From Caldisericia bacterium (GTDB taxonomy: Bacteria > Caldisericota > Caldisericia > UBA6126): a stretch of 64,000 bases of DNA. Made by a program: the position numbers and the translations under genes. A model generated the notes under the pieces. The model did no database searches, had not been told where the DNA came from, and worked only from the letters and a program-made list of their open reading frames with translations. Positions 1 to 64,000 of the stretch are shown here, in pieces. The stretch is from contig JAXGOZ010000005.1 in the NCBI GenBank assembly GCA_040767255.1, positions 26,045 to 90,044 on the forward strand. Reading direction: 5' to 3'. Each line of letters begins with the position of its first letter. Positions within the stretch are counted from its first letter, which is position 1.

Positions 1-614
1 ATCTGCTCTTGAAGTTCTTTTTTGAGAGATTCAAGATCAAGTTCATCCAGGAGAATTTGAATTGCTTCAGCACCTTTCCCAGCTTCGAATCGATGACCCT
101 CTTCAATAGCTTTATGATATTCTTCGTCACGGATAACTTGGTATTTTTTGAAATCTGTATCACCAGGATCAATAATGATGTACTTAACAAAGTAAACAAC
201 TTCTTGTAGTGATTTTGAAGTCATATTCAAAAGCAACGATACAAAGGGAACGGTCTTCAAGTACCAAATGTGGATAATGGGAGCAGCTAAAGAAATATGC
301 CCCATTCTCTCTCGGCGAACAGTCGATCGAGTAACTTCAACGCCACAACGATCACAAATGACGCCTTCATATCTTTTTCCTTTGTACTTACCGCATCGGC
401 ACTCATAATCTTTAAATGGTCCAAATATTTTTTCACAAAACAATCCATCTGGTTCTGGTTTGAAGTTACGATAACTAATGGTTTCAGATTTCCTTACTTC
501 ACCAAAACTCCAGCTCAGAATTTCATCTGCACTAGCTAGATGGATAGATATCGCTTCGTAATCCGTAACGGACGGTTTTTTTATTGTTTTGTCTCGTGTT
601 TGCTGTTTATCCAA
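1..614 (-). CDS. rpoC: DNA-directed RNA polymerase subunit beta' (5' part; runs off window start; missing from the ORF track)
   Basis: Manual translation from TTG at 614 (SD AAGGGGG): ...[74 protein letters not shown]...[19 protein letters not shown], the beta' zinc-finger region; open to base 1. Confidence 0.97.
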
Positions 615-650
615 AACGAGAACCCCCTTTGCATATGCTTATATTCTTGC

Positions 651-2719
651 TCAAGAAGCTTCGTCTTCTTTCGCTTCTTCAATCACTTTTTGTGCAGTTT
701 TTGGTGGTGCTTCTTCATAATGTGAGAATTCCATTTCATAAAAACCTCTAGCACCCGAAACAGATTTAATGGTTGTGATGTAAGTTCCTAATTCTCCAAG
801 TGGTGCTTGAGCTTCAATAATCTGCCACCCTTTTTGATCTCCAACTTTCATACTCATAATACGCCCTCTGCGCGTATTTAAGTCATCAATCACAGAACCC
901 ATTGATTCCTCGGGTACATGAACTTTTAGATTCATGATAGGTTCTAACAATATTGACTCTCCTTGGTCTAATGCTTTTTTTAGTGCAATAGAACCAGCCA
1001 TCTTAAATGCTTGTTCGGAAGAATCAACAGGATGATAGGATCCATCATAAACAGTTACTTTCAAGTCAACAACGGGATATCCTGCTAAAATGCCATGCTG
1101 CATTGCTTCAAGGACACCTTTTTCAACAGCAGGAACATAGGTTTTTGGGATTGCACCCCCGAAAATTTTGTTTTCGAACTCAAAGTGCTCTCCTCTACTA
1201 GCCGGCTGTACTTCTAGCCAGCAATGACCGAACTGCCCATGACCACCCGATTGTTTTTTGTGTTTTCCTTCTACTTTTACAGGTTTTCGGATGGTTTCTT
1301 TGTAGGCAATCTTGGGTTGTTCCAGCAAGAGAGAAACACCAAATTTTCGTTTGGCCTTTTCCATGGTTACTTGCAGGTGGGTGTCCCCCATTCCGCGTAT
1401 AATGGTTTCACCAGTATCTTGATCTCTTTCAATAATAATACTGACGTCATCTTCTTGGATTTTGGGAAGAACTGCTCCGAGTTTGTCTTCGTCTGATTTT
1501 TTATCAGCTTTAATGGACATACGAGCATTTGGAATAGGAAGCTTTATCCATGGAATAGTAAGTACTTGATCTTGCTGAGAAAGAGTATGGCCAGTCTTGG
1601 TTAATGTAAGTTTTGTTATTGCGCCAATGTCCCCTGCAGGAATATGATCAATCGTAATATCTTTTTTACCTATGAAGGTTGCAATTTGACCTATCTTATC
1701 GCTTTTTTCCTCTGTAGTATTGTAAATTTTGGAATCTGAATTTAAGTCTCCAGAAAAGACTTTCACTAAAGAAATTCTTCCGACGTATGGATCTGTCATT
1801 GTTTTAAAAACGAGTGCAGCCAAAGGTCCACTTTTGTCTACTGAAAGCTGAACTTCACTACCATCTTCTTTTACTGCTACAATGCCTTCTCTTTCTTCAG
1901 GACTTGGCATATACGTGGCCATAAAGTCAAGTACATGATCTGTTCCTTTTGAATCTGCAGCTGCAGTAAAGAGGATGGGGAAAACTTTTCGTTGTAAAAA
2001 AGCCTTTTTAAGCATTGAAGAAACTCATCATGTGAGATTTCTTCTCCACCCAGATATTTTTCTACAAGAGCATCATCCACTTCGATAACAGATTCTAAAA
2101 GTGCATCGTAACTGTCTTCTACAATAGATTGAAGATCTTGAGGGAGTTCTTCTTTTTTCCCATCAAGCGTATAATAAGTTTTGTGAATAATGTCTGCTAA
2201 ACCTTGAAGAACGTTTCCCTTGATGTAGGGGTAAAAAATTGGATGACATTTTTCAGAATATTGCTGTTGGATTGCTTGCAGCATATCAGGGATATTCACA
2301 TTTTCTCGGTCAATTTTATTTACAACAAAAGCTGTGGGTAACTTATGTTCTTCTGCATAGTAAAATGTCTTTTCAGTTCCTGCTTGAAGACCGGAAATAA
2401 CATCTATGACAATAAGTGCTCCATCAGCTGCAATCATTGCAGATTTTACTTCACCTACGAAATCAAAGTAGCCTGGAGAATCAAGAAGATTGATTTTTAA
2501 ACCATTGTACTCGATGGGAATAAGGGATAAACTAACGGATATTTGACGTTTTGTTTCCTCTGGTTCAAAATCTGAAACAGTATTTCCATCCTGAATTTTG
2601 CCTAATCGGTCAGTAATCTTAGTTTTAAAGGCAATTGCTTCCGTTATTGAAGTTTTTCCAACTCCTCCATGACCGGCTAGCACAACATTACGGATGTTTT
2701 TTGCTTCATACAGCTTCAT
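651..2719 (-). CDS. fusA: Elongation factor G, EF-G2 (non-canonical) type; one frameshift near 2015
   Basis: ORFs 1877..2719 and 651..2015 join to about 690 aa. G1 GHGGVGKT, G2 region KRQIS, DSPG, NKID, domain [13 protein letters not shown] and [10 protein letters not shown]. One extra A at CTT CAA ^ATG CTT restores the frame. Confidence 0.92.
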
Positions 2720-5700
2720 TCATGATCCTCCTTGGTTGTATCGTTAAAATTATCAGAAACAGTACTATTAGACTCACTCATCATATCTTCGAATTCTTCA
2801 CTTAAACTATCATCTTCACTGATAAACTTTTCAAAATCGGAATCAAGAGTTTCAGTAGAATCGGGACTTAAAGGATCCTCTAGTGGAGACCTTGAAGAAT
2901 CATTATCGTAAGTTGAGTCCTCAACAACTTCCATTTTAATACCGAGTCCTTTAAGTTCATTGATGATAACATTGAAAGATTCAGGATTGCTGCTTGGTTG
3001 GATTAAGTGTCGGTTACATATGGCTTCATATGCTCTGACTCTGCCTTCGGTATCGTCAGATTTGATAGTCAGCATTTCGTTTAGCGTATAGGCCGCACCA
3101 TATGCTTCCAGAGCCCAAACTTCCATTTCTCCGAATCTTTGTCCACCAAATTGAGCTTTACCTCCCAGTGGTTGCTGGGTAATCAGTGCATAAGGTCCTA
3201 TGGAACGAGCATGGATTTTATCTTCAACCATATGATTCAGTTTCATAATGTAGGAATATCCCACTGTAACAGGTTTATCAAAAGATTCGCCTGAATAACC
3301 ATCATATAAAACTCGTTTACCGTGTTTTGAAGATTCGTCTTCTTCTAATTTTTCAACTAATTCAGCAGGAGTCATTCCAGCAAAGGGAGTAGTTACACAA
3401 TAAGAGTGTGAATTATTGGCAATCCCAGTAAACACTCCAGTATCTGAATCTACATTCATTCGAGATGGTACACCTAGAGGGTTCAGGACAATATCAACAG
3501 GAGTTCCATCATCAAGATATGGCATATCTTCAACGGGAAAATCTTTTGAGATAACACCCTTGTTTCCGTGTCTTCCAGAGAGTTTATCGCCAATCTGTAT
3601 CTTTCTTTTCTCTCCAATAAACACTTTCCTAAATTCTATTTACTCCAATTGGAAGATTTTCTTCATCTTCTCTGGATAATACTTGAACATCGATAACGGT
3701 TTCTCTGTCTCCGGTGGTACTGAGGGAGGAGTCTTTTACATCCTGTCCCTTTTTGTCAAACATTGCTCTCCAAGCCATTTCAGGAGTAAACTCTTTCTGC
3801 TTTAGGAGTAATCTTTCCTACTAAAATATCATTAGCCAACTTCTGTTCCTACTGAATAATACCTTCTTCATCTAAATTGCGCAGTTGCTCCTCAGGAACA
3901 TTTGGGATATCTCTAGTAATCTCTTGAGGTCCTACTTTTGTATCCCGAACTTGAACTTTATGTTCTTTGATATGAATAGAAGTTAGAGTGTCTTGTTCTA
4001 CTAATCTTTGACTAATAACGATGGCGTCCTGGTAGTTATAACCTCTCCAGGGAAGATAAGCTGTTAGAAGATTCTGACCCAATGCTAATCTTCCTCTATC
4101 GCAACCTTCTCCATTAATGATTGTGGTTTTTTGTGTTAGAATATCTCCTTGTGTCACTAAGGGATATTTATTTACTACGGTATCCTGGTTTGTTCTTCTA
4201 AATTTTGTAATGGGTACTTTTGTGGACTTAAAGATGTCAATCACTTCTACGTTGTGTTTCACAAGATCTATAATCAATGGAAAGTCTACGGTATCCCCTT
4301 TGTGTGCGGCTACTTTACCACCAATGTAAACATCTTTTGCAAGAATTACGGTCTTTTTAAGTTTTGGATTGAGAATGAAGGTTTGAGCAAACTTTAACTC
4401 TTCTATTGAGACAAGTGTTATTTTTCTAACGTTGTGTTCTTTTAACTTTGTGAAAGTATTTGGGGAGATCTGCTTGCCATATTCAATGTCAGGACAATAT
4501 GGATCAGAATACACAAGAATTCGTTCAACAGGAATGTTATCCTTATGGACATACTTGACTTCAAAAACAGGGACTTTTTCAACTCCACCGGTCCATCCTA
4601 CAACATCGACTTCGGGGATTTTAGCTCCGATGAGTCGATCCATCAGTCCTTTTGTAATCTCTCGGCCGGCGTTAATAAGCACTTTATTTGTTTTGGTATA
4701 TACATCGCTTACAAGTTTTCTGCCAATCAAGGCTTCGTTTTTTTCATACAAAACCAGTTCAGCCAAATCAATGGTTTCAAAAACATCTGAATCTGTATAT
4801 GCAATCGATAAATTTTGGTTATAGAAAAGCTTATGGAGAATGTTACCATCGATAGTTTGTCCTACTTCGCCAATATCGGGTACAGTTTCTGCTAATACTT
4901 TTTCAATAAGAGATGTATTGAATTTACCAATTTGAACTTGTTCGTGGCCATTATCAGGAGAGGTTATATAGATAGATGTAGAATCGACATATGAAACAAT
5001 ACCCTCTTGAGGAGAAAGCTCAGATGCTCCAGAATCGATGGCTGCTTTTTCTTCTAATCCAGTACCAGAATAAGGAATTTCAGGATGAATGAGAGGAACT
5101 GCTTGGTGTTGCATATTACAGCCCATTAATGCACGGTTTGCATCGTCATGCTCTAAAAATGCAATAAGGCCAGCAGACACAGAAAAAACTTGTAATGGAG
5201 AAATATCAATGAGATTCACTTTTTCTTTGGGTACAGTAAGATATTCTTCGTAATATCTACAAAGAACTTGATCTGATGTAATATTGCCATGTTCATCAAC
5301 AGGGGTATCAAATTGTGCGATATATCGGTCATCTTCATCATCAGCAGTCAAAGTTACAACTCTATCGGTCACTTTTCCATTCTCTACTACCTTGTATGTT
5401 GCAACAATGAAACCTCTATCGTCTATTTTTGAGTATACTGACAATGAGTTGATAAGGCCAACGTTTTCACCTTCAGGTGTTTCGATGGGACAAATTCTTC
5501 CATAATGAGAATAGTGAACGTCTCGAACTTCCGCACCTGCACGCTCGCGGTGAAGTCCACCAGGCCCTAGAGCTGAAATTCGGCGCTTATGGGTTAGGGA
5601 TGCTATTGGATTGGTTTCATCCATAAATTGAGACAGCTGACCCATGCTGAAGAACTCTTTGATGGAAGCCTCAAGGGGTCTTGGATTAATGATGCTTGAA

Positions 5701-6974
5701 GTATGTTTATGGATCTCTTCCCAGGGGGTAACGGATATTTTCTCATACGTGTTTTTCATTACCCGATGCAAGCCAACTCGCATATTGTTCTTTAATAATT
5801 CCCCAACAAGACGAAGTCGTTTGTTGCCCAAATGATCCCTATTGTCTGTTTGGCCAGTATTGTGCTCGATTTTAGCAAAGTACTGAATTAGTTTTAGTAA
5901 GTCATCCTGGGTAACAGTACGATCTAAAACGTCTAAACCTAATTTTTTGTTCATTTTATAGCGGCCAACTTCACCTAAATCATTTCTGCGAGGATCTGTC
6001 AGCACTTGTTTAAACTGGATGTCAGCATTTTCTTTTGTATATCGTTCACCGGGTCTTAGTTTTAAAAAGATCAGTTTCTTTGCAGACTCTTCATCGGTGG
6101 TATTGTCTTCTTCCAATGTAGCAATGGCAAAACGTGACAAAGCGCGGTCATAAATATGAATTCGGCTAATTCTCGTTTTGGCGATTTCTTCCAAAATTCC
6201 AAAAGTTAATGTTGTTCCCTTCTTATAAAGATCTTCTCCGGTTGTTAGGTCATAGATATCATCGTACAATTTTTTTCCAACTGCATCAAAGTACTCTTTT
6301 GAGTTTACTCGAAGTTCAACAACAGTCTCATCTTTCAAAGCTTCTCGTAAGTCTTCGTCAGTTAAGCCCATAGCACGTAAGACTACGGTAGCTGGAAGTT
6401 TTTTACTTCTTTTGTCGAGGTAAACGAAAACAACACCGTTTTCATTGGTTTCAAATTCGATCCAAGAACCTCGATCTGGGATAATGGTAGCTTTGTATAA
6501 AGGTTCTCCCGTTTTCAACGAAGGACTTTGTTCAAAATATACACCTGGTGATCGAGTTAACTGTCCAACAACCACTCTTTCGACACCGTTAATAATAAAA
6601 GATCCTGTGGGCGTCATATATGGAAATTCCCCAACAGCAATTCGTTTGTTTTTATCCTGTAAATGGATTTCTTCACCAAGCTCTGTGTTGGTGAGACGTA
6701 TAGATAGGTTTAATTCCCCGTTGTATGTTTTTCCTTTAATTTTACACTCATCAGGTGTTGCTTTTGGTTTCGTTATTTCATATCCTAGAAAACGAACCAG
6801 TACCTTCCCACTCTCATACGTTGTGTCAGTTTCTTCGAATTCGTCTAATAGTTCTTGGATGCCCTTGTCGAGTAACCAATCAAAAGATTTCCTTTGCATA
6901 TCAAGAAGATCAGGTGCCTGAAAGTCTTGTTTTATTTTGTTCAAATCTCTCAACACAAATGATTGATGTGACAC
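2716..6974 (-). CDS. rpoB: DNA-directed RNA polymerase subunit beta (indel-garbled at about 3400-3850)
   Basis: [22 protein letters not shown]...[53 protein letters not shown]. The gap at 3625-3849 still encodes [10 protein letters not shown] and TVIDVQ in shifting frames. Confidence 0.97.
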
Positions 6975-7071
6975 AATAAACTCCTTATTACCATGTGAAA
7001 TAAATCACAAGGCTATAAATAACCATAGAAACCCTGCAATCCACAAAAAAAAATCAATTTAACAAACATTC

Positions 7072-7100
7072 ATTATATAATATAATGTGTCAAAAAGCAA
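7072..7100 (-). promoter_or_regulatory. Putative sigma70-type promoter of the rpoB-fusA-rpoC operon
   Basis: Minus strand TTGCTT (7100-7095), 17-nt spacer, TATAAT (7077-7072), about 100 nt upstream of the rpoB start. Confidence 0.45.
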
Positions 7101-7121
7101 AAAAATGATTCGAGGCAAAAA

Positions 7122-7481
7122 ATGATTTCATGTGGAATCGATGTTGTGAAAATTGACCGTATTGAAAAAATGTGCAATCAGTATCAATCCGATTGGTGGA
7201 TTCACTATATCGGTACAGAACAGGAATGGGAGTATTCCCAACGAAAAAAAAATTTTGCTGAATCATTAGCGGGTTTTTTTGCAGCAAAAGAAGCCTACAT
7301 AAAAGCAGTAAGCTGCCAAATAAAAAAACCTGCCCTTCGAGATATCGAAATACTTCATTCACCCGAGGGCAGGCCTTATATTCTTTCAAATCGTAGTGAT
7401 TTACGTTCAAATCAACTACAAGTCAGCATATCGCACGAAAAGGAATATGCGATTGCAATAGTTATGTTTCAGTGGGATTAG
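7122..7481 (+). CDS. acpS: Holo-[acyl-carrier-protein] synthase
   Basis: GIDVVKIDRI, FAAKEAYIKA, GRP, VSISHEKEYAIA; 119 aa. Confidence 0.93.
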   Translation: MISCGIDVVKIDRIEKMCNQYQSDWWIHYIGTEQEWEYSQRKKNFAESLAGFFAAKEAYIKAVSCQIKKPALRDIEILHSPEGRPYILSNRSDLRSNQLQVSISHEKEYAIAIVMFQWD

Positions 7482-8881
7482 TCGAATAATTGTCGAATCC
7501 GCCAATCTTCATTCATCATTAAGTGATTGATGTCCAATAGATCAATTCTTCTATCGTCATTGAAATCACCTTGTTTTAGGAAACCTTTATCACCCCGTAG
7601 AGTACCGAAAGATTTCCCTAAAAAGATAACGTCACTATCATCGACACTTCCATTATTATCAAGATCATAGATGTTTGGGACTACTTGCACTCCGCTAAAG
7701 AAAGACAGATCGATAAGTTCAAAAGGAACTATATTGTTGTCGGGATCAGAAGCAGAGAATTGAACAATCTTGAAAACAACACCACCTTCACCAGTATCCT
7801 TTTTGAAGTTTACAAGCAAATCAAAAAGATCTCCGGATCCAGAAAAAGGCCTATCGAATGTAACGACAATCTCTCCTTTTCTTTGATGAAACTCAATTGT
7901 GGCATTGTTCTTGATTGAATCGGGAAGTTTTGCAGCTTCGATAGTGTAGTAATCGTTGGCAGCCCAGAGTCGTACAACAAGTCTCTTTAAATTGCGAGTG
8001 TTGTTGACCTTGTAGGTCATGGTATCAAGAGATGTATGCTTCTGCTGGAGTCCCATCTGGGGCACATTCCAGTAAAACAAAGCAGGGTTTTCGTTTGAAA
8101 ATTTGTATAGTGCAGAGCCAACGATTTCTTTTGTTTCTTGATCTTGAAGAAAAACTACAACTCCACATTGAACAGCAGCTTTTGTAGTTAGAACAAACTT
8201 TCTATCTTCTTCATAGATCTGATCAGCTTTAAGACGAACCGGTTTACCGGAAACACCGTAGGGCATAGTCCGAACAACATGACGATTTAAGTATTCACCA
8301 TTCTTCTGTTCAGTTATGACCCAATCCTGATATATTGCTGCAATCATATTAATGTTTCGTTTCCCAAAGTCTTCTCGGGCTTTAATTTTTAAACTGAAAG
8401 AATGGGCATCAAAATCAGCTGTTAATTGGATATCCGCAACGTCTCTTCTTGCATTATCAGCTTCAAGAATTGCTTCCACATATTGATCGAAATCAATATA
8501 TTGTCCATCATTAGGAACACCAACAATCAAGTCTATTCACAACAACTACGGAGGAAATGAATTAACAGTGTAGTATTCGCAACGCTTTTTCGGTATCAGC
8601 GGATGCTAGTGAATCACGGTAGTGATAAGAAAGCGGAACGAAAACATCTTCCGTTTGATTAAGTACTAAGTCGCAATAATCCATACCAGCGGAAGCATAG
8701 GGACAAACTCCGCACCATCCACCTGTAAACCGTTCTACAATGACAGGAGATGGAGACGGTGTAAAATCAGTACCGTTTGCAGCATAAGCTTGTATGGTGC
8801 TTGGTAATGAGAGAATAGAAGAAGGAAGATAAACACTCCTGAAAAGCTAACTGTAAAAAGCTTCTTAAAATTCAATCTCAT
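7478..8881 (-). CDS. Secreted Omp28-like thioredoxin-fold protein with cohesin-like domain and C-terminal dockerin (frameshifted at the 5' end)
   Basis: ATG at 8881 after SD GAGGAGG, signal peptide, then an alternative frame VIVERFTGGWCGVCPYA...LSYHYRD. ORF 7478..8530 has NRHVVR and VVVFLQD (Omp28-like) and a paired Ca-binding repeat DLDNNGSVDDSD...DFNDDRRIDLLD. Confidence 0.72.
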
Positions 8882-8901
8882 ACACCGCCTCCTCATGTTT
8901 T

Positions 8902-11850
8902 TTATAATTTTGGATAGGTTATGGTAATCGTTTGGGTTGAGTTTTCCCATCCAATTTCGGCGCCAAGATTCTCAGATACAAATCGTACAGGAACCATTGT
9001 GTTGCCGCTAATAATCTGGCAAGCTACATCATGGTAACATCTTTACCATTTACTTTTGCAATGTTAGAACCAATTTTAAGTTCTACTTTTGTTCCGTCAA
9101 GTTCTAACCAAACAGTGTCAACCAGTTTAGTAGTAGGATTTTGTGTTAGCCTACTTCTGCTCTAGTGCGCAGCCAATATAGCCAAAAGGTACTAGGGTTC
9201 GACCATTTTGAATATTAGGAGCCATAGAAAGGTTTTCAACTTCACCGTTTTTAGTAGCAGTTTTTTTGCCGATAACCAGCTTAATGGTATATCCAAAGGT
9301 AATATGAAGTTCTTTTTCAGTCATGTTTCCAACTGGATCGGTTGCAACGAAATCAAACTTCATTTCCCCAACTTTTCTAGCTGTAACTTCGTAGGCGAAA
9401 GAACCATCTTGATCTAGATATACAAACTCACCATTAATAGTAAGCTGTGCAGTTGGATCGGTAACACCTGTAATGGAGAATCTTCGTTTGGTAACAACAT
9501 CGCCCTCTAAAGGATATGTGATATCGATTTTGGGGGGTTCTGTGTCGTAAATAACTTCGTAATCAAGACGTTTTTCATGTCCTGCTTCATCTTTTGCAAT
9601 GATAACAAGAGGATTTACACCTTGTTCAAGATCGACGGTGGTTCGGAAATAACCAGTTTCAGGCTCAACAGTGATATCTTTACCGTTAACTGATGCAAAC
9701 AAGTCAAATTCGAGAGAATCTACACCAAAACGAATAGTTTTGATAAGAGTAGTGCGTCCAACTACATCAATGGTTGGTTTTGTCGTAATGGTTCTAGCTT
9801 CTTCGGGTTTTTCCATTACAACTTCAGGAAGAACCGTATCGACTTTCACTACAAAAGATTTCCTAGGTTCGTTACCAGTTATTGATTCAGCCCAGAAAGT
9901 TATACGGGATTCATACTGACCTATATCAAGTGGCTTACCGCCGCTTTCGGGGTCAAAAGTTATGATTTGATTATCTTTGTTATCCCAGAAAAGTTTAATG
10001 ACGGCAGTTGGGTCATCACAAGAAAAAGAAACTAAAGGTGGTTCAGTATACCATCCGTTTTCCCCTTCAGTTCCACCAGTGATATGATATGAGGAAACAG
10101 GCAATTTGGGTGTGGTATAAAATGTTGGTGATTCGGCAACAAAATCTTCAGTACTAGATGTTACTTCTAGAATATAACCCACTTTTTCTTCAGTTGGATT
10201 ACGGAAACCAGACTCTAATGTTGTTAAAAGAACAAATTCAACACCGCCCTTGATGGGTTGAGTGACATAAAAATGTGCAGTAACGCCATCAATTGTAACT
10301 TTTTCTGTGGGTTCTTCGTTAATAGTAACCGTAGAAGGATCTACTTCTTCGGGCATTTCAGTATTATCAGGAAATGTTACAGCAATGTAGTCTCCTTTTT
10401 GTAAGGCACCATTGTCCCCTGTAAGTCCTTTGATAGTCCAAGAAGTAACCGAATAAGCATTTTTTGGTTCATTGGAAACGTCAAGAATTTCAAGTCGGGA
10501 TTCAATCAGCTCAACAGGAGAAGTCATCAGGTATTCTGTATCACTCTCTAGCTTATAACCAAGTTTAATATCGCCAGGTTCAGTTGTATTCACAATCCCA
10601 GCTCCAACTTCAAAAATCACATCAACAGCGTTTTCAGAATCAATGTTTACAGCAGAGGTTAATGAAACTTCGAGACCATTCACAGCTATTTCAGAAACAG
10701 ATTCTCCACCAATTTTGATTTTGGATTTGTCAAGAGAAGAAGGAATTACTGTTCCTTCAGGAAATTGAACAAGAATCTTACTTCCCTTATTCAGAGATTT
10801 ACCAGCTTCCAAGATGAATGAGAAAGAGTAACGAGCTGGTTTATTTACTTTGGCGGGTACGATTTTAAGTAGTGCTCCACCTTTTTCTATTTGATATGGT
10901 TTGGAGGCAACCCATTCTTTATCAGCGGGTATAGTAGAAACCTCTAAAACATATTCTCCAGGTTTAGGGGGATTGATAATGCCAGCACCCTGATCAATGA
11001 AAACTTCAATGCGTCCGCTATCAGGAATTTCAACGGGTGTAATGAATGTAAGTTGATTTCTGACAGCAAGAGGAGGACTGGTGATAGGCTTTCCGTTCAC
11101 CAAAATAAACTTTTCGCGGATATCGGATTCAGTAAGTTCAGTTCCTTCAGGAAAACGTACTCGGATACGTCCATCACCTTCTTTGAGCCATCCACCCTTA
11201 CCTACGTTAAATGCGATTGTATAGGATGCATTTGCACGGAAAGAAGAAGGAAGAACTTCAACTTCTGGCATTCCTTCGGGTACTCCGATAGCACTCTCTA
11301 CAACTTCAAAAGGTTCAGAAGAAACAAAGGATGGTTCTGCTCCAGTGGCAAATTTCCACTGGTATTTGGCAGGCTTTGGAGGAGTAACAAAGCCACAAGT
11401 ATCGGGTACTGTAACAACGATATCTCTGTATCCTTCAATTTCAGGATTTAACTCGATATGAGTATTGAAACGTAGAGAAATGCCGCCTTCTGGAGTATCC
11501 TCAATCACGGGTAAACCTTGACAGGCAGAGCAAGGAGAAAGTCCAATAGACATAGATTCGATGATTTGCGTAAGTCTTTCTTTGCGCTTTTTTTCATCTT
11601 CTGGTATTGGAGGATCAATGATAGTACCGGGAGGCCATACCAATGTGATTGATTCATGTAATGCGACAAGTTTCTTTTCAATGGTCACATTGAAACGATA
11701 TGTTGCTCTAGTAGCAACTTTGCGAGGTTGAACAATCATGAAGAAATTTGTCAAGGCATGTGTTTTTGTCGGTTGAAAAACAGAAAAAACACTGCCCAAT
11801 AAAATGAATGTCAACGCAATACTAAGAAATTTATTCAGTCGATGCTTCAT
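8902..11850 (-). CDS. Large secreted surface protein: four ~125-aa beta-rich repeats, Ig-like domains and C-terminal copper amine oxidase N-terminal ('stalk') domain; 3' end frameshifted
   Basis: Signal peptide; repeats ITLVWPPGT / IRVRFPEGT / ILVQFPEGT / IAVTFPDNT; VDTVLPEV and YDTEPPKI Ig linkers; APNIQNGRTLVPF, then shifted GNTMVPVRFVSENLGAEIGW...TYPKL* (stop 8902-8904). Confidence 0.78.
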
Positions 11851-11947
11851 CGTAAAAAACCCCCTTGAATTACAATTCATCAAAAGCTGAATCATAACCC
11901 ATATAAATTTTTAACAAATACTTGAATTTAAGAAAATAATACACGAT

Positions 11948-13214
11948 CTATGGAACAAAATCAATTCCATTTAGTAACACTCTTGTAACTTTATTGAGTC
12001 CAAATCGATATGGGAATTCCTCCAAGACTCAATTGAAAGTACGAGTAAGTCAGCTCTTTTGCCCGTCTCCAGGATACCTACTTTCTCCTGCAAACCACAA
12101 GCAAACGATGCATTTACGGTTGCTGCATTTATGGCTGCTGGTATAGTAAGACCCATTTGTAAAATGGCAATTTCTATCATCATTTGCATCGAGCTACACA
12201 TGCACGTACCTGGATTTAGATCAGTTCCCAGTGCAACAGGTATGTTAGCATCGATAAGACGATTTGCGTAATTGTAATCTTTTTGTCCATGTGATAATCC
12301 AAAGCAGGTTCCAGGTAAAACGACTGCTGTCCCCCCAGCTTCACAAAAAGCAGGAAACTCGGAGGGTTTTGAAACCATCATATGATCAACTGAAATTGCT
12401 TTTAATTCTGCAGCTACAGGTAATCCCCCTATTGATTTAAACTCATCGATATGGAGTTTTGGTTGCAAATCGTATTCTATTCCCTTTTTTAATATACGTT
12501 CGGCCTGATCAGCAGTAAAAACTCCGTCTTCGCAAAATACATCGATGTTTTCTGCTAATCGATTCTCACCTACATAAGGTGTAATTGTCGTATTGATGTA
12601 GTCTATATATCCTTCAACATCCCCTGTAAACTCTGGGGGAACTGCATGAGCTGCTAATAAAGTCCGAGATATACAGACTCCAACGCGCTTTGAAGCTTCT
12701 TTTGCAGATTGTAACATTTTAACTTCATCTTGAAGTGTAAGACCGTAACCACTTTTTTATCTCAAATGCAGTGGTTCCATAGACTAGACTATTCTTTCAT
12801 ACGAAACACGGTATTTTGAATAAGATCATCAAGACTCGTATTTCGAACTGCACGTACTGTTTCAAGTATTCCTCCACCTGCAGCAAGAATGGTTAAATAA
12901 TCTGCCCCCTGTAAGCGCAATGCAAACTCTTTTGCTCTCTGTCCAGCAAAGACAAGATGCGTATGTGGATCAACAAATCCTGGCATAACCACTTTTTGTT
13001 TTGCATCAATTTCTGGAAATTCAAAGTATTCTTTTGGACATGTATTCATTGGACCAAAATCGAGAATTTTACCATCTTGAATAGCAACATATGCTTGAGG
13101 AATACGCAGAATCTCATTTTGTAATTTTCCACGAACTGGCTTTCCGTGGTCGCTTTTAGGAACGATGAGTTCTGAAATATTCCAAATTCGTCGAGTCATC
13201 TTTTTTTCAAACAT
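11948..13214 (-). CDS. hutI: Imidazolonepropionase (split by frameshifts near 12780 and 12020)
   Basis: PGFVDPHTHLVFAGQRAKEF, GGGILETV, shifted GTTAFEIKSGYGL, IDVFCEDGVF, ALGTDLNPGT, shifted tail FPYRFGLNKV. Confidence 0.9.
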
Positions 13215-13219
13215 TTTTG

Positions 13220-14224
13220 CTAAATATTAAATCGGACATGCATAATATCACCATCTTGCAAAACATACTCTTTACCTTCAACAAAAAAACATCCATTCTC
13301 TTTACATTCTTTCATTGAAAAATTGTGTTTTTTAAAATCTTCATAATGAACGATCTCAGCTCGTATAAAGCCCTTTTTGATATCACTATGAATCTTTCCC
13401 GCAGCTTCCAGAGCGGGAGTATTTTTTTGTATCGTCCACGCTTTCACTTCATCCTCGCCAACAGTAAAAAACGTTTGTAGCCCAAGATGATCATACACGA
13501 CATGAATAAGGTGGTTGAATCCTGGTTCATCGATAGAGTATTCTTTCATCAGATCTTTTCGGTCGTTTTCAGGTAATGCACTTAATTCTTCTTCTAATGC
13601 AATACAAATCTTTGTGTATGGAATTGCACTGTAGGACTTCCTCCATGCTTCTTCAAAGGTAGCTTCTGCTTGAATATCGTCTTCTGCTATGTTAAAAACA
13701 ACAATTCTGGGAATCACAGAGTGCAACCCTAGATTTTTGACTACATCTGAATGGAGAATATCAGAGTCAGATATTTTCTGTTGATTCTCAATGAGTGGAA
13801 TGAGTTGTGCACATTCCTCCACTTCTTTTTTGGCTTTCGGATCTTTCTTGTGACGATCGATGAATTTTTCAAGTAGCTCTATATCCTTGACTCGAAAAAG
13901 CATATCAATATCTTCGTATTCTTTGATAACATTTACCTCATCGCCTGGATACTGTGCATATGCTTTAATAACAAAAACAAAAACATCGGAGGATCGCAAG
14001 TCTTCAAATGGAAAAACAGGTTCAAGTGATACAGAAAGAAATTGGAGTTGTGCATATGTAGTCTTTTTAGGATTGAATACCGAAGACATTGCTCCTACTC
14101 TTTGATCTGGAACATTGGCAGAACCAAGAAGCTTTCCCTTACTTTTGAACGTATTCCCTTCCGTTAAAATATCAAACAGTCCCTGTTTGCCACTAGTTTC
14201 ATTGCCTATAATAGTTGCTTTCAT
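13220..14224 (-). CDS. ychF: YchF/Ola1-family protein with degenerate G domain (TGS/DUF933 domain intact)
   Basis: [64 protein letters not shown]. Confidence 0.85.
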
Positions 14225-15081
14225 TTTAACAAATCTGCCACTTGTGAGGGTATTGAAGCGACTTTGACTCCAACTTTTTCAAATGCTTCTACTTTTCCCT
14301 GTGCGGTTCCCATTCCTTGCGATATAATTGCACCAGCATGCCCCATTCGTTTCTCTGGTGGAGCAGTAACTCCCGCAATAAAAGCAACTACTTTTTTTCG
14401 AATATTTTTCTGAATATAGTCAGCTGCCTTTTCTTCAGCATCTCCACCTATTTCCCCAATTAGGACAATGGATTCGGTTTGAGAGTCTTCATTGAACATG
14501 GAAAGAACATCAATGAAATCTGTTCCAATGATCGGATCTCCACCGATGCCGATACATGTGGATTCTCCAAAGCCTGCTGTTGTGAGACCATATACGATTT
14601 CATATGTAAGTGTTCCACTTCTTGAAACCACTCCAACGTTTCCTTGTTTAAAAATATGTCCAGGAAGTATTCCAACTTTACTTTTCCCGGGAGAAACAAC
14701 TCCAGGACAATTAGGACCAATAAGCCTTACATCTGGTTTCATAGCAAGGTAGGCTTGTGTCTTTAACATCTGGTTTACGGGTATTCCTTCGGTAATACAT
14801 ACAATTAGCTGAATGCCTGCATCAGCAGCTTCTATAATAGCATCTGATGCATATGCAGGAGGCACAAAAATGAGTGAAACATCTGCTTGCGTATCAGAAA
14901 CAGCATCTTGCATAGAGTCAAATATGGGAACTCCTAGAATGGTTTTTCCACCTTTTCCTGGAGTAACTCCGCCAACAACATTCGTTCCATATTGAATCAT
15001 TTGTTCTGCATGAAATGACCCATCTCTTCCAGTGATACCTTGCACAATTACTTTTGATTTTTCATTAATCAGAATACTCAC
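14221..15081 (-). CDS. sucD: Succinyl-CoA ligase alpha subunit
   Basis: [39 protein letters not shown] (phospho-His). Confidence 0.96.
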
Positions 15082-15082
15082 G

Positions 15083-16231
15083 TTATTCCCCTTTCGCCAT
15101 TTTCACTACGTTTCGAACTGCTTCATCCATATCCGAAGTAACAGGAATCTGAATCTCTCTCATGATATTTCTGGCTATTTCATCGTTGGTACCAATGATT
15201 CTACAAGAGATTGGAAGGTTAAAATCAACCTTTTCAAGTCCTTGTCGGAAACCTTGAGCAATATCGTCACATCGGGTTATGCCACCAAAAATATTGATTA
15301 AGACAGCTTTTACTCTTGGGTTAGAGGCTATAATCTTTAAAGCATTGACAACTTTTTCGGGATTGGAACTTCCTCCAATATCAAGAAAATTGGCTGGATT
15401 CCCGCCAAAATGCTTGATTGTATCCATGGTTGCCATTGCTAAACCAGCGCCGTTTACCATACAAGCAATAGAACCGTCCAGAGATATATATGTCAAATTG
15501 GCTTCTCGAGCCATTTTTTCTTGTTCTGTTTCTTCTGCATTGGAAAGAATGTATTTTTGGAATTCAGGATGAAAATCCAATCCGTTGTCATCAAGAAGTA
15601 TTTTTGCATCAAGAGCCATACATTCTTTTTCATGAATAATGAGAGGATTGATTTCAACTAGGGTAGCATCTTTCTTAAAATAAACGTCAACAAGTTTTGT
15701 GAGAAAAGCTTTAAACTCATGATATGTCGGAATGTTTTGTTGGTTGTGAAACATTTTTTTGTAGATTTTTGTCAAACTATAATCTTTGAAACCTACGATA
15801 AAATCGTATTCTTCCTGAAAAATCTTCTCTGGTTGATTTTTGCTAATGTCTTCAATGTCTACTCCACCAGCAGGTGACATGATGATCATGGGTTTCTTTG
15901 ATGCACGGTGAAGCACTACGCTCAGGTAATACTCGTTTTGAAACGATATTGCTTCGGAAACAAGAATTTTATCAACGAGACAACCCTTAATATCCATACC
16001 CAAAATCTGTGAAGCAAGTTGATGAACTTCTTGAGAGTTATTTGCAACTTTCACTCCCCCTGCTTTACCTCTTCCTCCTACAGGTACTTGTGCTTTGATC
16101 ACACAGGGATATCCAACAGACTCATTGGCTACTTTTACTGCCTCTTGAGAGGTAGTCACCATCGATTCTCTTGGTATTCGTATACCAGCATCTCGAAAAA
16201 CTTCTTTTGCTTGATATTCTAATAATTTCAC
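15083..16231 (-). CDS. sucC: Succinyl-CoA ligase beta subunit
   Basis: [50 protein letters not shown]. Confidence 0.96.
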
Positions 16232-16240
16232 ATCATCCTC

Positions 16241-17890
16241 CTAGAACAAAATTTCAGATAAATTGTCGTTTTTTCGGATTGTGATACGTTTAATACTCCA
16301 ACCAGAAGGCAGTGGAAGAGTGTTTACTCCTCCCCCAGAATTGAACGTACCTTTGTACCCTTGATTCCGAACAATTTTATTTAAATCATTGTTACCATAA
16401 CCAAAGGGAATAGCTAAAAAATGCACTTTCTTCTGAATCTTCTCCTCTATGATTTGTTTGGACAATAGAAGATCCTCCGAAACTCTTTTTTCGTATTGAG
16501 TAACAGACTCAACAGTTCCATCTGGTAAAGGCATTCTACTGATTAAAGCAGCATGTCTACCTTCTGTGTCATCCACAAAATAGTGGGAATTCAGTGTATG
16601 GGATTCAATACTAAAAACTCTACTAGACTGCATTTCCATGCATTCATCCCAAGAAACATAATGTTCGGTTGTGCCGACTCGACTTACAAGCAGAAAGAAG
16701 AATCCTGACAAACCCAATTCTTTCAAAACTGGATATGCATGTGTATACACACCTTTTAAGCCATCATCAAATGTTATTAATACGGGTTTTGGAGGTAAAT
16801 CGGCTCGACCTTCAATGTGGCTCAAGTAAAGGGTTGGGGAAACAAACTGAAATCCATTTTCAAGAAGATATTCCATATCAGCTTTGAACTGATCGGGTGA
16901 TCTGGAAAACACATTTCCGTCTTTGCAAATATCATGATAGTTCAAAACAACCAATCCTTTAGAATAATACTGAATGGCCACTTGCTGAGAAGGAAAAACA
17001 CACATTGGTTTTGAATCCTTCTTTGCATGAACAGAAAAAGTATTCAGACCATCCTTCAAAAGAATGGGTTGAGAAATCCAGTCCCCTTGATGATCAGTTT
17101 TTAACTCTTCGATAAGCTCTTGGTTATTGGGTGATTTTCGATATAAATACAAAGCACTGCCCGGACTAAAGATTCCTTTTAATATGATAGAATTTGTGAG
17201 AACAGATAGTCCAGTAGAGGGATAGGTAAAGAAGGGTTCTGAATTACAAATCATGAAGTTTACATCACTCTGAACAATGGATCCTTTGGAATCTTTGCAG
17301 ATAATTTTGATAACATGAGAACCTTCAGTCATTGTATAAGGAACAAAAAAACGAGTCATCCACTTTTGTTCTTTGGATGAATACTGCATGGCGATTTGAA
17401 TTCGATCATCAATAAGTGCGTCTACATGTTCCAACTCACTGGTAGTATCAAGAAATATGGTAAGGGATGTTCCACTTCGTACTAACTTTGACGATACTCC
17501 AGCTTGTAAAGAAGGTTGTGTGTTGTCTATCACCACTGATGTGACAGGAGAGTCTAGTATTGCCTTTGAGTCATTTTGGACAACATACAAATAGTGACTA
17601 CCATTAGGAAGACTTTTTGTGTTTAGGTTAATGCGATAAAAATGATCTGAATAGGATAAAGAGTAGTTATTGGTCTGTCCTTTTTTGTCAATCACCTTCA
17701 GGGATAAAGATAAAGTATCACTACTTGCTTTCACAACAACAGGGATGAAACCGGAAATTACTTCACCGGGAGAAGGTTCTATGATTTGAAGATCATTTGA
17801 GGCAATAGACGGATTAATAGGAATAAACAAACCAATAGAGAAAAACACAACAACTACAGATATAGCTATTTTAAATCTATCAAACAGCAT
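16241..17890 (-). CDS. Secreted polysaccharide deacetylase (NodB/CE4) with N-terminal Ig-like domains
   Basis: Signal peptide; VLNYHDI, LITFDDG, ESHTLNSH, AIPFG. Confidence 0.85.
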   Translation of the reverse strand: MLFDRFKIAISVVVVFFSIGLFIPINPSIASNDLQIIEPSPGEVISGFIPVVVKASSDTLSLSLKVIDKKGQTNNYSLSYSDHFYRINLNTKSLPNGSHYLYVVQNDSKAILDSPVTSVVIDNTQPSLQAGVSSKLVRSGTSLTIFLDTTSELEHVDALIDDRIQIAMQYSSKEQKWMTRFFVPYTMTEGSHVIKIICKDSKGSIVQSDVNFMICNSEPFFTYPSTGLSVLTNSIILKGIFSPGSALYLYRKSPNNQELIEELKTDHQGDWISQPILLKDGLNTFSVHAKKDSKPMCVFPSQQVAIQYYSKGLVVLNYHDICKDGNVFSRSPDQFKADMEYLLENGFQFVSPTLYLSHIEGRADLPPKPVLITFDDGLKGVYTHAYPVLKELGLSGFFFLLVSRVGTTEHYVSWDECMEMQSSRVFSIESHTLNSHYFVDDTEGRHAALISRMPLPDGTVESVTQYEKRVSEDLLLSKQIIEEKIQKKVHFLAIPFGYGNNDLNKIVRNQGYKGTFNSGGGVNTLPLPSGWSIKRITIRKNDNLSEILF

Positions 17891-17989
17891 GATGAAACTA
17901 TATTTTCACACTTTCCAAAGTCAAGTCTTCGATGAGAAATGATCTACTATCTTCTTGACAAAAATATGATTTCTACTAACTTTGTCCTT

Positions 17990-19153
17990 ATGGTAAAATT
18001 TACAACGATTGACGAACACGAATTGACGGCTTTGCACAAGTTTCCCTCTAACAAAATCATTATCCACTTAAACCATTTAAAAAAAAATTTTCAATGCATT
18101 CAAAAAACAAAATCCAAAAATACCCAGATCATTGGAATGATAAAATCCAACGCCTATGGTCACGGCATTGTACCCGTATCGTCATTGCTTTCCAACTTAC
18201 AAATTGATTCTTTTGGTGTTTTTACGATCGAAGAAGGAATTCTGCTTCGAGAGCACAATATTCAAACTCCAACCCTCATCTTTGGTTCATTGTTAGAACC
18301 GCATATGAAGGCTTTGCATCAATTCCACTTAACACCTGTTATTGGTTCTTTTAAAGAATTACAGGTCTTTTTAGAAGATACAACCCTAGACTCTTTGTCT
18401 TACCACTTAAAAGTTGATACAGGCATGGGTAGGATTGGTTTTCTTCAATCTGAGCTAACAGAAGTTTTTCGGTATATCCATGACAAAGCAGCCAAAGATA
18501 GACTAAAAGGAATCTGTACGCATTATGCTGATGCAAGTGATCTTTCATCTGATTATACCCAGTGGCAAAGCCAGAATTTCGAAAATGTTCGGAAAGAAAT
18601 TCACAGTTTTATTCCAGAAGAACCCATGTTACATACATGCAACAGTGCTGCATTTCTTCGATATCCACAATACCAGTACAATGCAATTCGACCAGGACTT
18701 TTACTGTATGGCATTAGTCCCTTTCCAAAGGATCAATCAAATTGGAATCCTGTTCTTTCTGTTCTATCCTATATCAGTGTCATCCGAACCCTTCCAAAAG
18801 ATTCATACATTAGCTACAACCGTACCTATAAAACAGAGCGTCCTACAAAGATAGCCATTATCCCCATTGGATATGCAGATGGGATTCCTCTGTCCTTGTC
18901 CAATCGTGGTTGGGTGTTATACAAAGGAAACAAGTACCCAATTGTTGGAAATGTTTGCATGAACCAGTTTGCTATTGATATTACATCCTGCGAAGATGCA
19001 AATATAGGTGACCAAGTTACCATTATTGGCAAAGAAAAGAATGTAGAAATTACTGCCCAAGATGTTGCTAGCTGGGCAAATACTATACCCTACGAAATCA
19101 TGTGCAACCTGTCTACTGCAATCCCAAGGTTAGTTGTTCAAGAATCAGACTAG
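17990..19153 (+). CDS. alr: Alanine racemase
   Basis: IKSNAYGHG, HLKVDTGMGRIG, HTCNSAA, RPGLLLYG, IGYADG, TIPYEI; start approximate. Confidence 0.95.
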   Translation: MVKFTTIDEHELTALHKFPSNKIIIHLNHLKKNFQCIQKTKSKNTQIIGMIKSNAYGHGIVPVSSLLSNLQIDSFGVFTIEEGILLREHNIQTPTLIFGSLLEPHMKALHQFHLTPVIGSFKELQVFLEDTTLDSLSYHLKVDTGMGRIGFLQSELTEVFRYIHDKAAKDRLKGICTHYADASDLSSDYTQWQSQNFENVRKEIHSFIPEEPMLHTCNSAAFLRYPQYQYNAIRPGLLLYGISPFPKDQSNWNPVLSVLSYISVIRTLPKDSYISYNRTYKTERPTKIAIIPIGYADGIPLSLSNRGWVLYKGNKYPIVGNVCMNQFAIDITSCEDANIGDQVTIIGKEKNVEITAQDVASWANTIPYEIMCNLSTAIPRLVVQESD

Positions 19154-20785
19154 GGATTTACTTTTAAGATAACTGCTGGATAGGTAGAGGTATTCCCTCT
19201 CATATTTTTTGATTCCACCAAAACATGGTTTATCCCCTCTTTTAAAGAAACCGAGACGACAAATCGACCATCATTTTGAACTGGAATCTCTTCCTCAAAA
19301 TAAAACATCTTGTACCCGTCAGTTCTCCCTGATATTTGTATTGAATCCTGCCCCGTAATGAGAGGATAGGGATCCAATCGAATACTTGGGTACTTATCAC
19401 TCAAGCGATATGCTTCTACTCTGACGATATGAGTCCCTGTCAAGGATTGAATTTCGATGATACCTGTGTTCTTTCCATTTGCCATAAAGAGAGGGTCTAG
19501 TTGAATATAGATATAGCTTTCTGAAGAGTGAATCTCAGTTGGATTACATTGTATCCATCTTGCCTGGGAGTATACCTTCAATCGTACATCATTGCCATGA
19601 GTTTCTTCAACATACAAGTACGAAGAAGGTTCATCTAGGACAGTTACGTTGTCAAATGTAAGAAGCGATGTGGAATAATATAGATTAATATCGGGCTGAG
19701 TAGAAGTTTTGAAGGGAACATAAAAATCACGATAAAGGTTTTGTTGGTTAACAGATTTAAATGAATCCTCTCCACCCTTCACTACAAGAACATAGCCTGT
19801 GTTAGGCTTAAGAAGACGGCGGGGTGATATGGTCAATGATTTTAAAGTAGCATTATAAGACCATTCAGATTCGATGATTTCACCCTCCTGATCAATAAAG
19901 AAAAATTGATCAGATTGAAGAGTTTTGATGATGATTCCATCGTGGAATTGTATCTCAAACTGATGATCGCGAGGAACGCTTTGTTCGAAAACTTTTGGGG
20001 TTGAATCAGCAATCATATGTGAATAAAGGGAACAAAACTGTGAGTTATAAATCTCTTTGGTTGTTAAATTCTGAAAAATACAAAGGGTGCTATAAAACTT
20101 CGAGTCTACAGATTCACTCATCGGTAAGGAAAATTGAAGATGATAGATTTTTTTTGGCTGGAGAATCATATGGAAGCCATCAAAAGAAGGGAAAACACTC
20201 TCTGCAACATAATCATGGACAGAATCATCTATTGTGATTCCACTCACCATGGTCAATCATAAAATCTCCCTCAATTTGACGGTGAGGAGAATGCAAAAAT
20301 ACATCAAAAAAGATTTCCTGATCTCGAACGGTGATGTTGGAATGCATTGCTAAATCAGGGGATTCACTTAGCTCATTTTCAATAACCTTAGAAAACTTTT
20401 CTAGCCAATCGTCTGAAACACCGGTTTGTTTAGTGTTGCCGTTTGCTATAACTGTAGGATATCCGCTGACGCCATAAAAATAGATTCGATCTTTTATCGT
20501 ATCCATAGAAATCTCATCTTGACAGTGGTATCGAATGTTGGTGACTGTTTTTTCGCCATATACGTCGCGCAAAGCTTCAAACAAATCGTATGCCTTATAG
20601 CACCAACCACACCATGTAGCAGTAAAAATTTCAAAGGTAACATTTTTGTCGAATACAATCCAATTTGGATATTCTTCCATGGAATACTCGTGGACAACAT
20701 CTGCACTTTGAGCACTGCTAGAGTAAAATCCTAGGGAACAACAAAAAACAAAAATTAGAATTGGAATAAATATTCGTTTTTTCAT
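19150..20785 (-). CDS. Secreted Omp28-like thioredoxin plus Ig-like (SbsA/BACON-type) domains; one frameshift near 20250
   Basis: Signal peptide, EIFTATWCGWC, RYHCQD, YGVSGYPTVIANG. Continues in ORF 19150..20256 with LTISPRRLLKPNTGYVLVV and SLKEGINHVLVE. Confidence 0.72.
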
Positions 20786-20824
20786 AGTACTTTTTACCTC
20801 TCTGTATAATAGTATAATACACCC

Positions 20825-22453
20825 ATGGAAAAAAAATTACAATCTCAAAAAATTTTTAGTGTTCAGCGTATATTTCATTGTTTCGTCCTTTTTCTTTTCC
20901 TTTGCTCTGTATTGCATAACGCTGGGTGTTCATCCAGACATAACAAACAAACATTTTTCTCCGCTGAGGAGGTTACTTCAGAATTTGTTTTTTATGCTGA
21001 CCCAAACGGACATGGTATTCGGTTATTTATGCTAACAACCGGAAACGTCCAAGCGTTGACAAATGGAAATGATGATTTTCCTTACTATTCCAAACAGCAA
21101 CACCGTTTATTCTTTGTACGATCTATCGAACAATACAGCTCCGTACCTGAAAAAACAAACCTAACCTACAACATTTGCTCCATGCAAATGGATACAGGTA
21201 AAGTGGAAACTATGTCAAATTTAACCATTTATTCACCAAGAAAAGACAGAAAAGACCAGTTGTTCTTCGTTGAAGATGGTAGAAAAATTGTCATTTGTCC
21301 CATTCATGATAGTCCCTTTGTTGTTCGGACTGATACAGCACAGAAAATTCCAGAAGAAAATGCTCAAGCCTATTACCAAACTATTAATCAATACGACTCA
21401 GAGCAACAACGAATATTTGGATTTGCCCATACAGATCCCTACCAGCCCTATTTTCAAAAACTGGACGTAGTGGAAGATATCCAACCCCAAAAAACCTTAA
21501 TCAGGTGTAAAGAAGGCACTACTGTTCAAACCATTCAATCACTCAAAGGACCTGATAGTTACGATCATTGGTTTTTTGGGTATTCCTGGTCTTCTGCTGG
21601 CAAAGTATTGTTTTTTAGTCAAAACTATAGTTTACATATGTGGAACGGCACCCAAACAAGTATCATTGCTGAAGGCATCCATCCATTTACCATTCAAGAG
21701 GAAATATGCAATCAAGAAATATGCACCTTTCCTTTTTTCAAACTCTATTCGTGGATTCAACTAGAGAATGAATCAGACTATATGTTTTCTGAAAATAATT
21801 ATCTCTCCATTTACCGAGATGGTAATTTTCATATCCTTCAAAACCACGAATTTTTGGGGGGGAAAACAATCGAAAAAGATCCCTATTATCTCTTTGACCA
21901 CCTTGTTTACCTGAATACATTGAAAAATCCAGAGAACGTCTATATATTGGCTTCTTCAAAAAAGAATTCCCCTGTTTCACCGGATACCATTGCAAAAGGA
22001 AATGACCAGCCTGATCTTATCAAGATTTTCAACCTTCATGGTACCGAGATTGATGGAACGTTTGATCACACAATATTTTCTGCAAGTGGATATTGGGATC
22101 TCTCTATGCAGATGGAGTACTTAGCCTCCCCCGCGGGACAATATCCTGAAATTGTGCTTCGTTATTCTGCCTCCAATTTTGAAGGCACTGAAAGAATGCA
22201 AGCAGCGGGAAGAGCTATCCAGTGGATTGATGTTTACACATTTGATTCTAAAGAAAACGAATATGTACTAGCAAACCATATGTATCCTGAAATCTTTGAG
22301 AAGCTACTTCAGCAGCTTGAATCTATCTATGAGTTTGCGATCCAATCAAAAAGATCCTACAATCCTGTTATGTGCGATGAAGATATGAAAATTCTCGAGA
22401 AAAAGATCAAAGAAGCTCGTAATCTTTCTCTATCCACTCAGGGTAAGAATTAG
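20825..22453 (+). CDS. Putative lipoprotein with TolB-like beta-propeller segment
   Basis: 542-aa ORF; hydrophobic N-terminus ending NAGC; ALTNGNDDFPYYS propeller-like blade. Confidence 0.6.
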   Translation: MEKKLQSQKIFSVQRIFHCFVLFLFLCSVLHNAGCSSRHNKQTFFSAEEVTSEFVFYADPNGHGIRLFMLTTGNVQALTNGNDDFPYYSKQQHRLFFVRSIEQYSSVPEKTNLTYNICSMQMDTGKVETMSNLTIYSPRKDRKDQLFFVEDGRKIVICPIHDSPFVVRTDTAQKIPEENAQAYYQTINQYDSEQQRIFGFAHTDPYQPYFQKLDVVEDIQPQKTLIRCKEGTTVQTIQSLKGPDSYDHWFFGYSWSSAGKVLFFSQNYSLHMWNGTQTSIIAEGIHPFTIQEEICNQEICTFPFFKLYSWIQLENESDYMFSENNYLSIYRDGNFHILQNHEFLGGKTIEKDPYYLFDHLVYLNTLKNPENVYILASSKKNSPVSPDTIAKGNDQPDLIKIFNLHGTEIDGTFDHTIFSASGYWDLSMQMEYLASPAGQYPEIVLRYSASNFEGTERMQAAGRAIQWIDVYTFDSKENEYVLANHMYPEIFEKLLQQLESIYEFAIQSKRSYNPVMCDEDMKILEKKIKEARNLSLSTQGKN

Positions 22454-22456
22454 TTT

Positions 22457-23695
22457 CTAGGGTTTCATCGACCTCATTTGGTTCTGAATTGCATTCATTC
22501 GCTTTTTCACAACTTCTTGAGCTTTTTTCAACATTTCGCTTTTATCAGGGCAAGGTGTTTCCATAAAGGGACCCTTTTGAACTGATTTCTCAAAATTCCA
22601 AAAAGTATCTTTGTTTTCCCCAATTTCTTGCTGATTTGGTGGGAATGCATCAATAGCATGTTCTGTCCCCTCTTCAGAAGAAAGAATGGAGTAGTTGATA
22701 ATCTGATAATTACCCTTTCGATCGATAAACGATATGATTTTGATTAAACAGCCTACTGAAACATTTGTATCCATCATCAATACATGAGAAAAGTGATGTG
22801 GAATATGCAATACAATACGCCTACCATCTTTAGAACCTAGTACCAATGTGTCGTCACTTAGTGAAATCAAATACCCGGTAAAAGAGATGGGTCGATCAGG
22901 TCGCAATGGTTTGATCTCAAGAAAAAGCAGTTCGTAGCGATATTCGGAATAATTGTACATAATCTTTGCTGCAATAGGACTGCCGATCTGGATTTTCTCA
23001 AACAATGATAAATCTCCAACAACAAAAATTGGATAAGGGAATTGCTCAACAAAAATACTATGATTATCAAAATCAATTTGGCGAATTCGTCCTTGCAATG
23101 CAAAACCTTCTCTCGGTATTGATCGATAGGAAGCTTGAAAGTCTCGCAAGAATTGAATGCATTGTTGGGGTGTAATCTTTGTGTGACGGGCTATAACTCC
23201 CCATTCCAAACGGTTTTTTCTCATTCGTATCAAATCGTTTACAGGGATGTTTGCTTCTTTAGAAACCAAAAGCAGAAATACAGCATCGAAAGGCTGAACG
23301 TTGTATATGTAACGAGTTTCGAGAAACTCCACTGGATCAATCCCATACTTTTGCTCAAGTAACGAAGAAAGCATATATGGTGCAATCGTTTGATCATGAA
23401 CCATAGTGTTGGATTGGTTTTTAAAGTCGTGGAGACTACGGTTCAGTTTGTAACTATTGTATACATCAATTAACGATCCTTTTTCACTACCAAATACAGG
23501 AAAAAGGGAAGTTACAGAAATAACTAGAGCGAGTGCAATAGGCACTGCTATTCGACGACTTAATGAAAAAGTTCTTTTTTTCTTTTTTTGAGATTCCACA
23601 TTCCTCATGACAGAAAGGAACATTGTATCATCAATTGAATGAGTAGGTGTAATAGATTCTAAGAATTCTTGGATGACCTTTTTATCTTGATCCAT
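22457..23695 (-). CDS. Putative membrane-anchored anti-sigma factor
   Basis: Overlaps the ECF sigma stop by 1 nt; short cytoplasmic N-terminus, single TM (IAVPIALALVISV), large external part with RMRKNRLEWGVIA. Confidence 0.62.
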   Translation of the reverse strand: MDQDKKVIQEFLESITPTHSIDDTMFLSVMRNVESQKKKKRTFSLSRRIAVPIALALVISVTSLFPVFGSEKGSLIDVYNSYKLNRSLHDFKNQSNTMVHDQTIAPYMLSSLLEQKYGIDPVEFLETRYIYNVQPFDAVFLLLVSKEANIPVNDLIRMRKNRLEWGVIARHTKITPQQCIQFLRDFQASYRSIPREGFALQGRIRQIDFDNHSIFVEQFPYPIFVVGDLSLFEKIQIGSPIAAKIMYNYSEYRYELLFLEIKPLRPDRPISFTGYLISLSDDTLVLGSKDGRRIVLHIPHHFSHVLMMDTNVSVGCLIKIISFIDRKGNYQIINYSILSSEEGTEHAIDAFPPNQQEIGENKDTFWNFEKSVQKGPFMETPCPDKSEMLKKAQEVVKKRMNAIQNQMRSMKP

Positions 23696-24225
23696 TAGAC
23701 ATCTTCCTTTGTTTCAATAATTTGCTTCAGTTTTTTTGTTGCTCGATGAATCCGAACTTTTGTGTTTGTAACAGTAATTTTCAATGTTTTTGCAATTTCT
23801 TCTACGGTTAACTCCTGAAAATAGCGCATCATAATGATTTCACGATCCTTTGGGCTTAATTCTTTCATATACTGCTGAATTTGGTGAGTTTTTTCTTTTG
23901 TTTCGTGCTGCGGAGAAGGGATATTGTCAAGCACAAAGTCTTGGTTTGTGTAAACTCGTCGGTTCTTTTTAATATGTGTCCTTGTTTCATTGAGAATAAT
24001 TCTAGATAACCAAGGATGGAAAGAACGTTCCATATCAAAAGATATAAAATTTGTGAACACTTTAATAAATACGTTTTCAACGATATCATCTGCTTCATCT
24101 TGATTTTTTAACATGTAGTATGCAGATCGAAAAACATAGTCTTTGTAATACTTAAAAACTTCAGCCTGAGCCATTCTATCACCATCTTTAGCAAGTTGTA
24201 GTATTTCCCTGTCGATTTCAGTCAC
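23695..24225 (-). CDS. ECF-family RNA polymerase sigma factor
   Basis: DEADDIVENVFIKV, SFHPWLSRI, region 4 LSPKDREIIMMRYFQELTVEEIAKTL...KVRIHRA; 176 aa. Confidence 0.92.
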   Translation of the reverse strand: MTEIDREILQLAKDGDRMAQAEVFKYYKDYVFRSAYYMLKNQDEADDIVENVFIKVFTNFISFDMERSFHPWLSRIILNETRTHIKKNRRVYTNQDFVLDNIPSPQHETKEKTHQIQQYMKELSPKDREIIMMRYFQELTVEEIAKTLKITVTNTKVRIHRATKKLKQIIETKEDV

Positions 24226-24246
24226 GTTTAACCATCTTTCTATATG

Positions 24247-24275
24247 TATTACAAATTAACACGAGTTTTGTTACA
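24247..24275 (-). promoter_or_regulatory. Possible autoregulatory ECF-type promoter
   Basis: Minus strand TGTAAC-N16-TGTAATA just upstream of the ECF gene; resembles the AAC...CGT ECF consensus with one mismatch. Confidence 0.28.
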
Positions 24276-24306
24276 CTACTTTTACTATTTTTTGAAAGGA
24301 AGTACA

Positions 24307-25542
24307 ATGAACCGATTCCTAGCAAACAGTATAGAGAAAATTGTATCAAATGAAGGAAAAAAATTTCTTGATATGACCCAAGGCTATGACGCATCCTTAT
24401 TGCTATACCAAGAAGCTCAAAACCCTTCACTTTATGTACATATTCCATTTTGTCAGAAGATTTGTCCTTATTGTTCCTTCAATCGTTATCCATATCAGGA
24501 AGAATTAGCCACCCATTACTTTAAAGCTTTGGAACAAGAACTACTCTATTACAAAAACAAAGGTTTTCATTTCCATGAAGTATATTTTGGTGGAGGAACC
24601 CCAACAATCAATATTCCTCTGCTCAGAAATTTTATAAAAGCTCTTCATACCCATTTTTCGATACAAGAAATCTCAATTGAGGCAAATCCAATTGATTTAA
24701 CCGAAGAGACTATTCGAGAGTTGCAACATATCGGCATCAATAGATTGTCTATCGGAGTACAAAGCTTTAAAAATGAGCTACTAGTCGACATGGGACGTCG
24801 TTCGCACACATCAGAAGAAGCTATTCGCGCTATTGAAAGAGTAGGTAATCGATTCAACACTGTCAACATTGACTTCATTTTCAACTTTCCAAACCAGAAG
24901 CTTGAGGACTTTTACAATGATATTCAAACCATGAAAAAAATCGGTGTAAATCAAGCTACATTTTACCCATTGATGCCTTCTCCACATAAACAAAGTGCCT
25001 TGGAAAGAAAATTTCACACCATTGACACAAATAGAGAATTTTCTTTTTACCGAATGCTCCAAAATGAAATGAAAAGAGAATTTCAACCGTCAACTTGTTG
25101 GTGTTTCTCTAAGGGAGACCAAAGAATTGATGAATACATTATTCACCATCCAGAATATGTGGGTTTGGGTGCGGGTTCTGTAGGTTTTCTGCAAAACACT
25201 TTTTTTGTGAATACCTTCCACCCAAAGAAATACATCCAGCAGATACAACAACACAAGGTTTCAATTGTCATGCATAAACAAGCTACAAAAAAAGAAGCAG
25301 CACGCTACTTTATGCTTACACAACTCTTTGGCATGCAATTGGATGGAAAAGAACTTACAAAACGGTATCAAAATGCTGTACTTCCTGAACTTCTTTTGCT
25401 ACAGGCCAATTCCATCATTAAAAAAAGAGGAGATCATTATGTAACAACCACAAAGGGCATGTACTACATTGGTCTCATGATGAAGCATTTTTTTATTGGG
25501 TTAAACGGTTTACGAGAAATCTGTATCCAAAATCAGTTGTAA
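24307..25542 (+). CDS. HemN-like class C radical SAM enzyme, most similar to menaquinone methyltransferase MenK/MqnK
   Basis: LYVHIPFCQKICPYCSF, GGGTPT, RLSIGVQSF, QATFYPLM, DEYI...EYVGLGAGS; no HemW HNxxYW motif. Confidence 0.8.
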   Translation: MNRFLANSIEKIVSNEGKKFLDMTQGYDASLLLYQEAQNPSLYVHIPFCQKICPYCSFNRYPYQEELATHYFKALEQELLYYKNKGFHFHEVYFGGGTPTINIPLLRNFIKALHTHFSIQEISIEANPIDLTEETIRELQHIGINRLSIGVQSFKNELLVDMGRRSHTSEEAIRAIERVGNRFNTVNIDFIFNFPNQKLEDFYNDIQTMKKIGVNQATFYPLMPSPHKQSALERKFHTIDTNREFSFYRMLQNEMKREFQPSTCWCFSKGDQRIDEYIIHHPEYVGLGAGSVGFLQNTFFVNTFHPKKYIQQIQQHKVSIVMHKQATKKEAARYFMLTQLFGMQLDGKELTKRYQNAVLPELLLLQANSIIKKRGDHYVTTTKGMYYIGLMMKHFFIGLNGLREICIQNQL

Positions 25543-25614
25543 AAGTAGCAATTCTACATTGCCAAAACATAATGATTCAGTAGAATTAAAGAATACTTTA
25601 CCGTAGGGGGTAGT

Positions 25615-26232
25615 TTGATGAAAAAAATCATCTCTATTGTTGTTATGCTATTTATGGTTCTTGGTCTTAGTTTTTCTATGACCAGCTGTACTGATAATTC
25701 CTCTGACAATGGTGGTCAAGTTATCAGTGACGGGGGCAGCGGAGGTGGTATAATATCACCAGAAGAAGCCCGAGATGCTGGTGATTGGACATTACCAATC
25801 GTTGCTAATCCAAATCCTGAATTAGGAATTGAAGCAGAAGTTAAACTGCAAGAATTGATCGATAATCCTGATGTCAAACTAATTTTAGTTGATTTTTGGG
25901 CCACTTGGTGTGAACCTTGCAAAGAAGAAATGCCCTATCTAGAAGAAATATACCAAGAATACAAAGATCAAGGTTTGGAATGTTTAGTTATCACCATTGA
26001 TTCTAGCAAAGCCCTTGAGAAACAAATCCTGAAAGATGTGGAGCACTTAGCTGTTACATATCCTATTCCTTGGGATTTAGATTCTGCAGTCAAAAACTCA
26101 TATGGAATTCAAGCCATTCCTGTAACATATCTCATCGACAAAAATGGCAAAATTCGCTATGAGCACTCTGGATTCACAATGGCACTCATGGACCATTTAT
26201 GGGAAGCAGTTGAGGAATTAATCAACGAGTAA
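25615..26232 (+). CDS. TlpA/ResA-family thiol-disulfide oxidoreductase lipoprotein
   Basis: Lipobox-like MTSC; DFWATWCEPCKEEMP; IPVTYLIDKNG. Confidence 0.9.
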   Translation: MMKKIISIVVMLFMVLGLSFSMTSCTDNSSDNGGQVISDGGSGGGIISPEEARDAGDWTLPIVANPNPELGIEAEVKLQELIDNPDVKLILVDFWATWCEPCKEEMPYLEEIYQEYKDQGLECLVITIDSSKALEKQILKDVEHLAVTYPIPWDLDSAVKNSYGIQAIPVTYLIDKNGKIRYEHSGFTMALMDHLWEAVEELINE

Positions 26233-26789
26233 TGAAGATTATTTCAGGAAAAAGGCGCGGGAAAACACTTGTTTCTCCCGCGCATCTTCCTTTACGACCA
26301 ACCTCAAATAAAGTTCGCGAAGCTCTATTCAATATACTTCGACTAGAGATTCCGGGCTGTTTTTTTTTAGATTTATTTGCAGGAACAGGGGCAATTGGAA
26401 TCAATGCTCTTAGTGAAGGAGCAAAAAAAGCAGTATTTGTTGAAAAAAATGCCACTTGTGCCAGAACCATCCTGAAAAATTTAACCAATGCTGATTTTAC
26501 AAGTGACTCTTATCTGCTGTTTCGCGAAACAGCAGAATATTTTCTTACTCACCGAAAAATTGATCAATTTCAGTTTATTTTTCTAGATCCTCCCTATAAT
26601 TATTCTACAGACCAATATCTATTTCTTCTGCAGAAAATTGAAAAAAAAATGAATCCGCAATGTATTATTATTCTGGAACATATAAAAAAAAGCGAGATTC
26701 AAGCCATTTCCAAAGTGCTTGAGTTAGATTGCGAGGAACGAACGTATGGAAGAACCAAGCTGTCCATCCTTGGAAAAATGCAACAATAA
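26232..26789 (+). CDS. rsmD: 16S rRNA m2G966 methyltransferase
   Basis: MKIISGKRRG, RPTSNKVREALFN, LDLFAGTGAIG, FLDPPY. Confidence 0.93.
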   Translation: MKIISGKRRGKTLVSPAHLPLRPTSNKVREALFNILRLEIPGCFFLDLFAGTGAIGINALSEGAKKAVFVEKNATCARTILKNLTNADFTSDSYLLFRETAEYFLTHRKIDQFQFIFLDPPYNYSTDQYLFLLQKIEKKMNPQCIIILEHIKKSEIQAISKVLELDCEERTYGRTKLSILGKMQQ

Positions 26790-27258
26790 ACATGCAGTTT
26801 ACCCCGGCAGTTTCGATCCATTAACATATGGACATATTGACATTATTCAACGTTCCCTTGGTTACTTTCAAAACCTGACTATTCTCATTGCAGAGAATAG
26901 AAAAAAAACTCCCTTCCTACGTTTGGAAGAAAGAGAAAGTTTAGTCAAAACATATTTCCAAAACAACCCACGAATTCATGTAACCACTTGGCAAGGTCTT
27001 TTAATCGACTACATGAAAGAACACCAAATCCCTGTATGCATACGCGGCTTACGAGTTCTTTCTGATTTTGAAAATGAATTTCAAATGGCTATTACAAACA
27101 AACAACTGTTTTCGGAGTTTGAAGTGATTTTCTTTATGAGCAGCATGCAACACGCCAATTTAAGCTCTTCCATGGTTAAAGAGATGATTCATTTTCATGG
27201 AGATATTCAATTGTTCGTCCCTGACATTGTTGCTCAGTACCTAGAAAAAAGGAGATAA
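26746..27258 (+). CDS. coaD: Pantetheine-phosphate adenylyltransferase
   Basis: AVYPGSFDPLTYGH, IRGLRVLSDFENE, LSSSMVKE; follows rsmD; start uncertain. Confidence 0.95.
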   Translation: MEEPSCPSLEKCNNKHAVYPGSFDPLTYGHIDIIQRSLGYFQNLTILIAENRKKTPFLRLEERESLVKTYFQNNPRIHVTTWQGLLIDYMKEHQIPVCIRGLRVLSDFENEFQMAITNKQLFSEFEVIFFMSSMQHANLSSSMVKEMIHFHGDIQLFVPDIVAQYLEKRR

Positions 27259-27259
27259 A

Positions 27260-27739
27260 ATGAGCATTATCGAGTCTTTGGATCAACTTCTTTCCATTTT
27301 AGAAAATGCAAAAAGTGTTCCACTTACCGGAACAGTGATTGTAAATAAAGAAATCGTGGAAGAAATTATTGAAAAAATTCGCTGTAACTATCCCCATGAA
27401 ATCCAAAAAGGACAGAGCATTCTTCTTGAACGGTCTGAAATATTAGAATCTGCAAGAATAGAAGCCACTCAAATAGTAGAAGATACAAAACATCGACAAA
27501 AAGATTTGATCAACAAAGAAGAAATTGTTCAGCTAGCAAACCATAAAGCACAAGAATTAAAAGACAAAACAAAAAAAGAATGCATCAAGCTCTTACAGGA
27601 CTTACATAAATCTTTCAGAAGTCTGATAAAACAACAAGAAGAAGAACAGACAAAACGTCGCGAACACATTCAACAATCTTATCAAGCCATCCTTCATCAA
27701 ATGGAACAATTTAAAATAGATCACATTGACCAGCTTTAA
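27260..27739 (+). CDS. Conserved coiled-coil protein of the type that follows rsmD-coaD
   Basis: LDQLLSILENAKSVPLTGTVIVNKE then heptad-rich helix; gene context. Confidence 0.7.
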   Translation: MSIIESLDQLLSILENAKSVPLTGTVIVNKEIVEEIIEKIRCNYPHEIQKGQSILLERSEILESARIEATQIVEDTKHRQKDLINKEEIVQLANHKAQELKDKTKKECIKLLQDLHKSFRSLIKQQEEEQTKRREHIQQSYQAILHQMEQFKIDHIDQL

Positions 27740-27742
27740 GCC

Positions 27743-29302
27743 ATGAAACTTATCCTTATATGCCTCCTTGTTTTCCAAAGTATTGTTCCGAGTAAAACCA
27801 ATACCAGCTCTTTCCGATACCTTTCGAGTACTGGTGATCCTCCTATCCTATACGAGTATGCATGCTCACAAGCATCTCCTCAAAGAGCTCTGGAGACGAT
27901 TGAAATACTCTCTTCACCAGTTTTTACCGGAAGGCAATCTGGAACTCAAGGATGCAAAGAAGCTGCAGAATGGATTTCACAGTATATGGAGAACTTGCAT
28001 TTAGAACCTTGTCAAATCGATGATTCAGGTAGCTACTATCAAAAATTCTCTGTTCCGCTGGTTCAAGTGATGGATTCAACCAAATGCACGCTTTACGGGA
28101 AAGACAATATTGAATTTGAATACCGTAATGAATTTTACCCCTTTATCAAAAGTGATTCAGGGTCATACAAATCGGAATCAATATTTGTTGGATATGGCAT
28201 CATTACTCCAGAATACAATGACTACCATAATGTTGATGTCCGAAATAAAACAGTCATCCTTCTGAGTGGTTCCCCTTCCTTTCTCCAATCCTCCGATTAT
28301 ATCGACATTGCTGATATCCAAAGAAAATTTACTACCGCAAAAAAACAGGGGGCAAAATCAGTTTTGTTAATTGATCAAAATGCAACCTCAAAGACAAGAA
28401 ACTGGAATCGGAAAGAGGTATGGGATCCAGGAGTTATTTCCGATGTCCTATGCGGCTTTCTTTCTCTTACCGCAGGAGAAAAAATATTCAATACTCAATC
28501 ATTGTCCATAAATTCTGTAATCCAAACAATTGATTCATCAAAACAATCCTATACTTTTTCAGTGCAAGAAGAAATTGAGTTAACCATCTCTATATCAAAA
28601 CAAATCAAACCCACTTCAAATGTCATCGGATATATTCCTGCCCAAAAACCCACAACGAAATCTTTCCTTTTTACAGCGCACTATGACCACCTAGGTCAAG
28701 ATTTAGTGAATGGAGAAATTTTTGCTGGTGCCAACGACAATGCCTCTGGAGTATCGGTAATCCTAGAGGTAGCCAGGGTTCTTCAACAATATCACACATC
28801 TGCAGATTATCATATTGTGTTTATAGCATTTAGCGGAGAAGAAGAGGGGTTGCTTGGATCAAAATGGTATGTTGATCACCCAATGTTTCCCTTAAATGAC
28901 ATTGTAGGAGTCATCAATCTAGACATGGTAGGAGTTGGAGATAGTGTAGAATTATAGCAGGCACAGACCCAGATTTCTTTCCAGAATTAGGTCAAGCTAT
29001 TCGAATTTCTGCAAAAGAGTTTGACATACCAATCCAATTTCATCGAGGAAGTCCTTTAGGGAGTTCAGACCAATATTTCTTCTATCAGAATAATGTCCTT
29101 TGTGTATTTTTTGGAGAAGTGGTTTAAATGTTTGGAAACATATCATACACCTCAAGATGTTCCTGAATTAGTTGAGCTGGAAAATTTGAAAGAAAGCTTA
29201 CAGTTGTGCATCTATACCGTTCTTCTTGTCACAGATGCTTCACTTTCCATATCACCAATCCCTTTACTTTCTCAACAATTTAGTTATCAATTTGAAGCAT
29301 GA
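27743..29302 (+). CDS. M28-family aminopeptidase with PA domain (frameshifts after 28950)
   Basis: FTAHYDHLG, GANDNASG, FSGEEEGLLGS, INLDMVG; shifted frames give SSDQYFF and YHTPQD. Confidence 0.85.
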
Positions 29303-30684
29303 AAAAAAAGAATGGATACGTAATTCGATCAATACAGCATAGAAAAAAACAACAAAATAGAGTTTTTGTTGTTATAGTTGTCGGTTTGCTTATTGCTCTT
29401 GGATACTTTTTTTATCTTCATCGCTTTGATGTAAAAATATCGAGTGCAAAACTTTATTTTTTTGATGCTGAAAAGACAGAACTCGTCCCAATAAGCCGAA
29501 AAATCAACCTATCTGGTCATACAGAAAAAATTGTTAAACTACTTGTAGAAGAACTTTCAAAACCACCAAAAGAAGGAAATTTACAATCTTTTATTCCCGT
29601 TCATGGTTCTATTGCAAGCGTAAACCTGAATGAGGGTATCTGTCATGTAGTCGTAGAAGAAGACTTGATATCAAAATCCATCTCTTCCGTTTCTCAAGAA
29701 GCAGCTGCTGTATATTGTATTGTGAATACATTAACAGAACTTGATTCAATTCAAAAAGTACGCATCACTGTGCAAGGGAAAAAAGACCCCACTTTTAAGC
29801 AATATATTTCTTTAGAAGAACCATTGATACGTCTTTCAGGACAATTGCCAAAGGGACAATATGTTCGGCTTTATTCTTACAGCATATCTCTCGATAGCCT
29901 TGTGGTTAGAAGAATTGAAATTCCTGCCTCTGGCAAGATTGAAGAAACCGTATCAAGTATTGTTCATCAGTTCATTATTCAAAGCAATAAGAAGGAAGAA
30001 ATTACCAGCTTTTTTCCAGAAGATGTCACCATCAATAATATCTTGATCGAAAACGGAACTCTCTTTATTGATCTTTCTCCTGAGTTTCAGAGATTTCATT
30101 ATGGAGCTACCGAGGAAATGGCTCTAGTGAATGCCATAACTCTTTCTCTTACAGAATTACCACAAATTCAACAAGTCCAGATTCTTATCAATGGAAGTAT
30201 TATTGATACTATTGGTGGTCATTCATTATCAATCGCTCCGTACAAACGATGGTATGGCTACCAGAGAGAATCTTCTACCCTTCTTTACTTCGTTTACAAA
30301 AAAGATCAAAATCACTATTTAGTGCCTACATTTCGAAATCAGGATACTCAGAAGCAACTATCCCCTGAAGAAATACTGAAAGAACTTCTTAAAGGTCCCT
30401 CATCGGAAGAGAGAGAGATGGGTATTGTTAGTGATATACCCTCAGGAACAAAACTGATTACAGCAACCCCTGGAGAAGAAAATAGCTTAACGATCAATTT
30501 AGAAATGGAAATGAGTGAATTCTTAAATGCTCAACAAGAAGAGAATTTCTTAGAACAGCTGATTTTAACTCTTTCTGAAAACACAAGTTTTCGTTTGTTT
30601 CATTTATACTTCCAGGGAGAGGCACTAGAGTCTCTTCCATTTGGAACAGAAATAAATAATCCACTTCGACGGGAGATCGAATGA
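29299..30684 (+). CDS. Membrane-anchored protein with three GerMN domains
   Basis: N-terminal TM; repeats LYF...LVP, LxxGP, IVNTLTELDSIQKV, ITLSLTELPQIQQVQILING, LILTLSE. Confidence 0.85.
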   Translation: MKKKNGYVIRSIQHRKKQQNRVFVVIVVGLLIALGYFFYLHRFDVKISSAKLYFFDAEKTELVPISRKINLSGHTEKIVKLLVEELSKPPKEGNLQSFIPVHGSIASVNLNEGICHVVVEEDLISKSISSVSQEAAAVYCIVNTLTELDSIQKVRITVQGKKDPTFKQYISLEEPLIRLSGQLPKGQYVRLYSYSISLDSLVVRRIEIPASGKIEETVSSIVHQFIIQSNKKEEITSFFPEDVTINNILIENGTLFIDLSPEFQRFHYGATEEMALVNAITLSLTELPQIQQVQILINGSIIDTIGGHSLSIAPYKRWYGYQRESSTLLYFVYKKDQNHYLVPTFRNQDTQKQLSPEEILKELLKGPSSEEREMGIVSDIPSGTKLITATPGEENSLTINLEMEMSEFLNAQQEENFLEQLILTLSENTSFRLFHLYFQGEALESLPFGTEINNPLRREIE

Positions 30685-32198
30685 AAAGAGATTTTCAAAC
30701 TAGACATTTTTGGACATGTATTCTATTGGTTCCCCTTTGCATTGCTTGTGTACTATCCCTGCCCTCTTGTTCTTCCTTCAATCATCATTATCAATACAAA
30801 CTCATGAAATCTGAAAACATGCCTCCCCCTCATTTTCAATCCGTCGCATCAATACCTTATCCATCAGACAATCAAAAAGTCTATTTGCATGCTGCCATTA
30901 TCGAGGATATGATAGATGAAAACGAAACTTCACAACTCTTGATATTCCAAACTGATTCATCTGGTCAGATTCTACAATCTCGGGTATTAATACCTCCTGA
31001 GGAGACCATTCTCAACCAAGATCTTCTAGGGTGGTTTCAATCCCCCCATAGCACCTACTTATTCTTCGAAACATCCTCAATCGATAAAGAACCGAACTAC
31101 AACATCCATTTTCTACCCTTCCAGGTTCAGCTTTTTGATGAAACACCCAACATTGATGTTGTCTCATTTTCTAGTCCTTCAATAACAATGCAAAACTATT
31201 GCAGCTCTCGAAATCACTTCTTTCTGGCAGGATCTTATGCAAGTCCAAGTCAAACGAATTCATATGGGCTGATTGTTGACTTTGTTGAAAATACACCCGG
31301 GAAAATCGAGATTTCTAACACTTCGGTCATACAAGTTCCAACAAATACAAAAAGAATGCATGCCACAACAGGAATATCTAGTATTATTCCAAACAATTCA
31401 TCAGAAGAAAATGACTATTCTGTACATTTCTCAACACAGAATAGCTATGTAGGAACACTCTATCCAGGTGAATTTGTAAAAAACTGTTATTCAGTCCCTG
31501 GTTTCTATCCTTCCTTTCAAAATAAAATGTACACTCATGGGGAAACTATCGTTGTAGAAAACCACCCTCAATCCTCTTATGATGCAGATCTTATTCAAGT
31601 ACTTTTAAATGGTAAAACAAATCACATCCACGTTTTTAACCAGTACCCAAATCTTTCTTACAATTGGATTGCTAAAAAAAGCATGTATGATGCTAGTCAG
31701 GGAATGATTGCTCTGGGTTTTTCAGAAAATCAGGATCTTTTTCTGGTTGGAGACCTGGATAAAAATTTATCTACTGTACAGGGATGGCAATCACAAAACC
31801 ACTATCAAATGACTCCAAATCCTTCTGTATGTAGTAGCTCATCGAATGTTTTCATATCAAGCCTTTTCTCTCAGTTAGAAGGAGGAGTTTCCGAATCATC
31901 CCTCTTAAAATCTGATACTCCCTATGTAGAGTTTCTTCAAAATCCTTGGAAAGTATCAAGATGGCGTCCGACTCTTAAGAAAATGAAAAAAAATGAGATT
32001 CCTGATCCTGAAAAAACTCACATATACTACAATGATCAGCAAAACAATACATTGGATTTAAAGAAAGAACAGCGAGAAGTCACTTTTGTGAAACCTTTTC
32101 ATGTCTCAAATATGACTGGAAAAGTATTCGAGCAAGACAAAATGACATTTACATCTCATGATTTCTCCCGCATATCAGGTGTGAAACCTTTGCCTTAG
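30681..32198 (+). CDS. Hypothetical lipoprotein
   Basis: 505-aa ORF, ATGA overlap with the GerMN gene, signal ending LPSC. Confidence 0.6.
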   Translation: MKRDFQTRHFWTCILLVPLCIACVLSLPSCSSFNHHYQYKLMKSENMPPPHFQSVASIPYPSDNQKVYLHAAIIEDMIDENETSQLLIFQTDSSGQILQSRVLIPPEETILNQDLLGWFQSPHSTYLFFETSSIDKEPNYNIHFLPFQVQLFDETPNIDVVSFSSPSITMQNYCSSRNHFFLAGSYASPSQTNSYGLIVDFVENTPGKIEISNTSVIQVPTNTKRMHATTGISSIIPNNSSEENDYSVHFSTQNSYVGTLYPGEFVKNCYSVPGFYPSFQNKMYTHGETIVVENHPQSSYDADLIQVLLNGKTNHIHVFNQYPNLSYNWIAKKSMYDASQGMIALGFSENQDLFLVGDLDKNLSTVQGWQSQNHYQMTPNPSVCSSSSNVFISSLFSQLEGGVSESSLLKSDTPYVEFLQNPWKVSRWRPTLKKMKKNEIPDPEKTHIYYNDQQNNTLDLKKEQREVTFVKPFHVSNMTGKVFEQDKMTFTSHDFSRISGVKPLP

Positions 32199-32229
32199 TT
32201 ATTCTGAAGAAAAGCATCAAAAGAATATG

Positions 32230-33186
32230 TCAGATGCAGAGATATTTCTGTAGTTCAAAAAGCCTTTCATCGATAGGTTTTACATGACTAGCGACATCTT
32301 CCATCGGTATTGATACAATCTGGTTATCTTGGATTCCAACCACCAAACCAAATCTTTTCTCCTCAATGCATTCAACGGCTTTCACACCAAAATTTGTTGC
32401 TATAAAGCGATCTTGGAATGTTGGATTGCCCCCGCGTTGAAGATATCCTAATACACTAATGCTTGCATGGATACCAGAAACAAGCTCTAATGCATCGGCA
32501 AATTTCTCAGCCTTTGCAGAACCTTCTGCTAGAACTACAATAAAATGTTTTTTCCCCAACTCAAAATTCTTTCGAATTCGTTCAGAGATATGATTGATAT
32601 CAAAAGGTCTTTCTGGAATTACGATACAGTCAGCACCTACTGAGATTCCACAATTTAAAGCAAGAATTCCACGATCTCGTCCCATCACTTCAACTACAAA
32701 TACACGCTGATGACTAGTTGCTGTATCACGAATTTTGTCAATGGCTCCAACAGCATTGTTGAGAGCGGTGTCAAAACCAATTGTGCTATGTGTACCATAC
32801 ACGTCGTTGTCAATGGTAGATGCCACTCCAACAACGGGAAAACCTTTTTTATGAAGTGCAAAAGAACCTCTTTGGGTACCATTTCCACCAATAATTACAA
32901 GGGCGTCAATTCGGTGTTTCTCTAGAGAATCCAAAGCTCTTTGAATACCCTCTTCTGTATGAAACTCGGGTGCCCGAGCAGTAAGAAGAATGGTTCCTCC
33001 CAGTGAAAGTATGCTTCCTACATCTCGTGAACAAAGCTGCTCAATTTCACCGGTCATTAAACCTGCATATCCTTTCTTCACACCCATTACTTCATATCCT
33101 TTGTATATGGCTGTCCTAGTAACTGCTCGTATAGCAGCATTCATGCCAGGAGCATCCCCACCAGAAGTTAAAACTGCGATTCTCAT
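32230..33186 (-). CDS. pfkA: 6-phosphofructokinase
   Basis: LTSGGDAPGMNAAIRAV, GGTIL, TIDND, VEVMGR, GYLQRGG. Confidence 0.95.
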   Translation of the reverse strand: MRIAVLTSGGDAPGMNAAIRAVTRTAIYKGYEVMGVKKGYAGLMTGEIEQLCSRDVGSILSLGGTILLTARAPEFHTEEGIQRALDSLEKHRIDALVIIGGNGTQRGSFALHKKGFPVVGVASTIDNDVYGTHSTIGFDTALNNAVGAIDKIRDTATSHQRVFVVEVMGRDRGILALNCGISVGADCIVIPERPFDINHISERIRKNFELGKKHFIVVLAEGSAKAEKFADALELVSGIHASISVLGYLQRGGNPTFQDRFIATNFGVKAVECIEEKRFGLVVGIQDNQIVSIPMEDVASHVKPIDERLFELQKYLCI

Positions 33187-34229
33187 ACTTCACCTTCTTG
33201 AAAACATTTCATCATCGAATGGTAAAACTTGGGTGTATACTTGATAAAATCAACAAGATCATCCCTATTAGAAGTATACTCCATATCAATGACAGTGTAA
33301 ATTTGAACTACGTATTCCTCACCTCTACGATTACATTGATCAAAATAATCTTCTATGGGTATCTTTGTGTACTTCTGTCCATAGGTTGCAATTCGAATTG
33401 CCTCCACCATTTGATTACAGAAAGTGTCGCTGGTTTGGAGAACAATGTCTTGCAATTGCAAGTCGAAATACTGCAGAGCATGTAAAAAAAGATATTCAGG
33501 AGCATTTTCTGAAAGTAACTCCACAAAAACTTCTTGCGATCCAAATTGCAAATATCCATTTTGGACATTCGTCAAGGAAACAATTAGGAATAGGTCACTC
33601 AATCTAGTTTGTAAATCCATCACAACATATGCATCCATCGCATAAAGTCGGGTGGGACAAAGGATGATGTGGACAGTTTGGTAATTGTATCCAAAAAAAT
33701 CGTACGTATTCTGTAACTCATTTTGGACGAGTTCTTTGTATTGAAAAGTATTGACAATTTGGACGTAGGCATCTTTCATGTGGGCAAGATAGGAAGAAAA
33801 GTTGGAAACACTTGCAAAATCTTGAAGCGCTTTTTCCAGTTGGAGAATGTTTTGTTGATCTTTACTTTGTAGATTCAAAGAAGATACACTTTTCTCCCAG
33901 GGTTCATTACGAAGTAATAACTGATACACATACGGAAGTAACTCGTCTTTTTCTACTGTAGTATAGAGTTGCACAGCTTCATGGTTTTTCCATTTTGAAA
34001 ACTGCTGTTTTGCCTGATACAGAAAGACACTGGTTAAAAATTGACAATTGGAGTATTCATCTACATGTGATAAAAAGGCAACTACATGAAATAGCTCAAT
34101 AGAATTGTGTGCATATACTGTAACGGTTGGGGTGTTTGTTTCATGAGAATACAGATATCCTTTATGTCCTGGTACAACTAAACTAATCAATAATAGCAAC
34201 ACAATGATGTTTTTCTTCAAATCAAACAC
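33183..34229 (-). CDS. Secreted hypothetical protein (DUF4932-like N-terminus)
   Basis: Signal peptide; IELFHVVAFLS, FSKWKNHEAVQ, LQDFASVSNFSSY. Confidence 0.5.
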   Translation of the reverse strand: MFDLKKNIIVLLLLISLVVPGHKGYLYSHETNTPTVTVYAHNSIELFHVVAFLSHVDEYSNCQFLTSVFLYQAKQQFSKWKNHEAVQLYTTVEKDELLPYVYQLLLRNEPWEKSVSSLNLQSKDQQNILQLEKALQDFASVSNFSSYLAHMKDAYVQIVNTFQYKELVQNELQNTYDFFGYNYQTVHIILCPTRLYAMDAYVVMDLQTRLSDLFLIVSLTNVQNGYLQFGSQEVFVELLSENAPEYLFLHALQYFDLQLQDIVLQTSDTFCNQMVEAIRIATYGQKYTKIPIEDYFDQCNRRGEEYVVQIYTVIDMEYTSNRDDLVDFIKYTPKFYHSMMKCFQEGEV

Positions 34230-34298
34230 TCCAAATTAATATGTTTACTTAATAGTAGCAGATTACAACAAAAAAAATGTTACAATACATCGTAAGAA

Positions 34299-35975
34299 AT
34301 GCAAAAGGATAACAAAACAAACAAAAACCCAAAATGGGATGAATTAATTCAGAACGTGCGCACGTTTCCTGACTCACCAGGCGTATACATCATGCGAAAT
34401 GAAAACGAGGATGTTCTGTACGTTGGAAAAGCAACATCATTAAAAAAACGTGTTAGCTCTTATTTTTACAATCAAAAAAAGAATAAGAGAATTCGTCAAT
34501 TGATGAATAATGTTTACTCAATTGAATACATTGCTACAAAATCTCCCTATGAGGCCTTAATACTGGAATGTAACTTTATCAAACGTCTTTTACCAGAGTT
34601 TAATCGTGCATTAAAAGATGCAAAGGGGTATCAGTATTTAACTTTCACAAACCATCCCTTTCCTTCTTTTTTAAAAGTAATGAGAATGCAAAAGGATGAT
34701 GGTATCTATTTTGGTCCTTTTACGAGTTCCAAAAAAGCTACATATCTTCATCGTTTGATTTTATCCACGTTCAATTTGCGAAATTGTAAAAAGAATTTAT
34801 CAAAAAAAGAAAACAAACCCTGTCTTCGATACTATATGAACCAATGTCCGGGATGTTGTACCGGACAGATCTCCCACAATGAGTATCAAAAGCAGGTTCA
34901 ATATGCTATCCAATTTCTAAAAAATGATGTTCATGCAGTGCAAGCAAGGTTAACAGAAAACATGACATTGGCTGCGAAAGAACAAAAATACGAGTACGCT
35001 GCACTTCTTCGGGATCAGATTCAATCTATTAGTGCTATTCAGGAAAGACAGAGGGTAATCACCAAACCAGATTTCGATGGAGATTTACTCGCCATTTATT
35101 CTTTTCAAGACAAAGCGGTCATTGATTTAATGAAAGTTCGAGAAGGAAAAGTCATTTACGAAGATCATTTTTACTACTACCAAACATTTGGTGAAGAAGA
35201 AGAGGGAATTTTGCAGAGTTTTCTTCTCCAATATTACTCTGACCTTAGCTTCTTTCCTCCACCTAAAGATATTCTAGTTAGTACCGAGTGCCCGGATCTG
35301 CTTGAAATCCAACAGCAGATAAAAACGAAATTTCCGAAATCTTCTTTTCAGATCAAACATCCTAAGAGGGGATCAAAAAAGCAACTGATTGATTTTTGTC
35401 TTGATAACGCTAAGAAGCATTTTCAAACAAAATTTCCTCATTATTTCGATCAACTGAATCCCCTTTTAATTGAGATTCAGAACATGTTTCAGCTACCTTC
35501 CATACCATACCGTATTGAAGGATACGATATCTCTCATATGCAAGGTGAAAACACCGTAGGTTCCATGGTTGTTTTCATCAATGGAAAGCCAGCAAAAAAA
35601 TACTATCGATACTTCAAGGTTCGCTTAGCTTCTTTACCAGATGACACTGGATCTCTCCGTGAGGTTATTCAGAGAAGAATACAGCACGATGATGAAGATT
35701 TTGGAACACTGCCCGATCTTTTTTTAATTGATGGCGGGTTGGGACAGCTCCATGCAGTATCGAGAGTTCTTCAGGAGAATCAAATTGAGTTACCGGTACT
35801 CTCTTTGGCAAAAAGAGAAGAATTGATTTTTACAGAGAAAGGATCTAATCCAGTTCGACTAGATCAAGAAAGCTCTACAATACTTAAACTATTTCAGCAA
35901 ATTCGTGATGAATCTCATCGTTTTGCCAAGAAACAATATCAATTGCAACACTCAAAAAGTACTCTAAAAGAATAG
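34299..35975 (+). CDS. uvrC: Excinuclease ABC subunit C (no C-terminal HhH domain)
   Basis: PDSPGVY...LYVGKATSLKKRVSSYF (GIY-YIG), YEYAALLRD (UVR), RIEGYDISH, IDGGLGQL, IRDESHRFA. Confidence 0.95.
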   Translation: MQKDNKTNKNPKWDELIQNVRTFPDSPGVYIMRNENEDVLYVGKATSLKKRVSSYFYNQKKNKRIRQLMNNVYSIEYIATKSPYEALILECNFIKRLLPEFNRALKDAKGYQYLTFTNHPFPSFLKVMRMQKDDGIYFGPFTSSKKATYLHRLILSTFNLRNCKKNLSKKENKPCLRYYMNQCPGCCTGQISHNEYQKQVQYAIQFLKNDVHAVQARLTENMTLAAKEQKYEYAALLRDQIQSISAIQERQRVITKPDFDGDLLAIYSFQDKAVIDLMKVREGKVIYEDHFYYYQTFGEEEEGILQSFLLQYYSDLSFFPPPKDILVSTECPDLLEIQQQIKTKFPKSSFQIKHPKRGSKKQLIDFCLDNAKKHFQTKFPHYFDQLNPLLIEIQNMFQLPSIPYRIEGYDISHMQGENTVGSMVVFINGKPAKKYYRYFKVRLASLPDDTGSLREVIQRRIQHDDEDFGTLPDLFLIDGGLGQLHAVSRVLQENQIELPVLSLAKREELIFTEKGSNPVRLDQESSTILKLFQQIRDESHRFAKKQYQLQHSKSTLKE

Positions 35976-37490
35976 TTACAATATGATTTCAAGAGGTAAG
36001 ATATTTTGAAATGCTCCTTGTAAGATTTGATCTCCCATGATCTCCATCTCAGAATAAATGGATCGATCAACAAGAAGGGGCTGGAAATGTGGAGCAATAC
36101 TCTCATAAATCTTTTTAGCGGTAGAGCCCATCTTGCTACGATCCCGAAATTCTAAGCACTGAAAAGCGGTAAGGAGTTCAATTCCTATGATGCGAGAAGT
36201 ATTCCAGACTATTTCGTGTAGTTTCATGCAGGCATTTGGCGCCATACTCACAAAATCCTCCTGATTTGCTGATACTGGTATGGAGGTTGCTGTGGCAGGG
36301 TATACTAGGGTTTTATTCTGAGAGACTAAAGATGCATCTGTATACTGAACAATCATAAGACCTGAGTTCAAACCTGGTTCTTTTGCAGCAAAAGCAGGAA
36401 TTCCACAGCTTAGATTAGGATCCAGCAGTTGATTCACACGGTGTTGAGAAATTTCACCAACGGTCTGCAATGCTATGGCTAAGTAGTCTGCAAATAATGC
36501 AATAGGTTGAGCATGGAAGTTTCCCCCAGATATCACTTGATCTTCTTTAACAAACAATAAGGGATTGTCTGTAGCAGAATTCATTTCCGCATGATTTACC
36601 CCGATACAATATCGTATTGTATCCAGAACTGGTCCAATCACTTGAGGGATACATCGAAATGAATATGGATCTTGAACCCGAGGAGAAGAATCTATCAAAT
36701 GAGAATCTTGAAGAGATGCTTCTAGTATTTTTCCTGCAAGTTGCTGTCCTTGATGGGGTTTTTGTTGGTGTAGCAAAGATGAAAAAGCCGGTTTGCAGCC
36801 GCAAAAAGCCTCCAAAGATAAAACTATAGAGCAAAACGCACTATCCATCAAATGAAGGACATTCATCAGGGTAATGGACAGCATTGCACAACTCATCGAT
36901 GTTCCATTGATAAGAGCCAAACCTTCTTTAGGTTCTAAGGTAATGGGTCTTAGTCCATGATCTCTTAAAACGAACCGAGATGGAATCTTTTCATCATTCT
37001 GAAAGCACTCCCCTTCTCCCAGCAAAACCAATGCCAAATGAGCCAATGGAGCTAAATCTCCGCTTGCACCAAGTGAACCTTTAGCTGGAATAAAAGGTAC
37101 AATTTCATGATTTAGTAGATCAATCAAGGCATCAATAACCTCTTTGCGAACACCTGAGCATCCAACCAAAAGAGAGTTTACACGAATAAGAATCGTAGCA
37201 CGAACAACTTCTTCAGGAAGCGGTTTACCTACACCAACTGCATGGCTTCGCAGCAAATTCACCTGAAGATGCGTTGCTTGAGATTCATTGATTGTTGTGC
37301 TTGAGAGTTTTCCAAATCCAGTGTTGATACCATACACAACTTGTTCGTTTTCAAGAATCCTACTTACCTAATCTCTGGATTCTTGAATTCTGGGTATTGC
37401 ATCAGGATGGATGCCTACTTTTTCCTTCTTATATGCAACAGACCGAATCGCATCCAGTGACAACGAGTGGCCATCTAGTAAAATACTCAC
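35976..37490 (-). CDS. hutH: Histidine ammonia-lyase (in-frame TAG at codon 41)
   Basis: GTG start overlaps the lysS stop; YGINTGFG, SHAVGVG, MIO motif GASGDLAPL, QDPYSFRC, SGGNFH, SANQEDFVSM; 505 codons including stop. Confidence 0.92.
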
Positions 37491-38953
37491 CGATCCCTCC
37501 TACGAAGCTGGGGAAACAACAGTACATCACGTATAGATTCGCAGCCTGTGAGAATCATCACGATACGATCGATACCAAAACCCAATCCTCCCGTAGGAGG
37601 TAGTCCAAATTTTAAAGCCTCGATATAGGAACGATCAAACGTATGTGCTTCTTCATCACCGTGTTGCCTTGCATCGCTCTGGGCTAAAAATCTTTCTTGT
37701 TGGTCCACAGGATCATTAAGCTCTGTGAAAGCATTTCCTACTTCCAAAGAACCCAAGATTAATTGAAAACGTTCTACCCATTGTGAGTTTTGTGATGTTT
37801 TCTTTGCCAAAGGAGAAAGTGGTAGTGGGTACTCATACAGGAAAGTTGGATCCGTTAGATTTGGTTCCACTTTCTTTTTTAACACCTCATCAACAATATT
37901 TGCCCAGCTCATATGCTTATCGACATGTATTTTCTCGTTACGTAAGTACTCCTTTGCGTATTGTTCATCCTGCAATTTGTGAATATCAACATGAGCATAA
38001 TAATCAAATGCTTCCGCAAGTTTCATTCGTTTAAAAGGAGCAGAGAGATGAATAGTCTTCCCTCGATACTCTATAATATCTTTGTGTAAAACATGATCAC
38101 GTATTCCGATAAGAAGCTTTTCGGCGATATCCATCATGGTTTCATAATTACCATAAGCTTCGTACAGTTCCATTAGCGTAAATTCAGGATTATGGTTGAC
38201 AGAAATACCTTCATTTCGATACGCTTTACCGATTTCAAAAACTTTATCGAATCCCCCTATAATCAAACGTTTCAAATACAATTCAGGGGCTATTCGAAGG
38301 TAAAAGTCTTGATCAAGAGCGTTGTGGTGAGTCATAAAAGGTTTGGCCAAAGCACCTCCATAGATCTCTTGGAGAGTGGGAGTTTCAACCTCCATATACC
38401 CTTCCTGGTGCAATGTTTCCCGAATAGATCGGAGAATATCGGAACGCATATGAAATGTGTTGCGAACATCTTCGTTCATGATCAGGTCTAAATATCTTTG
38501 TCGATACCGAACTTCAATGTTTTCAATTCCGTGAAACTTTTCTGGGAGAGGACTTAGTGCTTTCGATAACAATTCACATTTTGATACACTAACAGTAATT
38601 TCGCCTGTGTGGGTTTTAAAAACCTCGCCAGTAACGCCAATAATATCACCTACATTAATTCTTTTCTTTACGAGCTGAAATGTAGCTTCATCAAGATTAT
38701 CTTTGCGGAAATAAATCTGAATTTTCGTTCCACCCGATAAAAGATGGGCAAAGCCAGCTTTGCCGTGAAGTCTTTTTGTAACAACTCTTCCAGCAATGGT
38801 AACAGTTTGATTTTCTAGTGTTGAAAAGTTTGATAGAACATCTTTTGCTTGGTGAGTAGGAAAATATTTTAAAGGATAGGGTTCTGTTCCTTCTTCACGT
38901 AATTCCTGTAGAAGAGCTAGTGTTTCGGTATCAAATAGATTCTGATCTGACAT
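37487..38953 (-). CDS. lysS: Lysine--tRNA ligase, class II
   Basis: RYRQRYLDLI, EVETPTL, YLRIAPELYLKRL, HNPEFT, GLPPTGGLGFGIDR. Confidence 0.97.
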   Translation of the reverse strand: MSDQNLFDTETLALLQELREEGTEPYPLKYFPTHQAKDVLSNFSTLENQTVTIAGRVVTKRLHGKAGFAHLLSGGTKIQIYFRKDNLDEATFQLVKKRINVGDIIGVTGEVFKTHTGEITVSVSKCELLSKALSPLPEKFHGIENIEVRYRQRYLDLIMNEDVRNTFHMRSDILRSIRETLHQEGYMEVETPTLQEIYGGALAKPFMTHHNALDQDFYLRIAPELYLKRLIIGGFDKVFEIGKAYRNEGISVNHNPEFTLMELYEAYGNYETMMDIAEKLLIGIRDHVLHKDIIEYRGKTIHLSAPFKRMKLAEAFDYYAHVDIHKLQDEQYAKEYLRNEKIHVDKHMSWANIVDEVLKKKVEPNLTDPTFLYEYPLPLSPLAKKTSQNSQWVERFQLILGSLEVGNAFTELNDPVDQQERFLAQSDARQHGDEEAHTFDRSYIEALKFGLPPTGGLGFGIDRIVMILTGCESIRDVLLFPQLRRRDR

Positions 38954-39720
38954 TAAGACTCCTTTTTTCGTATCTCCACTAATCGATATCGTACTGCTCC
39001 TGTGGGGAGTACAACTCGAATCACATTCCCTACTTGATGTCCAAGAAGAGCGCTTCCTAATGGAGAAAGATTTGATATTGCATTTGTAAAGGGATCTGCT
39101 TCTAAAACAGATACGATTTTGTATGTTTGTTTTTCTTTTGATTCAATACTCTCTATGACAACGCTGTGCCCCATGCGAACTGTTTCACTATTGTCATCGT
39201 TATTGTCTTCATCCACGATGATGGATTTACGAAGCATATTTTCAAGTTCAGAAATGCGGATTTCGACTACGGCTTGTTCTCTTTTAGCATCTTCATACTC
39301 GGAGTTTTCACTTAAATCTCCCAATGCTCGAGCCTGTCGAATTCTTTCAGATATCTCTGCCCGTTTGACAGTTTTAAGCTCTTTTAACTCACTTTTTAGT
39401 ATTTCAAGACCTCTTTTGGTTAATTTAAAACCGTCACTATCTTTTTCCTTGTACCCAGATGAAATATCAATCGTAGAGGTTTTACTGGCTTTAGGTACAT
39501 TTTTTGAATCAGTAGAAGTTTTGGTTTTTTTTACAGTGGACTTAGATTCTGTTGGTTTTTTTTCAGAAGTTGGGGTAGTTGTTTTTTCTTCTAGTTTTTT
39601 TTCTTTTTTTACTTTAGTGCTTTTAGGAGCACATTTGGTGGTCTTTTTCTTCGAAGTAGAAGTGCTTTTCTTTTTTGATGCTTTTTTGGCAATCGTCTTT
39701 TTTTCTTCTTTTTCTGTCAT
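38953..39720 (-). CDS. greA: Transcription elongation factor GreA with ~95-aa Lys-rich N-terminal extension
   Basis: ARALGDLSENSEYEDAK, ISNLSPLGSALLG; greA-lysS synteny. Confidence 0.93.
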   Translation of the reverse strand: MTEKEEKKTIAKKASKKKSTSTSKKKTTKCAPKSTKVKKEKKLEEKTTTPTSEKKPTESKSTVKKTKTSTDSKNVPKASKTSTIDISSGYKEKDSDGFKLTKRGLEILKSELKELKTVKRAEISERIRQARALGDLSENSEYEDAKREQAVVEIRISELENMLRKSIIVDEDNNDDNSETVRMGHSVVIESIESKEKQTYKIVSVLEADPFTNAISNLSPLGSALLGHQVGNVIRVVLPTGAVRYRLVEIRKKES

Positions 39721-40634
39721 TAGACATCTCCTTCATCAGATAATTTAATAATTCTTGGTTGAATAGGATATTGTTGAAATAAGTCCATAAAATCTTCAAT
39801 AGGAATTTGATCCGGTGATTTGTGAAAATGAGCACAAACACAAGCTTCTAAAACATTCGTTCCAAACGAACGACCTTGAAATTCCGGGGTCACAGAAATT
39901 ACATATCGTACACCTCGTTCTTTCAAGATGTTAATTTCTTCTTCTGTTAATGTATTAGTAATGATGGTTTTGCCTTCCATAGAATCGGGAAGATGCTTAT
40001 AGATCAAATGAAAATCTCCTGCAACAATATCTGCACTATCATAGGCTTTCTTGTATTTTGGTACAATGATATCTTGATCTTTAACAGGATATAACCATTG
40101 AAAAGGTACTTTCACTAATATGGGCCAAGCTACGTAAGCGATAAAATTCATCCATTTCTCGCTATCCATAGCATCGTTTCCAATCCCAAGTCCAAAAGCT
40201 ACATCTCCCCAGCGAACACGAAAGCCTTCTTTCTGAAATGCTTTGTATAGAAAATAGCGAGAAGTGGCAGAAGGTATCATGACAACTTGGTCAGGATGAA
40301 TGATTCCTTGTTCCACAAGAGTATGGACACTCATAGCTTCTAGAGTGCTTTTTACTTTTGAACCATCTGCAACTGGAGTTTGTTTGACATTTTGAATAAC
40401 AGCAGAGGCATCTTTAAAACGGTATGTTTTATGTCCATAATGAACCCATAAATCAAAACCTCCCATACCAAACGCATCTACTTTTCCATCATATGACTCA
40501 TATAGTTCTTTAAGTTTCTTTTTATCACCATCGGTGCCAATTCTTTGAACTTGGAAATCTTCACCAAACAAAGAAACATCTGCAACATGGTCTCTTCGAG
40601 AAGATCCCATGCTTAAACTCAATACTTTTTTCAT
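39720..40634 (-). CDS. Conserved protein of unknown function (family often labelled 'quinate 5-dehydrogenase')
   Basis: SLSMGSSRRDH, RIGTDGD, DGKVDAFGMGG, ADIVAGDFH, GRSFGTNVLEA. Confidence 0.7.
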   Translation of the reverse strand: MKKVLSLSMGSSRRDHVADVSLFGEDFQVQRIGTDGDKKKLKELYESYDGKVDAFGMGGFDLWVHYGHKTYRFKDASAVIQNVKQTPVADGSKVKSTLEAMSVHTLVEQGIIHPDQVVMIPSATSRYFLYKAFQKEGFRVRWGDVAFGLGIGNDAMDSEKWMNFIAYVAWPILVKVPFQWLYPVKDQDIIVPKYKKAYDSADIVAGDFHLIYKHLPDSMEGKTIITNTLTEEEINILKERGVRYVISVTPEFQGRSFGTNVLEACVCAHFHKSPDQIPIEDFMDLFQQYPIQPRIIKLSDEGDV

Positions 40635-40670
40635 GATGTACCTATATTTCTAATGAATGTCGCACGATAA

Positions 40671-41666
40671 TTATACATGAAAAAAAGTGCTTTGATAATT
40701 CCTGAGAATTCGAAAAAGTGACTCACTGTCTTTTGCTTTATTCACTTGATCCCGAACGGATCCTGACTTGGGTAATCCTCGTAAGTAATCGTGAATTGGC
40801 CTGCGCATTTCACGAATTGCTTGATTTTCTCCTTTTAGAGATATTTCAAGCTGAATATGCTCCTGTAAGGTGTCGAATATCAATCCAGAAGAAGGTCTTC
40901 TGTAATCCACGACTCTGGGATCTTCACCATTGTAAATATCTAGAACATCTTGAAAAAACCATGGTTTTCCCAAACAAGCTCTTCCTATCATAACTGCATC
41001 GGCTTTGGTATAAGATAAAATCTCCAAAACATCGCTGGGTTTTTTGATTCCCCCATTTGCACAAACTGGGATCGTAACCGTTTCTTTTGTTCTAGCAATT
41101 TCATCCCAGTCTCTGCTACCCTTTGAGTTTTGTTTCACGGTAGCTCCATGAATTGCAATAGCAGCTATTCCTTCCTGTTCTGCAATCTTGGCCACAGAAG
41201 ATGCAATTGGTTGATTAGGACGATACCCGACTCTGGTTTTAACCGTAACAGGTATAGATACGGCATTTACAATTGTCCGAAACAGCAAAGGAAGCTGAGA
41301 CAGATCAGATAGTAATTCTCCTCCGCTACCACTTCTGGCAATTTTCGGAGCAGGGCAACCCATATTAATATCGATCATATCATAGCCTAATTCTTCTCCC
41401 ATTTTTGCAGCTTGAGCCATTTTCTCGGGATAAGCACCAAAAATCTGCAAGGCAACAGGGTGCTCTTCTGGGTAAAAATGAAGCATGTCAATAGTTTTTT
41501 GGTTCTGGAAGCACATTCCCAAGCTGGTAATCAATTCTGTAACCACCAGCCCTGCTCCAAACTTTCGACAAATTTTTCGAAAAGGGGCATCGGTATACCC
41601 CGCCATTGGTGCTAAAACAAGATTATTTTGAAAGGAGAGATTGCGTATCTTCCACGTTTTTTTCAT
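40671..41666 (-). CDS. dusB: tRNA-dihydrouridine synthase B
   Basis: LAPMAGYTD, IDINMGCPAPK, PVTVKTR, ANGGI, VMIGRACLGKPW; coaX-dusB-greA-lysS synteny. Confidence 0.93.
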   Translation of the reverse strand: MKKTWKIRNLSFQNNLVLAPMAGYTDAPFRKICRKFGAGLVVTELITSLGMCFQNQKTIDMLHFYPEEHPVALQIFGAYPEKMAQAAKMGEELGYDMIDINMGCPAPKIARSGSGGELLSDLSQLPLLFRTIVNAVSIPVTVKTRVGYRPNQPIASSVAKIAEQEGIAAIAIHGATVKQNSKGSRDWDEIARTKETVTIPVCANGGIKKPSDVLEILSYTKADAVMIGRACLGKPWFFQDVLDIYNGEDPRVVDYRRPSSGLIFDTLQEHIQLEISLKGENQAIREMRRPIHDYLRGLPKSGSVRDQVNKAKDSESLFRILRNYQSTFFHV

Positions 41667-42429
41667 AAATCGATAGTAGTCCTTTCAAGTTTAAAATTGG
41701 ATCAATGATGTCAATTTCAGGGACACCTTGAGCAATATCTCTGCACAATCCTCCGCAGCCGATAACATAGGCGGGTGAATCTGGTATTTCCTTTTGGAAC
41801 CCTTCTATCATTGTTCGAACCAAGCCTTGAAAACCATAAAAAATACCAGATTGAAGAGACTCTTTTGTATTCCGTCCTAGATAACTTCTTGGTTTTTTTA
41901 TCTCGATACGGGGTAGTTTTGCTGTATTCATGAAAAGCGATTCTGCAGATCGAATCATTCCAGGAGATATGGCAACACCAAGAAGTTCTTTTTTTGATGA
42001 TATGGCTGAAAACACAGTAGCAGTACCAAAACTAATCACAATGGCGGGTAATCGTCCCAAAAAAACAGCTCCAGCAGCACCTGCGATAATATCTGCACCC
42101 ACTTCTTTAGGATTCTCAGCCATAATCACTATCCCTGTTTTTACACCAGGCTGTATAAACAAGGGTTGGATATGGAAATATCGCTGGGCCAATGATTCAA
42201 AGATTGGGTTCAATGGTGGGACTACCGAACATATGACAATATCTTTTACAGAGGAAATCGTGAATCCAGATCGCATACAAAACATTTCCAACAGAAGAAT
42301 GTATTCATCAGAAGTTTTTCCCCGATCTGTTGCGATTTTAAAAAAGTGAGTGATGGTCCTCTTCTTTGCAAATCCAAATTTAATATTTGTGTTGCCCACA
42401 TCAATTGTCAAAACCATTGCAAAATCCAA
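41623..42429 (-). CDS. coaX: Type III pantothenate kinase
   Basis: IDVGNTNIKFG, CSVVP, EVGAD, SFGTAT, TAKLP. Confidence 0.93.
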   Translation of the reverse strand: MDFAMVLTIDVGNTNIKFGFAKKRTITHFFKIATDRGKTSDEYILLLEMFCMRSGFTISSVKDIVICSVVPPLNPIFESLAQRYFHIQPLFIQPGVKTGIVIMAENPKEVGADIIAGAAGAVFLGRLPAIVISFGTATVFSAISSKKELLGVAISPGMIRSAESLFMNTAKLPRIEIKKPRSYLGRNTKESLQSGIFYGFQGLVRTMIEGFQKEIPDSPAYVIGCGGLCRDIAQGVPEIDIIDPILNLKGLLSIYEKNVEDTQSLLSK

Positions 42430-42478
42430 TCCAATGAAAGCTGTAAATCATTCATCATAAAGCAATCTTCTTTCTTGG

Positions 42479-43069
42479 TTATCTTCCTAGATACGGTATG
42501 GTAAAAACATATTTCAACGGATACAAAGCAGCTACAACAGCAGAACAAATAAAAGCAGCAGCTACTGCTTCAATAGAAGCTGGAATGATGCTTGCATAAA
42601 CAACTGTTAAATTTGCTTCAATTGATTCGCCAAACAAGCGAAAAATGGTAGCTAAACCTAAAGTAAACACAGTATTTGTAAGAGACCCAGCTATAGCAGC
42701 AACAGAAGAGGGTACAATAGTATGTTGAACTCCAGTTTTTTGTTTGTTACGAGTTGATAGAGCAACAAGTCCTATAAAGACATAATGAGCCACAACTCCA
42801 ATAAACATTTTTGCGGGAATCACGATCCAAAAAGGAAATCCAAGCATGGATGTAAAAATACCGAATATCACACCACAGATTAATGCAATATCTGGGCCAA
42901 ATAAAATACCCGCTAAAATAACGGGAATATGAAAAATAGTTGCCGCAATGGTAGGAGTACCAATTGGGATGAATCCCCATCCGGTAAAACCTAGTAATAA
43001 GGTGATAGCAATTAATAACGCAGCTAAAGTAACTCGTCGCGTCCCAGTAATCATAGAATTCTGAACCAT
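42479..43069 (-). CDS. ECF transporter S component, PanT-like
   Basis: Multi-TM; GFIPIG, ATIFHIPVILAGIL, GSLTNTV; directly upstream of coaX. Confidence 0.82.
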   Translation of the reverse strand: MVQNSMITGTRRVTLAALLIAITLLLGFTGWGFIPIGTPTIAATIFHIPVILAGILFGPDIALICGVIFGIFTSMLGFPFWIVIPAKMFIGVVAHYVFIGLVALSTRNKQKTGVQHTIVPSSVAAIAGSLTNTVFTLGLATIFRLFGESIEANLTVVYASIIPASIEAVAAAFICSAVVAALYPLKYVFTIPYLGR

Positions 43070-43256
43070 AATACACTCCAATCCTTTCTGGTATCGGGTA
43101 GATCCATATATAAAAATTGACTAGCAGACTTTTTTTAAAAGTTCCACCTTGCAAAACATTTTAAATTCAGTATCATATTTTTGCAACGGTTTACGTTTAC
43201 TATGTTTTCGCATGGATTCGTTTAAAGCCGAAATTTTAAAGAAAGGCAAGTAACAT

Positions 43257-43499
43257 ATGAATAGTATTGCAACCATCCGAACAATCGTAACAGCACTTGT
43301 TTTCATTTCCTCTGCTGGCATTATATTAGGATACTTGCTGCAAGCACCAAAAGCATCTGGTCTTGGCGCTATTTCTGGTAATGCTACTGTCTATAAATCA
43401 AGAAGACCCCTTGATTTATTTTTAGATAAAGTTATTCTATGGTCTGGCATTTTATTTGGAGTTTCTACTCTCATCCTTGCCGTCCTTAGAAGCGGTTAA
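43257..43499 (+). CDS. secG: Preprotein translocase subunit SecG
   Basis: 80 aa, two TMs, LLQAPKASGLGAISG; followed by tRNA-Leu(GAG), a common synteny. Confidence 0.85.
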   Translation: MNSIATIRTIVTALVFISSAGIILGYLLQAPKASGLGAISGNATVYKSRRPLDLFLDKVILWSGILFGVSTLILAVLRSG

Positions 43500-43542
43500 A
43501 TCTTACTTTAACTGTTCCTTGAAAACTGAATATTGGACATAC

Positions 43543-43624
43543 GCCGAGGTGGCGAAATTGGTAGACGCGCACGCTTGAGGGGCGTGTGGAGAGATCCTTG
43601 TGGGTTCGAGTCCCACTCTCGGCA
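43543..43624 (+). tRNA. tRNA-Leu (GAG)
   Basis: Acceptor GCCGAGG/TCTCGGC, D loop TGGTAGAC, anticodon arm CACGC-TTGAGGG-GCGTG, long variable arm, T arm GTGGG-TTCGAGT-CCCAC. Confidence 0.95.
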
Positions 43625-43630
43625 GAATAA

Positions 43631-43713
43631 GGGCGGATAGTTCAGGTGGTAGAACGCGCTCCCCAGCACGCACAGAGGAAGTCGTAAGGTTCAAATCCTG
43701 CTTCGCCCAGCCA
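43631..43713 (+). tRNA. tRNA-like gene, anticodon unreadable (possibly Val)
   Basis: GGGCGGA...TAGTTCAG..GGTAGAAC...GGTTCAAATCC...TTCGCCC; anticodon arm garbled. Confidence 0.6.
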
Positions 43714-43720
43714 TTATCAT

Positions 43721-43799
43721 GGGGTCGTGGTGTAGCGGTTTAGCTTTGCCAGCCTGTCACGCTGGAGACCGGGAGTTCGAATCTCACTCGAATCTCCGC
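43721..43799 (+). tRNA. tRNA-Asp (GTC), with local errors
   Basis: GGGGTCGTGGTGTAG; anticodon arm CCAGC-CTGTCAC-GCTGG; GAGTTCGAATCTC. Confidence 0.78.
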
Positions 43800-43918
43800 T
43801 TTAACTACAGATAAGCTCAGTCTTCGTCAGAACTGCACATACCTTGTCCCTATGGTTTTATTCAATGTATAGGCACTTTTCTCCTTCGTGGGATGATTGT
43901 GTCAGTACTAACTATCAC

Positions 43919-44005
43919 GGGGTCGTGGTGTACGTAGTTTAACACGCTCCCAGCGCTGTCTTACGTTCTCTGGAACCAGGAAGTTCGAATCTCCTCGATC
44001 CACGC
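43919..44005 (+). tRNA. Second, degenerate tRNA-Asp-like copy
   Basis: Same 5' GGGGTCGTGGTGTA, CTGTC core and GTTCGAATCTC as the copy at 43721, with many indels. Confidence 0.5.
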
Positions 44006-44009
44006 TTTT

Positions 44010-45122
44010 CATCAGGTTCTTCAACTTTTCTAAAAAAACGAAATAGGATAATTCACTGTTTCCTGTTTCTTCACCCAAAAAAATCTTTGCTTCTTTTCTT
44101 TTTTCCCCAAGCCATTTTGACCAATAAAATAATCATCTGATTCTTCTCGAATCCGACGGGGAATATCATCATGCAGAAGTTTTACACAATACACTTTACT
44201 ATTCCAATCTGGTGAGAGTACTCATGCTTCACTTTTTCCTCGATAATCCATGTAAACAATGGGTGAAAATTCCTCTTGCATGAAGGAAGGACTCGGCTTT
44301 TTAGAAACAACTTTTTTGATGTTTGAGGAAAAATCGGAAACTCATACAAATCAGCTAACAATCCAGTTTCTTGACGTTTTGCTATCAAGATATACTCCTG
44401 TTGTTCAATGACTGCAACTGAAATGTCTAGTACCGGGTTTTTGGATTTTCCTTTTTTCACAGGTAATTATTTTGATTCCCGTCAAGGATAAGCACTACAG
44501 TTCGATTGCAGAGGACAAATCTCGCACAAAGGATTCTGGGAACACACAGAGAGAACCAAACTCCATAAGGACCTTCGGTAAAAGTCTCTTGCCCGTTCAG
44601 CTGGAACATTCTCTTTTTTAAGTACAATCCTAACTTTTTGGTGAATGCAGGTTTTTATATCCGATGGATCGTTCTTCCACCTACTTATAAATCGCAAGGA
44701 AAACGTTACCATCAACTGCTGGATATGGCCAGTTATATGCTACAACTCATGATTGCACTAGCCGTATAATTCTCATTCCTGAGTTGTTTGACAAGTTCCT
44801 CATAGAGTGTTTGGAAAAACTCCATAATACTTTTGCACAATCATTTGTGCTGTGATGTCAATATATTTTTGCTCTAGTGTAATATCCCAAGCCCTCCCAC
44901 AATTTATATAAATCCTCCAAAGAAGCTTTCGCTAAGGATTCTACAGTAGGATATTGTCAAAGGAAGACAGTTTGTAACATAGGTATTATTCGGCTACGTG
45001 TTTGTTGCAACATTGATTTCGGATATCCATACTTTGTAAGAGATCGATCTTTTTCTCCAAGGTAAATCCCGTTTATTGATATGAAACCAATCCGTAGAAA
45101 ACTTCAGTTAAAGTCAAAACAT
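44010..45122 (-). pseudogene. mutY: A/G-specific adenine glycosylase, heavily frameshifted (probably consensus error); ends approximate
   Basis: Fragments [34 protein letters not shown], Fe-S motif C-SQNPLCEICPLQSNC, NUDIX-like KRQETGLLADLYEFP. Confidence 0.85.
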
Positions 45123-45249
45123 GCCTTATAGTAGGTACATGCCTTCGAATGAATGGACAAAGATTCCATTTCATTGTACCTTTTTAGATTAGATTTTTCC
45201 CTTTCTTATTTCATTATCCTTCATAGTTTCATTGTGAAAAGAGATACAC

Positions 45250-46676
45250 CTTCATAGAATCATGAATCTTGCACGATCCAGCAAAAATGTAACGTATGAT
45301 TTGTATAATGGATTGCTGGATCTTCAGCATCGAGGACAAAGATAAACTGCTGGAATGTTTATTGATTGACCAAAAACAATATTCATCTAGTAATTAAAGG
45401 ACCCAAGGACGCGTAGCTGAAGTTTTTCATCAAGACATGCGCTTTCTGAGTATTCACGGTAAATGTGGTGTAGCACAGGTACGATATCCTACAACCATTA
45501 TGGTAAGCACGATCCTCAACCGTTTTATAATAGCAGCAGTGAGCGTTGGTCTAGCCCACAACGGTCACATATTAAACGAAGCTGATGTTCGGAAAGCTTT
45601 AGAAGAAAAGCGTATTTATTGCGATTCTGACTGTGATGCAGAAACGATTCTAAACCTTTTTTCCTATTACTTCAATCAATCCAATCAAAAAAGTGTGAAA
45701 GAGAAATGTTTTGAGTCTGTTTCAAAGATTATGAATATTTTACTTGGATCCTATTCGGTAATTGCAGTGATTCGAGGAGAAGGAATGTTGGTTTTCCGAG
45801 ATCCTCACGGAATTCGTCCTCTAGTCTACGGAAAAAGTAAAGATTGCTGGGCATTTGCATCGGAAAAGCGTTGCAATTGAAAGTATTGTCGATGATGTAC
45901 AAAATGTAAAATGCGGGGCTATTTTTATTGATTTACAGATTACAAGCAGAATCTCGCATAATCAATGCCAAACAACCTCAACATTGTATGTTTGAATGGA
46001 TCTATTTCTCCAGGGCCACTTCAAAAATTGAAGGTATCAGTGTTAATCGAGCGAGAGGTAATCTAGGAAAACGCTTAGCTGATCTGTATCTCAGGAAAGT
46101 CCTCTCTATGAAAGAGCTCAAGAATTCAAATGACAAAATTATTGTTTCACCCATTCCTGAGACTTCCAGACCAGCAGCTGTTGTATTTGCAGAAAGAATT
46201 GGGTGCGAATACAAAGATGTGCTGGAAAAAAACCGTTTCATTGGACGTATTTTCATCAAACCCAACGAAACTATTCGACAGCACGAAGTTGCTGCAAATC
46301 GTAAAGCAATTGAAGATGTGGTAAAAGATAAAATTGTTTTTTTTAGTAGATGATTCCGCAGTTCAGGAACTACTTCAAAAAGGGATCATACAAAAAATCC
46401 CGCAACAGAGGAGCGAAAGAAGTTCACCTTTTTTCAACCTGTCCTCCCTTAATAAATCCATGCCACTATGGAGTGAATTTTCCTACCAAAGAAGAGCTCA
46501 TCACCTTTACAAATTCTGATCCTGAAGAGATTGCAAAACTCATTCAAGCCGACTCAGTAACGTATATGACAGTTGAAAAGCTTCCAATTTGTTTACGAAT
46601 ACCTAAAGAAGAACTGTGTACTGCTTGTTTAGGTGGAGAAAACCCAACACCTTTATCTCAGAAAATTGAACTGTAA
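45250..46676 (+). pseudogene. purF: Amidophosphoribosyltransferase, multiply frameshifted (probably consensus error); start approximate
   Basis: LQHRGQ, VRYPT, AHNGHI, RDPHGIRPL, CMFEWIYFSR, LVDDS, PCHYGVNFPT, CTACLGG. Confidence 0.88.
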
Positions 46677-46695
46677 AAGAATTTACACTCTTGAT

Positions 46696-47078
46696 CTACC
46701 CTTCAGGTAACTCTATTTCGATATCTTCTTCTTCGTCCTCTTCATTCGTCTTCTTCATCCATAGAGTCAGGCTTATCAGGATAAACAATACAGTAGCCGT
46801 CATTGATTTTGACTAAGCTAAATTGGTTTTCTTCGTCTTCCACTAAATCTTTCAGATATCTCACATAGTCAATGTAATCGATCCAATCACCACATTGTTC
46901 CATTATAACGGAATCTAGTGCTTCCATGTAGTTTTGTAAAGTTACGCAACGGGATCCTCATATTCCGACTCAAACTCATCTAACACTTGATCTAGTTCAT
47001 CAGAAGATACATCAACATGAACATTTTTTCCAAGGCGGTTTGAATTTCTTCATTCGTTGTACATCTACGTATGGACAT
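46696..47078 (-). CDS. Small acidic hypothetical protein (frameshifted)
   Basis: SD AAGGAGG plus ATG at 47078; D/E-rich coding in shifting frames, including ORF 46742..46927. Confidence 0.45.
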
Positions 47079-47218
47079 CGTGTCCTCCTTACTTTGTTTT
47101 TTATAGTTTCAGATAAAAAGAGAGTTTTGTAAAGCAAAAAGAAAACCTGGAACTGTAATTTTTTTCTGCTCTCGTGCTATGATAAAAGTATTCATTTACA
47201 GAAAAAGAGGTCTGTTAG

Positions 47219-48947
47219 ATGACAAATATACATCCAACATATCCTGTCTACCAAGAAATTGATGTGAAAGTACCGATGAGAGATGGAATTTTTCTTTCTA
47301 CTGATATCTTTCTACCACTCAAAAGAGTTCTTTTCCTGTTATCCTAACACGAACTCCTTATGGAAACAATGATCCACAAAGACTACAAATGAAACAGTGG
47401 TTTGTTCAACGTGGATTTGGTTATGTATTTCAAGATTGCAGAGGTAGGTATGACAGTGAAGGCGATTGGGAACCGTTTTCAGAAATGAAAGAAATGATGG
47501 TTGGGATACTTTGGAATGGATCTCTTCACAGCCATTTTGTGATGGAAACATAGGAATGACAGGAGGAAGCTATGAAGGATACACCTCTTGGATACAAGCT
47601 CCTAATTCTCATCCTTCTCTAAAGGCGATTATACCCATAGTGCCACTGCCAGATCCTGTCCTGAATGTACCATACCAAAATGGAGCCTTTTTCTGGAATA
47701 TGATTGTTTGGGGATTGTTTGTTCATGGAAAAACGAACCAGAATCTTTCCTTTGTAAACTGGCCTTCAATCTATCAATATAGGCCTTTAGAAGATATGGC
47801 AAAAATCGTTGGAATGGGAAACAGCAAAACATGGAAACATTGGATGGAACACTATCAAAAGGATTCTTGGTGGGAAGAAGTCTGCTACATGCATAAATGG
47901 AACGAAGTAAACATCCCCATTTTACATGTGTGTGGTTGGTACGACGATGATGGGATCTCCACCTATCTCAATTATCCAGGAATGAGAAACAATGCAAAGA
48001 GCAAGAAAGCTTGTGATCAACAAGAACTCATTATTGGTCCATGGCCACATAAGTTAAACAAAAGCACCCAATGTGGAGATCTAGATTTCGGATCTGGTGC
48101 TCTGATTGACTTAGAAACGGAAATGTTTCTATTCTTTTCTAGACACCTGACAGGGAAAGAATACTCTCAACATAGCATTTCTAAGCTTCCGTACAAAGAT
48201 CCTAAAGATCGCTGTCGCATATTCATCATGGGGGATAATCAATGGTACAGTTTTCAAGATTGGCCAATACCCGAAGCAGTAAAAACCAAGTTCTATATTC
48301 ACAGCAATGGAAACGCCAACAGTATTTTTGGTGATGGTGTGTTATCGACTCAACCTCCAACAAATACTGAGCTACCAGACCACTTTGATTACGATCCGCA
48401 AAATCCTGTCCCCTATGTTACTGATCCAGTAAAGTTACAATTGGGAGAGGCTTGTGATCAACAATCCATTGAAAGAAGACCGGATGTTCTGGTATATTCC
48501 ACAACTCCCTTGCAAGAAGACTGTATAGTTTGCGGTAGAGTCTTGTTGAATCTTGTGTGTAGTTCGTCCGCACCGGGTACAGATTTCACAGCCAAATTAG
48601 TAGATGTCTACCCCTGTGGTAAAGCCATTCAGATATGTGATGGAATTCAAAGAGTAGAATACCGAAATTCCCTGGAAAAACCAACCTGGATCAATAAAGA
48701 TGAAGTTATTACTCTCGAAATTGATCTATGGGCAACAGGAATACGTTTTTTCAAGGGACACCAGATACGACTAGAAATTAGCTCTTCTGCATGTCCTAAG
48801 TTTTATCCTCACGCCAATACTAAAGAAAATCCCTCCAAGGCAATTCAAACTGAAATTGCCCATCAAACTGTTTTTCATTCATTAGGAAAAGAATCCTATT
48901 TGATACTCGATGTAATACCCGAAACATTGATGGAAAGAGCAATATGA
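47219..48947 (+). CDS. CocE/NonD-family (peptidase S15-like) serine hydrolase; 5' frameshifts
   Basis: VPMRDG, PVILTRTPYG, QDCRGRYDSEG, nucleophile GGSYEG, GWYDD, IIGPWPH, TDFTAKLVDVYP. Confidence 0.9.
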
Positions 48948-50242
48948 GACTTACAGAATGCGAAAAAAGAATGCTCCAGGGTGAATATGGTCAAATACGT
49001 GCAAAAGCTTTAGATTACCTGGTGCAATTTGGAGAGGCTTTTGGAGCAGAAAAACTTGTTGACATATCCTACAGTCACTATCCTTCAGAAATGGCCATAT
49101 ATGACGGTTTTTGTGAAGATGTTGAGCAATATGCAAACCAGAATATCCAGGTAGCTGTTCCTACTACTAGTTCAACACTGTGTTGCGATATAGATGATCC
49201 TAGTTTAACAAACTGTCCATTAAACCTTTCCATTCTTCAAGAAAAAACAAAACATGCCTTCCAAAAAATGGGGATACTTGAAACGTTTACTTGTACACCC
49301 CAGCAAATTGGCTTCGTTCCTCCTATGGGCAGTTATATCAGTTCTGTAGAAAGCAGTGCTATCATCTACTTCAACAGTGTACTGGGAGCACGTACAAACC
49401 GGGGAGGTTTGTTTACTCGTTATTCGTCTGTTACTGGAAAATACCCCGCTATGGGATATCTATTAGATCAGAACCGATCTCCTTCTTGCTATTGCAAACT
49501 GACATTGAGCCCAAATGATTTATCTCGAATCGACCAATGGTCTATACTTGGCTACTTGATCGGAGAATACGCACAAGATCAAGTTCCTTTTATTCGCTCT
49601 TCTGAAAATCCAAAACCAACCATGAGTCAAATTGTTTCCTTAGGTGCTGCCATGGCAACTTCTGGATCAGTGACATTGTTTCACTGGAAAGGAATTACTC
49701 CTGAAGCAAACCAACACGATACATCCAGATTGAAAGATCTACCCTATCTCCATATATCAAAAAAAGAGGTAATGGAAACACGAGAAAGATTTACAGCAGT
49801 CCAAGAAAACCATCCTATTGATTTTATCGTTTTAGGTTGTCCACACGCAACCCTTTCCATGATACAATATGTAGCTAAAAAAATAGAAGGAAAAACAATT
49901 CATGAAAATGTAGCATTTTGGATTTGTACAAACCGAATGACAAAATTGCAATCATCTCACTTAGGATTCACACAAACACTTGAGAGAGCAGGAATACGTT
50001 TGATTGCAGATACGTGCCCCGTTGAGTCACATATGCGAAGCAATATTTGTTCTCGTTTCAGTATTCCTTTCCCATGTTATCAAACAATGGCTTCCAATAG
50101 TCTAAAAATGCTCCATTATTCGAAGAATCTTCTTGGTGTAAAATCAGTTTTACTATCTACAGATCAATGTATTGAGAGTGCAATCGTAGGAAAACGTGTT
50201 TCTATGGATTGGGAAAAGGGTGATTGGAATGAAAGAATATAA
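48944..50242 (+). CDS. Aconitase X catalytic (large) subunit, DUF521
   Basis: MRLTECEKRMLQGEYG, TCTP, ESSAIIYFNSVLGARTN, LGAAMATSG, GITPEA, LGCPH, DTC. Confidence 0.9.
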   Translation: MRLTECEKRMLQGEYGQIRAKALDYLVQFGEAFGAEKLVDISYSHYPSEMAIYDGFCEDVEQYANQNIQVAVPTTSSTLCCDIDDPSLTNCPLNLSILQEKTKHAFQKMGILETFTCTPQQIGFVPPMGSYISSVESSAIIYFNSVLGARTNRGGLFTRYSSVTGKYPAMGYLLDQNRSPSCYCKLTLSPNDLSRIDQWSILGYLIGEYAQDQVPFIRSSENPKPTMSQIVSLGAAMATSGSVTLFHWKGITPEANQHDTSRLKDLPYLHISKKEVMETRERFTAVQENHPIDFIVLGCPHATLSMIQYVAKKIEGKTIHENVAFWICTNRMTKLQSSHLGFTQTLERAGIRLIADTCPVESHMRSNICSRFSIPFPCYQTMASNSLKMLHYSKNLLGVKSVLLSTDQCIESAIVGKRVSMDWEKGDWNERI

Positions 50243-50654
50243 AGGGAAAAGAATTGTAAAGGGTTCAGTTCAATCGGATATTATCTCTGCACCTTGCATC
50301 CTTTGTCCACATAGTCTTTCTTTTTTAGGAGACATTGATAGTCATAGTGGCAAAATCATACGCACCGATAGTCCATGTAAAGATATATATATTTCTCAGC
50401 AGATACTAGCTTTTACATCATCTAAAGGATCCTCAAGTGGCTGTGTCATTTTGTCATCTTTAGCAATACAAGGCAAAGGTCCTGTAGCAATCATTACCTT
50501 GCAACCAGCAGATTACAACTTAGTAGAAGGAGCAATTTTAGGAGATATTCCGTTTATAGCAGAAATAGACCCACAGTTTTTTAGAGAAATACAAACGGGT
50601 ATGCGGATAAAAATACAGGGAAATACCTGTGTTCTTGTTGAAGAAAAACAGTGA
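50229..50654 (+). CDS. Aconitase X swivel (small) subunit, DUF126
   Basis: LSFLGDIDSHSG, SKGSSSG, GPVAII, GAILGDIP; overlaps the large subunit gene. Confidence 0.88.
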   Translation: MKEYKGKRIVKGSVQSDIISAPCILCPHSLSFLGDIDSHSGKIIRTDSPCKDIYISQQILAFTSSKGSSSGCVILSSLAIQGKGPVAIITLQPADYNLVEGAILGDIPFIAEIDPQFFREIQTGMRIKIQGNTCVLVEEKQ

Positions 50655-50668
50655 TATGAGTAACTGTT

Positions 50669-51664
50669 TTATTCGCTTGAATCTGTTACAGTCGGTATAT
50701 CTATGATAACAGCCTGATTTATAAGGCTGATTTTGAAAGTAATCCTTTGTTCGTTCATCCGGCCAGGATTGGCTTCATCCAAGCCGATTGGTGCAATAAT
50801 ATGAAATTCACCCGCAACAAGATCGTACTCATCTTCTGTTAGGTATAGAATTGCATTCTGTTCTGTCTTCCCCTTGGGCCAACTGGCAACAAATTTACGT
50901 AAAGGAAAGGGTGTAGGATTTTCGGTATTGGGTTCTTGAGATAAGGATCCGTCTTCTTGAATATACCAGTTTACCATACCCTCTTCTCGAAACTCGGAAG
51001 GTTCTTCCATAGAGGCATTAAAAAGAATCAAAAGATCTTGTGGTTTTTGAAGCTCAGTACCACGAATTTGGGAGGCATCAAAAGAAACCCAATCTTCATC
51101 CATTAAAGTTTTGTAATAGATTTTTTGGTTGGAAATAATAATTTCTTTTTCAGACACAGCTGTTCCAGTATTGTCGTCAGTTAGCATTTTGCAATAGATA
51201 TCACCATTTGAACTCAGCATATATTTTGTATACGTGATTTCTTGATCTGGCATGTTAATGTACTGCTGCCACGATGATTGGAATAAGAAAGATTGGTAAT
51301 GTTGAAGCTCCTTAGTTGCTGTATTTATGATGTTGACATAAGAAAGAGGTTCCAAAACTATTTTATACTCTTTCTTTTCGATAAATTTTGAAAAGGACGT
51401 TGGTTTTGTTAAGGGCTTATAGCCCTGTTTAGAAATAAATATCGATTGCTTAGGTACCATGGAGGTATGAATCTCAAACATACCATTTTCGTCTGTTTCT
51501 GTAGAATTTTCACCTAAAGTTATGACTGCATTTGCCACGGGTTTTTGTGTAAGTGCATCCTCCACTGTACCAGTCACATGGACTCCGGTAGAGAATAAGA
51601 ACCACACCAGAACGATTCCGATAATGAGAATCCCTAAGAGGATAAGTAAAACTTTCTTTTTCAT
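50669..51664 (-). CDS. Membrane-anchored protein with carboxypeptidase-regulatory-like domain and a LolA/LppX-like beta domain
   Basis: N-terminal TM; VTGTVEDALTQKPVANA...TDENGMF...KQGY; EIIISNQKIYYK...WV. Confidence 0.65.
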   Translation of the reverse strand: MKKKVLLILLGILIIGIVLVWFLFSTGVHVTGTVEDALTQKPVANAVITLGENSTETDENGMFEIHTSMVPKQSIFISKQGYKPLTKPTSFSKFIEKKEYKIVLEPLSYVNIINTATKELQHYQSFLFQSSWQQYINMPDQEITYTKYMLSSNGDIYCKMLTDDNTGTAVSEKEIIISNQKIYYKTLMDEDWVSFDASQIRGTELQKPQDLLILFNASMEEPSEFREEGMVNWYIQEDGSLSQEPNTENPTPFPLRKFVASWPKGKTEQNAILYLTEDEYDLVAGEFHIIAPIGLDEANPGRMNEQRITFKISLINQAVIIDIPTVTDSSE

Positions 51665-51699
51665 ATAGCACCCTGAACATTATTTTCTTTTAGTATAGT

Positions 51700-51741
51700 A
51701 AAAAAGCGGGAGTAAATAAAACTCCCGCTTATCTTTTTTTT
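51700..51741. terminator. Intrinsic terminator, potentially bidirectional
   Basis: Perfect 10-bp stem AAGCGGGAGT/ACTCCCGCTT with 7-nt loop, A-tract on the left and T-tract on the right; just downstream of the 51752..55556 operon. Confidence 0.8.
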
Positions 51742-51751
51742 GTGAGACGAA

Positions 51752-52198
51752 TTAATTCAGAGAATCAGTAATTTTCCAAACACCGTCAATTTTCGTTAAA
51801 ACATACTGGCCATGAGGTTTTGTATCTCGACCTTTTTCTCTTGCTATCAGGGTGAAGGCGACAACTTTTTGACTTTGTCGTTCCGTAGGAGTAACTTTTT
51901 CTATCTTTACACCAATATAGACGGTACCATGGTTTCGAGCATTTTCAAACTGAGCTTGAAAAGTTTCTACGTCTTGTTTGGTCTTCTGATAATTTCCTCC
52001 CAGTAGCTGAAACGCTTCTTCATATTGTTCTTGTGCAATATGGTGGAAATATGTTTTTACAGTTTTTGCAGGAGATGGGGCGTATATGCTGTAAGCCCAC
52101 CAGGCTAATAAAATTACAAGTATTCCAACACCAAGAATATACAAAATTGTTCTTGGATGCTTTTCAGAAGAGTCGGTAGCGGTTGTTTTCTTAATCAT
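51752..52198 (-). CDS. Single-TM protein with NTF2-like (DUF4878-type) external domain
   Basis: TM, then PSPAKTVKTYF...YEEAFQLL...LTKIDGVWKI. Confidence 0.7.
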   Translation of the reverse strand: MIKKTTATDSSEKHPRTILYILGVGILVILLAWWAYSIYAPSPAKTVKTYFHHIAQEQYEEAFQLLGGNYQKTKQDVETFQAQFENARNHGTVYIGVKIEKVTPTERQSQKVVAFTLIAREKGRDTKPHGQYVLTKIDGVWKITDSLN

Positions 52199-52210
52199 GA
52201 TAATCTCCTT

Positions 52211-52813
52211 CTATTGCTGAGGGACTAGTTTTTGTGCTTGGTTTTTATTGTATTCGGTTGTTACATTCCCTACAATTTTCCAACCTTCACCAGGAATCTT
52301 TTCACATAGATAAGCTCCAACACTGGTAACCAATGATCCCTGATAAAACACATCAATTTCAACAACTACAATTCGCTGATTCTTTTCTTTGCCTTTCAGC
52401 TCATCGATAACACGAATCGCACGGGTACGTGTGCCGGATCGTACAGCGGTATCATAATCAGAGGCAAATTTTTCGTAAGATCCTCTACTCTTTTTGTAAT
52501 CTTTGGCAATAAAAGAATATGCTACAGAATAGTTTTCATTCATAAGTGCATAGAAGAAATTTCGAACTGTTTTGGTGGGAGTAGGAACAACCAGATAAAG
52601 AACAAAAGAAAGGAAAAACAGAATCAAGGCTCCTAGGACAATATTACGAAGCCATCGAAGACACTTTTTTGGTTTCTTGGATGACGAATCTTTGTTTTCT
52701 TCTTTGGATGAATCTGTTGGTACTATTTCGGGATTGGTGTTTAAAACATTCTCTTCTGTGACATTTTGTTGCAATGAATGTGAGTCTTGATCTTCGTAAG
52801 AAACGTATGTCAT
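52211..52813 (-). CDS. Paralogous single-TM NTF2-like protein
   Basis: ATGA overlap at 52810-52813 with SD GAGGAG; PTPTKTVRNFF...YSVAYSFI...GEGWKI. Confidence 0.7.
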   Translation of the reverse strand: MTYVSYEDQDSHSLQQNVTEENVLNTNPEIVPTDSSKEENKDSSSKKPKKCLRWLRNIVLGALILFFLSFVLYLVVPTPTKTVRNFFYALMNENYSVAYSFIAKDYKKSRGSYEKFASDYDTAVRSGTRTRAIRVIDELKGKEKNQRIVVVEIDVFYQGSLVTSVGAYLCEKIPGEGWKIVGNVTTEYNKNQAQKLVPQQ

Positions 52814-53886
52814 TTGGTAACTCCTCGCAAACGATCCCACCATTCCAGGAAATGAGTCCATCGATTTCCTACAACCATGCGACGTTCATATTGATCCGAA
52901 AGGCGATTCATGAATCCATTGACAACCTGGTCTTGCTTTTGATAAATGACATCTTCTTCAATAAGATCCCGTACTTCTTCATAGGTATTTTTCTTCTCTT
53001 CAGTTCTCTCATCAACTCGCAAAATATACCATCCATCTCGAGCTTGAAGAAGATAATACTCACCAAGTGCTAAATCTGGAAAGAAGACATTGTTTGCTAT
53101 TTCTGGATACAGCTCTTCTTTTGTTACCCAGCCCATATCGCCTTTGTCAGACATTACAGTAGGACTAATCGATTTTTCTTGAGCAAGTTTTTCGAAATCT
53201 GCTCCTTCTAAAAGCTGATCCATAATTTCTTTAGCAACATTCTCTTCTTCAACAACAATGAAATGAAGATTGGCTTTTGCAGGTACATCGTAATATGGGG
53301 CAAACTCGTTATAATGAGCTCGCATTTCTTCTTCTGTTGCCTCTACTCCATTTCGGATAGGTTCCAAAACTTTGTCGTAAATGGTTTGATACTTCATATC
53401 ATTCCAAAATGAACGCCATGGAATTCCATAATCAGATAGCGTAGCTCGAATGTCCACTTCTTCTTCGGGATTGGAAGCATACGATTTAGCATATTCATCA
53501 ATTGTCGCTTGTACTTCTTCGTTTGTAACAGTAATGCGATTTTCTTGTGCATATAGATACACACATTTTAGTTTGATTAAATTTTCCAGGGCTTTAGCTT
53601 GAACGCGCTCTTCGGTAGTAATACGATCTTCTTCATCCATGTTTTTCAGTTTTTGCTGATAATCGGGAGGAGTTAGTCGTTGCTTTTCGATTTCAAGCTC
53701 TTGTGCAGTAATATCAAGCGGACCAACGCTCATAACGATATTCTTCGATTGATAGAACCATGTAAAGAGAAAAGCTAAAACAAGGATCGGAACAATAATG
53801 AATAGCATTTTCCACTGGATTCTTCTGGAAGAACCATCTGAAACGATACCCTTGTTTTTGTTACGGAGTAATTTGTCTTTTTTCAT
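52810..53886 (-). CDS. PrsA/SurA-like foldase (SurA-N plus one parvulin domain)
   Basis: TM anchor; ITVTNEEV, GADFEKLAQEKS, KGDMGWV, TYEEVRDLI. Confidence 0.85.
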   Translation of the reverse strand: MKKDKLLRNKNKGIVSDGSSRRIQWKMLFIIVPILVLAFLFTWFYQSKNIVMSVGPLDITAQELEIEKQRLTPPDYQQKLKNMDEEDRITTEERVQAKALENLIKLKCVYLYAQENRITVTNEEVQATIDEYAKSYASNPEEEVDIRATLSDYGIPWRSFWNDMKYQTIYDKVLEPIRNGVEATEEEMRAHYNEFAPYYDVPAKANLHFIVVEEENVAKEIMDQLLEGADFEKLAQEKSISPTVMSDKGDMGWVTKEELYPEIANNVFFPDLALGEYYLLQARDGWYILRVDERTEEKKNTYEEVRDLIEEDVIYQKQDQVVNGFMNRLSDQYERRMVVGNRWTHFLEWWDRLRGVTK

Positions 53887-53897
53887 AGTTTATGTCC

Positions 53898-55556
53898 TTA
53901 CGGGGTTTGAGTTTGTCCTTCAACTGGCACATCAATAGATTCCATCGAAGATGGGTCGATGGTTATAGTTTGAGATGAACCATCTTCCCCTTGAATTGGA
54001 ATAGTCATAGGAGTACCAGAATCACCTGGTGTAGGAGTTAAGTTTTCGGGAATTGGATCAACAGTAAAACTACGAACCCAATTCTTGACAGATTCAAAGA
54101 ATCCTCCAAAGGTTTGATTCCACCATGATGCCATGCGGTCCCATGGATTGGAATGAGAAATTCGAGATTGATCACGAAGAGTTTCTAAAAATGCTTCTCG
54201 TATTTTGTTTCGTTCTTGGTTTTCCATTGATTGTATTACACGATCTTTAATTTCTTCAAAGACAGCTGTTTTTGCAGGATACTTTTTCACAATTTTCACA
54301 ATTTCAAAGGTTGTTTCATTCGTTTTAATTGGATCAGAAATTTCCCCCTCTTTTAAAGAACCGAAAACGACTTCGTCTAAAGGAGGATTGGAACCCTTGT
54401 ATATAGGATTAGGTGTCAGTCCTTGATCTGGAACAGCAGAATATGTAGTTGCAATATTCTCAAAAGTTTCTTTGCCAGATCGCATCGTATTAACATAACC
54501 ACTGGCTTTAGTTTGAAATTCATTAATCTCTGCTTCAACAGCCCCTTGTGGTGCTTCTAGAATAATTTTCAAAATATCTGCATGTTCAGGTTCGTTATAT
54601 TGATCTCGATTTCGAGAAACCGATAATACTCGAATAATACTGAAGCCTTTATCAGATTTTACTATTCCTGATATATCGCCTTCTGCTAATGTTTGAACTG
54701 CTTCCCAAAGTTCAGGTTCTTCTTCATATGCGCCTTCTTGAAGGTACATTTTTCCTTCATTAACCTTGGTAGCGTTATCTTCAGAATACTCTGTAACAGC
54801 TTTTTCAAAAGACAGTTCGTTGTTCACGATTTTGGTTCGTATATCGGTGATTTGATCTTCTTTTTCTTTTCGTGTTGCTTCATCCATTTCAGGATCAGTA
54901 GCAATGAAAATTCTTTGAGCTTCAACACTTGCGGGAGCATTAAAAAATATTCGTGCATCTTCTTCTGTGATGTTGATTGCATCATATTGATCAGCTAAAA
55001 CAGCATCTTCAAGAAGTGCTGGTTCAATAGATTTACGTATCTCTTTACGAAGATTCTCTTCATTGCGCAAAGGTGACTGACGAATCTGATTTAAAAACTC
55101 TTCTTCAGAAGCATATTGAGAACGAATATTCTCCATTTCTTTTTCAATTTCTTCATTCAGCTTTTCTTCAGAAATAGTCACAGAATGATCTTTTGCATAC
55201 TGCTCAATCAAAGTTTTATTGACCAGCATCTCCACAACGCTGCTTCTATATTTCTCAACGTTCGCTGATTGCTCCGGATCATCGGGGTTTATGCCTTGTT
55301 GCTGCATTTGGCTTTTAATTGGTTCGAGCAATTCATTTACTTCATTGTTCGTAATTCGTGTTCCGTTAACAACAGCGGTTGTATCTTTCGCTGAATATGC
55401 CCACATGCCAAATACAAGTACAACAATAATGATGGCTGTTGGAATCCAAATAAACATGTTCCGTATTGCAGATTTTCTTTTTTTATCTACCTTTACAGAC
55501 TTCAAGATTCCTTCTTTGCGAAGTTGTTTAATTTTCTGTTCTCTGCCCATGTACAA
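53898..55556 (-). CDS. SurA/PrsA-like foldase (SurA-N plus two parvulin-like domains)
   Basis: TM anchor; AVVNGTRIT, SFEKAVTEYSED, GDISGIVKSDKGF, LKEGEISDPIKT. Confidence 0.85.
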   Translation of the reverse strand: MYMGREQKIKQLRKEGILKSVKVDKKRKSAIRNMFIWIPTAIIIVVLVFGMWAYSAKDTTAVVNGTRITNNEVNELLEPIKSQMQQQGINPDDPEQSANVEKYRSSVVEMLVNKTLIEQYAKDHSVTISEEKLNEEIEKEMENIRSQYASEEEFLNQIRQSPLRNEENLRKEIRKSIEPALLEDAVLADQYDAINITEEDARIFFNAPASVEAQRIFIATDPEMDEATRKEKEDQITDIRTKIVNNELSFEKAVTEYSEDNATKVNEGKMYLQEGAYEEEPELWEAVQTLAEGDISGIVKSDKGFSIIRVLSVSRNRDQYNEPEHADILKIILEAPQGAVEAEINEFQTKASGYVNTMRSGKETFENIATTYSAVPDQGLTPNPIYKGSNPPLDEVVFGSLKEGEISDPIKTNETTFEIVKIVKKYPAKTAVFEEIKDRVIQSMENQERNKIREAFLETLRDQSRISHSNPWDRMASWWNQTFGGFFESVKNWVRSFTVDPIPENLTPTPGDSGTPMTIPIQGEDGSSQTITIDPSSMESIDVPVEGQTQTP

Positions 55557-55714
55557 TCCTCCAAGCTATGATTAAAAGCATAGAATCTATATACTATACT
55601 TCGTAACGCACGAAAAATTACAAATCATTCTTCAAAAAAATAAGTATATTTTTAACTGGATGAATGTAAAGAATTTATATATACCTAGATAGACAAACAA
55701 GGTGGTTTCATTAC

Positions 55715-56311
55715 ATGAGTGTAGAAAAAAAAACACGAAGAAGCTGGTATCAATGTTGGTGGGTGTGGGGCATTGCTTTTGTCATCTTTGCAAACATTGC
55801 TCTATTCATCATCAGCTATAGCGGTGGTATAGTTCAAAACGTCAATTTGTCTTCTTCAGAACAAAAAAAACAGATTGCTGCAAACCAAGAATCACTTGAG
55901 GCACTGGTTCAAAACCCAGACTTACTCTATATCAACGAACTGGAGAATCATACAAAAAAATGGGCTGAATTGTTTTCTGATCTCCACCGAGTATTACAAT
56001 CAAAAGGGTCTGATGTAGAAACTTGGGAAGAAAATATCTATGAAGTTTTGTTCTATATGCAGGCATTAATTGAAGAATCCGAAATCATTTCTCCTTCTGA
56101 AGATCTATTGTACATCCACAAAGAATATTTAACTGCTATTGATCATTTTGAGATCATGGTGACAGAACTTCCCAATGCTATTCACACGCAAGACATAGAA
56201 GCCATAGAATCCAGTATGGAAGAGTTACGAAAAGGTGTTACATATTTACAAAAAACCCGAGATTTGATTACAGCTTATGCAGATCAATCCAATGAAGATA
56301 GTGAAAATTAA
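55715..56311 (+). CDS. Hypothetical single-TM helical protein
   Basis: 198-aa ORF; WYQCWWVW before the TM; helical-bundle composition. Confidence 0.6.
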   Translation: MSVEKKTRRSWYQCWWVWGIAFVIFANIALFIISYSGGIVQNVNLSSSEQKKQIAANQESLEALVQNPDLLYINELENHTKKWAELFSDLHRVLQSKGSDVETWEENIYEVLFYMQALIEESEIISPSEDLLYIHKEYLTAIDHFEIMVTELPNAIHTQDIEAIESSMEELRKGVTYLQKTRDLITAYADQSNEDSEN

Positions 56312-56328
56312 CGAACAAAGGAGATAGT

Positions 56329-57510
56329 ATGAAGAAGTTTTTAGTTAGTATCATTTCATTCGCTTTACTTTTCTCTGTATGTAGCCTTTTTGAAACGCAA
56401 GCAGAAGAAAAATTGCTTTCCCAAACAAGTTTTATGGTATCGGTAGCAAAGGGCACTACAACTTATGTTGAAGTTCCTTTTACTAATTTGTTAGACCAGG
56501 AAAGTAAGTATACAGTCTCTGTAACACGTAAACCACCCAAAGAGATTGGATTAAAAGTTGAGTTAGATAATTTTTCTGTACAAGAAAAATATGATGTTGG
56601 GCCCTTGCAACCAAAACAATCAACCAAATTGGGATTCCGCATTCTTTGCTCCGATGGTGCTGATAGTGAAAGCATTACCAGTGCAAAGTTGCTGGTAGGT
56701 TCTGTTGAAAATTCTCGCTTATCCTCAATTATTAACATTTATATCAAACCCATGGAACAAAAAGTACTGCAGATGCATACTGACAATGCCGATGCACAAG
56801 TAAACGGAGAAAAGCTCGTACTGGAAACCCCTCCACTGGTCGTAAACGGCAGAACCATGGTACCATTTCGATGGATTGGTGAACAGTTAGATGCTGAAGT
56901 ATCGTTTACCATGTCTGAAGAAACAAAAAAAGTCGATACTGTCTCATATGTAATTGGTAAATCTACAATTACCCTGACAATTGGATCTACTACAGCTCAA
57001 ATAAAAATAGATAGAGATGTATTTGAACAAACTCTAGATGTCCCCCCCTTTATTCAAAACGGAAGAACGCTAGTACCACTTCGATTTGTGTCGGAAACAT
57101 TGGGAGCTCAAGTTAATTGGACTCCTCCAAATACAATCGATATCGAATATCCGAAAGAAGTTCCAATTCGTGAAGAAGAATGCGTAACCTTTTGGTCTGA
57201 TATCAAAGCAGATGATCTACAAGAAAAAGTAGAGGAACAAACTGAGCTTCTAATTTTCGATCTTCGTGATGAAGCTACGTACAAAAATGGTCATATTCCT
57301 GGCGCATTAAATGTTGATTTTAATACTTTAACAACTGATTTTCCTCTTGCTACCGAAAAAACAGAATCCATCCCCGTAGTCCTGTACTGCAAAACAGGAA
57401 CAAAATCTCGATTAGCTGCTGAATGGGTTGTCAATGCAGGATATCAAAATGTCCATTCTCTTCTTCAGGGTTTTCCAAGTTGGCAAGGAGATATTGAAAA
57501 AGCAGAATGA
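56329..57510 (+). CDS. Secreted stalk-domain (copper amine oxidase N-terminal) protein with C-terminal rhodanese
   Basis: Signal peptide; NGRTMVPFRWIGE and NGRTLVPLRFVSETLG; FDLR...GHIPGA, LYCKTGTKS, LLQGFPSW. Confidence 0.88.
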   Translation: MKKFLVSIISFALLFSVCSLFETQAEEKLLSQTSFMVSVAKGTTTYVEVPFTNLLDQESKYTVSVTRKPPKEIGLKVELDNFSVQEKYDVGPLQPKQSTKLGFRILCSDGADSESITSAKLLVGSVENSRLSSIINIYIKPMEQKVLQMHTDNADAQVNGEKLVLETPPLVVNGRTMVPFRWIGEQLDAEVSFTMSEETKKVDTVSYVIGKSTITLTIGSTTAQIKIDRDVFEQTLDVPPFIQNGRTLVPLRFVSETLGAQVNWTPPNTIDIEYPKEVPIREEECVTFWSDIKADDLQEKVEEQTELLIFDLRDEATYKNGHIPGALNVDFNTLTTDFPLATEKTESIPVVLYCKTGTKSRLAAEWVVNAGYQNVHSLLQGFPSWQGDIEKAE

Positions 57511-57565
57511 CGGTCTACAAATAAGAAATCTAGCGATAATGGTAACAAAACAGTTACAGTACTCA

Positions 57566-58093
57566 TTATGGAAAGATTTCAGGTAAATAATCCCCAGACA
57601 TAAGCCTATAATGAGGCTGATACGCAATCCGATAGACTTCTGAATGCGTAGGTATAGACGAAGAATTGTTTTTGACTTCTTCCCAAAGAACCAAAAAACC
57701 CTTCTCTACATCATTTAGAGAAGGGTTTTTTGTTAATGTTAAAAACTCCTGCATAACAGTTTTATATTCAAGTAGGTTTTCAGCAAAAGTTTTACTGGTT
57801 TCTAAAAAAAACTCCCACACCAATTCTGGTTGCACACCTTTCTTTTTTAAGGGTCCAAAGTGTACTCGATAGAGGGGTGTATGGTAGGAGATATCTTCAA
57901 AAAGCGGTGTGTTACTTATATGGGTGGTAGTATTTTTCCATTCTTGAAAAAAATACTCTTTTGCTTTCTCCAGGTGATGTAAAGAATGAACTGGACCGCG
58001 TGTAGACTGAAAAAGTAATTTGTGAAAATCCTCTGCTTGCATCAAGGGATACATAGCATAGTGACGAAGAACCAAATCAATTAGTTTTGTCAT
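57566..58093 (-). CDS. Conserved hypothetical protein
   Basis: YPLMQAEDFHKLLFQSTRGPVH...HSEVYRIAYQPHYRL. Confidence 0.7.
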   Translation of the reverse strand: MTKLIDLVLRHYAMYPLMQAEDFHKLLFQSTRGPVHSLHHLEKAKEYFFQEWKNTTTHISNTPLFEDISYHTPLYRVHFGPLKKKGVQPELVWEFFLETSKTFAENLLEYKTVMQEFLTLTKNPSLNDVEKGFLVLWEEVKNNSSSIPTHSEVYRIAYQPHYRLMSGDYLPEIFP

Positions 58094-58097
58094 CGAA

Positions 58098-58841
58098 TTA
58101 TTGAGTTAGCAATTCTTCAACTTTTTCATTGTCATCATTAGACACGGTTTCACTCTTAGATTCATCTACTTCAACAGTACTCTCATTTTGATACTCTTCT
58201 GTCGTATATGGTACATCAGAAAAACTTTCTTCTGGATTTTCCTGTTCATTTTGAGCTCGTTTTGTAAAAAAATGACTTGAAGTGAAACGAGATGATTCCA
58301 GATAGAATTTCTTTGGAGTCAGAATAAAAATCCCCAAGCAAACCAAAACAAAACCGTAGTTCAACTGAGTTCTTGTACTATCGTTCACATAGGCATTTTG
58401 AAAGACAAATTGAAATAGCACCAATCCCACGATAAAAAAAACAATTCCCAGAACAAGAAGAGAAATACCGCTATTGTTTATTTTTTTTCTAGACGAGATT
58501 CTCCCGCAAATGATTTGTCCAACACCAAATGCCCCAGGAAAAATCAAAGTCCATGCATATGACCACCAATAAGGATTTTGCAAAAAACTCTGAAGTAGAA
58601 TAAGAAGTCCGGCCATTATTAACATTGAACCGGTGATAAGGAAAAAGGGACGTCCACCATCGCGAAACATGCTACCCATTTGTATTAGGGTTAAACCAAG
58701 AACGATAGGGAGTAAAGGCCAAAAATAAGACCATAAAGGCATTTGAGGAAATAGATTCTGCAATAGGAAAAACACTCCCGCTACAATCACTATGATCCCT
58801 AAAAATAGATTGAATCGATCGTTATTTCTTTTTTTCTGCAT
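58098..58841 (-). CDS. LiaF/LiaI-like multi-TM membrane protein with acidic tail
   Basis: SD AGGAGG; GVFFLLQN...FWPLLPIVLG repeats. Confidence 0.65.
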   Translation of the reverse strand: MQKKRNNDRFNLFLGIIVIVAGVFFLLQNLFPQMPLWSYFWPLLPIVLGLTLIQMGSMFRDGGRPFFLITGSMLIMAGLLILLQSFLQNPYWWSYAWTLIFPGAFGVGQIICGRISSRKKINNSGISLLVLGIVFFIVGLVLFQFVFQNAYVNDSTRTQLNYGFVLVCLGIFILTPKKFYLESSRFTSSHFFTKRAQNEQENPEESFSDVPYTTEEYQNESTVEVDESKSETVSNDDNEKVEELLTQ

Positions 58842-58852
58842 ATCTGTTCCTC

Positions 58853-59839
58853 CTATAAAAGATTTTTCTTTCTTAAGATAATGATCAAAACTGCGGTAAG
58901 CATGAGCATAAACACCATTGTCATCCAAAAGGCACTTAGTGGCTCAGAATCGAAAGGAAATGCAACATTCATACCCAATATACTAGCAATCAATGTGGGT
59001 ATAGAAACGATTAAGGTGATACTGGTTAGAAACTTCATAACCATGTTCAGATTGTTTGAAATCATGGAGCTAAAAATATTTCCCATACTTTCAAGAATTC
59101 GGCCATATATCCCCGCCATTTCAATAGCCTGCTTATTTTCTGTTTGAACATCCTCCAGTAGTTCCTGATCTTCTTCATACATAGCAAGAAACTTTCTTCC
59201 TTCATGAAGTGTTGGATCATTGGTATACCCGAATTGTGAACTACGAAGTCTGCCCACAGTAGCTTCATTGGAACGCAGAGAGGTTGAAAAGTAGGTGATA
59301 CTTTTTTGGAGATTCAGCAGTTGCGTAAGCTTCCTGTTCTCGGTTGCTTTATGCATGGCAATTTCAAGTTGGTCAGTTTGTTGGTCAATTCGACGTAGAT
59401 ATCGAATGTAGACTTGCGATGTTTTATACAAAAGTTGTAGTAAAAATCGAGTTCTTTTAAATGTATGAATCTTTGGTTTTCCATTTTCCAGTTCAGAGGT
59501 GATGGAGTTTTCCTGAAGACATACAGTAATGATCTTGTCCTTCAATATAATGATTCCTAGCGGAATTGTGTCAAAAAATCGTTCGTTCTTCATATTTTCA
59601 TCATAAATGGGGATGTCAACAATGACAATCATTTGATCATCCTCGATTTCGATTCGAGAGCCTTCTTCCATATCTAATGCTGCACGGAGAAATTCCATAC
59701 TAGCTCCTGTGGCTTCAGAACATGTTGTCAGTTCATCAAAAGTTGGCCGAATACAATGTATCCAAGTATTTTTCATGGTTAAGTCTGAAACCTGAGTAGT
59801 TTGCATTGTTTCCTGATCTGAATAGTAAGCTCTAATCAT
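58853..59839 (-). CDS. corA: CorA-family Mg2+ transporter
   Basis: ISNNLNMVMKFLTSITL, signature GMN, two C-terminal TMs. Confidence 0.92.
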   Translation of the reverse strand: MIRAYYSDQETMQTTQVSDLTMKNTWIHCIRPTFDELTTCSEATGASMEFLRAALDMEEGSRIEIEDDQMIVIVDIPIYDENMKNERFFDTIPLGIIILKDKIITVCLQENSITSELENGKPKIHTFKRTRFLLQLLYKTSQVYIRYLRRIDQQTDQLEIAMHKATENRKLTQLLNLQKSITYFSTSLRSNEATVGRLRSSQFGYTNDPTLHEGRKFLAMYEEDQELLEDVQTENKQAIEMAGIYGRILESMGNIFSSMISNNLNMVMKFLTSITLIVSIPTLIASILGMNVAFPFDSEPLSAFWMTMVFMLMLTAVLIIILRKKNLL

Positions 59840-59930
59840 GATTTCTCTTTTCTTCATACTGATAGAATGCAATACTTCATCTGTATATACTATAATAAAC
59901 ACAAATGTTTTTTTAAAAAGAGGCAAACAT

Positions 59931-61253
59931 ATGAAAAATACGGGAAACATCCTCATTCGGAATGGGTATGTTTTTATCAATTCTTTGGAGGGGTTTCAAA
60001 AACTTGATGTTCGTATTCAGGATGGCATGATTGTAGAAATATCAGACTCAATCCCCAATATGAGTGACAAAGAAATCGATGCAAGCAATCAGTTTGTTGT
60101 TCCAGGCTTTATTGATATCCACTGTCACTTGCGCGAACCAGGTCAAACTCACAAAGAAGATATTGCTACCGGAACACGATCTGCAGCTGCAGGAGGGTAT
60201 ACTACCGTTGTAGCAATGGCGAATACTACTCCTGTCATTGACTCATCAGAAAAATGGAAAAGCCTTCGTGATACCATTCATCAAAAAAGCTCCATTGAAG
60301 TTATTCAAGCTGGATCCATAACATCAAGCTTGGAAGGCAATGAATTATCCAGCTTGTTCATGCATAACCACTCCATCCCACCTTTCAATCGAAACATTGA
60401 GATACCATTTGTATTCTCTGATGATGGAGTTGGAATCAATGATCCACCTTTGTTTCGAAAAGCTATTCAACAAGCCAAAAAAGAAAACTATGTTTGCATT
60501 CTGCATGAAGAGGACGCAAGCATTTCATCCAATGGAGTCATCCATTATGGAAATACTCCTACAGAATTAGCATTTCCCGGTATCCCTTCCTCATCTGAAT
60601 CCACATGCGTTGCAAGAGATTTATTGATTTGCCATGAGGAAGGATACTCTCCTCATTTTACTCATTTATCCTCTAAACAATCTATGGATGTGCTGATGGG
60701 TCTCTCTGATGCTTCTTACCATTTCACAGCCGATACTACTCCCCATCATCTATATTTTTCTGAAAAGAACATCGACCTAACCAACACAAACTTTAAAATG
60801 AATCCCCCCATTCGCTCTGAAGTAGACCAAAAAGCACTAAAAGAAGGTGTTCGATGTGGGATTATCCGATGTATTGGAACCGACCATGCTCCCCATAGCA
60901 CATCTGAAAAGAATACAAGCTTTTGCAATGCTCCTTTTGGTATCATTGGATTCGAAACTGCTTTCGCAGCTAGCTACACTGCTCTGGTTTCTCCAGGTTG
61001 GATATCGTTTCCTCAACTCATTCAGCTGTTTAGCAATGGACCAAATTCTATTCTAAAACTACAAAATCATGGCTTGATTCAACCCGGTATTCTTGGAAAC
61101 CTAACGATAGTTGATGAACAAGAATATGTTGTTCCGTCCGTGTTCTTCTCAAAAAGTAGTAATTCTCCTTTTGTTGGTGAAAAGCTAAAAGGCAGAATCC
61201 GAGCCACAATTTTTCAAGGAAAGGTTGTGTACTGTGATCAAAACAAATGGTGA
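59931..61253 (+). CDS. pyrC: Dihydroorotase
   Basis: DIHCHLREPG, AMANT, KMNPP, GTDHAPH, SKSSNSPF. Confidence 0.93.
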   Translation: MKNTGNILIRNGYVFINSLEGFQKLDVRIQDGMIVEISDSIPNMSDKEIDASNQFVVPGFIDIHCHLREPGQTHKEDIATGTRSAAAGGYTTVVAMANTTPVIDSSEKWKSLRDTIHQKSSIEVIQAGSITSSLEGNELSSLFMHNHSIPPFNRNIEIPFVFSDDGVGINDPPLFRKAIQQAKKENYVCILHEEDASISSNGVIHYGNTPTELAFPGIPSSSESTCVARDLLICHEEGYSPHFTHLSSKQSMDVLMGLSDASYHFTADTTPHHLYFSEKNIDLTNTNFKMNPPIRSEVDQKALKEGVRCGIIRCIGTDHAPHSTSEKNTSFCNAPFGIIGFETAFAASYTALVSPGWISFPQLIQLFSNGPNSILKLQNHGLIQPGILGNLTIVDEQEYVVPSVFFSKSSNSPFVGEKLKGRIRATIFQGKVVYCDQNKW

Positions 61254-62011
61254 AATCATTGAGCATAGGTGCATTGCAAAGAATATTTTTATTATCACTT
61301 CAATATGCCCAATCAGATGTAACTGTACAACCAGGACAATTTATCCAACTTTCCTGTCCGGGTAAACATTCAACACTGTTGAAAAGACCCTTTAGCATCT
61401 TTGATGCCTCTCCAAATACTGTTTCTGTGGTGTACAAAGTAGTAGGAAAAGGAACAACAAATTTATCGGAAAAAAAAGTTGGAGATTCCTTGGAAATGCT
61501 CCTCCCCTGCGGTAATTCCTTTTCCATTCCTCAAGAAGAGGGACTCAATGTTCTGATTGGTGGAGGTTTAGGGATCGCTCCCTTGCATTTCTTAACAAAA
61601 TATTACCCCAATACCCCTTTTGAGTTGTGGTATGGAACATCCTATGAGGAAGAATGGATTCCCGCAGATCTAGTCCAAAGAAAAGGTATTAATTTGCATT
61701 TTCACGCTGATTTTTGCAATTCCAACGATTCTCTTCAATTTAGCGAAAACTTATTACAGAAATATCAAAGAGAATCCACTACTTCTCCCTTGAAAATCTA
61801 TTGCTGCGGTCCGACAAAACTTATGCAGAACTTAACAAAACACTGCCTTGATCACCATATTCCGATTGAAGTATCTCTCGAGTCTAGAATGGCTTGCGGA
61901 TTTGGCATTTGCCTTGGATGTTCTTTTCTAACCAAAGAAGGCATGAAAACCGTGTGCAATGATGGTCCCACATTTGACGGATCGAGTATTGTATGGGAGA
62001 GTCTATCATGA
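61247..62011 (+). CDS. pyrK: Dihydroorotate dehydrogenase electron transfer subunit
   Basis: PGQF, RPFSI, GGGLGIAPL, CGP, MACGFGICLGC...VCNDGP. Confidence 0.93.
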   Translation: MVKSLSIGALQRIFLLSLQYAQSDVTVQPGQFIQLSCPGKHSTLLKRPFSIFDASPNTVSVVYKVVGKGTTNLSEKKVGDSLEMLLPCGNSFSIPQEEGLNVLIGGGLGIAPLHFLTKYYPNTPFELWYGTSYEEEWIPADLVQRKGINLHFHADFCNSNDSLQFSENLLQKYQRESTTSPLKIYCCGPTKLMQNLTKHCLDHHIPIEVSLESRMACGFGICLGCSFLTKEGMKTVCNDGPTFDGSSIVWESLS

Positions 62012-62940
62012 GGAATAACTGCATGCAGGTCACTCTTCAATCTCAAAGCCATATGATTCAACTAAAAAACCCAATTGTTCCGGCATCGGGAACCTTCGGA
62101 GATGGCTCCATCGTCAATTCTCTATACGACGTCAATCAGTTGGGGGCATTGTTAACTAAGAGCATCACTCTCCACCAAAGACAAGGAAATCCTTCTCCAA
62201 GAATATATGAAACTCCTGGGGGAATATTAAACTCCGTTGGATTAGAGAACAAAGGAGTAAAGTGGTTTCTGGAAAAAGTAATGCCTTTTGTTTTATCCCT
62301 CCATACTTCAAAATGGATTAGCATTGCTGGCTTTACAGTTGATGAATTTGTTGAATTAACACGTGCCATTGATCCATACGAAGTGGATGCAATTGAAGTA
62401 AATGTATCGTGCCCCAATATTCATAAAAATGGGATTCAATTTTGCCAAAACAAAGATGTGCTGCAGGATACTCTTCGTCAAGTCCGAAAAGCTACAGATC
62501 ATTTCTTAATTGCAAAAATTGCTCTAGAAACGAACTCTCTTTCTGGAATATTAGAAGTAATCCAACAAGAAGGTTTTGATGCAGTTTGTATTGGCAATAC
62601 AATACGAGGCATTGCGATTGATCCCATCAGTAGAAAACCCTTCTTTCATCAAATCTTTGCAGGATTGTCCGGTCCTGCCATCAAGCCTATTGCGCTGCGC
62701 GTTGTTTGGGAAGCATACTCTTCTCACCCCACTTTGCCAATCATTGGCTGTGGTGGAATACAATGTGCTACTGATGTAATCGAATTCATTTGTGCAGGTG
62801 CAACAGCCGTAGAGGTTGGAACAATGAACCTGGTAGATCCTTTTATACTCCCCACCATTATTCAAGATATTGACACATACTGCACCAACCATGATGTAAC
62901 ACTTTCTTCTATTATTGGATCATCTCACCGTTCCCTTTAA
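62008..62940 (+). CDS. pyrD: Dihydroorotate dehydrogenase, class 1B catalytic subunit
   Basis: ASGTFG, GNPSPR, NVSCPN, GLSGPAIKPIA, IIGCGGI. Confidence 0.95.
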   Translation: MRNNCMQVTLQSQSHMIQLKNPIVPASGTFGDGSIVNSLYDVNQLGALLTKSITLHQRQGNPSPRIYETPGGILNSVGLENKGVKWFLEKVMPFVLSLHTSKWISIAGFTVDEFVELTRAIDPYEVDAIEVNVSCPNIHKNGIQFCQNKDVLQDTLRQVRKATDHFLIAKIALETNSLSGILEVIQQEGFDAVCIGNTIRGIAIDPISRKPFFHQIFAGLSGPAIKPIALRVVWEAYSSHPTLPIIGCGGIQCATDVIEFICAGATAVEVGTMNLVDPFILPTIIQDIDTYCTNHDVTLSSIIGSSHRSL

Positions 62941-62955
62941 AAGTAGGAGGACACG

Positions 62956-64000
62956 ATGAAAAAACAGTGTGGTGCCATAAGCATTAGGTTATTGTTAAGG
63001 CGGATATCCATAGTTCCATTTTTCCTTTTCACATTTGTTGCCTGTTTTCTGTTTTTTCCAACTCAATCCCCGGTCGGACAATGTAAATCGGTTGATTGCA
63101 CACACACAATGATGGATGTGCATATACTAGAAAACGGAGTTGTAACCATTCAGGAAACCCGACAGTTTTCTTTTTATGGAACTTTCTCATATGGATACTA
63201 CACTCTAGACAAAAAAGATTTTGCTCGAATGGAAAACTTTTCTGTTTCAGTTGATGAGACACTTTTTACTGAATCATTAAAAAATGAAGCCACACCCTTT
63301 ACGTTCTATATTGAAGAAACTTCTAGTGATTACACCATCTACTATTATTTTAATGCGACCGATGAAACCAAAACCATAACTTTTACCTATGATATTTTGG
63401 GAAGCATCGAACTTTATAAAGACTATGGACAATTCTATTGGCAACTTCAAGGAAAAAACTGGCCACTGCCTGTTTTTGAATTAGAAGCAACCATTCGATG
63501 GGATCAGCCCTTTCCCATGGATCAATACAATATTTGGGGGCATGGTCCTACGCAAGGTGTTACAGAAAAAATCAATGAAACAGAATTCAGAGCTTACTGC
63601 GATCATATTCAACCAGGAGAAATCATCGGTGTAAGGCTTCTGCTTCCCTCCTCCTATTTTCAAAGTTTTGATAATTCGTGGGGTGGGAATAAAAGCGATG
63701 TAACCGTTCTTGAGAGTATCCAAGCTGAAGAACAACGCCTAGCACTTGCTGCCAATGTCAAAAGGGGATTGGTGAATCGTATTCCTTTGTACATAACCAT
63801 CCTCCTTGTTGGTCTTTTTGTTTTGCTGTATTTTATCTATGGAAAAGAACCTCAAGTAAAAGAAATGCCATACTACCGTGAACCACCCACTGATGAACCT
63901 CCTGCTCTAGTTGGTATGCTATTTTACTATCAGAATTTTCACAAAAGATACATCAGTGCAACAATATTACACTTCATTCATCGAAAAATTATTCAATATG
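62956..64000 (+). CDS. DUF2207-family membrane protein (partial; runs off window end; missing from the ORF track)
   Basis: SD AGGAGG plus ATG at 62956; VHILENGVVTIQETRQF, QFYWQLQGKNW, IWGHGP, TM, YYREPPTDEPPALVG. Confidence 0.8.
   Translation, partial: MKKQCGAISIRLLLRRISIVPFFLFTFVACFLFFPTQSPVGQCKSVDCTHTMMDVHILENGVVTIQETRQFSFYGTFSYGYYTLDKKDFARMENFSVSVDETLFTESLKNEATPFTFYIEETSSDYTIYYYFNATDETKTITFTYDILGSIELYKDYGQFYWQLQGKNWPLPVFELEATIRWDQPFPMDQYNIWGHGPTQGVTEKINETEFRAYCDHIQPGEIIGVRLLLPSSYFQSFDNSWGGNKSDVTVLESIQAEEQRLALAANVKRGLVNRIPLYITILLVGLFVLLYFIYGKEPQVKEMPYYREPPTDEPPALVGMLFYYQNFHKRYISATILHFIHRKIIQY

Follow-up and report, generated by a model that had tools for sequence, protein, structure and literature searches.

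An EFG II-type elongation factor G paralogue encoded between rpoB and rpoC across the class Caldisericia

Introduction

EFG II is a subfamily of elongation factor G (EF-G) paralogues (Margus, Remm & Tenson 2011, PMC3150367; written 'EFGII' in Atkinson 2015, PMC4342817). In the accessible portions of these papers, it is defined by a G2 motif without RGITI and with Ser for Thr at the fourth position, with the variants r/kxxSI in Chloroflexi and RxxSI in Clostridia (Margus 2011, PMC3150367), and its P-loop has Gly for Ala 16(19), a hydrophobic residue for Thr 25(28) and Gly for the cation-binding Asp (Atkinson 2015, PMC4342817). The role of EFG II is unsettled, and the accessible text calls it unknown (PMC4342817).

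The protein described here, encoded in a Caldisericota MAG, resembles EFG II as far as those portions describe it: it too is a second EF-G beside the canonical str-operon fusA, its G2 motif lacks RGITI and has Ser, its P-loop lacks the Asp, its G1, G3 and G4 cores are kept, and domain IV is conserved while the G domain is divergent. While the str operon of this genome contains an EFG I gene, the gene of the paralogue is located elsewhere. The accessible portions of the EFG II papers give the genomic context only as 'not in the str operon', whereas here the gene is fixed between rpoB and rpoC.

Bacteroides EF-G2 is reportedly a stress-linked EF-G paralogue. Mycobacterial EF-G2 is, according to the accessible text, a stress-specific factor without recycling activity (bioRxiv 10.64898/2026.05.25.727771). 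Like the protein described here, these two are EF-G paralogues whose GTPase centre is divergent, but an intact orthologue of the present one stays below the cut-offs of NF009377 (EF-G-like protein EF-G2; 605.2 bits vs. 890) and of NF058620 (Bacteroidota EF-G2; 534.1 bits vs. 1000), and its operon position would predict growth-linked rather than stress-linked expression.

The adjacency of rpoB and rpoC is among the most conserved bacterial gene pairs. Small insertions into the conserved transcription-translation cluster are known between operons or between rplL and rsmC, while the accessible literature on this cluster mentions none between rpoB and rpoC. We found no description of an EF-G gene at that site in the literature, where the supplements of Margus 2011, Atkinson 2015 and Brandis 2021 may list contexts.

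Layout of the Locus

The window is the whole stretch of 64,000 nucleotides that was analysed. At its beginning, the ORFs and NCBIfam matches give the minus-strand order rpoB, EFG II-type EF-G paralogue, rpoC, rpsL-rpsG-fusA-tuf-rpsJ (Table 1), the first three genes being ordered as in the initial annotation. The rpoB pieces match TIGR02013 at 1.7e-266 and 3.4e-111, and the paralogue pieces in the window were identified by NF009381. The rpoC gene continues past the window edge, into contig G000:C26 below 26045, and the cluster is intact beyond it, with rpsL-rpsG-fusA-tuf just downstream of rpoC (L002 8685..4525). The canonical fusA, whose presence in this context the initial annotation had left to be checked, lies 5 kb downstream of the paralogue and reaches 999 bits with TIGR00484. 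Upstream of rpoB there is, as had been noted, a divergent acpS and not rplJL; rplL is 62 kb distant (C26:94840-95040), and the rplL-rpoB link is broken in this MAG (G000) and in G043.

Table 1. Features at the rpoB-rpoC locus (positions in the window).
Feature	Position	Strand	Details
rpoB (beta)	2716..6974	-	GTG start 6974, TGA 2718-2716; ORF pieces 3849..6974 + 2716..3624
EFG II-type EF-G paralogue	651..2719	-	ATG 2719-2717, TGA 653-651; ORF pieces 1877..2719 + 651..2015
rpoC (beta'), 5' part	3..614	-	candidate start TTG 614-612; TIGR02386 4e-79
Shine-Dalgarno AAGGAGG of paralogue	2727..2733	-	within last rpoB codons, 7 nt before ATG
Spacer paralogue/rpoC, 36 nt	615..650	-	GGGGG Shine-Dalgarno-like run 627-623, 8 nt before TTG
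acpS (holo-ACP synthase), divergent, upstream of rpoB	7122..7481	+	TIGR00516 1.2e-20

Inspection of the sequence bears out both spacings claimed earlier, namely the overlap of the rpoB stop and the paralogue start as ATGA at 2716-2719 and the short distance from the paralogue to rpoC. The Shine-Dalgarno sequence inside rpoB and this stop/start overlap set the paralogue tightly into the rpoBC unit. Its translational coupling to rpoB is plausible. When start codons of the relatives are picked by nearness to the alignment start, the distance from the rpoB stop to the paralogue start is -26 to +26 nt in 29/29 loci, 22 of them overlapping, and 6-51 nt separate the paralogue stop from the first start codon of rpoC within or beyond the spacer in 28 loci; in locus L032 no such rpoC start was found.

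Membership in the rpoBC operon would agree with the common strand, with spacing too tight for a promoter or terminator between the genes, and with RNA-library contigs that bridge rpoB/paralogue (X4 record 29) and paralogue/rpoC (X2 record 9), although such contigs may hold DNA and do not prove a single transcript. A scan of positions 1-7600 returned 12 promoter-like sites (21.2 expected) and 5 terminator-like sites (4.8 expected); none of either kind fell on the minus strand between the genes, hence the scan gives no support for an internal promoter or terminator.

Distribution among Genomes

Genomes were scorable when the rpoB and rpoC flanks were on one contig. In the class Caldisericia, the gap between rpoB and rpoC measures 2.1-2.65 kb in 71/71 scorable genomes, and an EFG2-type match lies inside it in 69 of them, the other two having split matches. 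In the sister class (f7), the gap is 68-245 nt in 8/8 scorable genomes, and the EFG2-type genes are, in 7/7 among the matches listed, on a contig other than that of rpoB, beside unrelated genes. In other phyla, sampled as one genome per family (46 families), the gap is 1-494 nt in 46/46 genomes. The usual adjacency of the two genes in bacteria, which the initial annotation took as established, is thus seen in the sister class and the other phyla alike, and the chance insertion that it had considered does not agree with an arrangement conserved in every scorable genome of the class and in all 30 sampled loci.

As the adjacency of rpoB and rpoC is so conserved elsewhere, the class-wide interruption by a translation-factor paralogue is a clean synapomorphy of the class, and it shows that an internal gene can persist in the rpoBC unit for long periods. 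The embedded paralogue is an old, stable oddity of gene order, and its protein comes from a known family.

The Encoded Protein and Its Phylogeny

An intact orthologue fits NF009381 (PRK12740.1-5, an 'elongation factor G' subfamily whose name is silent on function and context) over its full length with 847 bits (cut-off 583), and remains below the cut-off of the canonical EF-G model TIGR00484 (598.9 vs. 659.4). The genome's own fusA is also above the cut-off of the broad NF009381 model (793 bits). Thermus thermophilus EF-G-2 (PDB 1wdt), a solved EFG II, scores 445 bits against the paralogue, while Thermus EF-G scores higher (530 bits).

The motifs GHGGVGKT and KRQIS, on which the EF-G2 label had been based, are both present in the translation. 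The P-loop Asp is gone in 29/29 class copies, replaced by Gly in 22, Asn in 5 and Ser in 2; the first P-loop residue is Gly in 12/29, including the copy in the window, and Ser or Ala in the rest, and position 25(28) is I, L, F or W. G2 reads RQISV in the window, and its Ser is found in 29/29 class and 3/3 f7 copies. Together with the NCBIfam scores, the G2 motif upholds the assignment as an EFG II-type paralogue. In all 29 class copies, Tyr, Phe or Ala stands in place of the catalytic His of DxPGH, and the f7 copies lack the Asp and have the His replaced in 3/3. Among 19 copies from other phyla, Asp and His are lost in all, while the G2 Ser is present in 17 and Thr is kept in 2; the motifs of fusA are canonical, with RGITI, in 6/6. 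Since dispersed orthologues in f7 and other phyla share the odd GTPase motifs, by this comparison they are family traits. Both domain IV loops, which contact the decoding centre of the ribosome, are nearly invariant, dN/dS is 0.022-0.055 (10 pairs), and the Pfam architecture is that of the usual five EF-G domains with no extra domain.

The tree was obtained by a 'quick' search and contains no labelled EFG II reference sequence. In it, the Caldisericota copies, embedded as well as dispersed, form one clade (SH-aLRT 97), in which the f7 copies are sister to those of class Caldisericia (SH-aLRT 83). The paralogue groups with proteins named 'elongation factor G' from Chloroflexota/Dehalococcoidia and Bacillota, which carry the G2 forms r/kxxSI and RxxSI. 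This single clade, distinct from fusA, suggests that the gene was inherited vertically and was relocated once, long ago.

Interpretation

We consider it probable that an EFG II-type paralogue was relocated once into the rpoB-rpoC spacer and has been kept there as an internal operon gene encoding a ribosome factor. The gene would have been a dispersed one already in the ancestor of the phylum Caldisericota, and the relocation would have taken place in the stem of the class Caldisericia, after which it was presumably retained inside the rpoBC operon, which immediately precedes the str and S10 operons. Co-transcription with rpoB and rpoC from a promoter upstream of rpoB is most likely, and translation would start from the paralogue's own Shine-Dalgarno sequence in the 3' end of rpoB, possibly coupled to rpoB termination; synthesis of the product would then keep pace with that of the RNAP core and the ribosomal genes. 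We suggest that the product binds the ribosome as a translocase-like factor, has the altered GTPase centre typical of EFG II, and may work beside canonical EF-G. The position has probably been kept since rearranging this site would disrupt the rpoBC unit; the gene itself shows strong purifying selection. This gives a testable lead on EFG II, as expression of the Caldisericia paralogue is expected to follow that of the core genes for transcription and translation and not to resemble that of a stress gene; the class has a cultured member.

Alternatively, selection may have acted on more than co-expression to keep the gene in place without a break throughout the class. The paralogue may have acquired a role tied to RNAP, e.g., by coupling the lead ribosome to RNAP, by helping to translate messages as long as those of rpoB and rpoC or by aiding the assembly of beta and beta'; its location between their genes would then be under selection for this role. 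The fixation in all 71 genomes and the tight packing with its stop/start overlap would fit such a role, as would a block that is more stable than the rplL-rpoB link, but the plain five-domain architecture, the conserved decoding-centre loops and the occurrence of the same motifs in dispersed orthologues argue against it, and the arrangement is not tied to the large rpoB insertion, being present in family f4 with an rpoB of about 1145 aa. We therefore regard this role as improbable. That the class-wide fixation marks a working partnership, with the paralogue supplied in fixed proportion to the RNAP core and acting where transcription meets translation (e.g., on the ribosome trailing RNAP or on the long rpoB/rpoC message), is likewise improbable; if true, EFG II would gain a defined job in this lineage. 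On the same three grounds of domains, loops and family-wide motifs, the suggestions of the initial annotation that the locus is an undescribed system, and that the protein serves transcription-translation coupling or RNAP assembly, are left unsupported.

Integrity of the Reading Frames and of the Gene Order

The reading frames of rpoB, the paralogue and rpoC are each disrupted in the assembly, a point missing from the initial annotation. In rpoB there is an in-frame TAG (3851-3849) together with a cluster of small indels and shifts at 3421-3854; in the paralogue, a single shift at about 2004-2010, where one base is missing from an A-run, leaves two frames; and rpoC is in at least 5 pieces beyond the window. 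An alternative genetic code, Table 4 (TGA=W), was tried as well, but it did not join the pieces and left the broken frames unexplained.

The frameshifts could be taken as genuine mutations of a decaying locus, as the frames are indeed broken in the assembly and the alignment with the nearest relative has 44 gap openings in 12.8 kb, concentrated in rpoB and rpoC. However, rpoB and rpoC are essential genes, only a single rpoB copy was found in the genome, the relatives' genes are intact (the paralogue with 689 aa in the nearest ones), and net indels of +1 and +13, by arithmetic from the ORFs and the alignment, bring the frames back. Near-identical contigs from four public runs of three studies, wherever they cover the sites, lack the breaks and carry frame-restoring indels at 2004 and 3448-3853. 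Decay is thus very unlikely, and since the contigs of the four runs restore the frames, the breaks in the three genes are, as judged from these sequences, assembly errors; for genome curation, they should be treated in this MAG as errors and not as biology.

A MAG that is 78% complete and has local errors might also hold a chimeric contig or misjoin which would make the order itself artefactual. This reading is refuted, with hardly any probability left to it: the identical order is found in 30/30 sampled relatives, single-contig genomes included (29 with both flanks, 1 ending at a contig edge), and DNA contigs of independent runs span both junctions (X1 record 1; X3 record 22 for rpoB/paralogue). 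Because of these relatives and bridging contigs, the gene order is not a misassembly, and the junctions about which the initial annotation was cautious stand.

Finally, although both EF-G homologues are in the same gene cluster, the idea that the paralogue is a recent local duplicate of the downstream fusA is refuted by the tree and has next to no probability, as the two share only 31-37% identity and fusA is split off at a support of 100, with the paralogue joining the dispersed copies of f7 and the EFG II-like proteins from Chloroflexota and Bacillota.

Gene Order around the EF-G Homologue

The source assembly, G000, consists of 1.70 Mb in 30 contigs with a completeness of 78.3%; the window spans 26045-90044 of its contig C26, and the GC content of the region is 36–41%. 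Open reading frames and NCBIfam models agree with the initial annotation on the minus-strand order of rpoB, an EF-G homologue (here called the paralogue) and rpoC, and the divergent gene upstream of rpoB is likewise the acpS that was proposed there.

Features of the rpoB–rpoC region in window coordinates
Feature	Position	Strand	Basis
rpoB (two pieces)	3849..6974 + 2716..3624	-	ORFs; TIGR02013 (NCBIfam) on both pieces
EF-G homologue (two pieces)	1877..2719 + 651..2015	-	ORFs; NF009381 top NCBIfam model, both pieces
rpoC start	3..614	-	ORF; TIGR02386 (NCBIfam)
acpS, divergent	7122..7481	+	TIGR00516 (NCBIfam)

The annotated stop/start overlap and 36-nt spacer can both be read in the sequence: the paralogue ATG (2719-2717), with AAGGAGG 7 nt 5' of it, is overlapped by the rpoB TGA (2718-2716), and between the paralogue TGA (653-651) and the TTG at 614-612 lie 36 nt that include a GGGGG run. 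Beyond the window, the genes after rpoC are, in order, rpsL (TIGR00981), rpsG (TIGR01029), fusA, tuf and rpsJ. This fusA is canonical (TIGR00484, 999 bits), which settles a point raised by the initial annotation, as a normal str operon, EF-G gene included, lies about 5 kb downstream. A 350-aa ORF at 7478-8530 (-) has no NCBIfam or Pfam match; by eye, its C-terminus carries two Asp/Asn-rich stretches that look like candidate dockerin-like or calcium-binding sequences.

Identity of the GTPase

Models were scored on an intact orthologue, 99% identical to the window's paralogue over the C-terminal 453 residues. It passes NF009381 (847 bits, cut-off 583) and fails canonical EF-G TIGR00484 (598.9, cut-off 659.4), NF009377 “EF-G2” (605, cut-off 890) and the Bacteroidota EF-G2 model (534, cut-off 1000). 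In an alignment of 29 copies from class Caldisericia, 3 from the sister class, 19 other-phylum proteins and 6 fusA, every class and sister-class copy (29/29 and 3/3) lacks the P-loop Asp, has Ser in G2, and has Tyr, Phe, Leu or Ala in place of the catalytic His; Asp and His are also gone in 19/19 other-phylum proteins (G2 Ser in 17/19, Thr in 2/19), while AHIDAGKT, RGITI and DTPGH are present in 6/6 fusA. Asp loss, G2 Ser and the altered catalytic-His site match the hallmarks of EFG II as given by Margus 2011 (PMC3150367) and Atkinson (PMC4342817). The EF-G2 assignment made from motifs is supported by these altered sites and by the missed TIGR00484 cut-off. Precomputed Pfam domains of a near-identical protein are those usually seen in EF-G, the domain IV loops HKKQ[ST]GGHGQ[FY]G and SYHxVDSS are almost invariant, and dN/dS within the genus is 0.022-0.055, with dS saturated in most pairs. 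The paralogue belongs to a known protein family, and its operon form is a lineage-specific variant. Paralogues of one family, f3 (loci L023, L027, L028 and L029), have GQG[GS]SGKT in G1 and SRMD instead of NKxD in G4, and lie on a long branch (0.84); in these copies, specificity for guanine nucleotides may have changed or disappeared.

Distribution and Interpretation

In 30/30 relatives from six families, the paralogue lies between the rpoB C-terminus and the rpoC N-terminus, with one locus cut at a contig end. For a phylum survey, rpoB C-terminal and rpoC N-terminal matches were paired in 93 genomes (14 unscorable, with matches missing or on different contigs), with gaps taken from match to match rather than from annotated gene boundaries. 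The gap is 2.1-2.65 kb in 71/71 genomes of the class (families f1-f6) in which one contig carries both matches, 68-245 nt in 8/8 genomes of the sister class (f7), and 1-494 nt in 46/46 other-phylum genomes, one for each of 46 families, two further genomes without any match being left out. An EFG2-type match falls within the gap in 69/71, and in the other two (G077 and G031) it appears as two split matches. The chance insertion that the initial annotation had considered is thus contradicted by synteny, since the arrangement is kept in all scorable class genomes. The sister class has an orthologue (43-48% identity), on a different contig from rpoB in 7/7 listed matches; it adjoins a DtxR/FeoA-type repressor gene in two genomes, in one of them also feoB, and the remaining neighbours differ (HPPK and methyltransferase genes versus GNAT acetyltransferase and VWA/SLH-domain genes). 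Four other-phylum genomes (G137, G139, G135 and G124) have open frames of 2534-2906 aa that span both matches, one with a TAA, which suggests that rpoB and rpoC are fused in some of the lineages sampled. Locus L033 (DAIMET010000030.1), labelled Calditrichota, has a paralogue 99-100% identical to that of the window's genus, whose other records are labelled Caldisericota or Caldisericia; the label is probably a taxonomic mislabel.

The rplL–rpoB distance is 62 kb in G000 and about 40 kb in G043; in G016, rplL and rpoB are close neighbours, as no more than about 2.7 kb separates rplL from the 3' match of rpoB, whose frame there is 1145 aa. The rpoB–paralogue–rpoC block is more stable than the rplL–rpoB link. 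We consider it probable that the paralogue is an internal rpoBC-operon gene for a ribosome-directed EFG II factor, produced coordinately with the RNAP core and with the ribosomal operons that lie downstream. Its position would be locked in, because any breakpoint there would divide rpoBC. The stability of the block leaves some room for the RNAP-linked role suggested as a possibility in the initial annotation, but no protein feature points to it and we regard it as unlikely. A literature search found no description of an EF-G gene between rpoB and rpoC, and the main text of Margus 2011 (PMC3150367) mentions neither rpoB nor rpoC.

Frame Breaks in the Assembly

In G000, rpoB, the paralogue and rpoC are all frame-broken, which the initial annotation had not mentioned; the frames stay broken under genetic code table 4. 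The alignment to the nearest relative (91.6% identity, 12.8 kb) has 44 gap openings, nearly all of them 1-2 nt deletions in G000. They form clusters in rpoC and at rpoB 3421-3854, and a single one is at 2010. Both clusters fall in conserved parts, the one in rpoC at about 22800-26650 of contig JAXGOZ010000005.1 (8790-11110 of locus L002), beyond the window start; the fusA 3' part, rpsG, rpsL, the paralogue C-terminal part and the first 1041 rpoB codons have zero indels. Such tight clusters look like local consensus errors from mixed reads of related populations.

Over window 1-7200, contigs were compared from two DNA and two metatranscriptome runs of three studies, one DNA run being possibly the source sample and so not independent support. 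An additional base after 2004 is present in contigs of every one of the four runs, and those covering the rpoB cluster have indels at 3448, 3629, 3712, 3721, 3722, 3771, 3775, 3792, 3834 and 3853; by arithmetic from the alignments, net changes of +1 (paralogue) and +13 (rpoB) restore the frames. In relatives the frames are intact (paralogue 689-702 aa, rpoB about 1143-1440 aa). We read the breaks in G000 as assembly errors; real pseudogenisation of the three genes is contradicted by these frame-restoring indels and is very improbable. In G031 (C28:4076-6300), the embedded paralogue is frameshifted into two open frames of 406 and 380 aa, either by an assembly error or by a real break.

Probable Operon Architecture

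The rpoB stop overlaps the inferred paralogue start or lies within 26 nt of it in 29/29 scorable loci, with overlaps in 22, including 8/8 of the window's genus. In 28 of these loci an rpoC start candidate comes 6-51 nt past the paralogue stop, counting the first one inside or beyond the spacer; none was found in locus L032. A signal scan found no terminator-like sites on the minus strand between the genes, and fewer promoter-like matches than chance. Contigs of the four runs bridge both junctions: in DNA, X1 record 1 crosses both and X3 record 22 crosses rpoB/paralogue; in the RNA libraries, X4 record 29 (2680-2915) crosses rpoB/paralogue and X2 record 9, which covers 1-926 and represents a close variant, crosses paralogue/rpoC. 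Spacing and bridging contigs fit co-transcription, without proving a single transcript. Misassembly of the gene order, raised in the initial annotation, is contradicted by the same order in all 30 relatives and has a negligible probability.

Origin of the Paralogue

In a quick IQ-TREE phylogeny of 60 rows, all Caldisericota EFG2 form one clade (SH-aLRT 97), with the sister class as sister to class Caldisericia (SH-aLRT 83); Dehalococcoidia/Chloroflexota proteins (named by source) and then Bacillota come next outward. The fusA proteins are set apart (support 100), which contradicts a local fusA duplication and makes its probability negligible. Since contiguous rpoBC is the outgroup state, the simplest history is that a gene passed down vertically moved once, in the class stem, and was not acquired from a foreign source.

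In G000, rplL (C26:94840-95040) and a second tuf-like match (98907-99287) are located some 62 kb upstream of the rpoB gene (window 6974), so almost the entire window separates the rplKAJL region from rpoB. Families f1, f2, f3, f5 and f6 have rpoB open frames of about 1380-1440 aa, compared with about 1143-1145 aa in f4; several sister-class genomes have 1175-1200 aa. In the window's rpoB, the extra stretch (window about 4200-5150, minus strand) has no Pfam match and appears to be a lineage-specific insertion.
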